This document shows positions 1 to 56,217 of a stretch of DNA of 56,217 nt, piece by piece. Position 1 is the stretch's first letter. The number at the start of each line of letters is the position of its first letter. The stretch is taken from the NCBI GenBank assembly GCA_001771185.1, contig METB01000001.1:252631-308847 (forward strand). Direction: 5' to 3'. The notes beneath the pieces were generated by a model. The model saw nothing but the letters and a program-made list of their open reading frames with translations, was not told the origin of the DNA and searched no databases. This DNA comes from a candidate division Kazan bacterium RIFCSPHIGHO2_01_FULL_44_14 (GTDB taxonomy: Bacteria; Patescibacteriota; Kazan-3B-28). A program made the position numbers and the translations under genes.

Positions 1-795
1 CGCTAGAGTGAAAATGCCAATCGAATCACTATCTACCCGAAACCATTCCACCCCGAATCGCAAGCCACTATATAGTATCAGATACCAGGCCAGGATACTG
101 CCTGCCCGCTTGGGATGTAGCGTCATCCGTAGCAATACTATTAAAAGTGCTATGTCTAAAATCGATTCATAAATAAAAGTCGGATGGAAATAACGCTCCT
201 GCAAGAGTTGGATTGGTCTTAAACTGGGAGCCACATACATTTTCCAAGGTAATTGAGTTGGTCCGCCGAAGGCCTCTTGATTGAAAAAGTTGCCAAATCG
301 ACCGATGGCCTGACCCAACGCCAAGCCCGGTACGCTCAAATCGGCTAGTTGCCAAAAATTTAGTTTGGCCTTTGAAGCGTACCACAGCAAACTTCCGATT
401 CCACCCAACAACGCCCCATGGATACTTAGACCGCCCTGATTAAATAACAGTATCTCTTCGGGATGCAAAGAATAAATCGGCCACTTTAACATGACAAACA
501 GCAACCTGGCCCCAATTAGCCCACCCACAATCATCCAAATCGATGCTTCTAAAATCTGTTCAACAGTTACTCGACCGCGGGACAATCGCATCGTCAGCCA
601 AAAACCAGACCCGGTCGCAATCGCTAAAATCACGCCGTACCAATGAATCGGGAAATTACCGATCTGAAGCATAATTGGCGAGATCGGTTTGATTCCCTGC
701 CAGTAGGGGGCCAGCCAAATTCCCAGCCCCAAAATAATAACCGCAACCAGAGCGCTTTTTAGCCACCACCTCGATAATGGGCTATTGTTTTTCAT
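1..795 (-). CDS. lgt: Prolipoprotein diacylglyceryl transferase (3' end runs off the window; absent from the ORF track)
   Basis: Manual translation from ATG 795: ...IHWYGVI...GARLLFV...GGLSIHGALLGG...LGQAIGRFGNFFNQEAFG...HPTFIYES...RFGVEWFRVD, the Lgt signature motifs. Confidence 0.93.
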   Translation of the reverse strand, partial: MKNNSPLSRWWLKSALVAVIILGLGIWLAPYWQGIKPISPIMLQIGNFPIHWYGVILAIATGSGFWLTMRLSRGRVTVEQILEASIWMIVGGLIGARLLFVMLKWPIYSLHPEEILLFNQGGLSIHGALLGGIGSLLWYASKAKLNFWQLADLSVPGLALGQAIGRFGNFFNQEAFGGPTQLPWKMYVAPSLRPIQLLQERYFHPTFIYESILDIALLIVLLRMTLHPKRAGSILAWYLILYSGLRFGVEWFRVDSDSIGIFTLA

Positions 796-923
796 CTGCT
801 CTCATCTTATCATAGGGCGTTAAGGGGAAATGGCGCTGGGGACCAGGGCTTAGCCAATTAATCCAGTTTGGAAATTCTTAGCACTCCCCTATATAATGAT
901 TATGAATTGGTAAGAAAATTTGT

Positions 924-3281
924 TTGATGATGGAAGAAACAATCTCGGCGGTTAAAACTGATAAACAATTAGTCACCCGAGTGGGCAAAGTATTGTCTCA
1001 TGATAAAGCCAAGGGCGGATTTTCGACTTGCTTAATGTATGAACCGGACGAAGAAGCCCAAAAGGCCCATGGCTCGTTGTATTTTGTGGTGGACATCGGC
1101 AGTCCTTCTCCCCTCACGCCCGACATCGCTTACAACTTGATCGACATTGTCAAAGAAGAATATTACAGCGACCTGGAACTTTCGGCTAGCGAAAGTTTTG
1201 AAAATGCGCTTAAAGCGGCCAACGAAGAATTGGCAGCAATCGCCAAAGAGGGCGAGAAAGATTGGATCGGCAAACTCAATGTGATTGTAGCGGCAGTAGC
1301 GGATCGGGAAATTCATTTGGTTCAGCGCGGGACAGCCGAAGCTCACCTATTGCGGGGCAACAATATGATAAACTTGTCCAAGGGGATGTATACCCCTGGC
1401 GAGAGTTACCGGCCAGAGGAAACTTTACTGAACTTGATTGAAGGCGAATTGGAAGTAAACGACAAACTGATTGTCAGTACTTCGGAGTTGTTCTACTACA
1501 TCTCAATCGAGAAACTTCGTCGGATGATGGAAGGACAGACCCCAGCCCAGGCCGCCAAGCGGTTAGCTTCGGTTTTAGAGCAGGAAGATGAAATCCATCG
1601 GACTAGTGTGATGGTGGTTGAATTTTCCACCCCCGAATTGTTAGCTCAAGAAGAAGAAACCGAACCGGCCGAGAATTGGGTGGGCGAACCGCAGGAAGAA
1701 GCCCCGCGCCGGGCCAAAAAATTAAGTTTCTTTAAAGGCGGAACCACTACGACTTTGCCAGTTGAAGATAAGACCAAAACCGTGGCGGAAGCCCTGGAGA
1801 GTATTCCTCAAGAACAAATTTCCGAACCACCTCGCCCGACTGTGGTTGAGTCCAGGTTCACTCCAACCCTACCAAGAGAAGAATTGGTAATTGATGAAAC
1901 CAACGAACCCAGTTCTCATCCTAGCAAAGTTATGCGACCAAGCTTGGGACAGATTAAACCGAGTATTAACATCAGTGACTACCAAAAGAAAATCAAACTG
2001 AATTCTAACCAACTTCGCAACGCTGGAACGATTTTGTGGAAAATCCTCAAAGTGGCTGGATTGATTATCTTGACTGGAGTGGATGCGGTCTTTACCATCG
2101 TCAGCAACGCCGTCAAGAATATTAAGAAACGGCCTGGCGGAGATCGAATTCTCTTGGGTGTCGTGGTGGTGTTAATAATCGCAATCGTTGGTTCTACCCT
2201 GGCGTTTGCTAGTGGTCAGAGCAATCGGATCGGTTCAAAGAAAGCCATCACGGCTTTAGCCGACGCCCAACAAAAACGGGATGCCGCTCAAGCGGCTCTA
2301 ATTTATGAGGATACTGCTAAAGCCCGCGAACTTTTGACCGAGGCGTATTTGGCCGCCGAATCAGCCACCCATAACAAACGGACTCAAACCGAGGCCACAG
2401 TATTATTAGTCGAACTGCAGAAACAAATTGACAATGTTAGTAATGTTACCCGCTTCGTTGATGTTCAGCCAGTGGCCGACTTTGGCACACTCCAATCACA
2501 ACTAGCGTCCAGTGGAAATGCATCAGCCCAAGTTAAATTAGGAAACTTAATCGTATTGGGTGGCAATGTTTACACCATCGATCCAGACAATAACAAGGTC
2601 TATAAATACAAAGCCAGCAGTGGCGAGGTAGCCATCATCAACTCGCTGGTTTCGACTGACAAAAAATTCAAACTCGGCGCAGTTTTAAGCGAGACCGACC
2701 TGATGTTTTATACCACTCCCCCGCAGGTTTATTCACTCAATTTAGACAGCAACAGTATGGCAGTGAAAGGTCTGGATGCCGGAAGTTGGAACAATGCCGA
2801 TTCCATCATCCCTTATACCGATCGGCTGTATTTCTTGGATAGCGCCAATAATCAAATCTGGAAATATAAAGCCATCCCCGAGGGCTACACTCAAATCGCC
2901 CCATATTTCGAGAATAATGTTGGGACTGATTTAAGTGGCGCTCTGGACTTCGGGATTGAAGGCAATGTCTTCGTCTTACTGCTAAACAATGTAATCAAGA
3001 AGTTTAGCGGTGGAGGCGAAGTTCAGTTTGGTATCAACGGACTTCCGGGAGTTTACCCAGCGGTTGGCAACATTACCAGTTTATACATCAGCAACGATAC
3101 GCCGCTCTATCTACTGGATGCAACTAATCATCGGGTACTGGCCTTTGATACCGAAGGGACTTATGTCGCCCAGTACATTTACGACAATATTGATAATCCG
3201 ACCGATATGACAGTGGACCAAGCTGGAGGGTTTATTTACTTGAGTGCTGGGACAAAGGTATACCGTCTTCCTCTTAAATAA
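924..3281 (+). CDS. Membrane protein: N-terminal PP2C/PPM-like domain (probably inactive), Pro/Glu-rich linker, TM helix, coiled coil, C-terminal beta-propeller (NHL-like)
   Basis: 785-aa ORF with PP2C-like topology (LYFVVD, ENALKAAN, GxAEAHLLRG, GELEVNDKLIVST), hydrophobic ILLGVVVVLIIAIVGSTLAFA, and repeated YxxD...IxKY blades. Confidence 0.7.
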   Translation: MMMEETISAVKTDKQLVTRVGKVLSHDKAKGGFSTCLMYEPDEEAQKAHGSLYFVVDIGSPSPLTPDIAYNLIDIVKEEYYSDLELSASESFENALKAANEELAAIAKEGEKDWIGKLNVIVAAVADREIHLVQRGTAEAHLLRGNNMINLSKGMYTPGESYRPEETLLNLIEGELEVNDKLIVSTSELFYYISIEKLRRMMEGQTPAQAAKRLASVLEQEDEIHRTSVMVVEFSTPELLAQEEETEPAENWVGEPQEEAPRRAKKLSFFKGGTTTTLPVEDKTKTVAEALESIPQEQISEPPRPTVVESRFTPTLPREELVIDETNEPSSHPSKVMRPSLGQIKPSINISDYQKKIKLNSNQLRNAGTILWKILKVAGLIILTGVDAVFTIVSNAVKNIKKRPGGDRILLGVVVVLIIAIVGSTLAFASGQSNRIGSKKAITALADAQQKRDAAQAALIYEDTAKARELLTEAYLAAESATHNKRTQTEATVLLVELQKQIDNVSNVTRFVDVQPVADFGTLQSQLASSGNASAQVKLGNLIVLGGNVYTIDPDNNKVYKYKASSGEVAIINSLVSTDKKFKLGAVLSETDLMFYTTPPQVYSLNLDSNSMAVKGLDAGSWNNADSIIPYTDRLYFLDSANNQIWKYKAIPEGYTQIAPYFENNVGTDLSGALDFGIEGNVFVLLLNNVIKKFSGGGEVQFGINGLPGVYPAVGNITSLYISNDTPLYLLDATNHRVLAFDTEGTYVAQYIYDNIDNPTDMTVDQAGGFIYLSAGTKVYRLPLK

Positions 3282-3297
3282 CCGCGAAATCGTTTTT

Positions 3298-3716
3298 CTG
3301 TCATTCTGATTTTGCTATCCAGCAGAAGAAGAATCTAGACCGTGAGGTCTTTTTTGTATGTTTTAATTTGTTTCCCCGAGGGACCGAGGGGTTACCTTAT
3401 TATTTTCTTTTTCGAGCGCATAACGGCGCTCGACCCATTCCCGCTTTGTCTTGGCAAAGCGGGGTAAACCGCTTCCGCAGTCGCCCTCTTTATTTATCTA
3501 ATGAAATCCCCTTACTGCTCTCGCCAAACTTGCCGTCCTAATTTTTTTGTCATTCTGAGCGAAGTCGAAGAATCTAAAAAATTAGGACGACTTCGAACAG
3601 CTGGCTTCACGACGGCAATGACTTGGATTCAGGACACTCGGGCTCCAATGCTCGGTGGAGATAAGACAAACAACTAATCCTCTTCAGTCATCCCCGCCTA
3701 CGAGTGGGAATCCAGA
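3298..3716. repeat. Intergenic cluster of GTCAT-type REP-like palindromes
   Basis: gtcattctga...gaagaatctag (~3300); gtcattctgagcgaagtcgaagaatct (~3550) inside the inverted repeat cgtcctaattttt/aaaaattaggacg; gtcatccccgcctacgagtgggaatcc (~3688). Confidence 0.75.
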
Positions 3717-3746
3717 CAATAAAACTAAATCTGCAATAATAGATTA

Positions 3747-4187
3747 GTGAGTATCCTCAACCGTCAGGCACATTTTAATTACACCATTCTCGATACCCTC
3801 GAGGCGGGTTTGGTGTTGACTGGCAGTGAAGTAAAATCTATCCGGGCCGGACAAGTCAGTTTACAAGAGGCCTTTGCTAAAATCCGTGGGGGCGAGGCCT
3901 GGCTAATAAATTGCCACATCGCCCCCTATAAACAGTCAGCCGACCAGGACTTGGAACCGACTCGCGCCCGCAAGTTGCTATTGTCCAAAAAGGAAATTAC
4001 TTCGCTCGACCACAAGCTTTCAACTGAAGGGTTGACATTGGTTCCATTAAAATTCTATTTCAAAAAGAATCGAGTCAAAGTTGAACTCGGGCTAGGTCGG
4101 GGCAAGAAAAAATTTGATAAACGGGAAACCATCAAACGCCGAGAAACAGAACGAGAGACCAGACGGAAGATTGGAAAAAAGATGTAA
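3747..4187 (+). CDS. smpB: SsrA-binding protein SmpB
   Basis: NRQAHFNYTILDTLEAGLVLTGSEVKSIR, RARKLLL, GLGRGKKKFDKRETIK; GTG start; near ssrA. Confidence 0.98.
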   Translation: MSILNRQAHFNYTILDTLEAGLVLTGSEVKSIRAGQVSLQEAFAKIRGGEAWLINCHIAPYKQSADQDLEPTRARKLLLSKKEITSLDHKLSTEGLTLVPLKFYFKKNRVKVELGLGRGKKKFDKRETIKRRETERETRRKIGKKM

Positions 4188-4191
4188 GAAA

Positions 4192-4221
4192 AAGCCGTTC
4201 TGCTGACCAGCAGAACGGCTT
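4192..4221. terminator. Hairpin between convergent genes (likely terminator)
   Basis: Perfect 14-bp stem aagccgttctgctg/cagcagaacggctt immediately after the smpB stop. Confidence 0.65.
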
Positions 4222-4224
4222 AAT

Positions 4225-4395
4225 TTAAAAAGTACGACTCTCCTCTAATTCTGGCATCCGAAAAGGCGTTGGCAGAATCGCGACGGTGGCACTTACTTGC
4301 AAATCGGCTAGTTTATCTGGCTCGATTTCTGATTTACCGTGTCCCAATACCAGTAGGATTCCGATGATAAACACAGAGAAAATTAATCCTCTCAT
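4225..4395 (-). CDS. Small (56 aa) secreted/membrane protein, below the ORF-track cutoff
   Basis: MRGLIFSVFIIGILLVLGHGKSEIEPDKLADLQVSATVAILPTPFRMPELEESRTF*; GGAGG RBS at 4401-4405; directly follows the 4405..4656 ORF. Confidence 0.6.
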   Translation of the reverse strand: MRGLIFSVFIIGILLVLGHGKSEIEPDKLADLQVSATVAILPTPFRMPELEESRTF

Positions 4396-4404
4396 CTCTA
4401 CCTC

Positions 4405-4656
4405 CTAAACGGCTTCACAGTACACAGCCCGGCCGTCTTGCAAAACCCCAAATGCTTGGCGGTGGGGATTGTAAATGTCATGCGGTCCGTCGCCAAAACT
4501 ATCCAAAAATGGTCCTTCGACAAACTGCTTGTCCGTGCAGAGTTGGTCGAATTCCGCTTTCGGTAATTCTATCTGTTCACGGATACCCTTATCCTTATCG
4601 CGGAAAAATTGGGCACAACCAAATCTGGGCTCGTTTTTCTCGTTTTCTTCACTCAC
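4405..4656 (-). CDS. Hypothetical protein (83 aa)
   Basis: GTG start with GGAGG RBS 7 nt upstream; protein-like composition; tandem with 4225..4395. Confidence 0.6.
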   Translation of the reverse strand: MSEENEKNEPRFGCAQFFRDKDKGIREQIELPKAEFDQLCTDKQFVEGPFLDSFGDGPHDIYNPHRQAFGVLQDGRAVYCEAV

Positions 4657-4813
4657 TCACATCCCTCCAATTTCAAAGAACTTCTTAGGTACTCCTAAGA
4701 CGAATTTACTTTACATCTAAACCCAAAAATCCGCAACTGGTGCTTATATTCTCGGTTAGTGGCAACGCCATGCTGTTCAACAGAATCTACGACTGGGGAA
4801 ATCCTTCCTGCGT

Positions 4814-5059
4814 TCAATCTCGAAACAGATGTTTATTGGCAAAGGCCTTGCCAGAATGTGATTTTAGGTATTGCTCAAATTCTTTAGCAGTATTCTGTTT
4901 CTCAAAAGCTGAATAAAAAATCAAATCCCAGGGTTTGTATTTGGCAGTATATTTCGACTGTCCTGTATTGTGAGCCTTTACTCTTTGCTTTAACTCATTG
5001 CTAAATCCAACATAAATCCTACCATCAACATGGCTTCTGATAGTATAAACGTAATACAT
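4814..5059 (-). CDS. Small GIY-YIG nuclease (SLX1/UPF0213-like), copy A
   Basis: MYYVYTIRSHVDGRIYVGFSNELKQRVKAHNTG...KPW...E; the likely start is ATG 5059, since the longer track ORF reads through a repeat leader. Confidence 0.9.
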   Translation of the reverse strand: MYYVYTIRSHVDGRIYVGFSNELKQRVKAHNTGQSKYTAKYKPWDLIFYSAFEKQNTAKEFEQYLKSHSGKAFANKHLFRD

Positions 5060-5243
5060 ATTTTGATTATATGCCCATGCTTCGTTCTGTGAACTACGCA
5101 GGGCAGGTTCGCTCCCTGGGTGCGACTCTACTGTTTCAATCAAAACGAAAACAGCCCGAAAGGGCTTTTCCGTTTTGGTGGTGCATTCTGGATGAAGTGG
5201 GAACTTGGTTGAGGGAAAATGGTCGGCAATTCGACCAGCTGTC

Positions 5244-6476
5244 TTACGATTTTTGTAGTAGAACCGCTGTTGTTTGAAGATCAGTTTTGTATTGTAAAGT
5301 CCTGGGGGTGGAATGTAGCCCTAACTGCCCAGCAAGACCAGACACTTCTTCCGGAGTAATTCCTTTTTGGAAAGTTTGCTTACCGGGGTGAGACCAATAG
5401 CCGTCGTTATGGGTCTGCCAATGTTTCTTCGCTACTTCCGACTCTATCGCTTTGAGAGAACGGGTTACAACCAGGAGTTTACCGGCTGGGTTGAGGTACT
5501 CGGCTGCTTGTTTAAGCACCTTCAACCTTTCTGCCATAGTGGGCAGAACATTCAATACGAATATGAGAGTTACTAAATCGTATTTGCTGTCTGGGAGCTT
5601 ACCCCAACCGAAAGGTATGTGAGGGTCAAACCCATCGGCAACTAAACCAGATTTGCGATAATGCTCTACATCTCTCCCGTAACCGCAACCATAGTCCAAA
5701 ATTGATTTGATGCCTTGTGTAGTCACTAATGTATCAGTTACCCAATGAGCAAATGGAGAAGCTATTTTGCGAGGGATTGCAGTTTTATAAGAAGCTACAC
5801 TCTTTTCTACAAAATTTAATACCTGGGCGGAATGATCAGTAAACCTATGCTCACCCTCCCTAACGGTATGGTCGTATTGAAAAGTTGTTTGCAGAATAAA
5901 TACGGGATCTACCAAGGTAAGGTCACATCGGAAACAAATCTCCTGATTGAGCCTATTTCGTTTTATAGTAAACCCCTTCCCGTGCCCAGCATCGCTATAA
6001 GCTCGGCTACTTATTAGTTCTTGGAACGAACCTCGATCCAACTCGGAATTAAAGTTACTAATGTTTGTACCCACAAGACCATCCTCAGGCAAGGGCGCCA
6101 GATTAAAGTCACCCATCAAAAAAGCTGGCTCGTTGTTCAGTCGCTTTAACTCTTGAAGCTGTTCTGCCCGTTTGGCGCAAGTGTAAGCATCAAGATAAAC
6201 ATTAAAAAGTGGTACCCCTTGAAATACAATTTTCTGTACATAGGGCAAATTCAGCTCAACCCTCCCATTGCTGCCAGAGTTCAACCATATTGCCAGATTG
6301 GTGTTGGAGACCAGTAGCGACATTCCTGGTATATGCAAAACTTCGTTGCTCGGTTGCTTGGATGGCTCTTGCACCAGGAGAACATCAGGATTGATACCGC
6401 CTAACCATTCCAGAAACTCGCTCTTGGCAACAGGATTGCCCATCCTCTTATTTAAATTGATTGAAACTACTCTCAT
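5244..6476 (-). CDS. Fusion of an EEP (DNase I/ExoIII-like) nuclease/phosphatase and a class I SAM methyltransferase
   Basis: EEP motifs SINLN, LVQEP, GDFN, RCD, TDH; MTase motifs ILDYGCGYGRD, GFDP, VLNVL...ER, TFQK. Confidence 0.85.
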   Translation of the reverse strand: MRVVSINLNKRMGNPVAKSEFLEWLGGINPDVLLVQEPSKQPSNEVLHIPGMSLLVSNTNLAIWLNSGSNGRVELNLPYVQKIVFQGVPLFNVYLDAYTCAKRAEQLQELKRLNNEPAFLMGDFNLAPLPEDGLVGTNISNFNSELDRGSFQELISSRAYSDAGHGKGFTIKRNRLNQEICFRCDLTLVDPVFILQTTFQYDHTVREGEHRFTDHSAQVLNFVEKSVASYKTAIPRKIASPFAHWVTDTLVTTQGIKSILDYGCGYGRDVEHYRKSGLVADGFDPHIPFGWGKLPDSKYDLVTLIFVLNVLPTMAERLKVLKQAAEYLNPAGKLLVVTRSLKAIESEVAKKHWQTHNDGYWSHPGKQTFQKGITPEEVSGLAGQLGLHSTPRTLQYKTDLQTTAVLLQKS

Positions 6477-6542
6477 ATATCAAGGATATCAGTTCCAATA
6501 ACACTTTGCTGTCATAAAATAAACTAATCCCACAAAGGAGAT

Positions 6543-6785
6543 TTAGAATAGGCGCTTGTTGGCAAAGGCTTTACCGGAACCAGCTTTCAAGTAGGTTTCG
6601 AATTTTTCAGCTTGAGTCTTGGTCTTGAAGGCGATATAGCAAACCACATCCCAAGGTTTGAATTTACTGGTGTGGGGAGATTGTCCGGCATTGTGAGATT
6701 TTAGTCGTGCTTTCAAATCGGAAGAACTGCCAATGTATGTTTGGGATTTATCTTTATGACTTTTGAGCAAATAAACATAATACAC
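6543..6785 (-). CDS. Small GIY-YIG nuclease, copy B
   Basis: MYYVYLLKSHKDKSQTYIGSSSDLKARLKSHNAG...KPW...SGKAFANKRLF; GTG start; clear paralogue of copy A. Confidence 0.9.
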   Translation of the reverse strand: MYYVYLLKSHKDKSQTYIGSSSDLKARLKSHNAGQSPHTSKFKPWDVVCYIAFKTKTQAEKFETYLKAGSGKAFANKRLF

Positions 6786-6923
6786 ACTTTTAGTATGCTC
6801 TACTACGTTCTGCTTTACAGCAGAACTTCGAAGGGCAACCTTCGCTATTTATCTCTACATAAAATCTGTGCCATCAGCACACCTTGAGCGGCGCAGCCAA
6901 CCGTAGCTCGATAGAGCGAAGGT

Positions 6924-7297
6924 TGGTGGAGCTGGGGGGATTCGCACCCCCGTCCAGCGAACGATATCTACTAGCTTCTACATACATAGTCGATTTGTTG
7001 GGTATCCATTGTTATCCTCAAACCGACAAAGCAATAACAACTTAAGCCACTATTATCTTAGTTCTACCCAATGGCCGAGTAGAAAGCGGCTCGAATAATA
7101 TAACACCGCTATTCCACCCATCCGAGCAGAGGTGGGAGCGATGGCACTAGCAATTAGGCCAGTGCTGGCGCGAAAGCAAAGCTTTCGCTAAATGCTTTGT
7201 TGGCATTTGTAGTTTGGTGTGATTTTGCGTTACGACACCACTAACGGTATGCGACCAAGTAGTTATCAAAGTCCACTGTCGAAAGCTATACAGCCCC
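6924..7297 (-). ncRNA. ssrA: tmRNA (one-piece, ~374 nt), predicted tag (A)ANKAFSESFAFAPALA
   Basis: 5' GGGGCTGTATAGCTTTCGAC; 3' GGACGGGGGTGCGAATCCCCCCAGCTCCACCA; acceptor GGGGCTG/CAGCTCC with G3.U70; tag frame 7204..7154. Confidence 0.95.
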
Positions 7298-7419
7298 ATA
7301 ATCTGCACGCGGACAGTGTAGTCCCCCCTTCCCTGCTGGTCAAGAGATGTGATTTGACACACAACCATATCAGGATTAGGATGGCGGCGGTTGTTAATTT
7401 GTTCCTTTTGGGAGGAATC

Positions 7420-7743
7420 ATGGCAATATACCAAGAGCCACTTTCGCTCACAACAATGATTTCACGGTTCGGCCTACTGATAACCGTCGAAATCGCTCAC
7501 TGCCGTGGCTGGTTGAAAAATGTATTACCAGAGTTGGCTCTCCTGGAACTCACACGGTTGTCTGGGCAGACAACCGGAGAGCTTCGATTGACCATCATAG
7601 CCGAGATAGAGCAACGCCAGAAAACTCGCGAGTTTTCGTCGCAATATCCTTCTCCGCCGATTCTTCCAGAGTCGACTGTTGTTAATCTAGAGCGAACTGC
7701 GCGAGTCCAAGAACTGGCTTACACGATCGAGCTCTATGTCTAG
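7420..7743 (+). CDS. Hypothetical protein (107 aa)
   Basis: GGAGG RBS then ATG 7420 (the longer track ORF overlaps tmRNA antisense); followed by a terminator. Confidence 0.55.
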   Translation: MAIYQEPLSLTTMISRFGLLITVEIAHCRGWLKNVLPELALLELTRLSGQTTGELRLTIIAEIEQRQKTREFSSQYPSPPILPESTVVNLERTARVQELAYTIELYV

Positions 7744-7752
7744 GTCTAGTGC

Positions 7753-7782
7753 GACGGGCTGATTATCAGCCCGTCTTTTTTT
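7753..7782 (+). terminator. Intrinsic terminator
   Basis: gacgggctgat-t-atcagcccgtc followed by a T run. Confidence 0.75.
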
Positions 7783-10129
7783 GTCTACGCTTACGGTCAA
7801 TTAGTATCGCTCCTCCACCCAATACCAATTGGGTGATTTGCAGTAAAATAAACCACCACAGCCAGTTGATGCGAGACGGATGGCCCAAGAATCCTGGCAC
7901 TGGTCCACCGAGGGGCGTGTACATTTCCACCACTTTTTCATCTAGCGGGGTCTGATTTTCGACCACACTCGGGCTTTTACCAAAAGCCATTGCCACTCGA
8001 CCATCATTCAACTGCACGACTTGTTGGAACCAATTGTAGCCAGTCAGATAAGAATTTGATGCGGGATAAACTTTATGATTCACGAAATCCAACACCTCGC
8101 CAAGTTCCGCAGAGGCCCCAGAGATACCAGATATTACAGGGCTGATGTAAACAGTATCGTTTGGCAGTAAAAATGTCTTAGACCGAACATGATAATCCGT
8201 CAACACCCCCTCAAAAAATTCTGACTGACCGGTCTTAATATCAAAGATTTCGTATGATGGTGACATATTTGGAGCCACATCCAAACCGTCATCCAGCGAA
8301 TTTTTCGATTCCCCTTTTACAAAACGGGCTTGTTCATCTCCGCCAACAATCAGAACTTTATTGTCTGAAAGTAAAATTGCTGATTGATAAGCCCGACCGA
8401 CTTTTAGTTGGCCGATTTCTTTGCTAGTCATCATCTTTGGGTCAAATATTTCGACACTCCGCGTCAGTCCTAAAATATGCCAACCAGCCGCATCCTCCGC
8501 ACTAGCATTATAGTTGCGCAGGTACCGCCCTTCTCCAAATTCTTCGTTAGCTGGTAATTTTTCAATAAAACTATGTCCGCCAATAATGAGTAGTTTCCCG
8601 TTAGGTAATTCCGTCACCGACTGACCGGCCAAGCGCGGAACCGCCAGCTGAACTAGGTTGGTATAGCCGGAGGTCTTTTTCTTGTCTTGCTGAACCAACT
8701 TCCATTGGCTGGTCTTGGTGTTCCACTGACTAATTGCACTCCGTATCATCACATTAGCAATCACGCTTTGAGCGGTATTAGGAACAAGTTCGGGACGAGG
8801 AGTAATTGCAACTCCGCCAGTCGAAAAACTCCAAGCTGTAGCAATCCCACCCGCTCCCTTGGCTAGAGGCAATTGGGTTGGATTATAAGTTTGAGGGATT
8901 GTGACACCGCCCTGTCCGCTCCGAATATATTTGGTAATATCGGGCCAATCATCCCCAAGTTTCAATGTCCCAGTTTTGGTCTTAGCTGTGTATCGCCCGT
9001 CCTCAATGGTTTGGGCAAAGACCTGTTTGTCATATAACCAACGACTCAACCAATAGTCCCTCACCACACTAACAGCGCCAGTATTGGGATTAAATATTTG
9101 ACCGTAAACTTTGTCGTCATTTCGACTCCACTTAAATAAAACTTTTCCATTATTCAATCGCACCGCTACTTCAACACCAGTTAAATGGCTTTGGGTTGCG
9201 GGATATTTCAATTGACCCCGATTTTGCCAGACCCCTTCATCCTGCCAGTTGGTGGCTAAACTTAGTGGCAGATTTTTGACATTGTCCTTGGCTCGTTGTT
9301 GATCTACCGAGAGCAAAGTAGGTGGTGTATAAATCGCCAGCGACGGAGCAGACGAGGCAACCGCCGACCCAAAAGCATCAGCTGTTAGCCCATTGGAACC
9401 AAAATAATAGAACGCTATTTTCCCATCCCCCAACAAGATGGCGTCACTGGCTGACAGATTTTTAGGTCTGGCTAGAGTTTCAGTCGGAGTATCTAAAATC
9501 GCCAAATCATACAAACTGTAATAAAGCGTCTTGAGATTCTTGCCAATTAAAAGCATCATCCCATCTCCCGCATAAACAAAGTCATAGCCAAATGGTGCTT
9601 GGAGATTAAAACTGCGCTTAACTGCCTTCGAATAGAGAGCAACTTGGTTGCTGACCCCCGCTTCGGTCATTAATAAAATCAGACCACTGGGAAGCGAAAT
9701 AGTTTTTTGGTAATACCTGGTTCGGCCGACAGAATCAATATAAGTTGGAGATCCGTTTTTTCCCCTGGCTAGTTCTTGGCCAACCTCAACATTCCCATCC
9801 AGATGAACTTCTTTTTGTTTGGCTTCGGCATATAAAGCGTATAAATCCGTGAACTGGTCATGTCGACCTTGGAGATAGGTCGGTGACCACTCTCCCGCAT
9901 TGGCCGTACCAGAAATAACTGGAGTAAATGGAATTACTGTTTCCTGACTTGGTCTAAACCACCACCATAGACCCAAAGCAATCAACGCAATTAGCAAAAC
10001 CAGCCACCACCAGCGATGGTGAGGTTTAGGCGCCGGAAGTAGTAACAGAGGACGAGATAGAGACGGCCGGGACTGAAGTCCAATCGACTTTGGAACAGAG
10101 TTTTTTTGAGTTGTTTGATTTCGCCCCAT
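7766..10129 (-). CDS. Membrane-anchored protein with C-terminal Kelch/galactose-oxidase-like repeats
   Basis: N- and C-terminal TM helices; RLAGQSVTELPNGKLLIIGG, GRAYQSAILLSDNKVLIVGG. Confidence 0.75.
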   Translation of the reverse strand: MGRNQTTQKNSVPKSIGLQSRPSLSRPLLLLPAPKPHHRWWWLVLLIALIALGLWWWFRPSQETVIPFTPVISGTANAGEWSPTYLQGRHDQFTDLYALYAEAKQKEVHLDGNVEVGQELARGKNGSPTYIDSVGRTRYYQKTISLPSGLILLMTEAGVSNQVALYSKAVKRSFNLQAPFGYDFVYAGDGMMLLIGKNLKTLYYSLYDLAILDTPTETLARPKNLSASDAILLGDGKIAFYYFGSNGLTADAFGSAVASSAPSLAIYTPPTLLSVDQQRAKDNVKNLPLSLATNWQDEGVWQNRGQLKYPATQSHLTGVEVAVRLNNGKVLFKWSRNDDKVYGQIFNPNTGAVSVVRDYWLSRWLYDKQVFAQTIEDGRYTAKTKTGTLKLGDDWPDITKYIRSGQGGVTIPQTYNPTQLPLAKGAGGIATAWSFSTGGVAITPRPELVPNTAQSVIANVMIRSAISQWNTKTSQWKLVQQDKKKTSGYTNLVQLAVPRLAGQSVTELPNGKLLIIGGHSFIEKLPANEEFGEGRYLRNYNASAEDAAGWHILGLTRSVEIFDPKMMTSKEIGQLKVGRAYQSAILLSDNKVLIVGGDEQARFVKGESKNSLDDGLDVAPNMSPSYEIFDIKTGQSEFFEGVLTDYHVRSKTFLLPNDTVYISPVISGISGASAELGEVLDFVNHKVYPASNSYLTGYNWFQQVVQLNDGRVAMAFGKSPSVVENQTPLDEKVVEMYTPLGGPVPGFLGHPSRINWLWWFILLQITQLVLGGGAILIDRKRRQKKTG

Positions 10130-10160
10130 ATGGGTTCATTGTACGCTAAAACCTCTGCTC

Positions 10161-10189
10161 TTGACAATTCTTGGAGTTTGTAGTATAAT
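10161..10189 (+). promoter_or_regulatory. Perfect sigma70 promoter for the giant surface protein gene
   Basis: TTGACA (10161-10166) - 17 nt - TATAAT (10184-10189). Confidence 0.8.
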
Positions 10190-10232
10190 AAAATAATACT
10201 CAAGAGATGGTTGCTATCTGGTAGAGACGCTC

Positions 10233-13200
10233 TTGAATAAAACAAAAATCAACCCCATGCCAAAAACTGTTCTGACGATAAAATCACGCCGGCTATTTGC
10301 CTTTATTACCGCCTTCACTTTGGTGTTCCAAAGTGTAATCCTGGGCGGTATTTTTGGTGGCTTCCCGGCTTATGCCTCAACTGCTACCTATAATTTCACT
10401 ACGCCGGCCGAATATACAGTCACGGACACCTTCGCTATCCACGGTGGCACGGCTCACTTTAAAATTGACTGGGCCGACGTGGCCTCCTCTATCCCATCTG
10501 TTGCTACCATTACTGACCTGATCAGTCCGGCCAGCGCGGGCTTGGTCTGGTCGGCAACCGGTGATGTAGATGGAGCTTATAAGTCAATCAACTACGGCGG
10601 TAACTGGAATAATATCAGCATCAACGCTGATTTTATCCCTGATGATTTTGAGGTTACCCTAGGCGACGCGGGTGCCAACGCGGTCAATCTATTTGTCGGT
10701 GGTTCCGACACGGTAGCCGGCGCCTACGCCTACTCCACCAACAACGGTACGAACTGGACCTACAACGACACCGCTCTGGTCGGTGCTCAAAACATCGTAT
10801 CGGTGGCCCACAAGAGCAGCGCCACCAGCTACACTTGGGTATTTCACCGAGACGGAGCGATCTCGCGGACCGAGGATATCGACGTCATCACTATTTGGGC
10901 ATTCGTGGCTACACCATTCGCCGACGCCCGCCAACTGCTCTGGGACGAAACGAACGGTCTATTAATCGCCTCCGGAGGTGATCTGGTCGACGGCAAGGTG
11001 TCCTTTTCTAATGACAACGGGGACAGTTGGACCTCGGCCACCCTGCCGGGGAGCCCGCCGGTCACCATTGATAAATTGGGTTACAGTAACGGTTACCTGT
11101 ATGTGGGCGGCTCTGGTTATGTAGCCGTGGGAGATGTCTCCGCTGGACTGAATAATGCCGGCTCTTGGACAGATGTATCGGCCAATATCAACAGTGGCAA
11201 CTTCACCGCTGTAACGGAATTTCTTAACGCTAACGAAGTCATGCTCGTGTCGGTAGATGCCACTACTGGTATTGATAACGGACAGGTCTATAGCACCCTA
11301 AACGATGGTACTAATTGGCTGACGCACGGTGTGGCCACCGCCGCCACAATGCCAGGCCCACTAACGCGCCTATATAGTAATGGACAGTTCCTGTGGGGAG
11401 TTGATGATGACGTCGGGTCTCCCTCGACTTACGTTGGAGATTTTGATACCGACAGCGCCTCGGTGGTTACGACAGTCGGTATCAGCGTCGCTACTTTGTC
11501 GGCCATCGATATTACTTATAACTCGGCGAGCGAGGAAGACAACGTCGGCGTGGCACTTGGGTTTGGCGTTGATCCGGCCGGCACTTGGTACTATCACGAC
11601 GGCGGTGCCTGGACTAGCGTGGTGGGTGGCGACTACACCAACGCCAACATCGAAGCCCAGCTCGACACCAATCTGGGTACTTTTGATGACGAGGTCGCCA
11701 TCACTGGCGATATCTATTTAAAAATTTACAGTAAGGGAACCGTTGAAGGCAGTGGAGCTTATATCCACGACCTATTCCTAATCGATAATATCGATGTAAC
11801 CTATACGGCTGGGACGCTAGCCGTAACTTCTCCTAATGGCGCAGAAACTTGGGTAGTCGGTAGTACCCATGATATTACCTGGACTAGCACCGGGTTTGGT
11901 GCTGGTAACATTATTGATATTGACTACTATTCTCCTAACAATGGCGGAGGATGGAACAGTATTATTGCTAACACCGCCAATGATGGAAGTTATACTTGGA
12001 CCCTTCCCAACGATCAGACTAATCAAGCGTTGGTTCGGGTTTCGAGTGGAAGTGTGACTGATTCTAGCGATGCGGTATTTACCATCTATATCCCAATTCG
12101 CAGTCCCGACGAAAATGACCCAGCATCCCAAGTTGACGCTCTGCCCCAATATAAAACTTCGTCATCTTTCAATGTCAGTGCAACAGCATCAGACAATGTT
12201 GGAGTTCAAACGGTTTCGCTTTACTACCGTTCCGACCAAAGCCCAACCATTCAATTGTGGGATACGGACAATAGTGCTCCGTTCGTGTTTAACTTCACCT
12301 CACCCCACGGAAATGGTCTTTATCAATTTTATTCTGGGGCCGTTGACTTCAGTGGTAATGACAACTGGCCAGAGAAACTAATCGCCGGACCGATAGTTGA
12401 GGCCTCCACGACTGTTGATACATTCGGGCCATACATTACCACCCAAGCCCCCTATCCCAACCAAACCGAGGTGGCAATTACCCAAGATATCATCGTGGAG
12501 TTTTCTGAACCAATGAATACTGGGACTTTTGGCTACCAATTGTACGAGCAAAATAATCCGACCAAACCAGTCACGATTATCAGTACTACTTGGAGTAACA
12601 GCGATACCAAGCTGACCGTCAAACATGCTAATTTTAGTTATAAAACTTGGTACACTTTCCATGCTGTGACCGCCACCGATAAGGCCGGTAATATTCTACT
12701 AGAAGGTACGCCGGGAGGCGGCTGGGGAATGGGAATTGAAGTGTACTATCCTGAAGGGACCTGGGATTTTGAGACCGCGCCCAAGCGCGACCCCGACTTA
12801 ACTTCCTCAACTATTGAGGTAAGCGACGGTACTCACGCCGGTAAATATCTACCCAGCGAAACCGCTCACTATACGATTACCCTACGCAATACCAGCGACT
12901 TACCGGCTAACAATGTCCAGGCCTCATTAACGGTATCCGAGGGAATCAAAATCGTGTCCGGCAGTATCACTAAAACCGGAGGGACAATCCAGATTCATTA
13001 TGCTGGTCTATTGATTACTGGTTTCACTTGGTCCGGAACGGTCATCAAAGGCACCAATGTAATTATTCGATTCAACGCTACCGTCAATACACCGGCTAAT
13101 ATTTTGGAAATCGAGCAAGGCATCGCAATCGATGACAATGTAAATGAGATGTTTCAACCGGCCCCGGCAGTGATTCACATTGCCAAGAATCCTGATTTTA

Positions 13201-15230
13201 CCGCTTCAACTAAGACAGTTGATAAACCCGAAGCAGTACCGGGGACCTTGCTCGAATATAACATTACCATCGTCCATCAGGGCAATACTGTAGTAGACGC
13301 TTTGACAATCGACAACATCCCGACTAACACTACTTATGTCAACGGCTCTTTGACTGGAGATACTGGTTGGCAGACCTTGCAATATAATCCGGTTAATAAT
13401 CAAATCCAGGCCCAGGCCCAAATGCTGTCGAATTTCCCGTCTGGTCGTCCTTGGGAAATGGGTGTCCCAGAAGATGACGAGGGGTGGATTCCTACCACTC
13501 TGCAATTTAGTTTTTGGGTCAGTATTAATAATGGCACCGAAGGTGAAATCAGTAATACCGCCACCGTGTCAGATCCGGATGTGCCGGGGAGTTCTTTTAC
13601 TACCGATCCACCGGCAGTCACTTTGGTCCCTGGCGATAGTACCGAGGAAAAATTTTCTCCGCAGATCGTCAACCAATCTCCTGACAATGGCAGTTTTAGC
13701 GCGCCATTAAAAGGCACCATTAACGCTCAATTCAGCAAATCGATTAAGACCGATACATTAACTTATAGTGTGAATCTTGACGGCTATCCAGTTGATACTA
13801 CTGGTTGGCAAGACAGTTGGAGCCAGGAAGATAAACTATGGACACTCACTCCAGCAGAAAGTTTAGAAGTTGGTGCCCCTTATGAAGTTGAAATTAGTTA
13901 TGCCGAGGATACCGATGGCAATGTGCTGGTTGATGGACCATTACCCAACCCCTGGAGTTTTACGACGGTTGACCCAGTAGTAACTATCACTTCACCTAGC
14001 GAACTTTTGGTAGAACTAGTTGCTGAACAAATCAGCCCAGTTTTTACTGTGACTTTAAAAGACGCCCTGTCGGGTCAGACCTATACTGCCGAAGAAAATA
14101 CTACGATTGGACTAGGGGCTTGGCTAGGCGGAACTCCGCGCACCGCTGGTGTATTCTTGCTCCAAGATGGGAGTAACTGGCGGTATGTGACATCGATTAC
14201 GCTTACAACTGGTCAGTCACAAGCCCAGTTTTATTATCGCGACAGTAATATTTCCGATCCTGACTACATTACCATCACCGCTTATGAAAATCCGTCACAG
14301 GGTTGGGGTGACGCTGAAAAGAACGCGATCGTCCGAGGTGACGCACCTCCGGCTGATCATTTAATCGTCAACATCGATACCACCCTATTCACCACTAGTC
14401 AATTTAGCCCACCAATGGCAGTCCAGGCCCAAGACCAAACCGGGAAATTCTTGCGATTGCCGGAGATCTTATATTTCTACACTTCTTCCGACACGGGTCG
14501 ATTCTATGATGCGAATCACAATGTCCTGCCCGAATGGCTAACCATCCAAGGATTTAATCCCACTACCAACCTACAGTACTCCCAGCCAGGGGCAACTGGC
14601 AGTGCAACTTTCTATTATTGGGATATCACTCCAGGCGCTTACTTGGTCACCATTGCCGACCAGGCCCCGCTGACTCCGGATACCGGCTTCCGCAATGTCA
14701 GCGCGGTGTTCAATGTCGCAAACCTATTAGAAGAGGAAGAACTGCTCGAAGAATTAGAAGAAGTCGAAGACGAAACTGGCCGAGTTTTAGCCGAAGTGAC
14801 AGTTGAACCGACCGAGACCACTTTACTTCCTGGTGAGAAACAAACCTTTACCGCCAAGGCCTACGACGAAGATGGCAAAGAAATAGAAAATGTAATCTTT
14901 AGATGGTATGTGTTGGCCGGGGGCGGTACAATATTAAAGACCGGTAGCAAAGATGGTTCTCATGGTTCCGTTTTCACTGCTGGTCAAAAGCCCGGCATCT
15001 ACTATGACACTATTCTGGTCGCCACCCTTTACAACGGCAAGATTAATTACGCCACAGCTGGTGTAACCGTAACTGACATCGTTGAATACGGTGGCCCAGC
15101 CCGACTCCCCACTACTGGTATCTCTGGTCTGCAATTGATTCTATTGGCCCTGACTTTGTTAGCCGCAGTGGCTCTGGCCTGGGTTGAACATTATGATAAG
15201 ACCCACTTCAGAGAAGAAAGTAATGAGTAA
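10233..15230 (+). CDS. Giant secreted surface protein (BNR-like repeats, Ser/Thr-rich Ig domain, SbsA-type Ig, DUF11-like, Big_2-like) with C-terminal LPxTG-like sorting signal
   Basis: 1665 aa; signal/TM segment; YSTNNGTNW, SFSNDNGDSW; VTSPNGAETWVVGSTHDITWTS; IIVEFSEPMN; LPTTG + hydrophobic stretch + charged tail. Start is TTG 10233 or ATG 10257. Confidence 0.85.
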   Translation: MNKTKINPMPKTVLTIKSRRLFAFITAFTLVFQSVILGGIFGGFPAYASTATYNFTTPAEYTVTDTFAIHGGTAHFKIDWADVASSIPSVATITDLISPASAGLVWSATGDVDGAYKSINYGGNWNNISINADFIPDDFEVTLGDAGANAVNLFVGGSDTVAGAYAYSTNNGTNWTYNDTALVGAQNIVSVAHKSSATSYTWVFHRDGAISRTEDIDVITIWAFVATPFADARQLLWDETNGLLIASGGDLVDGKVSFSNDNGDSWTSATLPGSPPVTIDKLGYSNGYLYVGGSGYVAVGDVSAGLNNAGSWTDVSANINSGNFTAVTEFLNANEVMLVSVDATTGIDNGQVYSTLNDGTNWLTHGVATAATMPGPLTRLYSNGQFLWGVDDDVGSPSTYVGDFDTDSASVVTTVGISVATLSAIDITYNSASEEDNVGVALGFGVDPAGTWYYHDGGAWTSVVGGDYTNANIEAQLDTNLGTFDDEVAITGDIYLKIYSKGTVEGSGAYIHDLFLIDNIDVTYTAGTLAVTSPNGAETWVVGSTHDITWTSTGFGAGNIIDIDYYSPNNGGGWNSIIANTANDGSYTWTLPNDQTNQALVRVSSGSVTDSSDAVFTIYIPIRSPDENDPASQVDALPQYKTSSSFNVSATASDNVGVQTVSLYYRSDQSPTIQLWDTDNSAPFVFNFTSPHGNGLYQFYSGAVDFSGNDNWPEKLIAGPIVEASTTVDTFGPYITTQAPYPNQTEVAITQDIIVEFSEPMNTGTFGYQLYEQNNPTKPVTIISTTWSNSDTKLTVKHANFSYKTWYTFHAVTATDKAGNILLEGTPGGGWGMGIEVYYPEGTWDFETAPKRDPDLTSSTIEVSDGTHAGKYLPSETAHYTITLRNTSDLPANNVQASLTVSEGIKIVSGSITKTGGTIQIHYAGLLITGFTWSGTVIKGTNVIIRFNATVNTPANILEIEQGIAIDDNVNEMFQPAPAVIHIAKNPDFTASTKTVDKPEAVPGTLLEYNITIVHQGNTVVDALTIDNIPTNTTYVNGSLTGDTGWQTLQYNPVNNQIQAQAQMLSNFPSGRPWEMGVPEDDEGWIPTTLQFSFWVSINNGTEGEISNTATVSDPDVPGSSFTTDPPAVTLVPGDSTEEKFSPQIVNQSPDNGSFSAPLKGTINAQFSKSIKTDTLTYSVNLDGYPVDTTGWQDSWSQEDKLWTLTPAESLEVGAPYEVEISYAEDTDGNVLVDGPLPNPWSFTTVDPVVTITSPSELLVELVAEQISPVFTVTLKDALSGQTYTAEENTTIGLGAWLGGTPRTAGVFLLQDGSNWRYVTSITLTTGQSQAQFYYRDSNISDPDYITITAYENPSQGWGDAEKNAIVRGDAPPADHLIVNIDTTLFTTSQFSPPMAVQAQDQTGKFLRLPEILYFYTSSDTGRFYDANHNVLPEWLTIQGFNPTTNLQYSQPGATGSATFYYWDITPGAYLVTIADQAPLTPDTGFRNVSAVFNVANLLEEEELLEELEEVEDETGRVLAEVTVEPTETTLLPGEKQTFTAKAYDEDGKEIENVIFRWYVLAGGGTILKTGSKDGSHGSVFTAGQKPGIYYDTILVATLYNGKINYATAGVTVTDIVEYGGPARLPTTGISGLQLILLALTLLAAVALAWVEHYDKTHFREESNE

Positions 15231-15443
15231 TGAGTCGCGAGTAATAAAAGATGAATATTGAGCCAAATTTTTATCCGTCATACTAGGGAGTTCAGCCCCG
15301 AGGGGCCCCCGTTGGGGCAGAATAACTCCAGTATCGTAAAGGGATTATTTTTTATAAGATTCTGGATGCTTCTGCCGTACGGCAGAATTACCAGAATGAC
15401 GAAATTTTCACAACTCATTACTCACAACTCGTAACTACTAACT
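15220..15443 (+). repeat. Composite repeat: heptad 5' arm, nested GTCAT REPs, heptad 3' arm abutting the next ATG
   Basis: GTAATGA GTAATGA GTCGCGA GTAAT (15220-15245) ... CAACTCATTACTCACAACTCGTAACTACTAACT-ATG(15444). Confidence 0.8.
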
Positions 15444-15953
15444 ATGAAACACATCCTCCATCATTTCCGCCGCAACCGCACCTATAGTTCTCATGAACGA
15501 TGGGGTGTGTTCGCGGTTTTGGGAGCGCTGACAATTTTGGTTTCCGCCAGTAGTTTCATCTTGTTTGGCGAACCAGTTGCTTCAGCATCCTCACTGGCAG
15601 TGTTTGAAATTAATCCAATTAATCAAACCTTGTCGGCCGATGGGTTGGCTCATGGCCAGACCACTATTACTGTGATTGACAAAAAGACCAGCCAAGCGGT
15701 AGTTGGGGTTTGGGTTGGTTTACAAGTGACCAATCCAACCTTGCGAAGTATGGAAAGTACTTATCTGGACTGGTACAGCCCCGAGCCAGGACGAGCATTC
15801 TACCAGACCGACGAACGAGGCCAAGTATCGTTCCTGATGATATCTAGTGTTCCTGGAGAAATTGAATATGCTATTTTTGCAGCTAACCCAGAACTAAAAA
15901 ACGACAACAAATACCAAGACCTCGAACAAAGATTCAAGGTTGTATTTGAATAA
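15444..15953 (+). CDS. Membrane-anchored Ig-like (Big_1/invasin-like) protein
   Basis: TM helix, then LSADGLAHGQTTITVID...YQTDERGQVSFLMISSVPGE. Confidence 0.7.
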   Translation: MKHILHHFRRNRTYSSHERWGVFAVLGALTILVSASSFILFGEPVASASSLAVFEINPINQTLSADGLAHGQTTITVIDKKTSQAVVGVWVGLQVTNPTLRSMESTYLDWYSPEPGRAFYQTDERGQVSFLMISSVPGEIEYAIFAANPELKNDNKYQDLEQRFKVVFE

Positions 15954-15954
15954 T

Positions 15955-16144
15955 CTAGTATCGAGTTGCGAGTTTTTCTTTTGTGTCATTCCGGATTTAG
16001 TCCGGAATCTAGACAATAAAATGAATATTTTTTTATGGATGGATCCTGAAACCCCTCGGTAAACTCGGGACATCGCCCCTCGGTAAGCTCGGGACATCGC
16101 AAGTTCAGGATGACAGAGGAGAATTATCACTTGCGACTCATCGT
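15955..16144. repeat. Composite repeat region (heptad arms plus GTCAT REPs with an internal tandem duplication)
   Basis: gtcattccggatttagtccggaatctag; ggatcctgaa...cccctcggtaa(a/g)ctcgggacatcg x2...ttcaggatgac; agtatcgagttgcgagt. Confidence 0.8.
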
Positions 16145-16552
16145 TCATCGCTGCCTCGCATCCAATACTTGATTAACCAGCTGGTCGGCTGGTTTATTTA
16201 ATTCCCGACGGACATGTTGGAAATTGACTTTGGTCAGTTTACCGATTAATTTCTGGACTTCGGCAAACAATGGTTGTAAGTGAGCATCCCGCACTCGATA
16301 CTCGCCACTAAGCTGCTTAACAATTAACTCACTATCTAATTTCACTACCAATTCGCTGGGTTTTAATTTGATAGCAACTTTTAACCCATCAATCAGGGCC
16401 AAGTACTCGGCTTGGTTGTTGGTAGCTTCACCTAAATAACGACTAGTCGTTTTAACCACTTTGCCTTTGGCATCAGTCGCAACCACGCCGGTAGCAGCTG
16501 GGCCAGGATTACCTCTGGCTCCCCCATCAGTGTTGAGATAAAGTTTTGTCAT
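16145..16552 (-). CDS. rnhA: Ribonuclease HI (archaeal/actinobacterial-like short type)
   Basis: DGGARGNPGPAA, TNNQAEY, LDSELIVKQLSGEYRV, HVRRELNKPADQLVN. Confidence 0.93.
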   Translation of the reverse strand: MTKLYLNTDGGARGNPGPAATGVVATDAKGKVVKTTSRYLGEATNNQAEYLALIDGLKVAIKLKPSELVVKLDSELIVKQLSGEYRVRDAHLQPLFAEVQKLIGKLTKVNFQHVRRELNKPADQLVNQVLDARQR

Positions 16553-16625
16553 ATTTCTAGTGTACCCTATCTGCCACCATGGTTGACTGGGATATACTGA
16601 AACTGTAATCTTACCTTTGGATTAA

Positions 16626-16700
16626 GCCGGAGTAACTCAGTGGTAGAGTAGCTGTTTCGTAAACAGCAAGTCGTGGGTTCAAATCCCACCTCCGGCTCCA
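16626..16700 (+). tRNA. tRNA-Thr(CGT)
   Basis: Cloverleaf GCCGGAG...GCTGT TTCGTAA ACAGC...GTGGG TTCAAAT CCCAC CTCCGGC TCCA. Confidence 0.96.
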
Positions 16701-16755
16701 TCATTGAGGTGGAGTACAGTAATATTGTGATTGGATATATTTTGGTCGTTATGGC

Positions 16756-16830
16756 CGGGGTGTGGCGCATCGGTAGCGCGCGCCGTTCGGGTCGGCGAGG
16801 CAGCAGGTTCAATTCCTGTCACCCCGACCA
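16756..16830 (+). tRNA. tRNA-Pro(CGG)
   Basis: CGGGGTG...CGCCG TTCGGGT CGGCG...GCAGG TTCAATT CCTGT CACCCCG ACCA. Confidence 0.95.
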
Positions 16831-16860
16831 AAACAGACCAAGATATGCGCGGTCTAACTA

Positions 16861-16887
16861 AAAGACCTGAAAATTGTTCAGGTCTTT
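16861..16887 (+). terminator. Hairpin after the tRNA pair
   Basis: aaagacctgaa/ttcaggtcttt 11-bp stem. Confidence 0.55.
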
Positions 16888-17356
16888 CGGCATATAGGGA
16901 ACATTAATGGGACCCATCGAAACAATTGCGTTAGCCGGTTAGAAAATCTCTCGCTTAGTTCAGCATGTTTGAGTCCCGGCAATCCGGGACGAGTTTGCGT
17001 TACCCGCCCGCAACGCTTTGCGTAGCAATGCGGGCGAGGAAACCAGAAAGAGCGATTTTCTATTTCGGCTAGCAATTGGTGAGTGGGCTCGCTTTTGGGC
17101 GCCACCCGTTTGGCGACGCAAATGGGTGGTAATTAATTGGGCGCAATTTCGCGCCCATTATAAAACACCACTAGTTTGCCGCCCTTATTTCTGGTTCTGT
17201 GGAGACCAGGTGGGTCCCCGCTCCGCATTCCCCCAGGAAAGCGGAATTAGGGGTCCCATAAAATTGGGTGTTGAGCCAAATATTGGTGGCAAATTAATGG
17301 TGCTAATTTAATTTTAGCACATATAATTTGGTGTCAATTTGATGGTTTGGGGATAA

Positions 17357-18040
17357 TTATCCAAACGGGATAGTACTGGAGCCAACAAACCAATGCATTA
17401 ATGTAACAATCGGGTCTAGCAGCCGAAAAAGTATGTTTACCCCTAGCAAACTATCGGCAAAAATCAAGAATAGCAGTAGAGTCGGACCGATTTGTTCTAG
17501 CCACATAATCCGCTCGTAACTGACGCCCAGATTATCAAGAATTAGATAGAGGATTTTTGAGCCATCTAGTGGCGGGATTGGAATCAAATTAAATGCCGCC
17601 AACCAAACATTGAGAGTGACTAGAGTTGCCAAAAAAATGTAAATCTGGTCAGTCGGCAGGGCCTGATAATTAATCCAGTAGATTCGTCCCGGTAAGGCCA
17701 AAACAAATGCTAATAACAAATTACTAATTGGACCGGCTAAGGCCACCAACATCTCTCCCCACCGACCACGCCGAACGAAGTTTGGATTATATGGCACCGG
17801 CTTGGCCCAACCAAAAATCGGAGCGTGAACAAAATACAAAGCCAGTGGCAGAGCAATCGTCCCGATTAAATCAATGTGAGCCAATGGATTCAGAGTCAAC
17901 CGACCAGCTGCCCGAGCAGTCGGATCGCCCAGAGCAGTCGCCGTCCAAGCATGAGCAAATTCATGTACAGTAATCGCCACCAGGATGGCTACTATTGAAA
18001 AGATAAGAGTGTCTAAACCCTGAAAAATCGCAAGCGACAT
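17357..18040 (-). CDS. Site-2 protease (M50 family)
   Basis: HEFAH, GRLTLNPLAHID, GWAKPVP, AGPISN, FNLIPIPPLDGSKI. Confidence 0.95.
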   Translation of the reverse strand: MSLAIFQGLDTLIFSIVAILVAITVHEFAHAWTATALGDPTARAAGRLTLNPLAHIDLIGTIALPLALYFVHAPIFGWAKPVPYNPNFVRRGRWGEMLVALAGPISNLLLAFVLALPGRIYWINYQALPTDQIYIFLATLVTLNVWLAAFNLIPIPPLDGSKILYLILDNLGVSYERIMWLEQIGPTLLLFLIFADSLLGVNILFRLLDPIVTLMHWFVGSSTIPFG

Positions 18041-18151
18041 AAAAACCTTGTCCTAAACTATATTTTTTGCTAACCTCATAAAGTCCCTATCTTATTCAGT
18101 TTATCAGTCATTCCGCCTCCCCGTCCACTTCTTAATTCTTAGCTACCTACC

Positions 18152-18182
18152 ATTTGGAATTTGTCATTTGTAATTTGTAATT
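18152..18182 (+). repeat. AT-rich heptad repeat immediately upstream of rpmB
   Basis: ATTTGGA ATTTGTC ATTTGTA ATTTGTA ATT. Confidence 0.7.
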
Positions 18183-18191
18183 TTTCTAAAG

Positions 18192-18389
18192 ATGTCTAAA
18201 ATCTGTTCTATCTGCAACAAACAAATCACGACTGGAAATAATGTCAGCCACTCAAAACGGCGCACTCGGCGGACTTGGTTGCCAAATTTAGGGACTGCTA
18301 AAATCACCGAGAACGGCCAGACCAAAACCATCACGGCCTGTACTCGGTGTTTAAAGACCCTGTCCAAAATTAAGCGAGGCAAGAAGTAA
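18192..18389 (+). CDS. rpmB: 50S ribosomal protein L28 (Zn-binding C+ type)
   Basis: [10 protein letters not shown]...[19 protein letters not shown]...CTRCLK. Confidence 0.97.
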
Positions 18390-18431
18390 ATTCTACCCCC
18401 ACTGACCACTAGCTACTAAATGTGCTAGATA

Positions 18432-19085
18432 CTAACTCGCTGGAGTTCCCAGCGCGGTTGGTTCCAAAATATATACCACCGGTCCTTCCTCTGGAAGGGT
18501 GGTTTTATTGATGGTCAGATTAGTCGCTCGATGGATGGTGGCACCTAGACGATGAAGAAATTGTTCGGCACCGACAACATCGATTTTGAGTCCGGTCACG
18601 GCGAAGTGCATTGGAATAACTAATTTTGGTTCTAATTGACGGACCAATTCAATGGCGGTCTCAATTGGCAAAGTATATTTCCCTCCAACTGGGACCATCA
18701 AAACATCAATGTCACCTAGTCCATCAATTAATTCGCTGTCGGGGATATGTCCCAAATCTCCACAATGTAAAATCCTTAAACCGTCAATTACGAATAGGAA
18801 CATCGTATTCCTCCCCCGCTCGGCTCCACCGGCCTCATCATGAAAAGTTCGGATCCCGTGAATCCGAGTGCCTCTGAATTCAAACTCACCGGGTGTGTCA
18901 AAAACTATTTTGGCATTTACTCCGGCGATATAATTGTGGTCGAAATGGTCATGGCTAATCGTCACCACATCAGCCATTAGTGATGGAAGCGCAAAACCAA
19001 TATCGGGGCTAAATGGATCGGTTACTACCACAACGTCACGGCCCTTCATTTGAAAACAGGAATGACCTATCCATGTGATATCCAT
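18432..19085 (-). CDS. MBL-fold metallo-hydrolase (Lactamase_B_3-like)
   Basis: MDITWIGHSCF, DPF, SHDHFDH, HCGDLG, PMH; GGAGG RBS before ATG 19085. Confidence 0.9.
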   Translation of the reverse strand: MDITWIGHSCFQMKGRDVVVVTDPFSPDIGFALPSLMADVVTISHDHFDHNYIAGVNAKIVFDTPGEFEFRGTRIHGIRTFHDEAGGAERGRNTMFLFVIDGLRILHCGDLGHIPDSELIDGLGDIDVLMVPVGGKYTLPIETAIELVRQLEPKLVIPMHFAVTGLKIDVVGAEQFLHRLGATIHRATNLTINKTTLPEEGPVVYILEPTALGTPAS

Positions 19086-19193
19086 ATGACCTCCTATTAT
19101 TCCCCCTGACCCTGGTTTCAGTGTATCATAAACCACGAAAGGGGTTCATGACGCCGCCATAGGTCATGTAAAGGGATGGGGATAAATTGACTT

Positions 19194-19250
19194 GCGGGTG
19201 TGGTTCAATGGCAGAACCTGCCTACCGGCAGGCAGGCACGTCCCGCCCCA
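19194..19250 (+). pseudogene. tRNA remnant whose anticodon and T arms are replaced by a REP palindrome
   Basis: GCGGGTG TG GTTC AATGGCA GAAC + CCTGCCTACCGGCAGGCAGG (19217-19236) + CACGT CCCGC CCCA. Confidence 0.6.
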
Positions 19251-19256
19251 GATCCA

Positions 19257-19330
19257 GTGGGATTAGTACAATGGTAGTATGCAACCTTCCCAAGGTTGAG
19301 ACGCGAGTTCGATTCTCGTATCCCACTCCA
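19257..19330 (+). tRNA. tRNA-Gly(CCC)
   Basis: GTGGGAT...CAACC TTCCCAA GGTTG...GCGAG TTCGATT CTCGT ATCCCAC TCCA. Confidence 0.95.
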
Positions 19331-19541
19331 ATCTAAAAACCTGGTTTACATAGATAAAACTGGGGACCCCGAAATGGTCTAGTTTCGACAAAAGAAGGAA
19401 CGAACATTTTGGGGAAGAGGAACAACGCCGAGTCCCAATAGGTCAGTGAGTTTACCGAACTGACCGTTAAGACGAGGCCGTTGCGACGAGACGGCGGGGC
19501 CCCACAGCAGTGGGGATACACTTCTCGTATCCCACTCCAAT
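19313..19541 (+). mobile_element. ~190-bp element bounded by a 20-bp duplication of the tRNA-Gly 3' end
   Basis: ttctcgtatcccactccaat at 19313-19332 and 19522-19541. Confidence 0.6.
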
Positions 19542-19598
19542 ACCCAAAGAAAAAAGCCACAAAAGATAAGTGGCTTTTTTGAAATGAGTTTGCCAGGT

Positions 19599-20015
19599 TT
19601 AGTCGTGAGCCGAGCAAGTTTTGCGGGCTTGCTGGACGAGATATGTCCTGAAAGTCGGCAGAAGATTAGCTTTCTTCACTGACTGCTCAAAACACTCAAC
19701 GAGGGTCGTGTTGTGATACAACTCTCTAAGACACTGATCAAAATCCCGCTTGGTTTGACTCAGAATCCATTCGAGCTGTTCTCTAACCCCTTCTCCAAAA
19801 AAGTCGTACTTTGCCTGGTCGATAACCTGTTGGATTGCCTCCCAGTCATTATGCAACTGTGCTCTTTTTACCTCTGGCGTTTCATCGCGACCACGAGTGA
19901 GGTCGCTTGACCGACGAAGAAAGGTCAGCGGTAAAACCGATTTAAACTTGGCAACTAATTCACTAAAGTGCATGCTACTCACACACATCACCTCCCAAAG
20001 ATGTTTGTGGGCCAT
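19599..20015 (-). CDS. Hypothetical helical protein
   Basis: GGAGG RBS before ATG 20015 (MAHK...); preceded by a REP-like hairpin at 20058-20128. Confidence 0.55.
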   Translation of the reverse strand: MAHKHLWEVMCVSSMHFSELVAKFKSVLPLTFLRRSSDLTRGRDETPEVKRAQLHNDWEAIQQVIDQAKYDFFGEGVREQLEWILSQTKRDFDQCLRELYHNTTLVECFEQSVKKANLLPTFRTYLVQQARKTCSAHD

Positions 20016-20168
20016 AAAGACCTCCCCCACCTTATCTGACGGCGGGAGATGTGTCAACCCGGTAGAGCAAATTTCATATATCCGTAGAGGATATCGGCAC
20101 AGAGCGCAATGAAATTTCTTCTACTGGGTAAACCCTAAAATAAAAATTGTTCTGATGGACAATTCTCA

Positions 20169-20368
20169 TTTTCTGGCGGGAGCGACGGGACTGTATCCCC
20201 AATAGGATTGGGCCCCGCCGTCGGACTGCATTAATGGGACTGTAGCACTGTATATTTTGGCAGTCCTCCTAGCAAACCCTTGCTTCGCACGGGTTCTCGC
20301 CCACGTCGCTCTAAACAAAAACATCCCTTATAGGATGTTTCCGTTTTTCTGGCGGGAGCGACGGGACT
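20169..20368 (-). mobile_element. ~150-bp element bounded by a 24-bp duplication of the tRNA-Asp 3' end
   Basis: ttttctggcgggagcgacgggact at 20169-20192 and 20345-20368. Confidence 0.6.
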
Positions 20369-20426
20369 CGAACCCGCGACCTCCTCCGTGACAGGGAGGC
20401 GCTCTAACCAACTGAGCTACGCCCCC
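20350..20426 (-). tRNA. tRNA-Asp(GTC)
   Basis: Reverse complement GGGGGCGTAGCTCAGTTGGTTAGAGCGCCTCCCTGTCACGGAGGAGGTCGCGGGTTCGAGTCCCGTCGCTCCCGCCA. Confidence 0.96.
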
Positions 20427-20448
20427 TCCCGCCCTAACTAGAACCCGC

Positions 20449-20985
20449 TTATTTTAGTATATCTACCCAGATAACGCCAGGGTCGTCTGGGTCGGTCTGT
20501 AGACGGTACAGAACGCCCTTAGTCAAATGAATAAAGATAACCGGCGACTGATCATTGGCTGTTTCTTGTTTGCTGATTTCTATATTTCTAATAGGTCCAC
20601 GGTTTATCTCTATAACGGATTGCCCATTGAAAACATTCTCCCCGGCATCATCTTGGCGACTAGTGTCGTACATCGTCAAGTATAATGCCTTAATGGGATC
20701 ATTGACTGGGCTTTGAACAGCTCTCACCGGTGGCGTGGCAATGTCTTCTAGCATGCTGGGTCGATTCATTTGAGTGATTATTTTTACCCGATAGACACTG
20801 TCTAATTCCTCCCATGCAATGTCTCGAAGCAGATGAAATCCGCCTGTCTGGCCTATCTCCTGCACATTGCCGGTAAAACCCTCTCGGGTGGCTCGTTGAA
20901 CAGACCAGCTAGTCGATATAACATACACCGAGACAAAAATACCCAACAGAACAATTACACCTACGATCCTTAGTAGAAGTTTCAT
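20449..20985 (-). CDS. Membrane-anchored hypothetical protein (AMIN-like beta domain possible)
   Basis: N-terminal TM; ends DPGVIWVDILK; ATGA overlap with the upstream gene. Confidence 0.7.
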   Translation of the reverse strand: MKLLLRIVGVIVLLGIFVSVYVISTSWSVQRATREGFTGNVQEIGQTGGFHLLRDIAWEELDSVYRVKIITQMNRPSMLEDIATPPVRAVQSPVNDPIKALYLTMYDTSRQDDAGENVFNGQSVIEINRGPIRNIEISKQETANDQSPVIFIHLTKGVLYRLQTDPDDPGVIWVDILK

Positions 20986-21605
20986 ACTCGATGGTCTTTA
21001 ATAAAATCTATTAATTCAGTCGCTGTTACTGATTTGTCAGCGGTGGCTTCCTTAACTAACCGAGTAATGTCTTCTTGAATTAAAGCCGGGTTTGATATCT
21101 GCTCCAACATCAAATCATTGGCTCCAGCGGACTGAACAATAACTGTTCCAAAATTAAACATAGTCGGTGATAGCCCTTTGATAATATGAGTGATATTTTG
21201 GATTTTATCTAGTTCGACTTCCGCTACCCGGCGATGGAGTAAGCTTCTCTGGTCAATGTTAATCAGTCGCTGGGTAGTGATAATAAATTGGTCGCGATAC
21301 CAATTGATATATTGGTAAACCATATAACCAACCCAAAACACCATCCAGAAATAGTAGAGTACAGTGGTAATACCGTAGGTAAAGATGAACTTGGCAAAAT
21401 TCAACCAAATCGGGATAGCAAATGACAGTAAAATGATGCTAATCGCTTTCAACATTGGTGCTACCACCACAAACCAATGTTTGAACATGATTGACACTAC
21501 TTCTTCATCTTCTCTCTGACCGAGGAACTCGGGGATAAATTTAGGTTGGTTGGTCAAATCAGTTCTATAGATTAACTCATATATAATGAAAGCAATGACC
21601 GGCAA
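20982..21605 (-). CDS. PH-domain (bPH_2-like) membrane protein
   Basis: Two TMs, then FIITTQRLINIDQRSLLHRRVAEVELDKIQNIT...FNFGTVIVQSAG. Confidence 0.85.
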   Translation of the reverse strand: MPVIAFIIYELIYRTDLTNQPKFIPEFLGQREDEEVVSIMFKHWFVVVAPMLKAISIILLSFAIPIWLNFAKFIFTYGITTVLYYFWMVFWVGYMVYQYINWYRDQFIITTQRLINIDQRSLLHRRVAEVELDKIQNITHIIKGLSPTMFNFGTVIVQSAGANDLMLEQISNPALIQEDITRLVKEATADKSVTATELIDFIKDHRV

Positions 21606-21698
21606 AAAACGAGATTGGAAACGGACTGTATGGGTAGTACTAACAATAATCCTTGCCGTCAGTTTGATTTTACCCTATACAATTAGTTTGTTCTATTA

Positions 21699-21773
21699 GC
21701 CCTCGTAGCTCAACGGATAGAGTAGCCCCGTCCTAAGGGGTTGATGGAGGTCCGATTCCTCCCGAGGGCGCCA
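21699..21773 (+). tRNA. tRNA-Arg(CCT), with non-canonical G32 and a TCCGATT T-loop
   Basis: GCCCTCG...GCCCC GTCCTAA GGGGT...GGAGG TCCGATT CCTCC CGAGGGC GCCA. Confidence 0.88.
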
Positions 21774-21786
21774 GAAAAATTGTCAT

Positions 21787-21861
21787 CGGGGTGTGGCCTA
21801 GTGGTAAGGCGCAAGGCTGGGGGTCTTGAGACCGCAGGTTCGAATCCTGTCACCCCGACCA
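21787..21861 (+). tRNA. tRNA-Pro(GGG)
   Basis: CGGGGTG...CAAGG CTGGGGG TCTTG...GCAGG TTCGAAT CCTGT CACCCCG ACCA. Confidence 0.95.
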
Positions 21862-21983
21862 ATTCATACACACGGAGCGCTCCGCAAGGAGCGCGTAGGG
21901 ATTAACCCAGTCCGATTTTGGTTGTGGGTATGTATAAAAATAGCCCCGGCAAGCCGGGACTATTTTTTAAGTGTCGTAATTAA

Positions 21984-22316
21984 TTACCGACGACCAAATC
22001 CGCCACTGCGACCACCCCGGTCGCCACCCCGGTCGCCACCACGCATAGGAGGACGCTCCGAGCGCTCACCCATGGGACGGGCTTCGTTGACCACAATAGC
22101 GCGTCCACCCATATCGTAACCGTTGTATTTCTCAACAGCTGCAAGGGCTTCTTCGTCATTTGGCATTTCAACAAAACCAAATCCGCGGCTCCGGCCGGTG
22201 AACTTATCAGTTAACACCGAGGCAGAGTCAACCGCGCCAGCCCCGGAAAAAATTTCCCGCAACTGGTCATCGGTCGTGTCGTACGGCAAATTGCCGACAT
22301 ACAGTTTCTTTGACAT
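21984..22316 (-). CDS. RRM (RNP-1) RNA-binding protein with Gly/Arg-rich tail
   Basis: KKLYVGNL, RSRGFGFVEM, VNEARP; terminator-like hairpin at ~21936-21968. Confidence 0.95.
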   Translation of the reverse strand: MSKKLYVGNLPYDTTDDQLREIFSGAGAVDSASVLTDKFTGRSRGFGFVEMPNDEEALAAVEKYNGYDMGGRAIVVNEARPMGERSERPPMRGGDRGGDRGGRSGGFGRR

Positions 22317-22536
22317 AAAACTTCTAATACTTATCCTCTATAACACTTCCTGTTTTACGACCAAAGAAATTTGCAACTTTTATGTTGTCGCTGTCGTCGG
22401 GCCGAGAAAAGATTGCTCCTTCTACTTACCAGACCGAAGGGACTATGAAGTCCCAGACCGCAAAAATCCAAACAGGTAACAAAGCCATCATACCCTGAAG
22501 GTCCTTACTGTCAAGTAGATTTATCCGGTTGGGTTC

Positions 22537-23175
22537 CTAGACCTTATCAGGCGGATTGACCGCCTCGGCATTGTGAAGTTCAATCTCTTGGCGGTACTCA
22601 TCAGCGGACTTAGTGTTTCCGGCTGCGTCATAGTAGTCCACTAGGGCTCTCAAGATCGAGATATCTCGGTTGGTGGATTTAAGCGCCTGTAATAGAATTG
22701 GTAAAATTTTAGGATGCCGGTCCCCCTTCTCGTCAGTTGGCCAGCGATTATAGAGGTTGGCTAAATTAAGATAAGAAGTGGGATTGGTCGGCTCCAGCAC
22801 GATGGCCTTTTGATAAGCCCGTTCCGCATCTTCTAACTGTAGAAGTTCACGGTAAGTATTGCCCAGGTTGTTCCAGGGCAAAGCATTTTCCGGCTGGGTC
22901 TCGGTGGCCTTTAAATAATATTTTTCGGCCTTGTTCAATTGGGATAAATTATAATAGCCGACCCCGGCCTGCATCATCGCCTCAAAATTGTCGGGACTGC
23001 GTTTCAGTTCAATTAGAGCTGCCAAAATCGAGTTGTAGGCCTTCAGGGACCGAGCATTAAATTCGCCTGGCCCCCAAAACCGATACCAAGTACCGGCACC
23101 CGCCAAGAGCACCAGCACTAAAATCAGCGGGGCAAATTTTCTCCAAAAAGTTTTAAGATGATACGGAAACGCCAT
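22537..23175 (-). CDS. Membrane-anchored TPR protein
   Basis: N-terminal TM; AEKYYLKA, PWNNLGNTY, AERAYQKAIVLEP. Confidence 0.85.
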   Translation of the reverse strand: MAFPYHLKTFWRKFAPLILVLVLLAGAGTWYRFWGPGEFNARSLKAYNSILAALIELKRSPDNFEAMMQAGVGYYNLSQLNKAEKYYLKATETQPENALPWNNLGNTYRELLQLEDAERAYQKAIVLEPTNPTSYLNLANLYNRWPTDEKGDRHPKILPILLQALKSTNRDISILRALVDYYDAAGNTKSADEYRQEIELHNAEAVNPPDKV

Positions 23176-23245
23176 AAGTCGATAAATACATTTTACTACA
23201 GTCGGGCTGATAAAATCTTTACGGTCTAATCGGATCGCCCCTCAA

Positions 23246-23279
23246 TACCGAAAACTGAACGGCCGTTCAGTTTTCGGTA
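23246..23279. repeat. Perfect 34-bp palindrome overlapping the stop of the PaaX-like gene
   Basis: taccgaaaactgaacggccgttcagttttcggta. Confidence 0.9.
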
Positions 23280-23743
23280 ACCAGATTCCCCACGATTAAA
23301 TTGACGTACTTGCCTAGCCCATGATATCTGACTACCAGATGTACTAAATCCTCGCAGGGCAGTGGCGATACCCAAACACTTTGTTGTCGCATCTTAAAGC
23401 CCAGCTCCACTAGATGACGACGGAAAAAATTACGACTGCGTTTCATTTTCTCTGGGATATCAAAAATAACTATCCGCAGTTTGCCATCTGACTTTCTTTG
23501 TTTGATAATCTCTTTCAGCAAATTAATCCTGGCTAAATCGGTGATTTGGAATCGACCATCTGCCAGTTCCGTAATATACCCCGAATTCTGTAGATATTTG
23601 AAGGTACGGTTTTCTTTGGACGCCTGGGCATTAAGAACACCTCGTCGCTGTTGTAACGATGCTCGCATCTGAAATGCGCCCCCGCCATCGACTAATCGGA
23701 ATAGTGCCTTCATCAATCGGTATGCCCCACGACTATTGTGCAT
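23267..23743 (-). CDS. PaaX-family-like regulator (wHTH plus Cas2/VapD-like domain)
   Basis: FKYLQNSGYI...FQITDLAR; DGKLRIVIFDIPEKMKRSRNFFRRHLVELGFKMRQQSVWVSP; likely start ATG 23743. Confidence 0.8.
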   Translation of the reverse strand: MHNSRGAYRLMKALFRLVDGGGAFQMRASLQQRRGVLNAQASKENRTFKYLQNSGYITELADGRFQITDLARINLLKEIIKQRKSDGKLRIVIFDIPEKMKRSRNFFRRHLVELGFKMRQQSVWVSPLPCEDLVHLVVRYHGLGKYVNLIVGNLVTEN

Positions 23744-23756
23744 ATTTTTATTATAA

Positions 23757-23786
23757 CCGAATATTGAACGGCCGTTCAATATTCGG
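23757..23786. repeat. Perfect 30-bp palindrome just upstream of the PaaX-like gene
   Basis: ccgaatattgaacggccgttcaatattcgg. Confidence 0.9.
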
Positions 23787-24020
23787 GAAGAGGCAGGGAG
23801 TAGTAGCGTCTTACAACTCGGAACTCGGAACTCGGAACTGACCAATAAATCCATCTCCTCTCTCGCGCTTAGGGACATGATATAATACGCTGTTGTCGGA
23901 ACTGGGTAGTATTTGCTTAAATTGTTTCCAATCATCCAGTCCACTGTTCTTTGACTAATTGAATTATCGCTATGGCAACCGCTATGGCAAACGCCATAAT
24001 AACTAACCTAGAATTAATTT

Positions 24021-24842
24021 ATGAAATCCCTGATTTATTGGGGAGGTCTTCTGTTGGGAGTCCTGTGTCTATTTGCTGGACCGCGCCTGATCGCGCCAAT
24101 GGCTTACGCCGAGGAGCAGGCACCGATTCTCGACAGTTGGTCGCCAACCCAAATCGATAGTAAAAGTTTTGGCGGAGCTACTATTGTTGTTACTGGTCAA
24201 CTATGGCCAAACAAACAATACGGTCTATCGGCATTTCTATTTGACAGACAGACCCTGACTCGGATTCCGCTAACCACCTTCAGTTACACTCCGTTGGATA
24301 ATCGGATGGTGGTGGAGATTCCCTTCCATATTGTCGTACCGGCAACTGGTCGGATGTATGACATTGGTCTAACAACCATTAACGGAACTCAAACTATCAC
24401 GGAGAACGCGATTTTGGTGGAGGTTCTACCAGAGTTAATCGCTACACCACCGAGTGGTGGCAATGACATCCCTGAAGTTACTCCCCCACTGATTACTCCT
24501 ACTCCAACTCCCGACATTGTCCGTGACACACCTAACGCACCTACAGTTTCTGGCTACACTCCTGACCGTATCGGATCGTCAGCATCGTCTGCCTCGATCG
24601 TCATCACCGGAGACAACTGGCCTGTGACTAATCACGGCTTGAGTGCCTACTTAGTCGATAGCACGACTGGTCAGCACATCAATCTTGAAACCATCAGTTA
24701 TGTGCCCGACGGTGGACGGCTAGTAGTCCAGACACCGGCTTACACCGTTGGCTCTCCCGCTAGTTTGTACGACTTGGTGATTATCACCATTAACGGCGAG
24801 AGAACCACGATTCATAACGCCATCGCCTATTCTGTCGTCTAA
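24021..24842 (+). CDS. Secreted protein with two duplicated IPT/TIG-like Ig domains
   Basis: Signal peptide; two ~100-aa repeats (SP..I.S...A.IV.TG..WP....GLSA.L.D..T...I.L.T.SY.P...R.VV..P) joined by a Pro/Thr linker. Confidence 0.75.
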   Translation: MKSLIYWGGLLLGVLCLFAGPRLIAPMAYAEEQAPILDSWSPTQIDSKSFGGATIVVTGQLWPNKQYGLSAFLFDRQTLTRIPLTTFSYTPLDNRMVVEIPFHIVVPATGRMYDIGLTTINGTQTITENAILVEVLPELIATPPSGGNDIPEVTPPLITPTPTPDIVRDTPNAPTVSGYTPDRIGSSASSASIVITGDNWPVTNHGLSAYLVDSTTGQHINLETISYVPDGGRLVVQTPAYTVGSPASLYDLVIITINGERTTIHNAIAYSVV

Positions 24843-24929
24843 AATTGTCGAATTTAAAACAGCCCTGTTTGTATAAACGGGGCTGTTTTTAGTATTAGTT
24901 GAGTTACCTTGAGAAATAAGAACCATCGC

Positions 24930-27158
24930 CTAAAAATCCGGAATCTTGTACTTTGGATCAATTTGGTTCAATACCTCAACCAGCGACTGGGCGGTTTGGT
25001 TGGTGGGATCAATCCGCAGAGCCATTATGATGTAATCGTAGGTTAAATCTGGTTGCCCCCGACGATAATAAAAACCAGCCAACCCGACATAACCGTTAAT
25101 CTCTTTTGGCAGCTTTTCAACAATTAGTCGCCGATATTTTTCGGCCAATTCCAAATGGCTCTGGTTCTCAAAAATACCGGCCAAGACATTTAAATTATCA
25201 AAAACAAAAATGTTATAGCCCAACTCCTTGGCTTTATTTAAATAACTTTCTGTATCCGCCGGATGGTCTAGGTAAGCAGCCACCAATGCCTTGTGAAAAT
25301 ACGGCTCTCCCCATGCTGGGTAGAGTGCAATGGCTTGATCGTAATAGTCATTGGCTTGAGCGTACTGACCGACCGTGGTGTAAAGATGTCCACCTGTCAA
25401 TCGACTACCTGGCCGATCGGGCGCCATATTAATTAAAACTTTCAGGGCATCTTCGGCCTTAGATAAATAAGACGCATCCCACAGCGCTAACTTGGCATAG
25501 AAACTAACTAGCCGATTGTAGTAAAAAGCCGAGTACGGCTCGTGAACGATAGTGTCTTTAACGAGTTCTGTTATCTGCGCCAGATAAGGTTCAACAGCGG
25601 TTTTTAGTTCGGCATCCGTTTGGACGTTATCGTAAGCCACCCCTCCCAGATCGATCAGTCGACTGCGGATACCGTTATCCAGCCAAGTTCCAGCGTCAAG
25701 CGCCTGGTCGATTTTTTTAAAGGCAACATCAAAATCTTGATGATAGTAATCTACAATCGCCCGACTGACTGTTTTATTTACTATCACTGGCTGAATAAAA
25801 CAAAAATAAGCGGACATTATCGCCAAGACGATAGTAGCCCAGCCCCAGAAAGCACCAGCCACTTTTGGGCGTGATGAATTGGCATGGGTTGCCGTTAACG
25901 CCAAGAGAAATCCGATGACCGGCAAAGTGGTGATGGTGTCAAAGGCAAATAAATTAAAAACAACCATCGCCGATAGCCCACCCAAAATGACAAATCCAAA
26001 AGCGGTCTGCCATTTTTCCCGACTACGATAAATCAGTTTCCAAGCAGTCCAAAGAGCCGTTAATAATAAGGCGAGATAAGCGGCAAGGCCAACCAGGCCC
26101 GTCATTACCAAAGTATCGATGACCCAGTTATGCCCTCGATCCACCCAGGTTTCTTGCATACTAATACTCTCTAATGCCGGTTGATAGTTGAGATTAAAAG
26201 CCACACCATAATTTTCTAACCCCCAACCTAGCCATGGCCGTTCTTGCCATGCCAGCCAACCACTCTGCCACGCCAACAACCGACCTTTGACGGTTTGGTC
26301 CGACAAAGTGATTTGGCTAATCCGTCGGAATAGAGTGACATTTTGTACTACTTCGCTATCGGCATATTGCTGGACTATTGTTCCCGTAAATAGAGCCAGA
26401 GCGATTACTGCAACGGATATCCAAATTAATCCTCGGCGCCGATAACGGATGCCCCAAGTAATCAATAAAATAATTGCCGTTACAACTACGGTTACCAACC
26501 CTCCACGGGACGCAGTTAGTAAAATAACAGCCAATTGCAACAAGGCGATAGTCCATAAACCCCGCTTAAGCCAAAGAGTTTCGGCCGTCAGCGCCGATAT
26601 GACCGTCATTGGCAACAAGATGGTCAAATATCCAGCCAAGAAAACGGCATTACCAATCAAACTATCTACCCGATAATTTTGAGCTTGAGCGATGAATGGA
26701 ATTGCTATGGCTTGTCCTAGTCCATAGAGCACTACGATTGCACTTCCTCCAATAATAACCCGTAGTAACGTCAACCACTCATGACGGTTCCGCAAAAAAC
26801 CAACCATTACATAAAAGAGTGCTCCTAAATGTAGCCAAGTTACCAGCCCGAATACGCGACCGGTTGACCCCCAGAAACTGACAAAAGGGTGAATGGCAAA
26901 GATTGTAGTTAACCCCAATATGGTCAGCCAGACAGTCATTGTCCAAGTCAGCCAATTAGCCGACGGCAAATCAGCTTCCCGTTTAATAATCAAATAGCCA
27001 TAGAGTACAACCGTCAGATCAACGGCAATAAAAAAGGCCATTGCTTTAATAAAACCTAGCCCCATAAACACATACCGAAAAGCCACCAGTGTACTCACCA
27101 AAGCGACAGCAATTAGCCAGAACAACACTGAATGTAGCCAGGTTTTTTGTTGGACCAT
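24930..27158 (-). CDS. O-antigen ligase (Wzy_C/WaaL-like) with C-terminal TPRs, copy 1
   Basis: Multiple TMs; GNAVFLAGYL, LTASRGG, RPWLGWGLENY, DRGHN; likely start ATG 27158. Confidence 0.9.
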   Translation of the reverse strand: MVQQKTWLHSVLFWLIAVALVSTLVAFRYVFMGLGFIKAMAFFIAVDLTVVLYGYLIIKREADLPSANWLTWTMTVWLTILGLTTIFAIHPFVSFWGSTGRVFGLVTWLHLGALFYVMVGFLRNRHEWLTLLRVIIGGSAIVVLYGLGQAIAIPFIAQAQNYRVDSLIGNAVFLAGYLTILLPMTVISALTAETLWLKRGLWTIALLQLAVILLTASRGGLVTVVVTAIILLITWGIRYRRRGLIWISVAVIALALFTGTIVQQYADSEVVQNVTLFRRISQITLSDQTVKGRLLAWQSGWLAWQERPWLGWGLENYGVAFNLNYQPALESISMQETWVDRGHNWVIDTLVMTGLVGLAAYLALLLTALWTAWKLIYRSREKWQTAFGFVILGGLSAMVVFNLFAFDTITTLPVIGFLLALTATHANSSRPKVAGAFWGWATIVLAIMSAYFCFIQPVIVNKTVSRAIVDYYHQDFDVAFKKIDQALDAGTWLDNGIRSRLIDLGGVAYDNVQTDAELKTAVEPYLAQITELVKDTIVHEPYSAFYYNRLVSFYAKLALWDASYLSKAEDALKVLINMAPDRPGSRLTGGHLYTTVGQYAQANDYYDQAIALYPAWGEPYFHKALVAAYLDHPADTESYLNKAKELGYNIFVFDNLNVLAGIFENQSHLELAEKYRRLIVEKLPKEINGYVGLAGFYYRRGQPDLTYDYIIMALRIDPTNQTAQSLVEVLNQIDPKYKIPDF

Positions 27159-27339
27159 ATCTTTAGTATCTAGCATTTAGTATTTAGTATCTAGAGGGAC
27201 AGGGCTGATTTGAGAATAGAGTATTTTTCAGGACATTGTCTCGTTCAGACAAGCAAAATGGTGGCTGAAAATAATCCGCTCCCAGATTTACAAAATCACC
27301 CATATCGGCTATACTCGGCGAGAGGATAAAGGGATAATT

Positions 27340-28740
27340 ATGACCGAACAAAATTCCCATCACCAAGCCAACGCCATCTACTACCAGGTGCTTTTGCTCC
27401 TGGGAGATATCTTACTACTCTACCTCGCCCTGTGGGGAGCACTTGCCCTTCGCTACCCCAGCGCTATTGATTGGACATTGTTTTTGCGTCACGCTCAACC
27501 ATTTACGGTAGTGTATGTCATCTGGTTGGTTTTGTTTTATACTAACAATTTTTACAACCTTACTCGAGTACGAGATCAATTTAATATTTACTTTGACCTT
27601 ACTCGGACGTTGTTGGTGGGAACAGTTATCGGAGTCCTTGTGTTCTACTTGCTCCCCGCCTATGACCTAACCCCGAAACGCTTACTTGTACTAGATGCTG
27701 GAATATTCGGGGTGGCTTTGGCCCTATGGCGAACTTGGTTTGTGGCGATATTTAGACAAGTTTTACCGATTAATCGAGTGGCCATTATTGGGATATCACC
27801 TGGTTCTCTAGAACTGGGCCGTGAAATTTTGGCCCGACCCGATAGTGGTTATCAACTGGCGATTTTGGTTGGCGATGGTGAGCAAACACTAACGGCCCCC
27901 TCCCTACCGGTTGGGGTGCGTCTGTTCAATAACCCCGAAGAGTTTATTACATCTATCCAGACACTAAACATCAATACAATCATCATCGCCGACCATCTTG
28001 CCAATACCAATGTACTTGGCGATTTATTCCGCCTATTGCCACTGCAATTTAAATTTTCCACTACAACCAGTTTCTACGAAGAACTCACCAGCCGAGTCCC
28101 AGTAACACAATTAACTCATGGTTGGTTCTTGAGCAATTTAGACGAAACCACAAAACATACATACGAACTCACGAAGCGCTTCTTGGATTTGATTGTGTCT
28201 GGATTCTTCTTGGTAGTTTTCGCTCCTATACTCTTCTTGATTGGTGTTTTAATTAAGTCGGACTCCCATGGACCAGTGTTTTATCGTCAAACCCGGCTAG
28301 GTCAACGGGGCAAAGTATTTTGGGTTTGGAAATTAAGAACTATGGTACAAAATGCTGAATCGGCTGGACCACAGTGGAGTCAATCGGGTGACCCAAGAAT
28401 CACTCGGATTGGACGGTTTTTGCGCAAGACCCGTCTAGATGAAATCCCTCAACTGATTAATGTAGTACGCGGTGAGATGAGTTTAGTTGGCCCTCGTCCT
28501 GAACGACCAGAGTTCATAGAAAAGTTAGCAATAGAGATTCCTTTCTATCAAACTCGTCATTTGATCGCTCCAGGAATGACTGGCTGGGCCCAGGTCAAAT
28601 TTACTTATGGTGCTTCAGTCGAAGACGCTCTAGCCAAGCTACAATATGACATCTACTATATAAAGCGTCGGTCGTTTTCGTTAGACATCAGCATCTGGAT
28701 TAGAACTATTCTGATCATGCTGGGACTAAGAGGCCGATGA
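27340..28740 (+). CDS. Undecaprenyl-phosphate sugar phosphotransferase (WcaJ/WsaP-like)
   Basis: KRFLDL, GPVFYRQTRLG, KLRTM, DPRITRIGRFLRKTRLDEIPQLINVVRGEMSLVGPRPERP. Confidence 0.95.
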   Translation: MTEQNSHHQANAIYYQVLLLLGDILLLYLALWGALALRYPSAIDWTLFLRHAQPFTVVYVIWLVLFYTNNFYNLTRVRDQFNIYFDLTRTLLVGTVIGVLVFYLLPAYDLTPKRLLVLDAGIFGVALALWRTWFVAIFRQVLPINRVAIIGISPGSLELGREILARPDSGYQLAILVGDGEQTLTAPSLPVGVRLFNNPEEFITSIQTLNINTIIIADHLANTNVLGDLFRLLPLQFKFSTTTSFYEELTSRVPVTQLTHGWFLSNLDETTKHTYELTKRFLDLIVSGFFLVVFAPILFLIGVLIKSDSHGPVFYRQTRLGQRGKVFWVWKLRTMVQNAESAGPQWSQSGDPRITRIGRFLRKTRLDEIPQLINVVRGEMSLVGPRPERPEFIEKLAIEIPFYQTRHLIAPGMTGWAQVKFTYGASVEDALAKLQYDIYYIKRRSFSLDISIWIRTILIMLGLRGR

Positions 28741-28755
28741 CTTCGTGCGCAAACT

Positions 28756-29649
28756 ATGCAAGTCATCATTGAACCACATCCAGAACGACATCTGACACCA
28801 GAACAGCGCGTGGCTCGCGCTGGCCTAGGGTTTGTTTATCACGAGTCCTCGCAACCCTTCTATAAATTGCGGGTGTTATTGCGCAATCTGGAAACCACCC
28901 CCGCATTGTATGTCAACGGGGTTAAAAAATGGATCTACCAAATCCCTCGATTGATTAGTTTTTTGCGTACCGTTGAAGATATTAACTTGCACCAGACCAT
29001 CAAACTTCATGGTGGAGCGGTAATAGACCCTCGTCACCGAGGGGTTGTCATCACTGGTTGGCATGATGTGGGCAAAACCACCGCCTGTATCCGGCTAATC
29101 CAATCCGGATATACTCTGTTGGGGGACGACCTAATCAAACTGCGTGAGAGCGGGACCATTGAGCGTCTCCAGTCCCGAGCCGGGATCTATCCCCATGCGG
29201 ATAATCTAAAAAATTTCACTTTGTCTCCAGTGGACAGGTGGAAAGCGTGGTTTAAATTGCGCTTCGCCCAACTGCCGGCCATAGGTAATTTTGTCCAACC
29301 AAACTTAATCGTGGACTACTCGCTTATCGGACCGACCGCCGGTGAAGCCAAGCTTCATCGGGTGTACTTTCTAGAGCGAGGGTTGCTAGGGGTAGATGCC
29401 ATTACCACTGAAACCGCGGTCATTAAAGCGATGGCGACCTCGGCTGACTTTGCTATGCCGGATGGTTTCCCGCGGCGATTATTTTACGCGTATTGCTACG
29501 CCAACCAAACATCCCCGACGCTAGTGGAAGACGCCCAAAGACACATTTTTTCTTCCGCGTTCGCCAACAAGGATTTGTGGGTAATCCGGGGTCGCACGCA
29601 CGATGAACTATACCGGCAACTGGTCGCTAATGAACAACGATACCATTAA
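28756..29649 (+). CDS. HPr kinase-related P-loop kinase
   Basis: LHGGAVI...GVVITGWHDVGKTT...GYTLLGDD. Confidence 0.7.
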   Translation: MQVIIEPHPERHLTPEQRVARAGLGFVYHESSQPFYKLRVLLRNLETTPALYVNGVKKWIYQIPRLISFLRTVEDINLHQTIKLHGGAVIDPRHRGVVITGWHDVGKTTACIRLIQSGYTLLGDDLIKLRESGTIERLQSRAGIYPHADNLKNFTLSPVDRWKAWFKLRFAQLPAIGNFVQPNLIVDYSLIGPTAGEAKLHRVYFLERGLLGVDAITTETAVIKAMATSADFAMPDGFPRRLFYAYCYANQTSPTLVEDAQRHIFSSAFANKDLWVIRGRTHDELYRQLVANEQRYH

Positions 29650-31528
29650 TACTATCGATAACGCGGTTCCAAGTCGTCTCGCCCAGCCGGTCCGAGATTT
29701 GTTGACCCGAGCGCTTAATCAACTCAAACAATTTCATTGGCCAATGACGGTGGTATTGGCTGGTGGCTGGCGACACAAAGAGATTGCTTATACCCCAGAA
29801 CATATCCTAAGCGATATCGATATGTTTATATTTTCCAACTGGCTGCCATGGTTTTGGCATCAATTGACACGGCAAGGACAGCAGTTGGCCGCCAGTGAAC
29901 AGTCAGTTCAGTTCGATTACCGTGGCGGATTACCGTGGCTACTACACCGCTCCCAGACCTTTTGGGCGTACAAGTTGAAACATGAGGGCATTATTCTGCG
30001 AGGCAACCCTCGCCTACTCCAGAGAATTCGTGCCCTGTCTTTCGGGATGGATGTGATAGAGAGCACCAGAATTCTGTTCCACAGCTTGCTCTTGTGGCTG
30101 TATCCCTTGAGTCGAAACAACAGTTCTAGTCCGTATTTAATATCTCGCCCCTATTTGTATATCGGCGAGGCATACCTATCTTTTGGAAAGCGGTTGGCAC
30201 CCACTTATGCTGAGCGGCGGGATAATTTTGCTCAATTAGCCGATGAATGGTCGTTGCCCGCTGATTTGCGTGAACGCGTGCTGGCGGCCTACGCGATCAA
30301 GACAGGTCAATTCGATCTATATCCATCGGTCCGCTTCGTTTGGGCCACCGCTCTCGAAGATACTAAGCGAGTGATCGATGACATTTTGCGCCGCTGGTCT
30401 GGTCACGACACAACAGTGGTCACATGGACGGCGCTCGATCAAATAACGGCGGTAGATTATTTGTTTAATGGTATTTTCTGGGCAAGATTACGCTATGGTA
30501 CAAAAACACTCAAACCTAAGCTATCCGTTCTTGTCCAGTTCAAGATAGTCGATCTCTACTACGCGGCCTGGTACCACATGAGAGGAGAGCTTACTCAACG
30601 CGATAAAATTTTACGTCGCTATTTTAGCTACCATCAATGGGATGAAGATACATTCACTCAACTGCTGCGCCTCTGGCCTGTACCGGTCTTGGTTTCAATT
30701 AAAAAATGCCGCGAGCGACCGCCAGCCGTCGTAACCATCACTGTTGACGGCGGCTATGCCGAAACCGTTCATCACTTTCTAACACAACCCGGAGCTATGC
30801 CTTTGCCACTGACTTGGTTTTTGGTGACAGACAGCATTGGCCGCCATCTGTCAGAGCGGCCGGTGGCCGATTGGGCAGTTTGGCGACAAGCACACGACTA
30901 CCGGTGGGAAGTCGGTGGGCATACCCACACCCATCCCCTGCTCCAGCTGAATCAGCGCGAACAGTCGAGACACTGGACCGAGCTACTATTGTCCGCGGCT
31001 AAGCGGTTTTGGCGTCAACCGATCAAATGGCTACGACTAGGTAGATTTATTACTGCCAACCTAGAGATTAATCGGAAAGCTGTCCCCGCCGACGCCTTTA
31101 TTGCCGAAGCTGCCCTATCAAAGCGGATACTTGAAGAAAAATTAGGCCAATCCGTGGCCAGTTTTGCCTACCCCGGCGGTCACGCGTCCCAAACCATTGC
31201 TAAAAACCTGCATCAACTTGGTTATCTATCGGCACGAACTACCTCTCCGGGAATCAACCGCTGGCTAACACTAAATCCGTATGCCCTCAAATCCATGGTC
31301 TGGACTAAAACCACTACCTTGGCAGAGGCCAACCGCTGGGCGGATCAAGTCCACCGCCAGGGTGGCTGGCTGATTGAAACCCTGCATCTGGTAACGGACA
31401 ACCGCTCGAGAACCCACTCCTATGCTTTCGCGACCAAGGGTGAATTGATAGATCAGCACTTGGACTATATCCGTCAACTGGGCATCCCCATCATCACTCA
31501 GTCGGACGCGATGGAGGAAAAGATATGA
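29630..31528 (+). CDS. Fusion: nucleotidyltransferase-like N-terminus plus NodB-type polysaccharide deacetylase
   Basis: VVLAGG...SDIDMF (G-G...DxD); TITVDGG, HTHTH, FAYPGG. Confidence 0.7.
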   Translation: MNNDTINTIDNAVPSRLAQPVRDLLTRALNQLKQFHWPMTVVLAGGWRHKEIAYTPEHILSDIDMFIFSNWLPWFWHQLTRQGQQLAASEQSVQFDYRGGLPWLLHRSQTFWAYKLKHEGIILRGNPRLLQRIRALSFGMDVIESTRILFHSLLLWLYPLSRNNSSSPYLISRPYLYIGEAYLSFGKRLAPTYAERRDNFAQLADEWSLPADLRERVLAAYAIKTGQFDLYPSVRFVWATALEDTKRVIDDILRRWSGHDTTVVTWTALDQITAVDYLFNGIFWARLRYGTKTLKPKLSVLVQFKIVDLYYAAWYHMRGELTQRDKILRRYFSYHQWDEDTFTQLLRLWPVPVLVSIKKCRERPPAVVTITVDGGYAETVHHFLTQPGAMPLPLTWFLVTDSIGRHLSERPVADWAVWRQAHDYRWEVGGHTHTHPLLQLNQREQSRHWTELLLSAAKRFWRQPIKWLRLGRFITANLEINRKAVPADAFIAEAALSKRILEEKLGQSVASFAYPGGHASQTIAKNLHQLGYLSARTTSPGINRWLTLNPYALKSMVWTKTTTLAEANRWADQVHRQGGWLIETLHLVTDNRSRTHSYAFATKGELIDQHLDYIRQLGIPIITQSDAMEEKI

Positions 31529-34140
31529 TCGGCAGATATCTACGAGTGGTACTACGCAAGTTCGGCCGACATATAATCGAACCTGCCGGCGCAATTGAAC
31601 AATTCTATGCTACTGCCGATCCGTGGGATTACGAAAAGACCCCCGACGACCAGACCCGCAAAGCTAAATTATTGCAAGTGATTGGACAGTATGTCCCGAC
31701 AGTGGCATCGGCCAGGGTGCTAGATGTAGGCTGTGGCGAGGGTTGGATTACCCAGGATCTGCCCGGGGGGGAGATAGTTGGCATTGATGTGTCCGCCATC
31801 GCAATTGAACGAGCCCGGCGAGCCAATCGGCGTGGCTATTACCGACGCTTTGATCTGAATCTGGATGATCCCAAAACTTTAGGCGGGTTTGACGTTGTCA
31901 TCATAACGGGAGTGTTATATAAAAACTATCTTACCCAGCCAGCCGCTATGAAACTGCTGACACTCCTCAAGCCGGGCGGTTATTTAGTAATGTCGCACAT
32001 TAGTGAATGGGACAGGTGGCACTTCGACTTGCCGATAATTTACGAAACTCGTTTCTCTTATCGAAAATATACGCAACATCTTCAAATCATGCACAAGCCA
32101 GCCCCCCAAGTAACAATTGGCATGCCGGTTCGGGGCGACGCGCCAATTATTGAATCCGCAATTGCTTCGGTGGGTCGGCAAACTTACCCCAATCTTGAAT
32201 TTATTTTAGTAGACGATGGGATGACAGACAGCACGAAACAGATGGCGTTAACCGCCCTAAATCAATTGCCGGCTCATATTCAGCGGCAGGTTGCACGTCA
32301 TCCGGAACCGCGGGGTGTGGCGGCCGCTCGCAACACCGTTGTTCAACGTGCTATGGGCGAGTTTGTGACTTTTTTGAGCGCCGACGATGTCCTGTATGAT
32401 GACAAAATCGAACGTCAAGTTGAACCCTTCGCCGCCGATATAGCTAATTTGACAGGAGCGGTATCGGTTCGGTCTGTTTTAGTTACGCCGGACGGGCATC
32501 GGTCAATTCAACCCGCGCATATCGCCCAAGGCAACATTTATCCTCAAATCTTGTCGCGCAACTTACTGACCTCACCAATGATCAGAAAAATTTGCTACCG
32601 ACAGGTCGGCGAATATGACACTGGTCTGCAATTTGGAGAGGACTGGGAGTTACATATCCGGCTGGCGCGACTATTCCAAACAAAATATATAGATACCCAG
32701 CTTATTCGAATTAATACCCATCGGGATCAGATTTCGTCCCGCGCGTCTCAACGAGCCAACGACTGCATAAAAATTTGGCGTAAGCATCAATCGGAGTATT
32801 CGGATTATCCTCGAGCGGCTTCCGACCTCTGGCGATTTATCGGTGTATCGCAAATTACGGCTGGGGAACCCGACTTGGGCCGACGAACGCTGGCCAGAGC
32901 GATCTGGGCATACCCCTTCAACAGCCGAGTCATCGGACAGTGGATTTTGTCACTGTTGCCGATAGCTTGGTTCACCAAAATCCGGACTGGGTATCATCAA
33001 TATTTCAAGGGGGTAAACCAACATCTGTCCCTCAAACCCAAGACGGACAGACCGACAGTCCTGTTTGTTATCAGTAGCGCCCATCTGGGTGGGGCACCCA
33101 TGCAGGCCTATCGGCTCATCAGCCGGCTACTAGACCGGATCAATCCGATAGTGGCCCTGCCAGATGATGGCCCATTCGTGAACCGCTTCCGCCAGCTGGG
33201 TGTAACTGTAATTACCGTCTCAATTCGCCGCATCAGCCCGGTAGCGCTGTGGCAAATCGTAAAGTTAATCCACAAGTATAAAGTAGATCTCGTCCACTCC
33301 CACGGCAAGGCCGCTGGGCTGTATGGCCGAATGACTGGTTGGATAACTAGGACTCCTATCATCCATACCTTCCACGGAATTCACTTTAAAAAGTATGGCC
33401 TGTTCTCCCCTGTTTATCTAGGGGTTGAAAAGATTTTAGGGAGAATGACTAACAAGTTCATCGCCGTGGCTAGGCATGAGAAAGAAACCGCTACCAAGTA
33501 TGGGTTTGCGACGGATAACCAGGTGAAAGTTATATACAATGGTGCCCCTACGGCAACTGGTCTTGAACATATACCTCACGCAGACCACTTTACAATCCTG
33601 TCGATAGGCCGATTTTTCTCTGGTAAAGGACAAGAATTCCTCATTTCAGCCATGCCCATCATCATCGCTACAATCCCCACAGTTCGATTAACGCTAGTCG
33701 GAGATGGGCCCCAATTAAACCAAGCCAAAAACCAAACCAACCGACTAGGGATAGAAAAATACATCAACTTTACGGGTAGTAGAACTAATATTAATGATTA
33801 CTTATATTCGTCAGATATTTATGTCTCGCCATCATTAGGCGAAGGACTACCGCTCACATTGCTGGAAGCAGGCCAGGCCGGTCTCCCAGTAGTGGCCACC
33901 GATGTTACTGGCAATAATGAAGTTATCCGAGATGGTCAATCCGGTCTGCTCGTACCACCAAACAACCCCGAGAAGTTGGCCCAAGCAATTGTCAATCTAT
34001 ACCAACAACCATTGATAGCGAAACGATATGCGTCAGCACTGCAAAAAGAAATCCAAGAAGAATTTGGTCTCCAGCGTATGCTTGATCAGACCCTTGAGTT
34101 ATACCATGAAGTTTTAACCAAAAATGATTGGGTTGTTTAA
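31525..34140 (+). CDS. Triple fusion: NodS-like SAM methyltransferase + GT2 + GT4 glycosyltransferase
   Basis: DPWDY, VLDVGCGEG; EFILVDDG, AARN, FLSADD, EDWE; EGLPLTLLEAGQAGLPVVATDVTG. Confidence 0.9.
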   Translation: MIGRYLRVVLRKFGRHIIEPAGAIEQFYATADPWDYEKTPDDQTRKAKLLQVIGQYVPTVASARVLDVGCGEGWITQDLPGGEIVGIDVSAIAIERARRANRRGYYRRFDLNLDDPKTLGGFDVVIITGVLYKNYLTQPAAMKLLTLLKPGGYLVMSHISEWDRWHFDLPIIYETRFSYRKYTQHLQIMHKPAPQVTIGMPVRGDAPIIESAIASVGRQTYPNLEFILVDDGMTDSTKQMALTALNQLPAHIQRQVARHPEPRGVAAARNTVVQRAMGEFVTFLSADDVLYDDKIERQVEPFAADIANLTGAVSVRSVLVTPDGHRSIQPAHIAQGNIYPQILSRNLLTSPMIRKICYRQVGEYDTGLQFGEDWELHIRLARLFQTKYIDTQLIRINTHRDQISSRASQRANDCIKIWRKHQSEYSDYPRAASDLWRFIGVSQITAGEPDLGRRTLARAIWAYPFNSRVIGQWILSLLPIAWFTKIRTGYHQYFKGVNQHLSLKPKTDRPTVLFVISSAHLGGAPMQAYRLISRLLDRINPIVALPDDGPFVNRFRQLGVTVITVSIRRISPVALWQIVKLIHKYKVDLVHSHGKAAGLYGRMTGWITRTPIIHTFHGIHFKKYGLFSPVYLGVEKILGRMTNKFIAVARHEKETATKYGFATDNQVKVIYNGAPTATGLEHIPHADHFTILSIGRFFSGKGQEFLISAMPIIIATIPTVRLTLVGDGPQLNQAKNQTNRLGIEKYINFTGSRTNINDYLYSSDIYVSPSLGEGLPLTLLEAGQAGLPVVATDVTGNNEVIRDGQSGLLVPPNNPEKLAQAIVNLYQQPLIAKRYASALQKEIQEEFGLQRMLDQTLELYHEVLTKNDWVV

Positions 34141-35224
34141 GCAAATCGATAAACTCCTTGGTACCCCCTTATGCTATCTTCTGGGCATTGTTAATCTGCT
34201 CAACCCCAAAACGAGCATATGCCCCGATCAAATTAAAAAAATCCTCATTGTCACATGGATTGGATTAGGTGATGTGATTTTGACCTTGCCTACAGTACTA
34301 GCAATTCGCAAGCGATATCCGGATGCAAAAATTGTTTATTTTACTACTCCTCGCGCTCAGATGCCACTCAAATACATCCCCGGAATTGATAACATCATCT
34401 CGTACGATATTACCGGAAAAGACAAGGGAATTGCTGGTTTGCTTCGAATAATAAAACAATTACGTCGTGAAAAATTTGACATAGCAGTTGAACTGGCTCA
34501 ACGGTACCGTTTGATTTCACTGATAACTTTTTGGGCCGGCATCCCACATCGGATTGGCTTTGGGGTTCCTGGGCAAGGTCGCGAATGGCTACTTAGCCAA
34601 ACGGTACCGTATGTATGGCCGATGCACGAAGCCGAGGTCTTCGGCAAAGTCAGTGAATTAATTGATGCTCCTATCTACCAACACTCCCTCCCTCCCCTTA
34701 CGCTCCCACCCACTCCAAGTATTTTAAATGAAAATACCAAAAGGCCGACTATTGTTATTCATATTGGCACCGGGCCAGCGCTTAAAACACGGCAATGGTC
34801 GGCCAATAAATTTTCTGAACTTATCGATAAATTGATGGATAGATATGGTGGGGCTATTATACTGACCGGTGCCAAAGAAGATTTGCTACTAGCGCAGACA
34901 ATCCAACAAAACTCGGGAAAACCCATTACTAATCTGGTCGGCAAAACCACCCTAGAGCATCTTTATAAGGTATTCGAAGAAGCTAATTTAGTCATTAGTA
35001 TGGATACGGGCCCAATGCATTTAGCTGCTATGACAGATACTCCGACACTTGGAATATTTTTAGTCAGCTTTCCTGAAAAGTGGCGACCATATGGCAACAA
35101 GCACCGCTACATTTACAATGGGCCGAGTATCGATCCAAATCATCCTAGACAACATCCACCCATTTCGGCCATTAAAGATATTGCAGTGAACGAAGTGATT
35201 GAGATGGTATCTCGAATGATCTAA
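34124..35224 (+). CDS. Glycosyltransferase family 9 (heptosyltransferase-like)
   Basis: GLGDVILTLP, RQWSANKF, DTGPMHLAA. Confidence 0.9.
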   Translation: MIGLFKQIDKLLGTPLCYLLGIVNLLNPKTSICPDQIKKILIVTWIGLGDVILTLPTVLAIRKRYPDAKIVYFTTPRAQMPLKYIPGIDNIISYDITGKDKGIAGLLRIIKQLRREKFDIAVELAQRYRLISLITFWAGIPHRIGFGVPGQGREWLLSQTVPYVWPMHEAEVFGKVSELIDAPIYQHSLPPLTLPPTPSILNENTKRPTIVIHIGTGPALKTRQWSANKFSELIDKLMDRYGGAIILTGAKEDLLLAQTIQQNSGKPITNLVGKTTLEHLYKVFEEANLVISMDTGPMHLAAMTDTPTLGIFLVSFPEKWRPYGNKHRYIYNGPSIDPNHPRQHPPISAIKDIAVNEVIEMVSRMI

Positions 35225-37474
35225 TTAGGGGTCTGGCGTAAGCGGAAGGGACCTAATAAACGTCTGTGCGTCATCTGAATAATCAGGAAATGATTTTATT
35301 ATCTCCTCGGCTAATTTTTTAGCTTTGATATACTGCCCATCATTGGCGTACAATACAGCCAAATTAGCCATGGCGTCAGGATTTTTCCCATTGTGTTTTA
35401 TACCCCAATCCCGATAATAAATAGCGTCTTGCCACTGCTTTTTTTCGACCAGAAGTTCAACTATCATATCTACTAATATCTGATTAAGTTGGACTCCTCC
35501 GGCCAATCTCTTTTCGGCAGCAATGTGGAACGACTCTGCCGCTTGGTTGTCATTAATATGAGTAATCGTATTAGCGATGCCCATCCACATATCAACTTCA
35601 GCCGTGGCACCGACCATAGTCCGTGCATGTTCAAGTTTACTAATAGCTTCCTCTGGTCGTCTGGCCGAGACCAGAATATCACCCCAAGTAAGGTACAAAA
35701 AGAACCGATTAGGATGGTCAGTGACCAGTTCTTCAAATAATTCCTGCCCTCGCATCACATCTTTGTCATAGGCAGTTAACACCACATTTAACGAAGCCAA
35801 GAAGGATTTAATCTGCAAATTCTCCGGTTCCCATTCCAAAAATTTCTCCTCAACTGCTATGCCATTAAGAAGTACCTGACGCGCAACCTCCTTTTTCCCT
35901 TTGGCATCATAAATGTTCGCATAGTTTTTTATGTGACTAGCATACCCATAAGCAACCATTTCATAAGTGAAAGGGGAATTGTACTGTAATGCTTTACTGT
36001 AATTAGTATCCGCAAGTTCCTCTGCACCTCTCCTATGTTGAGCCAAAGCCAACCCGGCCAATCCAGCACTACTGTAAGTAGGCCAATACCAGATGAAGAT
36101 TGGGACTAGGCATATTGCTCCAAGAATCATTCGGCCAAAATATAACCATCCTTTTTGTCGGATACGACTACGGACCCCTTCCTCTTGTTTGGAGACCAAA
36201 ACCACTACTAATACCAGCAAAATTCCGCCGTAAACAAAGTTGGTTATTACATCAAACGATGTCATCCCTTGAATAACATAGGCGGTTAATATACTAACAA
36301 ACATAATACTTATTATTTTGTCAGATCTATCATTGGCTGTTCGCAGAAACTTAAAAAGATAATAAAAAATAATCATCCCCAACATCAACAGGGAAATTAA
36401 TCCCAATACGCCACTGGTAGCCAATTGATCGATAAAGATGTTGTGGGCCCTATCAAAAAAAGTTTCACCATATCCAAAGGCGGAAAGCTCTGGATTATAG
36501 TTTCTGTCAAACGCAACATAAACATTATCAATCCCGTAACCCAAAAGTGGTCTATCTAACACTCCCTGGAGAACAGAATCATATGTCAATAACCGCTGTT
36601 TAATTGTCCCTTGGATTCTAAAATCAAATAGCCGTTCAATCCCCAACGGAGCTCTTAACACAAAAATCAACGCCAATAATAAAAGCCCAGAAAACACCAC
36701 CCAGGAAATGACTCGTTTGGTAGTGGGAGACCATTTAAAGATCTCCTTTAAATACAAGAATCCGAAAATGGCCAATCCAATGATCAGTCCCAGAAACGGG
36801 CCTCTCGATGCCGTAAGAAGCAGGGCAATAATCTGAATGACCAAGAAACTACCATGCAGGATTTTTGTTTTTAAATGAGTACTATTGAGTATCCAAAAAA
36901 GTGATATAAATATCGTTATCAGCAAAAAGGAGCCCAAAAAAAGTGGATTTCCAAAAGTTGCATCAACCCTTGACGAAGTACTCGCATATATAAAAGTGTT
37001 ATGTAAGAGTTCTGGTAACCCGATTTTTTGTCCAATGGCATATAATCCCGCCAATCCCCCGATAACCGACATTAGGGATAAAATTTTATATACCTGTAAA
37101 CGATTGACTTGGCTAACGATTATCAACACCATAATGAGCACCGCGGTAATGATGATAAAACCGCTTGCCCTCGAGATGTTCCCCCACCAACTTAACCACG
37201 GGTTTATTGAAAAAATAGTGCTTAGTAAAGTTACCCCCCAGAGCATACCGAGAGCCAAAATAAGCGGATGACGCACTCTTTGAATATTTAGCTTGTCCCC
37301 TCGAACAAAAACCCCAAATAACAGAATACTGATAGCAGATAAGAAGACAATTAATTTACTTGAGGTACCAGGAAACATTAAAGAGGGAATGTGGAAAAGA
37401 GGGGTAAACAAAATCAACCACATGGCAAAATCGGTAATCCAGTTCCCCTGATTGATTAATCTAAAAAACGGCAT
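35225..37474 (-). CDS. O-antigen ligase (Wzy_C/WaaL-like) with C-terminal TPRs, copy 2
   Basis: TFGNPLFLGSF, LTASRGP, RPLLGYG, DRAHN. Confidence 0.9.
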   Translation of the reverse strand: MPFFRLINQGNWITDFAMWLILFTPLFHIPSLMFPGTSSKLIVFLSAISILLFGVFVRGDKLNIQRVRHPLILALGMLWGVTLLSTIFSINPWLSWWGNISRASGFIIITAVLIMVLIIVSQVNRLQVYKILSLMSVIGGLAGLYAIGQKIGLPELLHNTFIYASTSSRVDATFGNPLFLGSFLLITIFISLFWILNSTHLKTKILHGSFLVIQIIALLLTASRGPFLGLIIGLAIFGFLYLKEIFKWSPTTKRVISWVVFSGLLLLALIFVLRAPLGIERLFDFRIQGTIKQRLLTYDSVLQGVLDRPLLGYGIDNVYVAFDRNYNPELSAFGYGETFFDRAHNIFIDQLATSGVLGLISLLMLGMIIFYYLFKFLRTANDRSDKIISIMFVSILTAYVIQGMTSFDVITNFVYGGILLVLVVVLVSKQEEGVRSRIRQKGWLYFGRMILGAICLVPIFIWYWPTYSSAGLAGLALAQHRRGAEELADTNYSKALQYNSPFTYEMVAYGYASHIKNYANIYDAKGKKEVARQVLLNGIAVEEKFLEWEPENLQIKSFLASLNVVLTAYDKDVMRGQELFEELVTDHPNRFFLYLTWGDILVSARRPEEAISKLEHARTMVGATAEVDMWMGIANTITHINDNQAAESFHIAAEKRLAGGVQLNQILVDMIVELLVEKKQWQDAIYYRDWGIKHNGKNPDAMANLAVLYANDGQYIKAKKLAEEIIKSFPDYSDDAQTFIRSLPLTPDP

Positions 37475-37479
37475 AAGTT

Positions 37480-37809
37480 TTATGGGAGTTCGGCCAGGAG
37501 CTCGTTAACGGCTTGGGTAGCGCTCGCATCCTTGACCCTGACTGACTCATATTGAGCCCTAGCTTCTTCATAACGGCCCAGTTTGGCCAAGACCTGGCCA
37601 TGGATTATACCTAAGTTAGTATCGTAGCGCCCCGCTTGTTTGGCCTTGGAAAGCGCAGTCAAGGCCTCTTCAAATTTTCCATCATAGTACATTCCAACAA
37701 TGCTCGAAGTATACTTCTCCAAACTTTTGTTCGAAAAGGTATATAGGGTAGCTACAACTAACATAATGGCAACTACTCCCCCAACGATGTACAGAATAGG
37801 TTTTTTCAT
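37480..37809 (-). CDS. Small membrane-anchored TPR protein
   Basis: TM helix, then GKFEEAL...GQVLAKLGRYEEARAQYE. Confidence 0.75.
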   Translation of the reverse strand: MKKPILYIVGGVVAIMLVVATLYTFSNKSLEKYTSSIVGMYYDGKFEEALTALSKAKQAGRYDTNLGIIHGQVLAKLGRYEEARAQYESVRVKDASATQAVNELLAELP

Positions 37810-37862
37810 AATATGTATATAATGAGTTATCTGATACTTTCTATCATAATCTATCTATTGCT

Positions 37863-38540
37863 ATGAGTGTGGTATGGCCAATTGGGAACCGAGAATCTGA
37901 CAAGCTTGAGCGACAAGTGATTCTAAAACGACTCAAAAAAATCAGGGCTCAAAAAATGTTAGATGCTGGTTCTGGACAGTGTGTATTTACCAAACAAATG
38001 GCCAGTATAATTGGAGCCAATGAGGTCCACGCCATTGATATCCAAGCTTATAGCAATGAATGCGCCGAGGCAAATATCCATTTTGTGACCGGTGATTTGA
38101 ATAAGTCGTTCCCCTACCCGAATGGTTATTTTGATATTATCACCTCAATCCATACCATCGAACATCTGACAGATACCGACAGTTATTTGGATGAGATTTT
38201 TAGAACTCTCAAACCGGGTGGGTTGTTATTGTTAGATACTGTCAATCTAGCAGCGCTACATTATCGAGTGATGTTGTTGTTTGGTTACTACCCGATGTGT
38301 ATGGCCCCGTCCCGCTACAAGATTAGCCCGGCGAAAGGCGAACATCCTCCGTATCCGCACAAGTCCGTTTTTACCTATAGAGCATTAATCGAGGTGGCTA
38401 GAAAGCATGGTTTTGGATTAGTAGAAGGCCTCTCCCATACCATCTATCCCCTACCCACATTCCTGGGAAATATCATTTGTAAAATTTGGCCGAATATTGG
38501 TTTGTACACATCACTACTTTTCCAAAAACCAATTAGTTAA
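37863..38540 (+). CDS. Class I SAM-dependent methyltransferase
   Basis: MLDAGSG, DLNKSFPYPNGYFDII, IEHL, RTLKPGG. Confidence 0.9.
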   Translation: MSVVWPIGNRESDKLERQVILKRLKKIRAQKMLDAGSGQCVFTKQMASIIGANEVHAIDIQAYSNECAEANIHFVTGDLNKSFPYPNGYFDIITSIHTIEHLTDTDSYLDEIFRTLKPGGLLLLDTVNLAALHYRVMLLFGYYPMCMAPSRYKISPAKGEHPPYPHKSVFTYRALIEVARKHGFGLVEGLSHTIYPLPTFLGNIICKIWPNIGLYTSLLFQKPIS

Positions 38541-39771
38541 CCTGAAGTTGCCAGAAGATACCCTCTGGACCAAACCATTCGACATATTCTGCAACCGGCC
38601 TAAAGTATTCGCGGTAAGTCCCATTGGCTGTTCCACTTGGAATGGTAAGTGCAAAATTAAAGGTGACCTCCGCACCTGTGGGGACAACTTTAGATAGAGT
38701 CATAACTCGATTATCAGTCAACCAACTATTGGATTTGAAGTTGCTTATCCGATCTTGCTCGTGCCAAGTTCCGAGCTTCACTTCGTGAGCATTATCTGGC
38801 GATTCAAAGTACCACCAAGATGAACCAGTGTTTTTAAGTGTTAGCTCCAAGATGACTGTTCCGCCAACCGAAGTCGAAATGACATGAGCCGTCTTGGCAT
38901 CATTCAAGACACCATTTTGAGAAACCCAGGTAGCTTGGTAATCAAATATGACAGGATCTGGCAGAACCGTAGGGATAATTGGATTACTATCGGCTGGCGA
39001 TTGGGTAGCCCCATTAGTGGGTGGGGCAACTGGAGCCGACAATGTTGTGGCCGACACAATCACCGAATCGCCTAGGTTCCCCTTAGTATCTTCGGTAACC
39101 AGACGATAATAGTAGATTGTATCGGGTTTGAGATTGTTATCCATGTATTCCTTTACGGTACTTGGAAACGCAACCAGACGGCTTACTAAGTTATTTCCAT
39201 CCGCCAACACATTGCTTTCGGTCGAGCGATAAACTGAAGTACGGAAAAAATCATCATCGCCCGGATTAGTCCAATGAATTGTCAGCGAATTTTGTTTTAG
39301 GTCACTGACGGACACTAAACTGACTGAAACCGGTGATGTAACATCAACACTCGTACCTAATCTTCGTTTCAAAGTAGTCGTTGCTATACTCTCATTCCCC
39401 TTGTTATCTACTGCTGTTAAATAAATATAATACCAAGTAGAAAGTTGCAGGTTGGATACTACCGCACTTGACACTTCGTTTGCTCGAACATTAGTTTGAG
39501 TTGCCAGAATCCCAAAGGTTTCAAGGGGAAGAGTTGAAAGATAAACATTCACATGGTTGATATCAACACTATCGGGGTTCACCCACCAAATTCTTAAATC
39601 ATCTTGCTCGTCACCACTTTCAACTACTACTGCTCGTGGCGAATCAATGGCAGCGTGAGCGATATCTCCCCATCCCAGGGCTATTGGATTAAAAACCAAA
39701 TTTATCCCTAAAACTAAATTGACAATTGTCTTATACATATATTTATTATACCTGTTTTTAGATTCTCTCAA
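38533..39771 (-). CDS. Secreted protein with two FN3-like domains and a C-terminal NBR1-type Ig-like domain
   Basis: LRIWWVNP...YYIYLTAVDNKGNES; LTIHWTNP...YYYRLVTEDTKGN; YQATWVSQ...LTLKNTG...GTYREYF. Confidence 0.75.
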   Translation of the reverse strand: MRESKNRYNKYMYKTIVNLVLGINLVFNPIALGWGDIAHAAIDSPRAVVVESGDEQDDLRIWWVNPDSVDINHVNVYLSTLPLETFGILATQTNVRANEVSSAVVSNLQLSTWYYIYLTAVDNKGNESIATTTLKRRLGTSVDVTSPVSVSLVSVSDLKQNSLTIHWTNPGDDDFFRTSVYRSTESNVLADGNNLVSRLVAFPSTVKEYMDNNLKPDTIYYYRLVTEDTKGNLGDSVIVSATTLSAPVAPPTNGATQSPADSNPIIPTVLPDPVIFDYQATWVSQNGVLNDAKTAHVISTSVGGTVILELTLKNTGSSWWYFESPDNAHEVKLGTWHEQDRISNFKSNSWLTDNRVMTLSKVVPTGAEVTFNFALTIPSGTANGTYREYFRPVAEYVEWFGPEGIFWQLQVN

Positions 39772-39878
39772 AATGCTAGTGAATTAATTATTCTTTATGG
39801 AAGCCAACATTTTGGAGTTCCAGACATAAAATGCTTAAATAGACCTAACCGGTTATTTTGTCACCATTAACCCATAGT

Positions 39879-39908
39879 GAAAGCCCCGACCAGATGGTCG
39901 GGGCTTTC
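39879..39908. terminator. Terminator hairpin downstream of the S-layer-like gene
   Basis: gaaagccccgacca-ga-tggtcggggctttc. Confidence 0.7.
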
Positions 39909-39958
39909 TGATGCAGTTTTTGATTAAGTGCCACTGCTAAACATGTGAGCCAGAGTGG

Positions 39959-42900
39959 TTAGAAGTTCAAACCGCGTGACAGAGGAGTTGGCGAATCTAC
40001 CCAGTCAATAGACGAGGCATATTCGTTATCGTTCCACATTACATCACCTGCAGTAATGTCACCATCTGAATTGGACGAACCCAAATCGACAGTCATGGTC
40101 AAATCCTCGCTGGCAGCGTTCATCAACACGGTTGTGTCCACTAGAACAGTGAGAACATCTCCACCTGCAGGGATGGCCCATTCCGTGTTTGGAATCATGG
40201 TTATCTTAGCCGTACTTGTCGAAAGCCCAGCCGTCCCGGTACCGCTAACATAGCCAGTAGCAACTGTTGTCCCAGAAGAGTCCTTGAAAGTAACCGCTGG
40301 GTTCGTAGAAGCACCAGTAGTGTTGAACAAACCACCGTCCGATGACAAATCGATATTAAGCATATCATCGTAGAACTGGATGTTGTCGATGTAGATACCA
40401 GCAGAGTCATCTGGGTTGGCTTTCACCACAACACCGTAGTAGCGTGAATCAGAAGTGAGACCAGACAGAGCAAAGTCCATCCTCTGCCAAGAACCAATAG
40501 CTATGGCCGGGATATCTTCGTCGAACTCAGGCGAACCAGTCGAGATCATGTCGGCAGTTTCTGAAGAAATTACGAATTCCAGATCCCCAGCTGCGACAGC
40601 CGCACTGCTGTAGAGCCAGAAGCTAACCCGCTCATAGGCACTCAAGTCATTAGCCAGAGCATCATCATAGTAGAATCCATCATCTACAGCTGATGTGCCA
40701 GAAGCGGTGAACTTAAGTGATGTCCCATCGATGTCATAGGTCGTGTTCGTCTCCACCGCTGCTAGGTAAGCATCTCCGGTAGTTGCCCAGCTAGTAATCG
40801 CACTAACCGCATTGGCGCTAGCTGCTCTAAACCTCGCATCAGTTCCTCCTGATGTGTTAGTCATGTTTACTATGAAGATGGGATGACCTGGATGACGGGT
40901 AGCTAAACCTGATGGTGAGCCACTGTTCATTTCCATCCCCAGTTTGGCCTTAACCACAAAGGTGGCATTGCCTTTCAAGACCGCAGCGATAGTGCCCTCG
41001 GAGTAGAGCTTGGCGTTTGAGGACACACCAGTTGCTCTGACATTGTAATCATCAGCATAGTTAGAATCCCAAAGACCGGTTTGAACATTATAGTCCAAGC
41101 CAATATAAGGGGTATCAGCACTATCAGCACCATTAGTATCGGAGTTCATCTCGGCCGTCAATGTCAGATACTTAACCCCGTCTTTCGGAATAGTTATTGG
41201 GGTAGTAAAGACAATATCAGCAGCTGCATCATCACTAGTTACGGGAATGAGAGAACCAGAGCCAACCTGTACTCCACCAGTCAGAACATTATTTACTATC
41301 GTCCCACCTTCCCAGACATAGACCGTTCCGGCGAAGTTATCGTCTGTTGCAGCAGCTCCTTGGTTACCGTCAAAGAGTTTGGCCCGAATAGCATCAACGA
41401 TAATGTCTTCGGATGTTCCCTCCAACTTTATCTTAAAGAAGGTTGGAGTAACCGGAGCGCTAACATTCCAAGTACTGGTTACCTGCTGAACCGCTGGCTT
41501 GTTAGTAGCGGCCGTAATGGTAATAGTACCGCCCGCCGACAGAGTCATTGCGCCAGATTTCCAGATCTGGTTATATGCCTGGTTGGGAGAAGCCTGATAG
41601 TCGTAGATAGTGGCGCTAGTGCCCGAACTCAAACCAGCACCAACTGTGTTGGCGGCGGTTGTGGTCATACCAACATAGGCAGTGCCTGCGGCGATAACAT
41701 CACCGCGAATTTCCACTACCAAACTACCACCGGCTGGAATAATCCACTCGTTTGGCTCCTTGAAGTCACTACCCGCGAAGATAATGAAATCAGGACTGCC
41801 TGTTGCCCAGTTATCGGGATTAGTTGCTCTCCATGTCCCACCGTCATTAAACCGGAGGTAGACAGTATTTGTCAGAAGATCGGCAGCCGAAGCGCCGTCC
41901 ATCGTACCGTCAATGTCGGTGTAAATCTTTAAAGTGCTGACCTTGATGTCTTCAACATCATTAGCACTCAAGAAGAATTTACCAAGTAACTCATTATCAC
42001 CATTAACAATCAGCGTGCTATCTCCCGGAACGGTTGAAGCATTTACGGTAATGATTGGAGCAACAACGGTATGCAACAAACCGATTGCACTACCGGTTTC
42101 GGTAATGTCGGCAGCTGACGAAACACCTGTGGAGGTGATATCATCGGCAATCCCATAGTCGATTATGTTGGCGTGCAGGGAAGCGGCAGCTGTGCCAGTT
42201 GGAATATCACCAACCACCTTGAAGGTGCTAGTAGTATTCTTCGGCACGGTGTAATCAAAACTGAACGATGCTACGCCAGTAGTTGGATTAGATACAGTTG
42301 AACCCAATTGAGTCCAAGCGGTACCATTCCAAACCAAGAGTTTAACATTGTTCACATCGCCAGTAGCGGAAGCAGTACCGGTCCCAGCACCAACAAAGAA
42401 TCGGCTGGCTACAGCGGTTACCCGCATGGCTTCACTAGTAGCTTGAGCACGGAACTGAGTAAATTCGTAGTTGGTAACACCCTTGGCTACATTAGCAGCG
42501 GCAGGAGTATTTGGACCAACCGAGATTACAAGTGTACCGTTGGCAGCGATTGTGTGAATAGCCGCATCAGTGTCTGCACAAGTCGTCAGAGTGATATGGC
42601 TGGTATCTTGAGGAATCTTCTCCCCAGAGGTCGAACCATAACCCGTAACATAACTATAGTCATCGTTAGCATTACCTACACCAAACTGCAGGGTGTCGAT
42701 AGCTGCCGCAGAACTACTAATGTCTAACTTAATAGTGATGATTGTGTTACCACTTGCCGGGATAGTGAACAAACCATTTCCCTCTTCGAAAGTGGTGGTT
42801 GTACCACTCACTGAACCGGCGGTAGAGATAGGAGTGGCTGAATCACCTACATAAATACGAACATTCTGATAGTCCGTAGATACGGCATCACCGTTTTCTT

Positions 42901-44584
42901 CGAGCTTGAGCTTGGTGATTTTAACACCTTCAGTTGAAGCCGAAGAGAACTTAAACTTCGCCACTTCAATTTGCTCGTCACCAATGATGTATGCCTGAGC
43001 CGTAAGAGTAGTCGCATCTTCGGCGACAGTAATGGTACCCTGAATAATCGTAAAAGTACCAGCGGCAGACAAAGTCGAGAAAGCAGTACCAGTGGTAGTT
43101 GAGGTGATGGTCACGACTCCGTTTGAATTTTGACCATAGGCCACCACACTAGTGGTTTCTTCAACTTGCCAGATGATTGTGCGCTGTGAAGTGATACCAG
43201 ATGCGACATCGGCAGCGACATAGACAACCTTGTTCTGACCAGCAGCCACGCTAAATAGTGGGCTGCCAGTGAAGGTCACTTTACCACCGCTTAGGGAAGC
43301 AACTGTCGAACCGATTTGAACACCGTTAACCTTTAACTTCATGTTCTTAACATCAGAATCAACTGACGTACCAACTTCGGTCAAAGTAAGAGAGTTAACA
43401 TCGAATCCTTCAGTGGCACTAGTTGCAAACTTGAAGGAACCCAAGTCCTGATCGGTGGTCCCAGAGACAACGTTGGCAGAAGCTGGGCTGGTAGGCGCAG
43501 TTACGGCCAAGTATCCCACAGATACTCCACCAACAGTAACATTATTTCCTGTTGCCGGGAAAGTTCCAGCCACTGTTCCGCCACCCGAGAGGACAACGTC
43601 AGAAGCTGAATCGATTCCCATGGTAACAATCTTTCCAACATCGGCAGTACTTGGGATAGTAATTTTTACAGTTAAGATCTTGGTAGTTCCCGCAGGAATT
43701 AGCCAAGATAAACCTGTAAATGTAGCTTTATGAGTGGTGGTGTTCAAACCTTGGGTTGAACCAAGTTTCGTATCACCGTCATAAATTTTAATGTCTGATG
43801 CATCGTCGTCAGCCGATAAACCGTCGCGACGAATAGCAATACTAGAAACTAATGCATTGTCACTAGCACTGGCTGCAAAGTTAATCTTTGTGACAACAAC
43901 ATCAGTAGCCAAAACGGCTACATTTAAAGCAGCTGGTGTTGTACCAGCAATACCGACATTCAGATTGCCGCCACCAGTCACGGTGCCGCCAATCAAGAAT
44001 CGCCAGAAGATGTCGCCAGAAGCGATGGCTTTGCCACCGGCAGTTACCTGCTGGGCCCAGCCGTCGAATTCACGGACAACTTCGGTGTAAAGATCGTAGG
44101 TGCCATTGGTGGCAGTGCTCTTAATCTTTACTGTCCAAGTCAAGGTCAAATCTTGACCTGGGTTGACTGCTGCACCGTCATAGTAGGTAAACCGATTACC
44201 ATTGATGGTGAAGCTTGATGCATCAAGCCAAGCCGGAACATTGTCCCGGGGATGCGAGGTACCGACACCCACCGCGTGAGCGTTGGGATAGGAAGGACCC
44301 TCGCTAAGCAGAGCACTCTTACCATACATGGTAAGGGCTTGTGAACTGGTAGACCGGTTACGAATGGTCAAGGACATACTCACGGTGTCGCCAGGATTGG
44401 TGGCAATTTCATGAGCTTTGCCATCGGCCGAAATCGTACCGCTCTGCGCAATCCACTGGTACTTGAAAGTACCGAGATTCTCAAAAGCCAGCGCTTGAGG
44501 CGCGGCGAAAGCCACAGCCATTGATGTTGCCATCAACCAGGCGAGGGCCTTTGAGGTGTTGCGTAAAACTGTATTATTCATCAA
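39959..44584 (-). CDS. S-layer-like / major surface protein (1541 aa) with an N-terminal NBR1-type Ig-like domain and tandem beta-rich repeats
   Basis: Signal peptide; Thr/Ser/Ala/Gly-rich; repeated module (TP.A.NV..G..D.....F.F.A...E...V.SL.....G....D..NVKLY.G.TQ.G). Confidence 0.8.
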   Translation of the reverse strand: MMNNTVLRNTSKALAWLMATSMAVAFAAPQALAFENLGTFKYQWIAQSGTISADGKAHEIATNPGDTVSMSLTIRNRSTSSQALTMYGKSALLSEGPSYPNAHAVGVGTSHPRDNVPAWLDASSFTINGNRFTYYDGAAVNPGQDLTLTWTVKIKSTATNGTYDLYTEVVREFDGWAQQVTAGGKAIASGDIFWRFLIGGTVTGGGNLNVGIAGTTPAALNVAVLATDVVVTKINFAASASDNALVSSIAIRRDGLSADDDASDIKIYDGDTKLGSTQGLNTTTHKATFTGLSWLIPAGTTKILTVKITIPSTADVGKIVTMGIDSASDVVLSGGGTVAGTFPATGNNVTVGGVSVGYLAVTAPTSPASANVVSGTTDQDLGSFKFATSATEGFDVNSLTLTEVGTSVDSDVKNMKLKVNGVQIGSTVASLSGGKVTFTGSPLFSVAAGQNKVVYVAADVASGITSQRTIIWQVEETTSVVAYGQNSNGVVTITSTTTGTAFSTLSAAGTFTIIQGTITVAEDATTLTAQAYIIGDEQIEVAKFKFSSASTEGVKITKLKLEENGDAVSTDYQNVRIYVGDSATPISTAGSVSGTTTTFEEGNGLFTIPASGNTIITIKLDISSSAAAIDTLQFGVGNANDDYSYVTGYGSTSGEKIPQDTSHITLTTCADTDAAIHTIAANGTLVISVGPNTPAAANVAKGVTNYEFTQFRAQATSEAMRVTAVASRFFVGAGTGTASATGDVNNVKLLVWNGTAWTQLGSTVSNPTTGVASFSFDYTVPKNTTSTFKVVGDIPTGTAAASLHANIIDYGIADDITSTGVSSAADITETGSAIGLLHTVVAPIITVNASTVPGDSTLIVNGDNELLGKFFLSANDVEDIKVSTLKIYTDIDGTMDGASAADLLTNTVYLRFNDGGTWRATNPDNWATGSPDFIIFAGSDFKEPNEWIIPAGGSLVVEIRGDVIAAGTAYVGMTTTAANTVGAGLSSGTSATIYDYQASPNQAYNQIWKSGAMTLSAGGTITITAATNKPAVQQVTSTWNVSAPVTPTFFKIKLEGTSEDIIVDAIRAKLFDGNQGAAATDDNFAGTVYVWEGGTIVNNVLTGGVQVGSGSLIPVTSDDAAADIVFTTPITIPKDGVKYLTLTAEMNSDTNGADSADTPYIGLDYNVQTGLWDSNYADDYNVRATGVSSNAKLYSEGTIAAVLKGNATFVVKAKLGMEMNSGSPSGLATRHPGHPIFIVNMTNTSGGTDARFRAASANAVSAITSWATTGDAYLAAVETNTTYDIDGTSLKFTASGTSAVDDGFYYDDALANDLSAYERVSFWLYSSAAVAAGDLEFVISSETADMISTGSPEFDEDIPAIAIGSWQRMDFALSGLTSDSRYYGVVVKANPDDSAGIYIDNIQFYDDMLNIDLSSDGGLFNTTGASTNPAVTFKDSSGTTVATGYVSGTGTAGLSTSTAKITMIPNTEWAIPAGGDVLTVLVDTTVLMNAASEDLTMTVDLGSSNSDGDITAGDVMWNDNEYASSIDWVDSPTPLSRGLNF

Positions 44585-44622
44585 ATTATAGTTTTCTATT
44601 AGTTCTATGGTTATTTGTTTTT

Positions 44623-45681
44623 CTAATTGGAAATTTGCTCAAACGATTGATTTTGATCGCCTTCGACCCGAGGCAAATTGTTATCATTCTTACCGGGTGT
44701 TTCCCCAATAAGCGGACTATTAATAATATTGGTATCCCAAATTACTTGGCCACCAATCAGAAGTTTTGAAAGTTGGATAGTGTCACCTTCTAAGACCCCA
44801 AAGACAGTCGCGTTAGTGCTACCCATATATGGAATCAAATTCACGGCACTACCGACTAAGAAATAACGGGTGCTACCTATCATCAGAGTTGGCTTGGCAG
44901 TGTAAGTGCCAATATTGCCGACTAACATAACACTGCCATCAGTGACGACCTTCGGAGTGGCTGGAGTAGTGTCCCCCGTTGCTGGAGTGGCTGACACGGC
45001 AGGAATTAATTTTTCCAAATCGTCACGCATGGCTAAAATACTTTGACGAACATCATCTTTGCCAATATTGCCATCGATAATGGTTTTCAAAACCCCGCGT
45101 TGAGCGTCAACAAATGATTTTAATTTATTTACCAAATCAGCGGAGGTAGTGGCGTCACCACTGCTATTCTGAAGGGCTGTAACAGCGCTTCTAGCGTTCT
45201 CAAGTGCCAATTGCGACTCTCTGACTACATCGCTTAGTTGTGCCTGGTCAGAAGAGCCCAGGGCCTTCAACCGATCATCGGCAATTGCTAACCGCAAAGT
45301 TGCCCGACGAGCGGGATCAGTAGTTAGTGCAATTTCAACATTTTCAAAGGCCTTGCGGACACCGAACAATGGTTGGCCGGGCTGGGCATCATTGGCAATT
45401 GCGCCGGTCGTAAAAGTAGCCACGAAGACGGTTGCTAGAAGTCCGACTGTGGCCGGCAGACCCAGCATGATCTTCTGGGGCCGGAAGATGTTGGCTAGTT
45501 TGTTAACTGGCATAACCAAATCAGCCGTTTCTACCTTGGTCTGCATGGCGTCAATCAGGTCCAACTGTCCGATTTGCTTAAATAACCGGTCACGAATTTT
45601 CTGCCGTTGAGACAACGACAAATGAGCGTCTTTACCTAAGACGCCAAGTTCTTGTACTAAATTGTCGTGAATGCGAGGCAT
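44623..45681 (-). CDS. DUF5667-domain membrane protein (putative anti-sigma), copy A
   Basis: TM, then AQPGQPLFGVRKAFENVEIALT...LRLAIADDRL. Confidence 0.75.
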   Translation of the reverse strand: MPRIHDNLVQELGVLGKDAHLSLSQRQKIRDRLFKQIGQLDLIDAMQTKVETADLVMPVNKLANIFRPQKIMLGLPATVGLLATVFVATFTTGAIANDAQPGQPLFGVRKAFENVEIALTTDPARRATLRLAIADDRLKALGSSDQAQLSDVVRESQLALENARSAVTALQNSSGDATTSADLVNKLKSFVDAQRGVLKTIIDGNIGKDDVRQSILAMRDDLEKLIPAVSATPATGDTTPATPKVVTDGSVMLVGNIGTYTAKPTLMIGSTRYFLVGSAVNLIPYMGSTNATVFGVLEGDTIQLSKLLIGGQVIWDTNIINSPLIGETPGKNDNNLPRVEGDQNQSFEQISN

Positions 45682-45890
45682 AGTTGTGAGTTACGAGTAT
45701 CGAGTCGCGAGTTATTAGTATTGAGTCGCGAGTATCGAGTTGTGAGGAGAGATGAGTCGCGAGTGTGAGAGAAGAAAAGAGTTATTAGTTATAAAAAATT
45801 CCGCAAATACTTTTAAGAAAATAGAGATGTTCCCCATTTTCCCAAAAGTTCTTGCGGAACCCTTAGAAAGCGAGTGACGAGTTACGAGTC
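45682..45890 (-). repeat. Heptad repeat 3' arms (ACTCGxx) between the four-helix-bundle gene and the DUF5667 start
   Basis: Plus-strand runs of gagt-nnn at 45682-45768 and 45870-45890. Confidence 0.85.
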
Positions 45891-45907
45891 GCTCGTTGCG
45901 AGAGTCG

Positions 45908-46294
45908 TTAATCGTTCACTGTAATCTGGTTTGAAATGTTGTTTTTTTGACTTTTAATGAGACCAGCCAACATCCGATTAATTTCTTCCGATTGCCGTAT
46001 AATATCTGTTACCTGTTCTGATGTGAGGTACTGGAGGTCGGATGCAATATGTGTTTGGGTCTCTAGCTCGGCTAAAGATCCCCTTGCAATTCTAATGAAT
46101 CGAATAAAATCTTTTGCCGATGAGCGACCACACCCTTCAGCGATATTGGAAGCTATTGAAACAGCACTGCGTCGAATTTGCGACTGAAGACCAAACCGTT
46201 CATCGATAGGAAAGTGCTGGGTATGCCTGTAAATCGACGTCGCCAGAATACGAGCTTTTTGCCAAACAGACAGTTGTGCGTATCCCCCATTCAT
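45908..46294 (-). CDS. Four-helix-bundle protein (23S rRNA IVP-like, TIGR02436-type)
   Basis: YAQLSVWQKA...FPIDERFGLQSQIRRSAVSIASNIAEG...FIRIARGSLAELETQ; start is ATG 46294 or GTG 46330 inside the repeat arm. Confidence 0.92.
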   Translation of the reverse strand: MNGGYAQLSVWQKARILATSIYRHTQHFPIDERFGLQSQIRRSAVSIASNIAEGCGRSSAKDFIRFIRIARGSLAELETQTHIASDLQYLTSEQVTDIIRQSEEINRMLAGLIKSQKNNISNQITVND

Positions 46295-46316
46295 GTAATT
46301 GCTCGTTACTCGCGAC

Positions 46317-46877
46317 TCACGACTCGTCACTTAACATGTCTCTTAACTTTGCCAGAGCCCGTACCGTGATAGCCCGCACATTTGCTTCTTTTTTCTTGAT
46401 GGCTTGCGCCACCCGAGCAATTGGCAGTTCTTCAACAAACCGTAATCGCAAGACCTTTTGATATTCTTCCGGTAACCGCTGTAAGGCGTTTTCCAGAACC
46501 GAGGCCTCGTGGTAGGGCTCATCCCCTTCAAGATCAGCAATTTCTGGCAGATTCTCGAAAGAAATTTCTCCCCGACGATTAATTCGGTAGTAATCGATGA
46601 CCGAATTGCGCGCGACAGTGTAAAGCCAAGTTGAAAACTTAGCATCCGCTTGCGGTTTGTATTGATGGATTTTCTGCCAGACCTTGAGGAAGACCTCCGA
46701 GGTAAGATCCTCGGCTACCGGGACACTTCTGACTTTGAGATGGACGAATCGGTAAACCTTGCCGGCCCAAATCTCGTAGAGTTCGCCGAAGGCCTGCTCA
46801 TCGCCCCCTTGGGAGCGTTGAATCAGGTCGGTTTCTCGCTGTTTGGCATAATCCGCTTTAAGCTGCAAAATGGCCAT
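46317..46877 (-). CDS. ECF RNA polymerase sigma factor, copy A
   Basis: AFGELYE, AEDLTSEVFLKVW, FSTWLYTVARNSVIDYYR, LQRLPEEYQKVLRLRF. Confidence 0.95.
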   Translation of the reverse strand: MAILQLKADYAKQRETDLIQRSQGGDEQAFGELYEIWAGKVYRFVHLKVRSVPVAEDLTSEVFLKVWQKIHQYKPQADAKFSTWLYTVARNSVIDYYRINRRGEISFENLPEIADLEGDEPYHEASVLENALQRLPEEYQKVLRLRFVEELPIARVAQAIKKKEANVRAITVRALAKLRDMLSDES

Positions 46878-46894
46878 ACGGCTCTTCCCTATTT

Positions 46895-46923
46895 ATAACG
46901 AAAATCTCCCTGTCTGTGTGACA
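46895..46923 (-). promoter_or_regulatory. Putative ECF-type autoregulatory promoter
   Basis: Minus strand TGTCAC - 17 nt - CGTTAT, ~18 nt before the sigma start; ECF promoters typically have a CGT -10 core (inference). Confidence 0.4.
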
Positions 46924-47057
46924 GGTGGAGGCAATAATACAGTCCAGGAGCGGACAATGCATAGTTAACTTATTTGACAAGAAACTATAAATTAAGACCC
47001 TGGTTAACGAGAGAAATTATACCTATATACCCCTGAAAAAGCAAGGGGTGGGATAAG

Positions 47058-47540
47058 TAGTGAGTTACGAGTATCGAGTCGCGAGTGGAGGAATGTCAGA
47101 GAGAGTCACGAGTATCGGGAAACTGCTCGCAATGACAAGATAAGGGGGAAACAAGGGAGTTGGTGAATAGTGAGTTACGAGTATCGAGTCGCGAGTGGAA
47201 GAATGTCGGAGAGAGTTACGAGTAGGTTTGCTTTCATCCTAGTAAGTCCATCGTCATTCCGGACTTACCTGCCCGTTCCGAAGCCACAGGCATAGGCGGG
47301 ACCCGGAATCCAGAAAGAAAAATAAAAGATTTTCTGTTTAGGTCTGGATTCCCGTCTTCCTGCCCGAATCGCTACGCCCGCCAGAAACGTTGTATCTACT
47401 ACGGGCTGGCGAATCGTTGCGGGCGGGCGCGGGAATGACAGGGGGGCGGGAATGACAGGAAAAGCGACCTAGACGGAAACAACCGACAAGAGTGCTTGTC
47501 GGTTGTTCAATACTCATTTCTCACTACTCAATACTTCCTC
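47058..47540. repeat. Composite repeat region (heptad arms, 57-bp direct repeat, nested GTCAT and GCCCG REPs)
   Basis: Direct repeat 47058-47114 / 47168-47224 (3 mismatches); gtcattccggac...ccggaatcc; ggattcccg...gggaatgac. Confidence 0.85.
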
Positions 47541-48509
47541 TTACATCAGATGCGGTGGCCAGTTTGGTTCGACTTCTGGCACGACTGGTTTGGACGAGTC
47601 CTTGGAAATCACCTGGTCGAAATAGTCCTGAATCGCCTGTCCCACCAAAGCAATTTGCTGTTTGATTTCGGCTACCTGATTAAGATTCTGTTGAACATCT
47701 TCGTCGGTTCCCAGCGAATCGTCCGGGACAGGCAACTTGGCATCTTCAGTGGCATCTATTTCATCTTCGGTCTCACCCAACTTTTTCAGAGTTTCCCGAC
47801 GAAGTTCATTCATTTCTTGAACTGATTCTTTCCGCCATTCCCGTAACCGAGCCCGAAGCGGAATTTGGTTCATGACACTCCCCTCAATCTCATTCATCCG
47901 CTCTTCGCGCTTATCCATCACCTCACCCAGATGTTCAATGATATTTTGAAAAACCTCTTTTTGAGCGTCGGTCGTAGCACCAGCCAATTTCTCTTCAAAT
48001 TTGGTCTGGACGGTGTTAACCCGTTCGATGCTTTGGGCTACTCGCTCAACTGCATTTTGTTTGCGTTGTTCGAATCTGGCCTTCATTTCATCTGACCATT
48101 GGCTTGGGTCAATCGTCTGCATGGCTTTGAGTTCAGCCAATCGTTCCTCACTAAACTTAGCCAATAAACCGGCCTTGGATTCTGGGGTCCGAGTAATTTT
48201 TTCCTGAATTCGCTCCACCCATTGATCAATGGGGTAAAGCGTGTCACCCGGCTTGGCTGTATTAGCCCAAGCGGCAGTTCCACCACCTAGGGCAATGATG
48301 GTGGCAATAATTAATGGGATAAGTGGCATAGCAAATCTCCTTTGGTTAAATGTATTACTTGCCTGACGAGTACCAGTCCGCTCTGGAAGCATATTTATTA
48401 CACTCATCAGGTTATTTTTGATTTCCGACTTATCTGAAGAGGATAACTGAACCCGACTCCCTGCTTGGCGGATTAGTTCTTCTAGCTGTTTGTCGGTGTG
48501 GTTAGACAT
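47541..48509 (-). CDS. DUF5667-domain membrane protein (putative anti-sigma), copy B
   Basis: TM, then AKPGDTLYPIDQWVERIQ...AKFSEERLAEL. Confidence 0.8.
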   Translation of the reverse strand: MSNHTDKQLEELIRQAGSRVQLSSSDKSEIKNNLMSVINMLPERTGTRQASNTFNQRRFAMPLIPLIIATIIALGGGTAAWANTAKPGDTLYPIDQWVERIQEKITRTPESKAGLLAKFSEERLAELKAMQTIDPSQWSDEMKARFEQRKQNAVERVAQSIERVNTVQTKFEEKLAGATTDAQKEVFQNIIEHLGEVMDKREERMNEIEGSVMNQIPLRARLREWRKESVQEMNELRRETLKKLGETEDEIDATEDAKLPVPDDSLGTDEDVQQNLNQVAEIKQQIALVGQAIQDYFDQVISKDSSKPVVPEVEPNWPPHLM

Positions 48510-48842
48510 AGGGGCCAGTTAATAGTTAAAAGTGAATGGTGAATAGTTATAGAAAGGATTGGAGATGGGGGTCAGTTAAAGGTGAATGGTCCTCCTCCGT
48601 TCTGCTGTCCGCCAGCTGGCGGAAGCAGAACTACGGAAGGATCTGCGATGAATAGTTGGGTAAAAAGAGTTCGTCATGCTGAATTTAGTTCAGCATCCCT
48701 GCCTACCGGCAGGCAGGTAGATCCTGAAACAAGTTCAGGATGACGAGCGGGGAGAGATCCTTCGGCTCCGCTCAGGATGACAAGGGATGGGCTTGGGATG
48801 ACAGATATAGGTGGGCAAAAACGATAGACACATCTGTCATTT
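48510..48842. repeat. Composite repeat region between sigma B and DUF5667 B
   Basis: gttaata/gtgaatg heptads; CCTCCT-hairpin-CTACGGAAGG element (48591-48652); cctgcctaccggcaggcagg (48698-48717) nested in a GTCAT REP. Confidence 0.85.
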
Positions 48843-49379
48843 TTAATTTTTAATTTGTAATTGCTGTTTTAGCTTATCTAATCCCCTTTTAACGATAACT
48901 CGAAGGTGATTTTCGGTTTTGCCGGTAATTTGAGCGATTTCAGAATAATCTAGTTCTTCGACAAATTTCAGCTTGAGAACGGTCTGATAAAGTTCGGGGA
49001 GTTGATCGATATTATCGATTACTCGAGTCACCTCATCATTCGTTTCCACCTCTGCCTCTACATCCGTGCCACCAGAGCGATTTATTACAGCGTCTAAGGA
49101 GACGGTCGGGCGATGGCGCCGGTAGTGGTCAATCAGGTTATATCTGGCAATCGCAAATATCCAGGTCTTGAATGGTCGATTGGGGTCATACCGATGCAAA
49201 CTTTGCCAGGCCTCCAACCAGACCTGACTTAAAATATCCTTAGCCGAGTCGTTATCGCGTAACCGAAAGGCCAAAAACCGATAGATGCTATCTGATAATT
49301 CATCAAATAATTGACCGAATGCACCGCTATCGCCTTCTTTGGCCGCCAAAGCTAATTGATTAATTTCTTGATTTGTCAT
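48843..49379 (-). CDS. ECF RNA polymerase sigma factor, copy B
   Basis: AFGQLFD, FKTWIFAIARYNLIDHYR, LPELYQTVLKLKF; the likely start is ATG 49379 (the track extension reads through repeats). Confidence 0.93.
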   Translation of the reverse strand: MTNQEINQLALAAKEGDSGAFGQLFDELSDSIYRFLAFRLRDNDSAKDILSQVWLEAWQSLHRYDPNRPFKTWIFAIARYNLIDHYRRHRPTVSLDAVINRSGGTDVEAEVETNDEVTRVIDNIDQLPELYQTVLKLKFVEELDYSEIAQITGKTENHLRVIVKRGLDKLKQQLQIKN

Positions 49380-49399
49380 CCCGTTAAAAATAAGAGTTT

Positions 49400-49637
49400 T
49401 GATGAGTAACGAGTATTGAGTTGCGAGTAGCGAGTGTATTGAGTCGAAGGACCATCTGTCATCCTGGTAATTCTGCCGTACGGCAGAAGCATCCAGAATC
49501 TTATATACGATTCTGGGCACCTGCCCGAAGATGCTACATCATTGCAGGCGGGAGCCAGAATGACGACGGATATGGTGGGTTAAGCCAGAACACGACTCCG
49601 TTTTAATTGGTTAGATTGGTGAGATTGAATAGATTGG
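49400..49637. repeat. Composite repeat region between mnmA and sigma B
   Basis: Heptad arm at 49400-49443; GTCAT REP at ~49460-49502, a near-identical inverted copy of ~15357-15399; gattggtt repeats. Confidence 0.8.
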
Positions 49638-51011
49638 TTAGATTATCTTTTTTATTATTCCCCCTCCGAGACAGACAGAACCATCATACAGTACCAGGGA
49701 TTGGCCTGGAGTCAAGGCACGAACTGGAGCATCGAAGATGAAGGAGTAGCGAGTCGCGAGTAACGAGTTGTGAGTGACGAGTTGCGAGTGATGAGTTGCG
49801 AGTGATGAGTTGCGAGAGGGAGATTGTTTCGGTGTGTTTTTTTGTCTGGATCCCGGCTCGGAGGCCGGAATGACGATAGTTTCACCGTTCGCAACTCGCG
49901 ACTCGTTACTCGCGACTTCTTCTATTACCAGCTGACCCGAATAAACTTCGGGGCCATAACGGGGCTTGGCGGTAAGTAAGTAACGAGTTACGAGTGACGA
50001 GTGACGAGTTGAATGCTTTTCACCCGCAACTCGCGACTCGCGACTCGCGACCTTCTCTATTAGGTGTAGGTTCTTCAAAACCACCCCTTGACCGTAAGTA
50101 GCAGAATCCGGACCGACCACGACCAGATTTTTCTTAATATCAGTCGATATCACATAAAGCGGGTCGGTTTGCCCTGATAAACCAGCCACCCGCCTCTGGC
50201 CGATAGTATAAAACCAGGCCCCTTCATGTTCACCAACCACTTTACCCTCTAGGTTGACAATTTTGCCTTTTTTCTGTGTAATAACGGTTTTTAAGAACTT
50301 TTTAACATCAATTGGTCCGATAAAACAAATTCCCTGACTGTCTTTTTTGGTGGCAGTCGGTAATTTAAACTGTTTAGCCAACGCCCTAACCCGCTTTTTT
50401 GGGTATTGGCCAATCGGGAATAGGGTTTTAGACAACTGGGCTTGGGTCAAATTGTAAAGAAAATAGGTCTGGTCTTTGATGGGGTCTGCTCCTTTTAGGA
50501 GCAAATGACGAGTGACGAGTGACGAGTGACGAGTAAGGGAAGAGTTAGTTTTTCCACTCGCGACTCGCGACTCATGACTCGCAACTCGTTGCGCATAATG
50601 TCCGGTGGCAATAAAGTCGGCTCCTAGAGCCATGGCTCGTTTTAAAAACAGACCAAATTTAATTTCTTTGTTGCACATCACATCTGGATTGGGCGTTCGA
50701 CCGGCTTTGTATTCAGCAAAAAAGTAATCCAGTACCTGCTTTTTGTATTCCTTTTCGAAATTAAAGGTGTAATAAGGGATATCAAGTTGCTGACAAACCG
50801 CTCGCATATCGGCAAAGTCCTGTTCGACAGAGCAATATTCTGTCCTAGTGTAGATAAGATCGCTCCAGCCCGCAGAGCTACGCTCAGCGTTGCTGGCGGG
50901 CCAGTTCTTCATAAAGACCCCAACCACTTTAAAACCCTGCTGTTTCAGCAGAGCGGCAGCCACAGAGGAGTCGACTCCCCCACTCATAGCGACAAAGACA
51001 GTTGGCGTCAT
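49638..51011 (-). CDS. mnmA: tRNA 2-thiouridylase MnmA carrying four in-frame repeat-derived insertions
   Basis: SGGVDS, PNPDVMCN, ATGHYA, KDQTYFL, KKDSQGICF, FYTIGQR and TPGQ are all intact. Confidence 0.96.
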   Translation of the reverse strand: MTPTVFVAMSGGVDSSVAAALLKQQGFKVVGVFMKNWPASNAERSSAGWSDLIYTRTEYCSVEQDFADMRAVCQQLDIPYYTFNFEKEYKKQVLDYFFAEYKAGRTPNPDVMCNKEIKFGLFLKRAMALGADFIATGHYAQRVASHESRVASGKTNSSLTRHSSLVTRHLLLKGADPIKDQTYFLYNLTQAQLSKTLFPIGQYPKKRVRALAKQFKLPTATKKDSQGICFIGPIDVKKFLKTVITQKKGKIVNLEGKVVGEHEGAWFYTIGQRRVAGLSGQTDPLYVISTDIKKNLVVVGPDSATYGQGVVLKNLHLIEKVASRESRVAGEKHSTRHSSLVTRYLLTAKPRYGPEVYSGQLVIEEVASNESRVANGETIVIPASEPGSRQKNTPKQSPSRNSSLATHHSQLVTHNSLLATRYSFIFDAPVRALTPGQSLVLYDGSVCLGGGIIKKII

Positions 51012-51260
51012 AACGAATTAAAAATTAAAAATTGATAAATTAAAAATGGAGAATGGGACTGTAAAATAGAGAAGTTAATAGTTAAAAGTGATAAGTCCTC
51101 CTCCGTCCCGGTTCGCCGGGACTACGGAAGGATCCTCGATGAAAAGTTATAGTTGTCATTCCGAGTGACACCGAGTGTAGCCGAGGGGAATCGAGGAATC
51201 TAGCTCGTCAGCTAACGGACGGCTATGCCTAGATCCTTCGACTCCGCTCAGGATGACAGG
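51012..51260. repeat. Composite repeat region upstream of mnmA
   Basis: aaattaa heptads; 83-bp segment 51121-51203 matches 53447-53529 (3 mismatches). Confidence 0.8.
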
Positions 51261-51595
51261 ATAAGGGGAAAGCCGAACGAGGACAGCGGGGAAGAAAAAG
51301 GGTGGCCGGGAAATCCCAAGCCACCCCGTGTAAATCAATCGTCTCCAATACCAACAGTCATAAAGCGTTCTCCTTGAAGGCGGGATTGAGCAAAAAAGTA
51401 CAAACAGCCGGAAACGCGGCTAGATACTGGATCACCTCCTTTGAGCCATATTGACTCTAAAAAGAATACGATGATCTGGCACCACGCCACCTCCTTTGTA
51501 AAACATCACGGTTTTATTATAGCAGGACAAAAAACGAGAGCTCCATTCTGGGGAACCCCCTGCTTTTACAGCTAACCATCACTTCTTCTTAAAAA

Positions 51596-52120
51596 TCAGA
51601 ATTTCCACCAAGATTTCTTCTTGGGTTGGCTAGGTGGAAACAGCAGTAAAGTTAGGTGGTCAATTTCGCGTTTGAGTGTCCCCTTCAGGTCTTCGCGCAT
51701 CTCTCTCCTTAAGGAGTGGATTTCTGAACCTAAGGAGTTGAGCGCCATCAGCAGCCGCTCTTTGTATTCCTCGTCCATAGGAGAAACAACCTGTTGGATT
51801 GGAGTCGCAGTCCCCTCTTGCTGAACAGTAGCAACAGAGGTGGACGAAGTGGCAGAAAAGCCCTTATTACTTAACATGTGTTTAATGCCGGATTGGGTAA
51901 AAAGCCGGGACTCCATTAATCCCTTAACTCGTTCCATCACCTGGACATCCTCTACCGTGAAAGTCCGATGGTTGTATCTATTCCGGTAGTTAGAAAGAAA
52001 TTCCGAGAATCCCCTCTCCCAATTACGAACCGTCCCCTCACTGACATTCAAATATTTAGAGACCTCGGACAAAGAGTAAGTTTGTTGCGTTTCAGTTTGT
52101 AAGTTATCCACAGCTTCCAT
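51596..52120 (-). CDS. MerR-like HTH / coiled-coil protein (RacA-like architecture) with a C-terminal KKKSWWKF motif
   Basis: YSLSEVSKYLNVSEGTVRNWE...RNRYNHRTFTVEDVQVMERVK; coiled coil LNSLGSEIHSLRREMRE. Confidence 0.85.
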   Translation of the reverse strand: MEAVDNLQTETQQTYSLSEVSKYLNVSEGTVRNWERGFSEFLSNYRNRYNHRTFTVEDVQVMERVKGLMESRLFTQSGIKHMLSNKGFSATSSTSVATVQQEGTATPIQQVVSPMDEEYKERLLMALNSLGSEIHSLRREMREDLKGTLKREIDHLTLLLFPPSQPKKKSWWKF

Positions 52121-52172
52121 CGATTTTTGACTAAATTTTATGGTGTAATAATAAATGGGGATAAGTCCCGGG

Positions 52173-52681
52173 ACCTACAACATAGTTGTAGGTATGAAGT
52201 TAGTTGTGAGAGCGAGTAATCGCTCCGCGCCTACAACGGTCTTTCAACCGAAGCAAAGAAAAAGATCACGATGGCTAAAATTGTTGCGAGGGTTAACATA
52301 GTGTTGTAGGGTACCTACAACACTATTGTAGGCGACCTACAACATAGTTGCAACCCCCAACATTTTTGGTTGCAACATAGTTGTGCTGTTTATTCGCATA
52401 TGTATAGTTATATAATATAGTAAAGCATTTTTTAGAGGCACAACCCTACAACACCCTTGTAGGCATTTTCCCATAGACCTACAACGCCATGTAAAGTGAC
52501 CTACAACACTCTGCAAAGTCGTCTTCATTGACTTACCACCTTGTTTTGTGGTGTAATATTTTTACACCTATGGAGGCATATTGGGGATAACTTATATTTC
52601 AAGCCACCTACAACACTGTTGTAGGTATGAAGTTAGTTGTGAGAGCATAAAAATCGTTCGCGCCTACAACACTGTTGTAGG
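52173..52681. repeat. Array of CCTACAAC-N3-GTTGTAGG palindromes and half-sites
   Basis: 9 CCTACAAC and 4 GTTGTAGG exact copies plus 2 one-mismatch half-sites in ~510 bp. Confidence 0.9.
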
Positions 52682-52779
52682 TTGTCGCAACGTTGTAACA
52701 AGTGATTACAAATATTTTAATACTATTTGTCAATGTTTGGTAAAAACTTGTCAAGGGCACTTATCCCCAATTTTTCAAT

Positions 52780-52810
52780 AAAAAAATACCCTGCCGAGAA
52801 GCGGCAGGGT
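52780..52810 (-). terminator. Intrinsic terminator (minus strand)
   Basis: Minus strand ACCCTGCCG-CTTCT-CGGCAGGGT-ATTTTTT. Confidence 0.65.
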
Positions 52811-53389
52811 GTGGCTAAAAAGGAAGCACTACAAAGAGCAAAAAAGTGGGGGAGTCAGAGAAGCGGGGTTTAAATTAAAGAGAGGTGTTGATGTCAATAG
52901 CAATTTCCCCAATAAAACAAACCTCAACTCCCCCTTTACAATGTGGCCATAACCCAAACGGGTGCCACGGACGAACGCTATCAATCCCGACTCTCCCGAC
53001 AGGGAGGGCCGAAGATTGTCAAGAGAAAGTGCCCCTCGATCCTGCTGGACAGCAGGACTCGGGGTAACACAGAGAAAAGGGGACCGGGCAAGAAATCCTA
53101 GGTCGGAGGAACGCATAACCACTTGCCCAGGTCCCGGAGGGGAGAAACCTCCAATAGGATTGGGAATCTTGCTTTCCGAGAGGTTACTTCGGAAAACATC
53201 CAAAAGATGAGGAAGAGACGAAAATGCCCCCCAAAAGTGTCATTTCGTCTCAACAAGGAAGTATTTGGTCGTCACTCTACAGGATGTAGAACGACTTATT
53301 GATCTAATTTTTAATGGACAGGGGAGTAAATGGGCTCCACACAGTTAGTGTAATAGAGGCAGGGGAGAGTGTCTAGAGGGGGATGGGGA

Positions 53390-53945
53390 AAGTTAATAGT
53401 TAAAAGTCCTCCTTCGTTCTGCTGTCCGCCAGCTGGCGGAAGCAGAACTACGGAAGGATCTGCGATGAAAAGTTATAGTTGTCATTCCGAGTGACCCCGA
53501 GTGTAGCCGAGGGGAATCGAGGAATCTAGTCCCGGCTAGCCGGGACGGCTCCGCCTAGATCCTTCGACTCGCTTCGCTCACTCAGGATGACAAAAAGAAG
53601 GGCTGGATCAGGATGACAAAAAGGAGGACTTACTTAAGATGACAGAATAAAAGAATACCAATGGAGATTAAAGTCACAACCAACAATTTATCTGCCACCC
53701 AAACGCTGGGGGAGACCTCCTTTGTTCTGCTGTCCGCCAGCTGGCGGAAGCAGAATTACGAAAGGATCTGCGATGAAAAGTTGGGGGTTGGGAATTGGGG
53801 ATGGTCAGTGAACAGTTAAAGGTTAAAAGCCACTTAAAAGAGTTCCGTCATGCTGAATTTACGATGTCCCGAGTTTACCGAGGGGATTCAGCATCTATCT
53901 TACTTATCGAGCCATGGATTCTGAAACGAGTTCAGGATGACCAGA
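53390..53945. repeat. Large REP cluster
   Basis: Two CCTCCT-hairpin-CTACGG elements (53408-53469, 53716-53777) and several GTCAT/ATGAC palindromes. Confidence 0.85.
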
Positions 53946-54050
53946 CAAGGAGGGGACCTGAACAATCATGAATCCTGAAATCCTTTGGTAAACTCGAGAC
54001 ATCATTTCCAGGTAGGAAATACTGAGAACCAGAATTGTTATACTGTCAGT

Positions 54051-54551
54051 ATGGATACCGAACAAAGCCAATACCTTCACGAAGTAGTAATCACTGCCAT
54101 TGTGGCAAAAGATGGCAAGTATCTAATTACCAGAAGAGCCCCCACTAAACGAAGATTTCCTGGTATGTGGACTGTACCGGGTGGCCGGTTAGAAACCGGG
54201 GATTATTTGGTTATGCCAAAAGAGACCGAGTTTTATTGGTATAATGTGCTCGAACGAGCTTTAAAACGCGAGGTTAAAGAAGAAGTCGGGATTGATATAG
54301 ATCACATCGAGTATGTAACGAGTTTAGCAACAGTCCATGCTGATGGTTCGCCATCTCTGGTTATCTCCTGTGTTGCTGATTACGCCAGTGGTGAAGTCAG
54401 GTTACAGGAAGGGGAGACCGACCAATTTACTTGGGTATCACTCGAGGAAGCCAAAAACTACCAACTGATTGATGGTATTTACGATGAACTAGCCATGGCT
54501 GAACATCACCGCCAAGGAATTCGAACAGAGTGGCAGAGAAGTGCGGTTTAA
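54051..54551 (+). CDS. NUDIX hydrolase
   Basis: PGGRLE...LERALKREVKEEVGI (Nudix box with an insertion); likely start ATG 54051. Confidence 0.9.
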   Translation: MDTEQSQYLHEVVITAIVAKDGKYLITRRAPTKRRFPGMWTVPGGRLETGDYLVMPKETEFYWYNVLERALKREVKEEVGIDIDHIEYVTSLATVHADGSPSLVISCVADYASGEVRLQEGETDQFTWVSLEEAKNYQLIDGIYDELAMAEHHRQGIRTEWQRSAV

Positions 54552-55093
54552 CTACTGGCTAATTCTGGAAACCAGAGTGCAATTTCTCGTTCGGCCTCAA
54601 CGACTGATTCGGAGGCATGAATGAGATTTTCCAATGCCCGACCTTCACCGTTAGCTTTAGCGTAAGAGTCGATGCCATGATCGCCCCGGATAGTCCCTCT
54701 TTCGGCGTATTCAGGACTAGTAGCCCCGACTATGTCTCTAATTTTCTGGATGGTTCCCTCCGGTCCTTCGATAATCATCGCGATTACTGGACCAGACACC
54801 AGGAAAATCGCCATCCATTGTCTAATCTGTTTGCCAACCACTACTGGGTCATTAGATCCAAAGACCTTATTTATGTCTAGTCCTTGCTTTTGATAACTGG
54901 CAACTGTCTTACTACCAACGCTGGCATACCACTCATCAGAGTCGGCATAATGCTTTAACGCCAGATCTCTATCCACTTGCATTTCTTTTTTGGCGGTAAT
55001 ATTCAGCCCAGCATCAATAAAATATTGAATGACCCGATTGGCCACTCCACGCTTAAGCCCGTCCGGTTTAATCATTACAAAGGATCTTTCCAT
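54548..55093 (-). CDS. ndk: Nucleoside-diphosphate kinase (long form)
   Basis: ERSFVMIKPDG, GTIRGD, NLIHASES. Confidence 0.95.
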   Translation of the reverse strand: MERSFVMIKPDGLKRGVANRVIQYFIDAGLNITAKKEMQVDRDLALKHYADSDEWYASVGSKTVASYQKQGLDINKVFGSNDPVVVGKQIRQWMAIFLVSGPVIAMIIEGPEGTIQKIRDIVGATSPEYAERGTIRGDHGIDSYAKANGEGRALENLIHASESVVEAEREIALWFPELASS

Positions 55094-55115
55094 AGCATCT
55101 CCTTCTGTCGACAGT

Positions 55116-55272
55116 TATAAGTTATAAGCTAAAAGTGATAAGTTATGGTATCCCGGCAAGTAATTTTTAATGATGAATTTTGAATTTTGAGTGAATGACC
55201 TAATATCTTAATTTTGAAACATTCAGTCACTCAGATTTGATTCGAAATTCGAAATTAGAAATTAGAAATTGG
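55116..55272 (-). repeat. AT-rich heptad repeats between the M16 peptidase gene and ndk
   Basis: Minus strand AATTTCT AATTTCT AATTTCG AATTTCG; AAAATTC AAAATTC; CTTATAA CTTATAA. Confidence 0.75.
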
Positions 55273-55334
55273 GTGGTTAGCGACTCTTCTCTGGTGACCA
55301 TTGGCTAGCAGTCATCCCTCTAACCCCTAAAATA

Positions 55335-56217
55335 CTAAAGTTTGTAAAACTTCTTCACCTGCTTAGCATCCTTGTACGGACCAATTACCGCCAGAACCAG
55401 ACGGTTATCAGTAAACAGGCGCCGAGCTAGACGTTGCACCTGTTCAGAAGTGACGGCACGGACTTTACGCTTGGTGGTTTCAACGGTTTCTAGTTTGTCC
55501 TGCAAAAGTTCCTCCAGACCAAAGGTGTAAGCAATTTCATCAGAGTGTTCTAACCCTAATACCAAGCCCCCAATCAAGTATTCTTTGGCTTTTTCCAGTT
55601 CCGGTTCCGGCACCCGACCACGAGTGATTTCTCTGAACTCATCCAAAATCGTCTTAATCGCTAAATCGATTCGATTCACATCAACTCCCGCACTAGTCAC
55701 CAAATAACCGGTGTCGGTATAGTGTTGGGCTTGAGCCCGTACATAATAGGCCAGTCCGTGACGCTCTCTAACGCTCGTAAATAGCCGAGAACTCATTCCA
55801 CCGCCTAAGACAGCGGCTAAGACCTTGGCGGTGTATTTATCGGGATGTGAAGTGCCAAACGAGGGCACTCCTAATACCAAATGGGCTTGTTCGGTCTTTT
55901 TGTAGAGAACTTCGGATCGTTTGGCCGGTTTATGTTCGCGGTAGGGAATGGGCTGATTTTTCTTAATTGACTTTTTGTAGGGCAAATATTCCTCGACTAA
56001 CCGTTTAGCTTGAGTTGGGGTAATGTTGCCGGCGACTGACACGACTATATTGGGCGCCGAATAGAGCCGACTGCGGTAATTAACAAAGTCATCTCGCTTA
56101 ACGGATTTGATGACTGACCTAAGACCGATGGTAGACCAACCTAACGGATGATCACCAAACATCAACGATTCAAACGCATCCCAAACCCGCCGGGTAGGGG
56201 TATCTTCGTAGAGATTA
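55335..56217 (-). CDS. M16 family (pitrilysin-like) peptidase, 5' end outside the window
   Basis: FGDHPLG, EQAHLVLG, LGGGMSSRLFTSVRERHGLAYYV; the frame stays open to the window edge. Confidence 0.93.
   Translation of the reverse strand, partial: NLYEDTPTRRVWDAFESLMFGDHPLGWSTIGLRSVIKSVKRDDFVNYRSRLYSAPNIVVSVAGNITPTQAKRLVEEYLPYKKSIKKNQPIPYREHKPAKRSEVLYKKTEQAHLVLGVPSFGTSHPDKYTAKVLAAVLGGGMSSRLFTSVRERHGLAYYVRAQAQHYTDTGYLVTSAGVDVNRIDLAIKTILDEFREITRGRVPEPELEKAKEYLIGGLVLGLEHSDEIAYTFGLEELLQDKLETVETTKRKVRAVTSEQVQRLARRLFTDNRLVLAVIGPYKDAKQVKKFYKL

Follow-up and report, generated by a model that had tools for sequence, protein, structure and literature searches.

A four-helix-bundle gene with mirror-image heptad arms inserted after a sigma factor gene in a candidate division Kazan bacterium

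In the genome of a candidate division Kazan bacterium, a small gene of the PF05635 family (FHB1, for four-helix bundle) and two mirror-image arms made of seven-nucleotide units (heptads) are inserted after a sigma factor gene, sigma A. The locus lies within a stretch of 56,217 nucleotides of contig METB01000001.1, the whole of which is referred to as the window. Comparison of sequences from related genomes shows that gene and arms form a discrete cassette, which some genomes have at an orthologous junction and others lack. Cassettes of this kind are gained and lost among relatives, and their sites coincide precisely with cistron boundaries or fall in rRNA loops. We give about an even chance to the reading that FHB1 and its arms belong, as one copy, to a widespread kind of cassette resembling the rRNA intervening sequences (IVS type), with proposed roles for RNase III and for recognition by the FHB protein.

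All coordinates of the sigma A cassette refer to the minus strand of the window (Table 1). The 5´ arm, AGTGACGAGTCGTGAGTCGCGAGTAACGAG at 46331-46302 (-), encodes the final codons and the stop of sigma A, the TGA at 46319-46317 lying within the arm and the repeat-encoded end reading S-D-E-S-stop; on sequence comparison, the sigma A orthologues of relatives have different C-terminal ends. The FHB1 ORF follows, from the ATG at 46294 to the TAA at 45910-45908 (-). Past its stop, ACTCGTCACT (45882-45873) is reverse-complementary without mismatch to AGTGACGAGT (46331-46322), with which the 5´ arm begins, and further ACTCGNN units stop 3 nt short of the ATG of DUF5667 A, the presumed anti-sigma partner of sigma A. 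The original prediction had described this layout, with an arm over the sigma stop codon, the FHB gene behind it, a complementary arm with a 10-bp perfect match and more arms up to the DUF5667 start, and the coordinates bear it out. Its further statement that the FHB gene splits the sigma/DUF5667 pair holds in part: the cassette does lie between the two genes, which are syntenic in at least 17 relatives, but a conserved terminator-like hairpin already separated them, and the cassette is upstream of it. This hairpin, the core of the ancestral spacer, has seven pairs with compensatory changes and is found in a relative of the same genus (G001) that has neither heptads nor FHB there.

Table 1. 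Features of the sigma A cassette and of related repeats in the window
Feature	Position	Strand	Basis or remark
DUF5667 protein A	44623..45681	-	Pfam DUF5667; ATG at 45681
Distal ACTCNNN array (ACTCGNN units)	45685..45764	-	Best pairing partner of the 5´ arm
Ancestral spacer core: 33-bp G.U-rich hairpin, then U tract (terminator-like)	45794..45864	-	Folding and conservation
Proximal 3´ arm, ACTCGNN units	45870..45907	-	Complementarity to 5´ arm
FHB1, 128 aa, PF05635 (23S_rRNA_IVP) four-helix bundle	45908..46294	-	Pfam, PDB match, AlphaFold2, Foldseek
5´ arm, four heptads, type NNCGAGT (AGT core)	46302..46331	-	Pairs with proximal or distal arm
Sigma A, ECF-type	46317..46877	-	Pfam Sigma70_r2 and r4; sequence reading
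Two ACTCGNN arrays (47068-47113, 47178-47223) in a ~110-bp direct repeat upstream of sigma A	47068..47223	-	
ACTATTC-type array adjoining DUF5667 B start codon (48509)	48517..48549	-	
AAATTAC-type array over sigma B stop codon	48839..48862	-	Equivalent junction, no FHB
ACTCNNN array upstream of likely true sigma B start	49404..49435	-	
GATTGGTNA array just past mnmA stop	49606..49644	+	Cognate to FHB3 arms (FHB3 at genome 585.7 kb)
mnmA in-frame insert 3: CGAGTNN/ACTCGNN hairpin, second inverted-repeat element nested in loop	49744..49917	-	
mnmA in-frame insert 2: CGAGTNN/ACTCGNN hairpin	49979..50051	-	
mnmA in-frame insert 1: (GACGAGT)x4, loop, (ACTCGNN)x5	50506..50588	-	

With either 3´ partner, the inverted repeats at the ends of the cassette can pair into a stem that encloses the FHB1 ORF. 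In constrained hairpin folds, the 5´ arm pairs with the proximal arm at -35.7 kcal/mol, compared with -17.5 +/- 3.2 kcal/mol for shuffled partners (z -5.6), and the minimum-energy fold joins it to the distal arm through 12 + 8 perfect pairs at -43.2 kcal/mol (z -7.2). Of the proposal that FHB1 occupies the loop of a heptad hairpin, the pairing beyond chance stands, but which hairpin forms is ambiguous, as the distal arm next to the DUF5667 ATG pairs better than the proximal one. Throughout, flank complementarity was scored by local alignment and arm folds were compared with shuffled partners; duplex-folding energies did not separate FHB flanks from controls, and local alignment scores and constrained folds were used instead. 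The suggestion that the cassette is RNA-structured fared less well. Among the arm pairings of 25 cassettes, G.U mismatches are not in excess over A.C mismatches (21 vs 29), and 28 intercistronic multi-array segments have no sense-strand folding advantage (10 sense vs 18 antisense), so that an RNA stem is not visibly selected outside rRNA and the intercistronic arms are without an RNA-specific signature. A search of Rfam over positions 44500-51200 returned no known family, just chance miRNA-like hairpin matches, and promoter and terminator scans gave counts not above those of shuffles. The genome encodes RNase III (rnc).

These results bear on the possibility that the arms or hairpin are the functional element, a stem that serves processing or stabilisation where cistrons of an operon meet, and that the FHB ORF is decaying or irrelevant. 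This has been argued for S23p of Coxiella, where the RNA was rated more relevant and the protein is probably not made (PMC4990558). The whole cassette region folds far better than shuffles (z -5.1), and the gene-less arrays and hairpins of the genome (~180) far exceed its five FHB genes, both of which would suit such an RNA element. However, besides the missing wobble signature of the arms, the orientation of the gene relative to arm polarity is conserved across phyla (see below), and the FHB protein itself is under purifying selection, judging from intact ORFs in which 17 residues are invariant across 33 homologues of 43-56% identity, from 2,911 homologues at E <= 1e-10 and from a confident structural model. 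We therefore consider a passenger ORF quite improbable. FHB1 matches PF05635 with an E-value of 6.9e-41 and 139.2 bits (cut-off 33.8) over profile positions 2-105 of 106, and the protein in PDB entry 2gsc with an E-value of 5.7e-25. The AlphaFold2 model has four helices (pLDDT 94.9) and aligns in Foldseek with 2gsc at TM 0.85/0.95 and an rmsd of 0.8-1.0. The crystals 2gsc and 2rld hold five chains each, and no known catalytic motif was found in FHB.

Comparison of filled and empty junctions, proposed along with the original prediction, reveals presence/absence polymorphism at orthologous sites. The sigma A-DUF5667 A junction of G001 consists only of a conserved 120-nt spacer without gene or heptads, and no FHB occurs at this junction in any of ~17 relatives. 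The ftsK-yajQ junction is variably filled: in at least ten relatives the two genes overlap as TAATG or lie 2 nt apart; an FHB cassette occupies the junction in G000, G002 and G011, and gene-less arrays do so in G008; and G006 and G016 have a gene-less hairpin there, the arms of which match the arms of G016's own FHB. When filled and empty junctions are compared, rebuilding is confined to the stop and start codons, without a clear target-site duplication. Gene and arms were inserted jointly, at the DNA level, at the 3´ end of sigma A and upstream of the older terminator-like hairpin, and the insertion rewrote the last sigma A codons. Across the cassette, ten population contigs obtained from different samples have the same sequence, so that neither recent movement nor strain-level variation of the arms is seen. 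G009 has complementary arrays on both sides of the ancestral spacer and no FHB, an arrangement that is not explained by a single hairpin insertion. Derivation of the heptad from the target site was considered, as the sigma gene of G001 ends with GACGAGT-like codons, and was dropped: the arms are inverted rather than direct, and G002 is without the motif.

FHB1 is one of five FHB genes in this 700-kb genome, each with its own repeat unit. The others lie between ftsK and yajQ, rplA and dut, rplI and glyS, and ftsE and ftsX, so that all five are between protein-coding genes and none is in a 23S or 16S rRNA helix. Ranked by complementarity of upstream and downstream flanks among 655 genes (crude gene calls), they take places 6, 9, 11, 16 and 27 (top 4%; P about 8e-8), with FHB1 at 27. 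No two loci share the same arms, whereas the copies of an ordinary transposon family have common ends, an observation that counts against the IVS-type reading. In 12 related genomes, ~23 of 25 bona fide FHB genes are bracketed by arms, and none of five Avd-like hits in relatives is. Copy number is patchy, from 0 to 8 per genome, with 13 of 26 genomes having no match above the cut-off. Three FHB proteins with CCAATCT arms, from two different sites, form one clade (support 98/93).

The association extends to homologues from many phyla, where 56 of 78 have inverted flanks (control 4) and 40 of 78 have a lag-7 periodicity, compared with one of 156 control flanks; at lags 5, 6 and 9 there is none, lag 7 alone being enriched. 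The arms are polar: AGT occurs at least twice in 20 of 34 upstream arms and in two of 34 downstream arms, and ACT in three upstream and 20 downstream arms of 34 each (Fisher 1e-7), the gene keeping its orientation relative to this polarity across phyla. The original prediction had drawn an analogy to rRNA intervening sequences, and this turned out to be direct. A relative, G017, carries an FHB cassette (L045) inside its 16S rRNA gene, and the 16S gene of the present genome has a gene-less heptad hairpin at the site matching that insertion. In the literature searched, we came across no report of heptad arms around PF05635 genes other than in rRNA.

Could gene and arms be together by coincidence, with heptad arrays arising by slippage in AT-rich spacers and small FHB genes merely lying in array-rich ones? 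Arrays do fill ~1/3 of the spacers in this genome, most of them are solo, and a few genomes without a detected FHB have arrays nonetheless (G006, G012 and G015 with 3.0, 1.9 and 1.5 per 20 kb, two of these three assemblies being incomplete). The flank ranks of all five FHB genes and the excess of inverted flanks across phyla speak against it, as do the enrichment of lag 7 as the sole lag, the polar AGT/ACT core, empty sites that are without both gene and arrays, and a preference for four-unit arrays that free slippage does not give. Coincidence is already disfavoured on these grounds, and we regard it as very improbable.

The genome contains ~180 heptad arrays, compared with one in a shuffled genome, and their lengths peak at four units (77/179). 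Only ~1/4 have an inverted partner nearby. Nearly half of the dispersed arrays (82/172) correspond to an arm of one of the five resident FHB genes, and the dispersed arrays match these arms far more than those of 20 foreign FHB genes (MWU p 0.01); in 21 genomes, array density rises with FHB copy number (Spearman rho 0.50, p 0.02). The anticipated match between FHB flanks and dispersed heptads is therefore found, as is the anticipated correlation at the genome level. A link between the cassette, a candidate autonomous partner at most, and the gene-less repeats is therefore supported, and the cognate arrays may be its derivatives or targets as had been suggested, but most arrays are solo and not hairpins. 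One large family, AAATKAC/AATTAAA, has no FHB partner in this genome. Around FHB1 the repeats are concentrated, with 13 of ~27 GAGT-core arrays within 5 kb. The second sigma pair of the window, sigma pair B, has two arrays of different, non-complementary families at the junction and no FHB between them, in line with the prediction of repeats without a gene, and all three in-frame inserts in mnmA use the CGAGTNN unit, which places them in one heptad family with the cassette arms as had been claimed. Kept in-frame in mnmA, these three heptad hairpins would not survive efficient cutting by RNase III, which likewise does not favour the IVS-type reading.

The positions of the arrays lend themselves to another explanation, in which the FHB paralogues act in trans, each binding single-stranded (ACUNNNN)n arrays sequence-specifically, both in the 5´ leaders of many genes and, for autoregulation, in its own flanks. 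The arrays would then be operators of a host regulatory network rather than relics, and FHB1 would tune the neighbouring sigma and DUF5667 genes. Arrays adjoin gene boundaries, 35 of 113 having a start and 28 a stop no more than 15 nt away, and solo arrays of the ACT type are nearer the downstream start (15/19), those of the AGT type nearer the upstream stop (6/9). No more than 5 kb from FHB1, cognate ACTCNNN arrays precede the genes of sigma A, sigma B and DUF5667 A; the array families are paralogue-specific, and array length is fixed at about four units. Forward TAACTGA repeats upstream of Beggiatoaceae ORFs have been proposed to be translational regulators (PMC4679880). Nevertheless, FHB is missing in half of the close relatives, where the same genes are retained and have no arrays, so that FHB is dispensable, and some cassettes are in rRNA genes, where a regulator gene makes little sense. 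The bias of solo arrays towards the sense orientation is also weak (19 vs 9, p 0.09), and the AAATKAC/AATTAAA family is without a partner protein. On balance, we consider a regulatory network unlikely.

In the IVS-type reading, the cassette consists of a PF05635 gene between two inverted arrays, each with about four units of 7 nt, and has a conserved polar core on the coding strand, (N4AGT)n upstream and (ACTN4)n downstream. By analogy with rRNA intervening sequences, for which RNase III cutting has been shown, cistron boundaries and rRNA loops may be the places where RNase III can cut the arm stem harmlessly, presumably because no re-joining is needed there. The putative FHB oligomer, a pentamer in the crystals of relatives, would recognise the heptads of its own cassette and cognate gene-less arrays, the latter being possible relics, derivatives or targets of the cassette.

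One wider and more tentative possibility, which we think is rather less than probable, is that PF05635 oligomers are putative sequence-specific readers of tandem heptads, with an AGT/ACT core, a 7-nt spacing and about one subunit per unit. Gene and arms would constitute a superfamily of self-recognising mobile "hairpin cassettes" with the rRNA IVS as its best-known case, and a large part of the unexplained heptamer arrays in bacterial spacers (in CPR, GGGAATC in Xanthomonas, TAACTGA in Beggiatoa, STRR in cyanobacteria) would be its arms, relics or targets. To our knowledge, the PF05635 family, with thousands of members and two structural-genomics crystal structures, has no function assigned and has been unexplained for decades, as have the intervening sequences of rRNA and the surplus of tandem 7-nt repeats between bacterial genes. 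The new element is the link between this protein family and the 7-nt repeats. One complete 700-kb genome ties the three together in a testable way, offering five paralogues, five arm families, ~180 arrays, clean empty sites nearby and a conserved polar AGT/ACT core, and the siting at cistron junctions and rRNA loops receives a suggested reason, since a cut in the RNA without re-joining would be harmless there. There is also an impact on annotation: the C-termini of sigma A and sigma B are rewritten by arrays, and MnmA gains in-frame peptides from them.

Several known systems invite comparison. As in REP/RAYT systems and bacterial MITEs, including the in-frame palindromic elements of Rickettsia, a dispersed family of short repeats goes with a small cognate gene that has the repeats on its own flanks. 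Gene-less derivatives, insertions at gene boundaries and the tolerance of in-frame inserts in a protein (mnmA) are further points of resemblance. Unlike RAYT, FHB has no HUH (Y1) or tyrosine-transposase motif, and PF05635 is the sole gene in the cassette; unlike MITEs, the cassettes have no near-identical terminal repeats, five cassettes having five units and tandem heptads that vary by locus, and a clear target-site duplication is not seen. The DGR (diversity-generating retroelement) accessory protein Avd (4dwl, RNP structures 8ube and 8ub7) shares the four-helix-bundle fold with FHB1 (TM 0.75/0.89 to 4dwl), which agrees with the predicted resemblance, at a sequence identity of just 13-15%. 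Avd is part of a nucleic-acid-binding RNP, and relatives of FHB crystallise with five chains. A DGR/Avd identity of FHB1 was rejected, with a bAvd Pfam score of 38.4 below the cut-off of 40 and a sigma factor and DUF5667 as neighbours; no reverse transcriptase, template repeat or variable repeat is near the FHB1 locus, and the Avd-like hits in relatives form a separate clade without the heptad arms of FHB.

Also comparable are the ORF-bearing 23S and 16S rRNA intervening sequences of Coxiella, Leptospira and Salmonella, which have, like FHB1, a PF05635 ORF in the loop of a stem of terminal inverted repeats, and the same build recurs in the 16S gene of G017. The IVS of Coxiella burnetii, which encodes S23p, has two to three tandem heptamers GACAGAT in its 5´ arm, and its tandem heptamers are at the RNase III cut site (PMC4990558). 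FHB1 differs in lying between protein-coding genes, in having arms of about four degenerate heptads and in the lack of a G.U signature outside rRNA. Intergenic heptamer arrays have been described as TAACTGA in Beggiatoaceae (PMC4679880) and as GGGAATC in Xanthomonas, with 70-75 convergent pairs, and GGGGAYT in Nostoc (PMC4692102), neither paper mentioning PF05635 or IVS proteins. Going by their published descriptions, these arrays and the cyanobacterial STRR are like the ones reported here in having two to six tandem 7-nt units, in being intergenic and often just upstream of starts, and in often forming convergent pairs, and the Beggiatoaceae unit TAACTGA contains the ACT core in forward orientation.

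Comparison at the level of sequence shows that the FHB cassette, a gene for a four-helix-bundle protein of family PF05635 (23S_rRNA_IVP) enclosed by arms of tandem heptads, is a unit of insertion, and that it is of the same family as the ORF-bearing intervening sequences (IVS) of rRNA. The copy in the window, FHB1, lies between the genes for a sigma factor (sigma A) and its presumed anti-sigma partner (DUF5667 A). The original prediction had described the arms, the gene, the overlap with the sigma stop codon and the complementarity. Reading of the locus, matches to the PF05635 profile (139 bits; cut-off 33.8) and to 2gsc (E 5.7e-25), and a structural model therefore bear it out in every detail. 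With a pLDDT of 94.9, the model is a confidently predicted bundle of four helices; it can be superposed on 2gsc and 2rld and, more distantly, on the DGR accessory protein Avd. The opening ten bases of the 5´ arm have their perfect complement in the ACTCGTCACT of the proximal 3´ arm, and the two arms pair over their full length (-35.7 kcal/mol, z -5.6). Pairing of the 5´ arm with the distal arm is stronger (-43.2 kcal/mol, z -7.2): when all 664 nt of the region are folded together, the minimum-energy structure uses this partner and forms two perfect helices, of 12 and 8 bp. Many cassette FHB genes (loci L001–L005 and L036–L062) begin inside a G-rich motif (ATGGGG, GGGGGATG) or directly behind it.

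Features of the FHB1 locus and of mnmA (positions in the window)
Feature	Position	Strand	Remarks
Sigma A	46877-46317	minus	C-terminus S-D-E-S-TGA inside repeat AGTGACGAGTCGTGAGTCGCGAGTAACGAG
5´ arm, AGTGACGAGTCGTGAGTCGCGAGTAACGAG	46331-46302	minus	covers end codons of sigma A
FHB1 ORF, 128 aa	ATG 46294, TAA 45910-45908	minus	start 22 bases past sigma A stop
Proximal 3´ arm, CGACTCTCGCAACGAGCGACTCGTAACTCGTCACTCGC	45907-45870	minus	directly after FHB1 ORF
33-bp G.U-rich hairpin and U tract (hairpin core)	45864-45794	minus	between proximal and distal 3´ arms
Distal ACTCNNN units	45764-45685	minus	past 75-nt spacer, up to DUF5667 A ATG (45681)
mnmA, 457 aa	49638-51011	minus	length due to three in-frame heptad-hairpin inserts

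In at least 17 related genomes the sigma A and DUF5667 A orthologues stand side by side, with an FHB between them in none. In G001, of the same genus, the junction is an empty site of 120 nt with only the conserved hairpin core and without heptads. Relative to G001, the window has gained arm-FHB-arm between the sigma C-terminus and the hairpin core and, as a second addition, an array on the other side of the core, in front of the DUF5667 ATG. Judged from this comparison of empty and filled junctions, the FHB1 cassette is an insertion, as anticipated. Conservation of the hairpin core extends over several genera, seven pairs showing compensatory changes; between our genome and G009 it is 79/80 identical, although the two sigma proteins share only about 69% identity. 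It has the appearance of a terminator or processing hairpin of older date, and may serve as a terminator, attenuator or processing site. The two genes were therefore already apart before the cassette arrived; FHB did insert between the members of the pair, as proposed, but did not itself separate them. G009 and G008 (another genus) have the heptads GAGAATA and GAATCAT at the same two boundaries (sigma stop; DUF5667 ATG) and no FHB. Sigma A of G009 is extended by ...RDERIENRE and a stop within the GAGAATA array, and the C-terminus ...LQIKN and stop of sigma B, from a second such pair, are supplied by an AAATTAC array (48839-48862). A short ORF starting with ATGGGG overlaps the hairpin core, and loci L007 (G002) and L009 (G007) have an extra ORF of ~200 aa with a signal-peptide-like start between core and DUF5667, absent from our genome.

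PF05635 copies range from 0 to 8 among 26 related genomes, 13 of which have none above cut-off. At about 23 of the 25 bona fide FHB genes examined, inverted heptad arrays directly follow the stop codon of the preceding gene and directly precede the ATG of the following one; five weak Avd-like matches lack them and form a separate clade. In at least 10 of the 26 genomes, the genes ftsK and yajQ overlap (TAATG) or are separated by 2 nt. Their junction holds an FHB cassette in our genome, G002 and G011, with arms that differ between genomes and are complementary within each, whereas G006 and G016 have a gene-less CCAAT/ATTGG hairpin with arms resembling those of G016's own FHB. Within a single genus, filled (G011), array-only (G008, arrays without gene) and perfectly empty (G009, G010, G012) junctions occur side by side, so cassettes turn over at genus timescale, gene and arms arriving together. 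CCAATCT arms accompany three FHB proteins at two different sites, and these proteins group in one clade (support 98/93), as joint movement of gene and arms would predict. The junctions of G005, G013 and G015 carry elements unrelated to the cassette, from a second inverted-repeat family (...CTGGATCCCGG...CCGGAATGAC / GTCATTCC...) also present in the window (47280-47460 and 49820-49880); the loop of mnmA insert 3 harbours one of its copies, which is translated as IVIPASEPGSRQK.

Our genome (complete, 699,981 bp, 45.6% GC) has five PF05635 genes, FHB1–FHB5, each in the gap that separates a gene's stop codon from the start codon of its downstream neighbour (sigma-DUF5667, ftsK-yajQ, rplA-dut, rplI-glyS, ftsE-ftsX). 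The arm unit is different at each locus (CGAGTNN, AGTKAAN, CCAATCT, AATTTYG, CTAAATC), and the tandem units on either side of each gene are mutually complementary. By flank complementarity the five rank 6, 9, 11, 16 and 27 among 655 genes, called crudely as longest ORFs (P about 8e-8); that gene and repeats meet by coincidence is highly improbable. The strongest flanking inverted repeats genome-wide (score 60-61) belong to two Cas2/PaaX-like small genes (motif VIFDIPEK...; C1:575656-576126 and 220870-221397, outside the window). There are 142 period-7 arrays (TRF score >= 34) and a further 30 with period 14; a shuffled genome yields one. Merging leaves about 180, for the most part intergenic, with a sharp length peak at four units (77/179) and few longer. 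Of those between co-directional genes, more than half are no farther than 15 nt from a start or stop codon. An inverted partner lies within 600 nt of only 26-49 arrays (control 4-12), so that solo arrays, not hairpins, make up the majority. ACT-type solo arrays are closer to the next start codon in 15/19 cases and AGT-type to the preceding stop in 6/9, which mirrors the cassette layout. That arrays and FHB form a regulatory network of the host is an alternative we consider unlikely.

A genome's dispersed arrays are similar to the arms that flank its own FHB genes, a relation the original prediction had proposed: in our genome 82 of 172 match own arms (threshold >= 14), and foreign arms, taken from 20 FHB genes of other genomes, mostly match none (MWU p 0.01). 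Counted by gene, the matches for FHB1–FHB5 are 8, 19, 0, 29 and 37. GAGT-core arrays cluster around FHB1 (13 of about 27 in 5.2 kb), and the FHB3 unit recurs just past mnmA as a 9-nt-period array. Array density also rises with PF05635 copy number (Spearman 0.50, p 0.02; ~40-kb samples from each of 20 relatives, which are not phylogenetically independent). In one genus, copies of 7, 7, 1, 0 and 0 correspond to 9.5, 3.5, 3.0, 1.9 and 0.5 arrays per 20 kb; G006, G012 and G015, with arrays and no FHB detected, are exceptions.

The nearest database relative of FHB1 is only 62% identical, and the next come from many phyla. Among 78 homologous loci in species-representative genomes (Bacteroidota, Acidobacteriota, Planctomycetota, Proteobacteria, Verrucomicrobiota, Firmicutes and others), inverted flank complementarity >= 22 is seen in 56, against 4 in displaced controls, and lag-7 periodicity >= 0.8 in a flank in 40, against 1/156 control flanks; lags 5, 6 and 9 gave none and lag 8 five. 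Cassette arms are arrays of about four heptads whose units differ almost everywhere around a conserved polar core. AGT occurs at least twice in 20/34 upstream and 2/34 downstream arms, ACT in 3/34 and 20/34 (Fisher 1e-7), where any trimer averages 3.8/34; FHB1 and FHB2 obey this polarity. At locus L045 (G017), the cassette lies within the 16S rRNA gene, between AGAGTTTGATCCTGGCTCAG...GCAAGTCGAATGG and GAGTAACGCGTGGG, and is a classical IVS. Our own 16S rRNA gene (533110-534691, outside the window) has a gene-less (AAATGAA)x4 ... (ATTTGTA)x4 hairpin (C1:533203-533285) directly after GCAAGTCGAATG, the site of that IVS, folding at -33.5 kcal/mol on the rRNA strand and -16.1 on the opposite one.

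An oligomeric FHB may act as reader of the heptad arrays, and the occupied sites (cistron boundaries, rRNA loops) would be places where RNase III could cut the stem harmlessly, with no need for re-joining; our genome has an rnc gene. A purely RNA-level reading is opposed by arm mismatches, in which a G.U excess was sought and not seen (21 G.U vs 29 A.C), by intercistronic segments, which showed no folding advantage of the sense strand (10 vs 18), and by the in-frame retention of three hairpins inside mnmA. Among the peptides they encode is RVASRESRV...SLVTRH; G008 also has inserts 1 and 3, which are missing in same-genus G002, and in other relatives the same MnmA loop positions hold different inserts. 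That the cassette is an RNA element whose ORF is a passenger appears very unlikely. A simple transposon is opposed by arms unlike from locus to locus, no visible target duplication, an FHB without catalytic motif and ten identical population contigs. Both sets of points therefore leave our confidence in the IVS-type cassette evenly balanced.

Full-text searches of the literature found no report of heptad arrays enclosing PF05635 genes outside rRNA. The present genome adds a complete set of five paralogues with five units, empty sites at base level, cognate-array and copy-number tests, the AGT/ACT polarity and a heptad hairpin without gene in its own 16S rRNA. Heptad repeats as such have been described, as TAACTGA in Beggiatoaceae (PMC4679880) and as GGGAATC in Xanthomonas, with 70-75 convergent pairs (PMC4692102). 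The IVS of Coxiella resembles the FHB1 cassette in having tandem heptamers upstream of the ORF, there two or three copies of GACAGAT where RNase III cuts, ahead of the S23p ORF (PMC4990558).

Follow-up and report, generated by a model that had tools for sequence, protein, structure and literature searches.

The stretch of DNA analyzed here ('the window', 56,217 nucleotides from the candidate division Kazan bacterium RIFCSPHIGHO2_01_FULL_44_14) carries on its minus strand an intact mnmA gene, which is the sole tRNA-thiolation gene of this tiny candidate-phylum bacterium. A first-pass annotation, made from the sequence alone, had described the gene as colonized by four in-frame inserts; all of the elements that it listed are present where it placed them, and the peptides that it quoted are the actual translation. 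The features within the gene and in its neighborhood (all coordinates refer to the window unless stated otherwise) are as follows.

49638..51011, minus strand: mnmA, tRNA 2-thiouridine(34) synthase, 457 aa, intact, with Pfam and PDB matches
50869..50900, minus strand: insert D, a 32-bp REP of a second REP family in the loop that follows the KNW motif (peptide PASNAERSSAG)
50506..50588, minus strand: insert A, a heptamer-armed hairpin (mRNA 5' arm 50556-50588, 3' arm 50506-50534)
49979..50051, minus strand: insert B, a heptamer-armed hairpin (mRNA 5' arm 50025-50051, 3' arm 49979-50009)
49744..49917, minus strand: insert C, a heptamer-armed hairpin (mRNA 5' arm 49889-49917, 3' arm 49744-49816)
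49846..49876, minus strand: CGTC-tagged REP nested at the apex of hairpin C, sense CGTCATTCCGGCCTCCGAGCCGGGATCCAG, peptide VIPASEPGSRQ
49606..49644, no strand assigned: tandem array of 9-mers (ATTGGTTAG) that overlaps the stop codon of mnmA
45871..46331, minus strand: sibling element, a 23S_rRNA_IVP (four-helix-bundle) gene between arms (Pfam PF05635, 9.2e-41)
45688..45746, no strand assigned: intergenic GAGT-flavour heptamer array, in a local cluster with 47062-47089, 47172-47199 and 49404-49438

The three Pfam domains of MnmA (PF03054, 6.7e-76; PF20259, 5.5e-22; PF20258, 5.5e-11) all score above their cut-offs in the encoded protein, where an N-terminal PP-loop ATP-pyrophosphatase domain with its SGGxDS motif precedes the central and C-terminal barrel domains. 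Solved MnmA structures align to the reading frame with E values of about 1e-86 and with gaps that coincide with the insert positions, and the gene is single-copy (a search of the genome with its own MnmA returned one match only). The protein is approximately 100 residues longer than its insert-free orthologues. The catalytic residues D99, C102 and C199 of the E. coli enzyme (whose roles are described in PMC11784392) correspond to D110, C113 and C229 here, and these, together with PP-loop residues S10-S16 (SGGVDSS at 10-16), are invariant across an alignment of 115 sequences, in agreement with the earlier statement that the frame and catalytic motifs had been preserved. It had also been suggested that the inserts are tolerated as surface loops in the manner seen in Rickettsia, and an AlphaFold2 model (pLDDT 84.5 overall, with low confidence within the inserts) bears this out: its core keeps the MnmA fold, superposing on the solved structures 2hma, 2det and 2deu at TM 0.88-0.89 (Foldseek), and all three heptamer hairpins form the tips of beta-hairpins. 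The enzyme is predicted to remain active despite its inserts.

On the coding strand the arms of inserts A, B and C read 5'-(GAGTCGC)n...(ACTCGTC)n-3', and all six arms, at the coordinates listed above, are recovered by Tandem Repeats Finder as period-7 arrays that pair as inverted repeats in a repeat search. The arrays include one perfect array of 4.1 units and one array with a 14-nt period (4.8 copies, 90% matches). Each hairpin stem is built from 3-10 heptamers in tandem, the polarity is invariably 5'-(GAGTnnn)n-loop-(nnnACTC)n-3', and no gene lies in the loops of the three inserts (16-90 nt). In the protein, insert A adds about 20 residues (RVASHESRVASGKTNSSLTRHSSLVTRH) at the tip of the beta-hairpin formed by strands E140-147 and E166-173, insert B adds about 18 at the tip of E306-317/E341-349, and insert C adds about 54 between strands E357-367 and E418-431, with pLDDT falling below 50 at residues 375-414; tryptic fragments of the insert peptides would include VASHESR, HSSLVTR and NSSLATHHSQLVTHNSLLATR. 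The 3' arm of insert C has grown to 10 units, among which a 14-nt super-period is seen. The 5' half of this insert, together with 12 nt of flank, matches the corresponding part of insert B at 87% identity (family D2), and the two inserts are paralogous across 38 nt, flank included. The tandem-heptamer-stemmed hairpin is an undescribed type of repeat.

The sense RNAs of inserts A and B fold at -39.9 kcal/mol (z -5.3) and -41.7 kcal/mol (z -5.8), respectively, as 6-bp helices with single mismatches between them, compared with -39.0 and -30.9 for the antisense strands. A pairing advantage for the mRNA strand, which had been attributed to a G.U wobble within each heptad, thus stands for these two inserts and fails for insert C (-64.5 sense versus -78.1 antisense). 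A general fold preference for the transcribed strand was rejected, because the other strand gives the more stable fold in most intergenic hairpins, as it does in insert C; the wobble argument for a structure acting at the level of mRNA is accordingly not a general one.

The remaining elements are REPs. The GTCAT palindrome that had been noticed within the last insert has the sense structure CGTC-ATTCCGGC-CTCCGA-GCCGGGAT-CCA and occurs in six genomic copies (five, with at most five mismatches, besides that in mnmA); it is also found inside hairpin C of orthologues L087 and L004, as well as inside hairpin A of L087. The REP at site D (fold -24.7 kcal/mol) has nine genomic copies, eight of them elsewhere than in mnmA, and one of these lies on the minus strand at 17003-17034, which confirms its proposed kinship to an intergenic hairpin at 17007-17034.

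The heptamer arrays of mnmA likewise belong to repeats that are dispersed through this genome, as had been claimed. Arrays of at least three units with the GAGT/ACTC core number 27 in the genome and 0 in a shuffled control, and 13 of the 27 fall between 45.7 and 50.6 kb of the window. More broadly, period-7 arrays make up 185 of the 468 tandem arrays genome-wide; 157 of them are located outside genes, in 15% of the genome, and 28 are located inside genes, which comprise 85% of it, a depletion that would be expected of a burden. The mnmA copies belong to the intragenic minority, and in-frame heptamer arrays are present in other essential genes as well (those for ArgRS, TsaD, ValRS, LeuRS, LepA and SecA). 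The 9-mer array at the mnmA stop codon has the flavour of the arms that surround a four-helix-bundle gene at genome position 585760. When 301 genomes were searched for (ACTCGTC)3 with at most one mismatch, matches were returned only from this genome, one genome of the same family and one unrelated genome; a search of the literature for the heptamer strings found nothing relevant.

On an independent metagenome contig (L001), mnmA again has all four inserts, with identical unit numbers and only three base differences, so that the inserts are not an assembly artefact. Insert-free orthologues exist, in which the four sites measure 8-9 (site D), 10-12, 11-16 and 24 residues, and among orthologues with conserved synteny the same four loops are either empty or filled by unrelated repeats, including other heptamer flavours, octamer-armed hairpins and CGTC-type REPs. 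In a relative from the same genus, and in many others, these sites either hold wholly different inserts or are empty. Repeat flavour turns over at a single site, unit numbers vary between orthologues, and nesting at hairpin apices recurs, to as many as three levels. Through all of this mnmA is uninterrupted in 34 of 34 relatives, every orthologue found being in frame. The history of insert C is less simple: its junctions are identical in four orthologues, yet L089, which lies closer to two of these four, lacks it, and the core-protein tree is a polytomy for the relevant lineages, such that neither one ancestral insertion nor independent insertions fits cleanly. Four loops of one enzyme, with filled, empty and differently filled alleles distributed across an order, constitute a natural experiment in how much foreign sequence MnmA can tolerate and in how such repeats turn over.

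The same orthologues indicate the level at which the arms are conserved. Third-codon-position identity in the arms is 0.83, versus 0.47-0.51 in the gene core and 0.33-0.44 at fourfold-degenerate sites, which are saturated (33-44%) between the orthologues compared. Arms that are 83% identical at silent positions in spite of such saturation are maintained, or have spread recently, as nucleic acid; judged from these comparisons, their evolution appears to be that of nucleic acid and not of protein. Such conservation within a coding region is a clean sign that something acts on the nucleic acid.

The reading that is best supported by these observations, with a probability of roughly 80%, is that mnmA has been colonized at the DNA level by hairpin repeats of its own genome, which are tolerated and translated in loops of the protein. 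Three tandem-heptamer hairpins would have entered the gene, a CGTC-tagged REP would have entered the apex of one of them, and an unrelated 32-bp REP would have come to occupy the fourth site, each insert occupying either a surface loop or the turn that joins two beta-strands. To survive, an insertion would have had to stay in frame and be free of in-frame stops, and the survivors would be transcribed and translated with mnmA into poorly ordered, Arg/Ser-rich protrusions that probably have no function of their own and that would not disturb the three-domain fold, the PP-loop or the Asp-Cys-Cys catalytic triad. On this reading the arrays expand by slippage, and copies within mnmA homogenize each other. 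We infer that insertion took place by a hairpin-directed mobile process, the word 'mobile' being suggested by comparative patterns only (filled and empty sites, and differing flavours at one site); no transposase was found, nor a duplicated target site or an identical copy of recent origin.

The strong silent-site conservation of the arms could instead reflect a function of the hairpins for the host. According to this alternative, the hairpins are kept as mRNA or DNA structures within the coding sequence, with the peptides arising as a by-product; the roles that might be proposed include sites for RNase III or other processing that set the level of mnmA mRNA, pause sites for translation at domain junctions, and binding sites for four-helix-bundle proteins. 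In addition to the excess identity of the arms, the very stable sense folds with their regular design of 6-bp helices and mismatches are consistent with such a function, as is the fixed polarity of the arms (in metagenome contigs the complementary arm lies downstream in 29 cases and upstream in 0). The genome also encodes RNase III, for which stems of the same design are substrates in the 23S rRNA intervening sequence of Coxiella (PMC4990558). However, relatives (the same-genus one included) that possess different inserts or none demonstrate that no particular hairpin is needed for mnmA, and the turnover of flavour at one site, the inconsistent strand advantage (with insert C and most intergenic hairpins folding better on the non-coding strand) and the strong depletion of arrays from genes all weigh against host function, which is on balance unlikely.

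The first-pass annotation had allowed that the inserts might be bypassed or removed at the RNA level, by splicing, by RNase III excision and re-ligation or by ribosomal bypassing, leaving a mature protein without them; the resemblance of the hairpins to intervening-sequence stems that are excised from rRNA, and their great stability, lend that idea some appeal. Removal would nevertheless lift the need for an open frame, and yet the 1370 codons of 31 occupied sites, drawn from 20 orthologues, contain 0 in-frame stops, compared with 51 and 82 stops for the two remaining sense frames. All insert lengths preserve the frame, and in orthologue L005 the single heptamer unit that would place a TAG in frame is specifically mutated. 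This constraint, expected only if ribosomes read through the inserts, argues against removal or bypass. Moreover, excised bacterial intervening sequences leave unligated fragments (PMC4990558), an outcome that would destroy the mRNA, and neither a take-off and landing codon pair nor a stop codon of the sort found in known bypassing is present. RNA-level removal is thus very improbable, and the inserts, it appears, are translated into floppy loops at the surface of the protein.

It is similarly far-fetched that the arrays act as a slippage-driven on/off switch (a 'contingency locus'), in which the gain or loss of a 7- or 14-nt unit would shift the frame and make MnmA phase-variable. In its favor, neither unit is a multiple of three, the gene holds the perfect 4.1-unit array and the 14-nt array described above, and unit numbers do differ among orthologues; yet all orthologues found are in frame, the near-identical strain represented by L001 has identical unit numbers, the arrays are short and imperfect in comparison with known contingency repeats, and mnmA is single-copy. 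The least credible proposal, that the Arg/Ser/His-rich peptides extending beta-hairpins of this RNA-binding enzyme were selected for protein function (for example, as basic arms that bind tRNA or a sulfur-relay partner), is opposed by conservation that operates on nucleotides, silent sites included, and not on amino acids, by the completely different peptides that the same loops hold in relatives, and by low model confidence in the inserts.

Colonization followed by tolerance recalls the Rickettsia palindromic elements (RPEs), which were reportedly described by Ogata and colleagues in 2000 and 2002 and by Claverie and Ogata in 2003. Those elements, like the intragenic REPs of other bacteria, are short dispersed palindromes that lie in frame in unrelated and often essential genes, at surface positions, and clusters of them can encode 43-82 residues. 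The likeness drawn here is one of behavior ('works like') and makes no claim of membership in the Rickettsia families RPE-1 to RPE-10, the host being a candidate-phylum (CPR) bacterium. Three of the four mnmA inserts have tandem-heptamer stems of about 20-70 nt in place of unique 8-9-bp stems, and a single gene holds four sites, with nesting to as many as three levels in orthologues. The mnmA inserts therefore combine a known behavior, that of the Rickettsia-type in-frame palindrome, with a structurally different and new repeat, extending the phenomenon of selfish palindromes in essential proteins to tandem-heptamer-armed hairpins and to the reduced genomes of candidate phyla, where such inserts inflate protein length and can mislead both annotation and structure prediction. 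In-frame REPs are found in many bacteria, including RPE-4 and RPE-6 of Rickettsia, and comprise GTAG- and CGTC-tagged families (Di Nocera et al. 2013, PMC3733652). Only the nested REP resembles the latter, in its CGTC tag, its 8-bp stem starting with AT and its CCA tail; its loop, in mnmA and in the other genomic copies, is 6 nt long, versus 4-5 nt in those described.

A second comparison concerns intergenic repeats with 7-nt units, which are over-represented, usually contain about four units, exist in many flavours and occasionally form inverted pairs, as do the arrays of this genome. Within heptameric repeats of Nostoc, Elhai and colleagues are said to have observed small dispersed repeats in 2008. 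The described cases, among them the cyanobacterial STRR and the GGGAATC-type repeats of Xanthomonas and Nostoc (PMC4692102) and the TAACTGA repeats of Beggiatoaceae (PMC4679880), are intergenic direct repeats, whereas the arrays described here, although also mainly intergenic, are paired as hairpins with fixed polarity, and some of them lie in frame and encode 7-aa peptide repeats.

A third comparison is with the 23S rRNA intervening sequence of Coxiella, which has a long terminal-inverted-repeat stem containing tandem heptamers (Warrier et al. 2016, PMC4990558), just as the mnmA hairpins have long inverted-repeat stems of tandem heptamers. Five of the five S23p-family ('23S rRNA intervening-sequence protein') genes in this genome are bracketed by arms of the same design and so lie in the loop of such stems, as in the ORF-bearing intervening sequences of Coxiella and Leptospira. 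One of the five, the sibling element located 3.3 kb from mnmA, shares the GAGT/ACTC flavour of the mnmA heptamers (arms 45871-45892 and 46308-46328, complementary at 19 of 24 positions). The mnmA hairpins differ in residing in a protein-coding gene and not in helix 25 or 45 of 23S rRNA, in lacking the S23p (PF05635) gene that the sibling carries in its loop, and in being apparently translated, whereas intervening sequences are excised by RNase III. Four of the five S23p cassettes (all but that at genome position 663153), when scanned with 1.5-kb flanks, gave no match to an Rfam rRNA.

It is conceivable, if somewhat doubtful, that the mnmA hairpins are gene-less copies of an intervening-sequence-type cassette (a heptamer stem, an S23p/four-helix-bundle gene and the complementary stem), and that the family found lodged in 23S rRNA helices colonizes protein genes too. 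In protein-coding genes only in-frame, stop-free copies of such a cassette would survive; the arms would be kept or rewritten as nucleotide sequence by an active hairpin-directed process, possibly with a cognate four-helix-bundle protein, and hairpin apices would serve as entry points for further palindromes. If true, this would tie together heptamer tandem repeats, S23p proteins and rRNA intervening sequences, which are three unexplained features, and the co-occurrence with S23p genes offers a testable lead on the origin of the heptamer repeats and the rRNA intervening sequences. The expectation that (GTCGCGA)3 arrays usually adjoin a four-helix-bundle gene was rejected, since such a gene is found beside them in 1 of 120 metagenome contigs, most copies being gene-less. 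Horizontal transfer of the four-helix-bundle cassette, considered on account of near-identical proteins in two GTDB families (L140 and L151), was set aside as well, because the flanks are also shared, at approximately 78% identity, as in a syntenic locus.

Finally, the nested REP bears some likeness to the NTS hairpin repeats (NTS/SRM) associated with Ssn single-strand nucleases (Chenal et al. 2025, PMC11893778): both start with CGTCATTCC, and their tails are similar (...GGGAATCYRG in NTS and ...GGGATCCAG in the nested REP). Its identification as an SRM was rejected, as the published pattern, HGTCWYN(0-2)YYVSBRHN(0-5)WNVSBRGN(0-2)RNCYNB (PMC11893778), has no match inside mnmA; that pattern is barely enriched in the genome (7 matches, compared with 1-4 in shuffles) and has no match within 300 nt of any of the 13 small GIY-YIG genes that the genome contains. 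Two of the nine copies of the site-D REP sit 21 and 41 nt from small GIY-YIG genes.

The source genome (699,981 bp in one contig, 45.6% G+C) carries one copy of mnmA, as judged from a search of that genome, and its product matches all three MnmA domains (PF03054, 6.7e-76; PF20259, 5.5e-22; PF20258, 5.5e-11). The open reading frame aligns with solved MnmA structures at an E-value of about 1e-86, with gaps that coincide exactly with the insertions proposed in the first-pass annotation; the insert peptides quoted there are the actual translation of the gene. The accompanying claim that the frame and catalytic motifs are preserved was borne out, both by the 457-residue reading frame and by the PP-loop and D110/C113/C229 (the counterparts of E. 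coli D99/C102/C199; PMC11784392), which are invariant across an alignment of 115 sequences. Four variable sites, A to D, were defined from alignments of orthologues.

Repeat insertions in mnmA (window coordinates; period-7 arrays from Tandem Repeats Finder; loop lengths in empty orthologues and the excess in the window)
49638-51011, minus strand: mnmA open reading frame, 457 aa
50869-50900: 32-bp REP at site D, after the KNW motif; empty 8-9 aa, window +14
50506-50588, minus strand: hairpin A (arrays 50506-50534 and 50556-50588), after GHYA; empty 10-12 aa, window +20
49979-50051, minus strand: hairpin B (arrays 49979-50009 and 50025-50051), after NLHLI; empty 11-16 aa, window +18
49744-49917, minus strand: hairpin C (arrays 49744-49816 and 49889-49917), before FIFD; empty 24 aa, window +54
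49846-49876: REP nested in hairpin C

The three heptad hairpins are thus present as described, their period-7 arrays pairing up as inverted repeats in a repeat search, with the coding-strand layout 5'-(GAGTCGC)n, loop, (ACTCGTC)n-3'. Hairpins A and B fold far more stably than shuffled sequences (sense strand, -39.9 kcal/mol with a z-score of -5.3 for A, and -41.7 kcal/mol with a z-score of -5.8 for B; antisense, -39.0 and -30.9, respectively), and their sense folds consist of 6-bp helices separated by single mismatches. The proposal that the arms pair at six of seven positions on the mRNA strand therefore stands for A and B; it fails for C, where the opposite strand folds better (-78.1 versus -64.5).

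An assembly artefact is unlikely, because the gene recurs on a separate metagenome contig (L001), where it has all four inserts and differs at three bases. The nearest public MnmA proteins range from 345 to 499 residues, and these are true orthologues, because the neighbourhood (MerR, mnmA, a sigma factor and a DUF5667 gene) is kept at several of their loci. Conserved, non-repetitive loops in orthologues, the outcome that the first-pass annotation had named as a refutation, were not seen. Sites A and B are filled in most family members and in the neighbouring family, but with unrelated sequences, including other heptamer flavours (AGTATCT/AGATRCT at locus L005, CAAATKC in the same-genus genome L088, which lacks the GAGT-flavour hairpins), octamer-armed hairpins CAGGTNAG/CTNACCCG (site B of L089, site A of L090), and CGTC-type REPs and REP clusters. 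The octamer arms (CAGGTNAG ... CTNACCCG) read as 8-residue peptide repeats, and arrays of this flavour are also found on either side of a PF05635 gene in L128, a further genome of the order. Site C is occupied only in the window, L087, L004, L005 and protein P0006, a phylogenetically awkward distribution; its junctions are identical in the four cases in which DNA was examined (all but P0006), and a conserved Trp is lost in all five proteins. In three orthologues the apex of hairpin C is occupied by the CGTC-type REP, which in L087 also sits at the tip of hairpin A; in L087 an additional palindrome is nested within that REP.

Removal or bypass of the inserts at the RNA level, which the first-pass annotation had offered as a variant, is very unlikely on the evidence of stop-codon counts, because splicing out or bypassing a segment would free it from the need for an open frame. 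When 1370 insert codons were pooled from 31 occupied sites in 20 orthologues, no in-frame stop was found; the other two sense frames held 51 and 82, and the antisense frames 56-77. At site A of L005, the sole unit able to place a TAG in frame reads CTGTATG rather than CTAGATG. A search among relatives for an interrupted mnmA found none. The main interpretation, that the inserts are tolerated in surface loops and probably translated there, holds. In an AlphaFold2 model built on the 115 sequences (mean pLDDT 84.5, pTM 0.84), whose core superimposes on MnmA crystal structures, tRNA complexes included, with target-normalised TM-scores of 0.88-0.89, the heptad inserts fall at the tips of beta-hairpins, between strands E140-147 and E166-173 (site A), E306-317 and E341-349 (site B), and E357-367 and E418-431 (site C). 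The flanking strands are in part lengthened by the arm peptides, and the insert centres are of low confidence (pLDDT below 50 at residues 375-414 and between 53 and 65 for the remaining sites).

The arms themselves were compared between the window and the orthologues that share its inserts. The core gene is saturated at fourfold-degenerate sites (identity 0.33-0.44) and reaches 0.47-0.51 across all third positions; for the heptamer arms, identity is 0.75 over the whole sequence and 0.83 at third codon positions. Selection on the protein cannot account for this. Three explanations remain: nucleotide-level constraint, homogenisation, or recent spread from conserved sources. Two processes within the genome are visible: array expansion in C (a 14-nt super-period in the 3' arm, 4.8 copies with 90% matches) and similarity between B and C in their 5' halves (87% identity across a 38-nt stretch that takes in 12 nt of flank).

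Both REPs belong to dispersed families, as had been proposed. The nested REP has five other genomic copies and resembles the CGTC-tagged REPs described by Di Nocera et al. (PMC3733652) in its CGTC tag, 8-bp stem starting with AT and CCA tail; its loop is 6 nt, against 4-5 nt in that group. It is also similar to the Neisseria NTS, and the published SRM pattern did not match it. The site-D REP, of a family without the CGTC tag, has eight other copies, one being the related intergenic hairpin at window 17003-17034. The genome contains 13 small GIY-YIG genes, and two of the nine site-D copies (genome 331175 and 430305) lie 21 and 41 nt from such genes, an arrangement suggesting that these repeats may be the cognate motif for some of the Ssn-type nucleases.

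In-frame palindromic repeats are a known phenomenon, and the type found in mnmA is a hairpin with tandem-heptamer arms, for which no description as protein-coding sequence was found in the literature searched. Heptamers are over-represented, and sometimes inverted, in Xanthomonas, Nostoc and Beggiatoaceae (PMC4692102, PMC4679880), where they are described as intergenic direct repeats, in contrast to the in-frame hairpins of mnmA. Seven is the commonest tandem period in this genome (185 of 468 arrays, median length 27 nt), and since only 28 of the 185 lie within called genes, against a coding share of 85%, most arrays are intergenic and those inside genes form a tolerated minority. Single in-frame arrays of about 30 nt, giving segments of 10-14 residues, occur in other essential proteins.

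Other reading frames with in-frame heptamer arrays (genome coordinates)
210462-212438: ArgRS
412636-413718: TsaD
413729-415903: ValRS
445402-447864: LeuRS, two arrays
517174-519084: LepA
650799-653531: SecA, two arrays, one read as RVASNESRVVSE

Arrays of at least three units with the GAGT/ACTC core number 27 in the genome and none after shuffling, and 13 of them are clustered within 5 kb (window 45.7-50.6 kb). One, at 49404-49438, falls in the extended N terminus of the longest sigma-factor frame (peptide ...LLATQYSLLIKT...); it is probably part of the 5' leader, not coding, because the gene call on the independent contig (178 aa) begins downstream of it. An (ACTCGCG/ACTCGTC) array at L005 5730-5757, within the DUF5667 gene downstream of mnmA, is possibly a further in-frame copy. 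Among 301 genomes of the phylum, (ACTCGTC)3 was found only in this family and one unrelated genome. In metagenomes, (GTCGCGA)3 arrays are present on more than 120 contigs (loci L152-L271), nearly all of 55-72% G+C. A complementary ACTC-type array follows within 300 nt downstream in 29 of 128 cases, and upstream in none, so that polarity is fixed (5'-GAGT...ACTC-3') and the design is not limited to CPR. On these contigs the downstream arm frequently takes the G.T-wobble form (ACTCGTG)n, and a PF05635 gene adjoins the array on just one.

All five PF05635 (23S_rRNA_IVP, four-helix-bundle) genes in the genome lie between complementary tandem 7- or 9-mer arms (19-21 of 24 positions), a level reached by the flanks of 13 of 644 other genes. 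Each has its own arm flavour, also abundant as gene-less arrays.

PF05635 cassettes
window 45871-46331: GAGT/ACTC flavour, as in the mnmA hairpins
genome 370271-370710
genome 585678-586180
genome 663056-663545
genome 668087-668571

Of 23 such genes in relatives, 18 are bracketed by arms complementary at 18/24 or better (controls mostly 14-17, maximum 19), and flavour tracks the protein tree with a minimum number of changes that was matched in none of 200 shuffles, partly through descent, because at least one pair is syntenic. The cassettes resemble the 23S rRNA intervening sequence of Coxiella, in which a gene of the PF05635 family accompanies a 28-bp stem that has tandem heptamers at the RNase III site (PMC4990558); none of the four cassettes scanned was located in rRNA. 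A small GIY-YIG gene also sits within a heptamer hairpin, and complementary arrays occasionally lie on both sides of ordinary genes such as rpsH; an alternative reading is therefore that small mobile genes and REPs simply land preferentially in hairpin loops. That GIY-YIG gene (Ssn-like, 95 aa; genome 204077-204626) lies between GAATTTA/TAAATTC arrays that are complementary at 22 of 24 positions.

Two tandem gene pairs, each encoding an ECF-type sigma factor and then a DUF5667 protein, occur in the window (48843-49520 with 47541-48509, and 46317-46877 with 44623-45681). The cassette at 45871-46331 is wedged inside the second of these, with a 5' arm that overlaps the stop codon of the sigma gene; from the annotated GTG start of its four-helix-bundle gene, the arm is translated as MTSRESRVTS.
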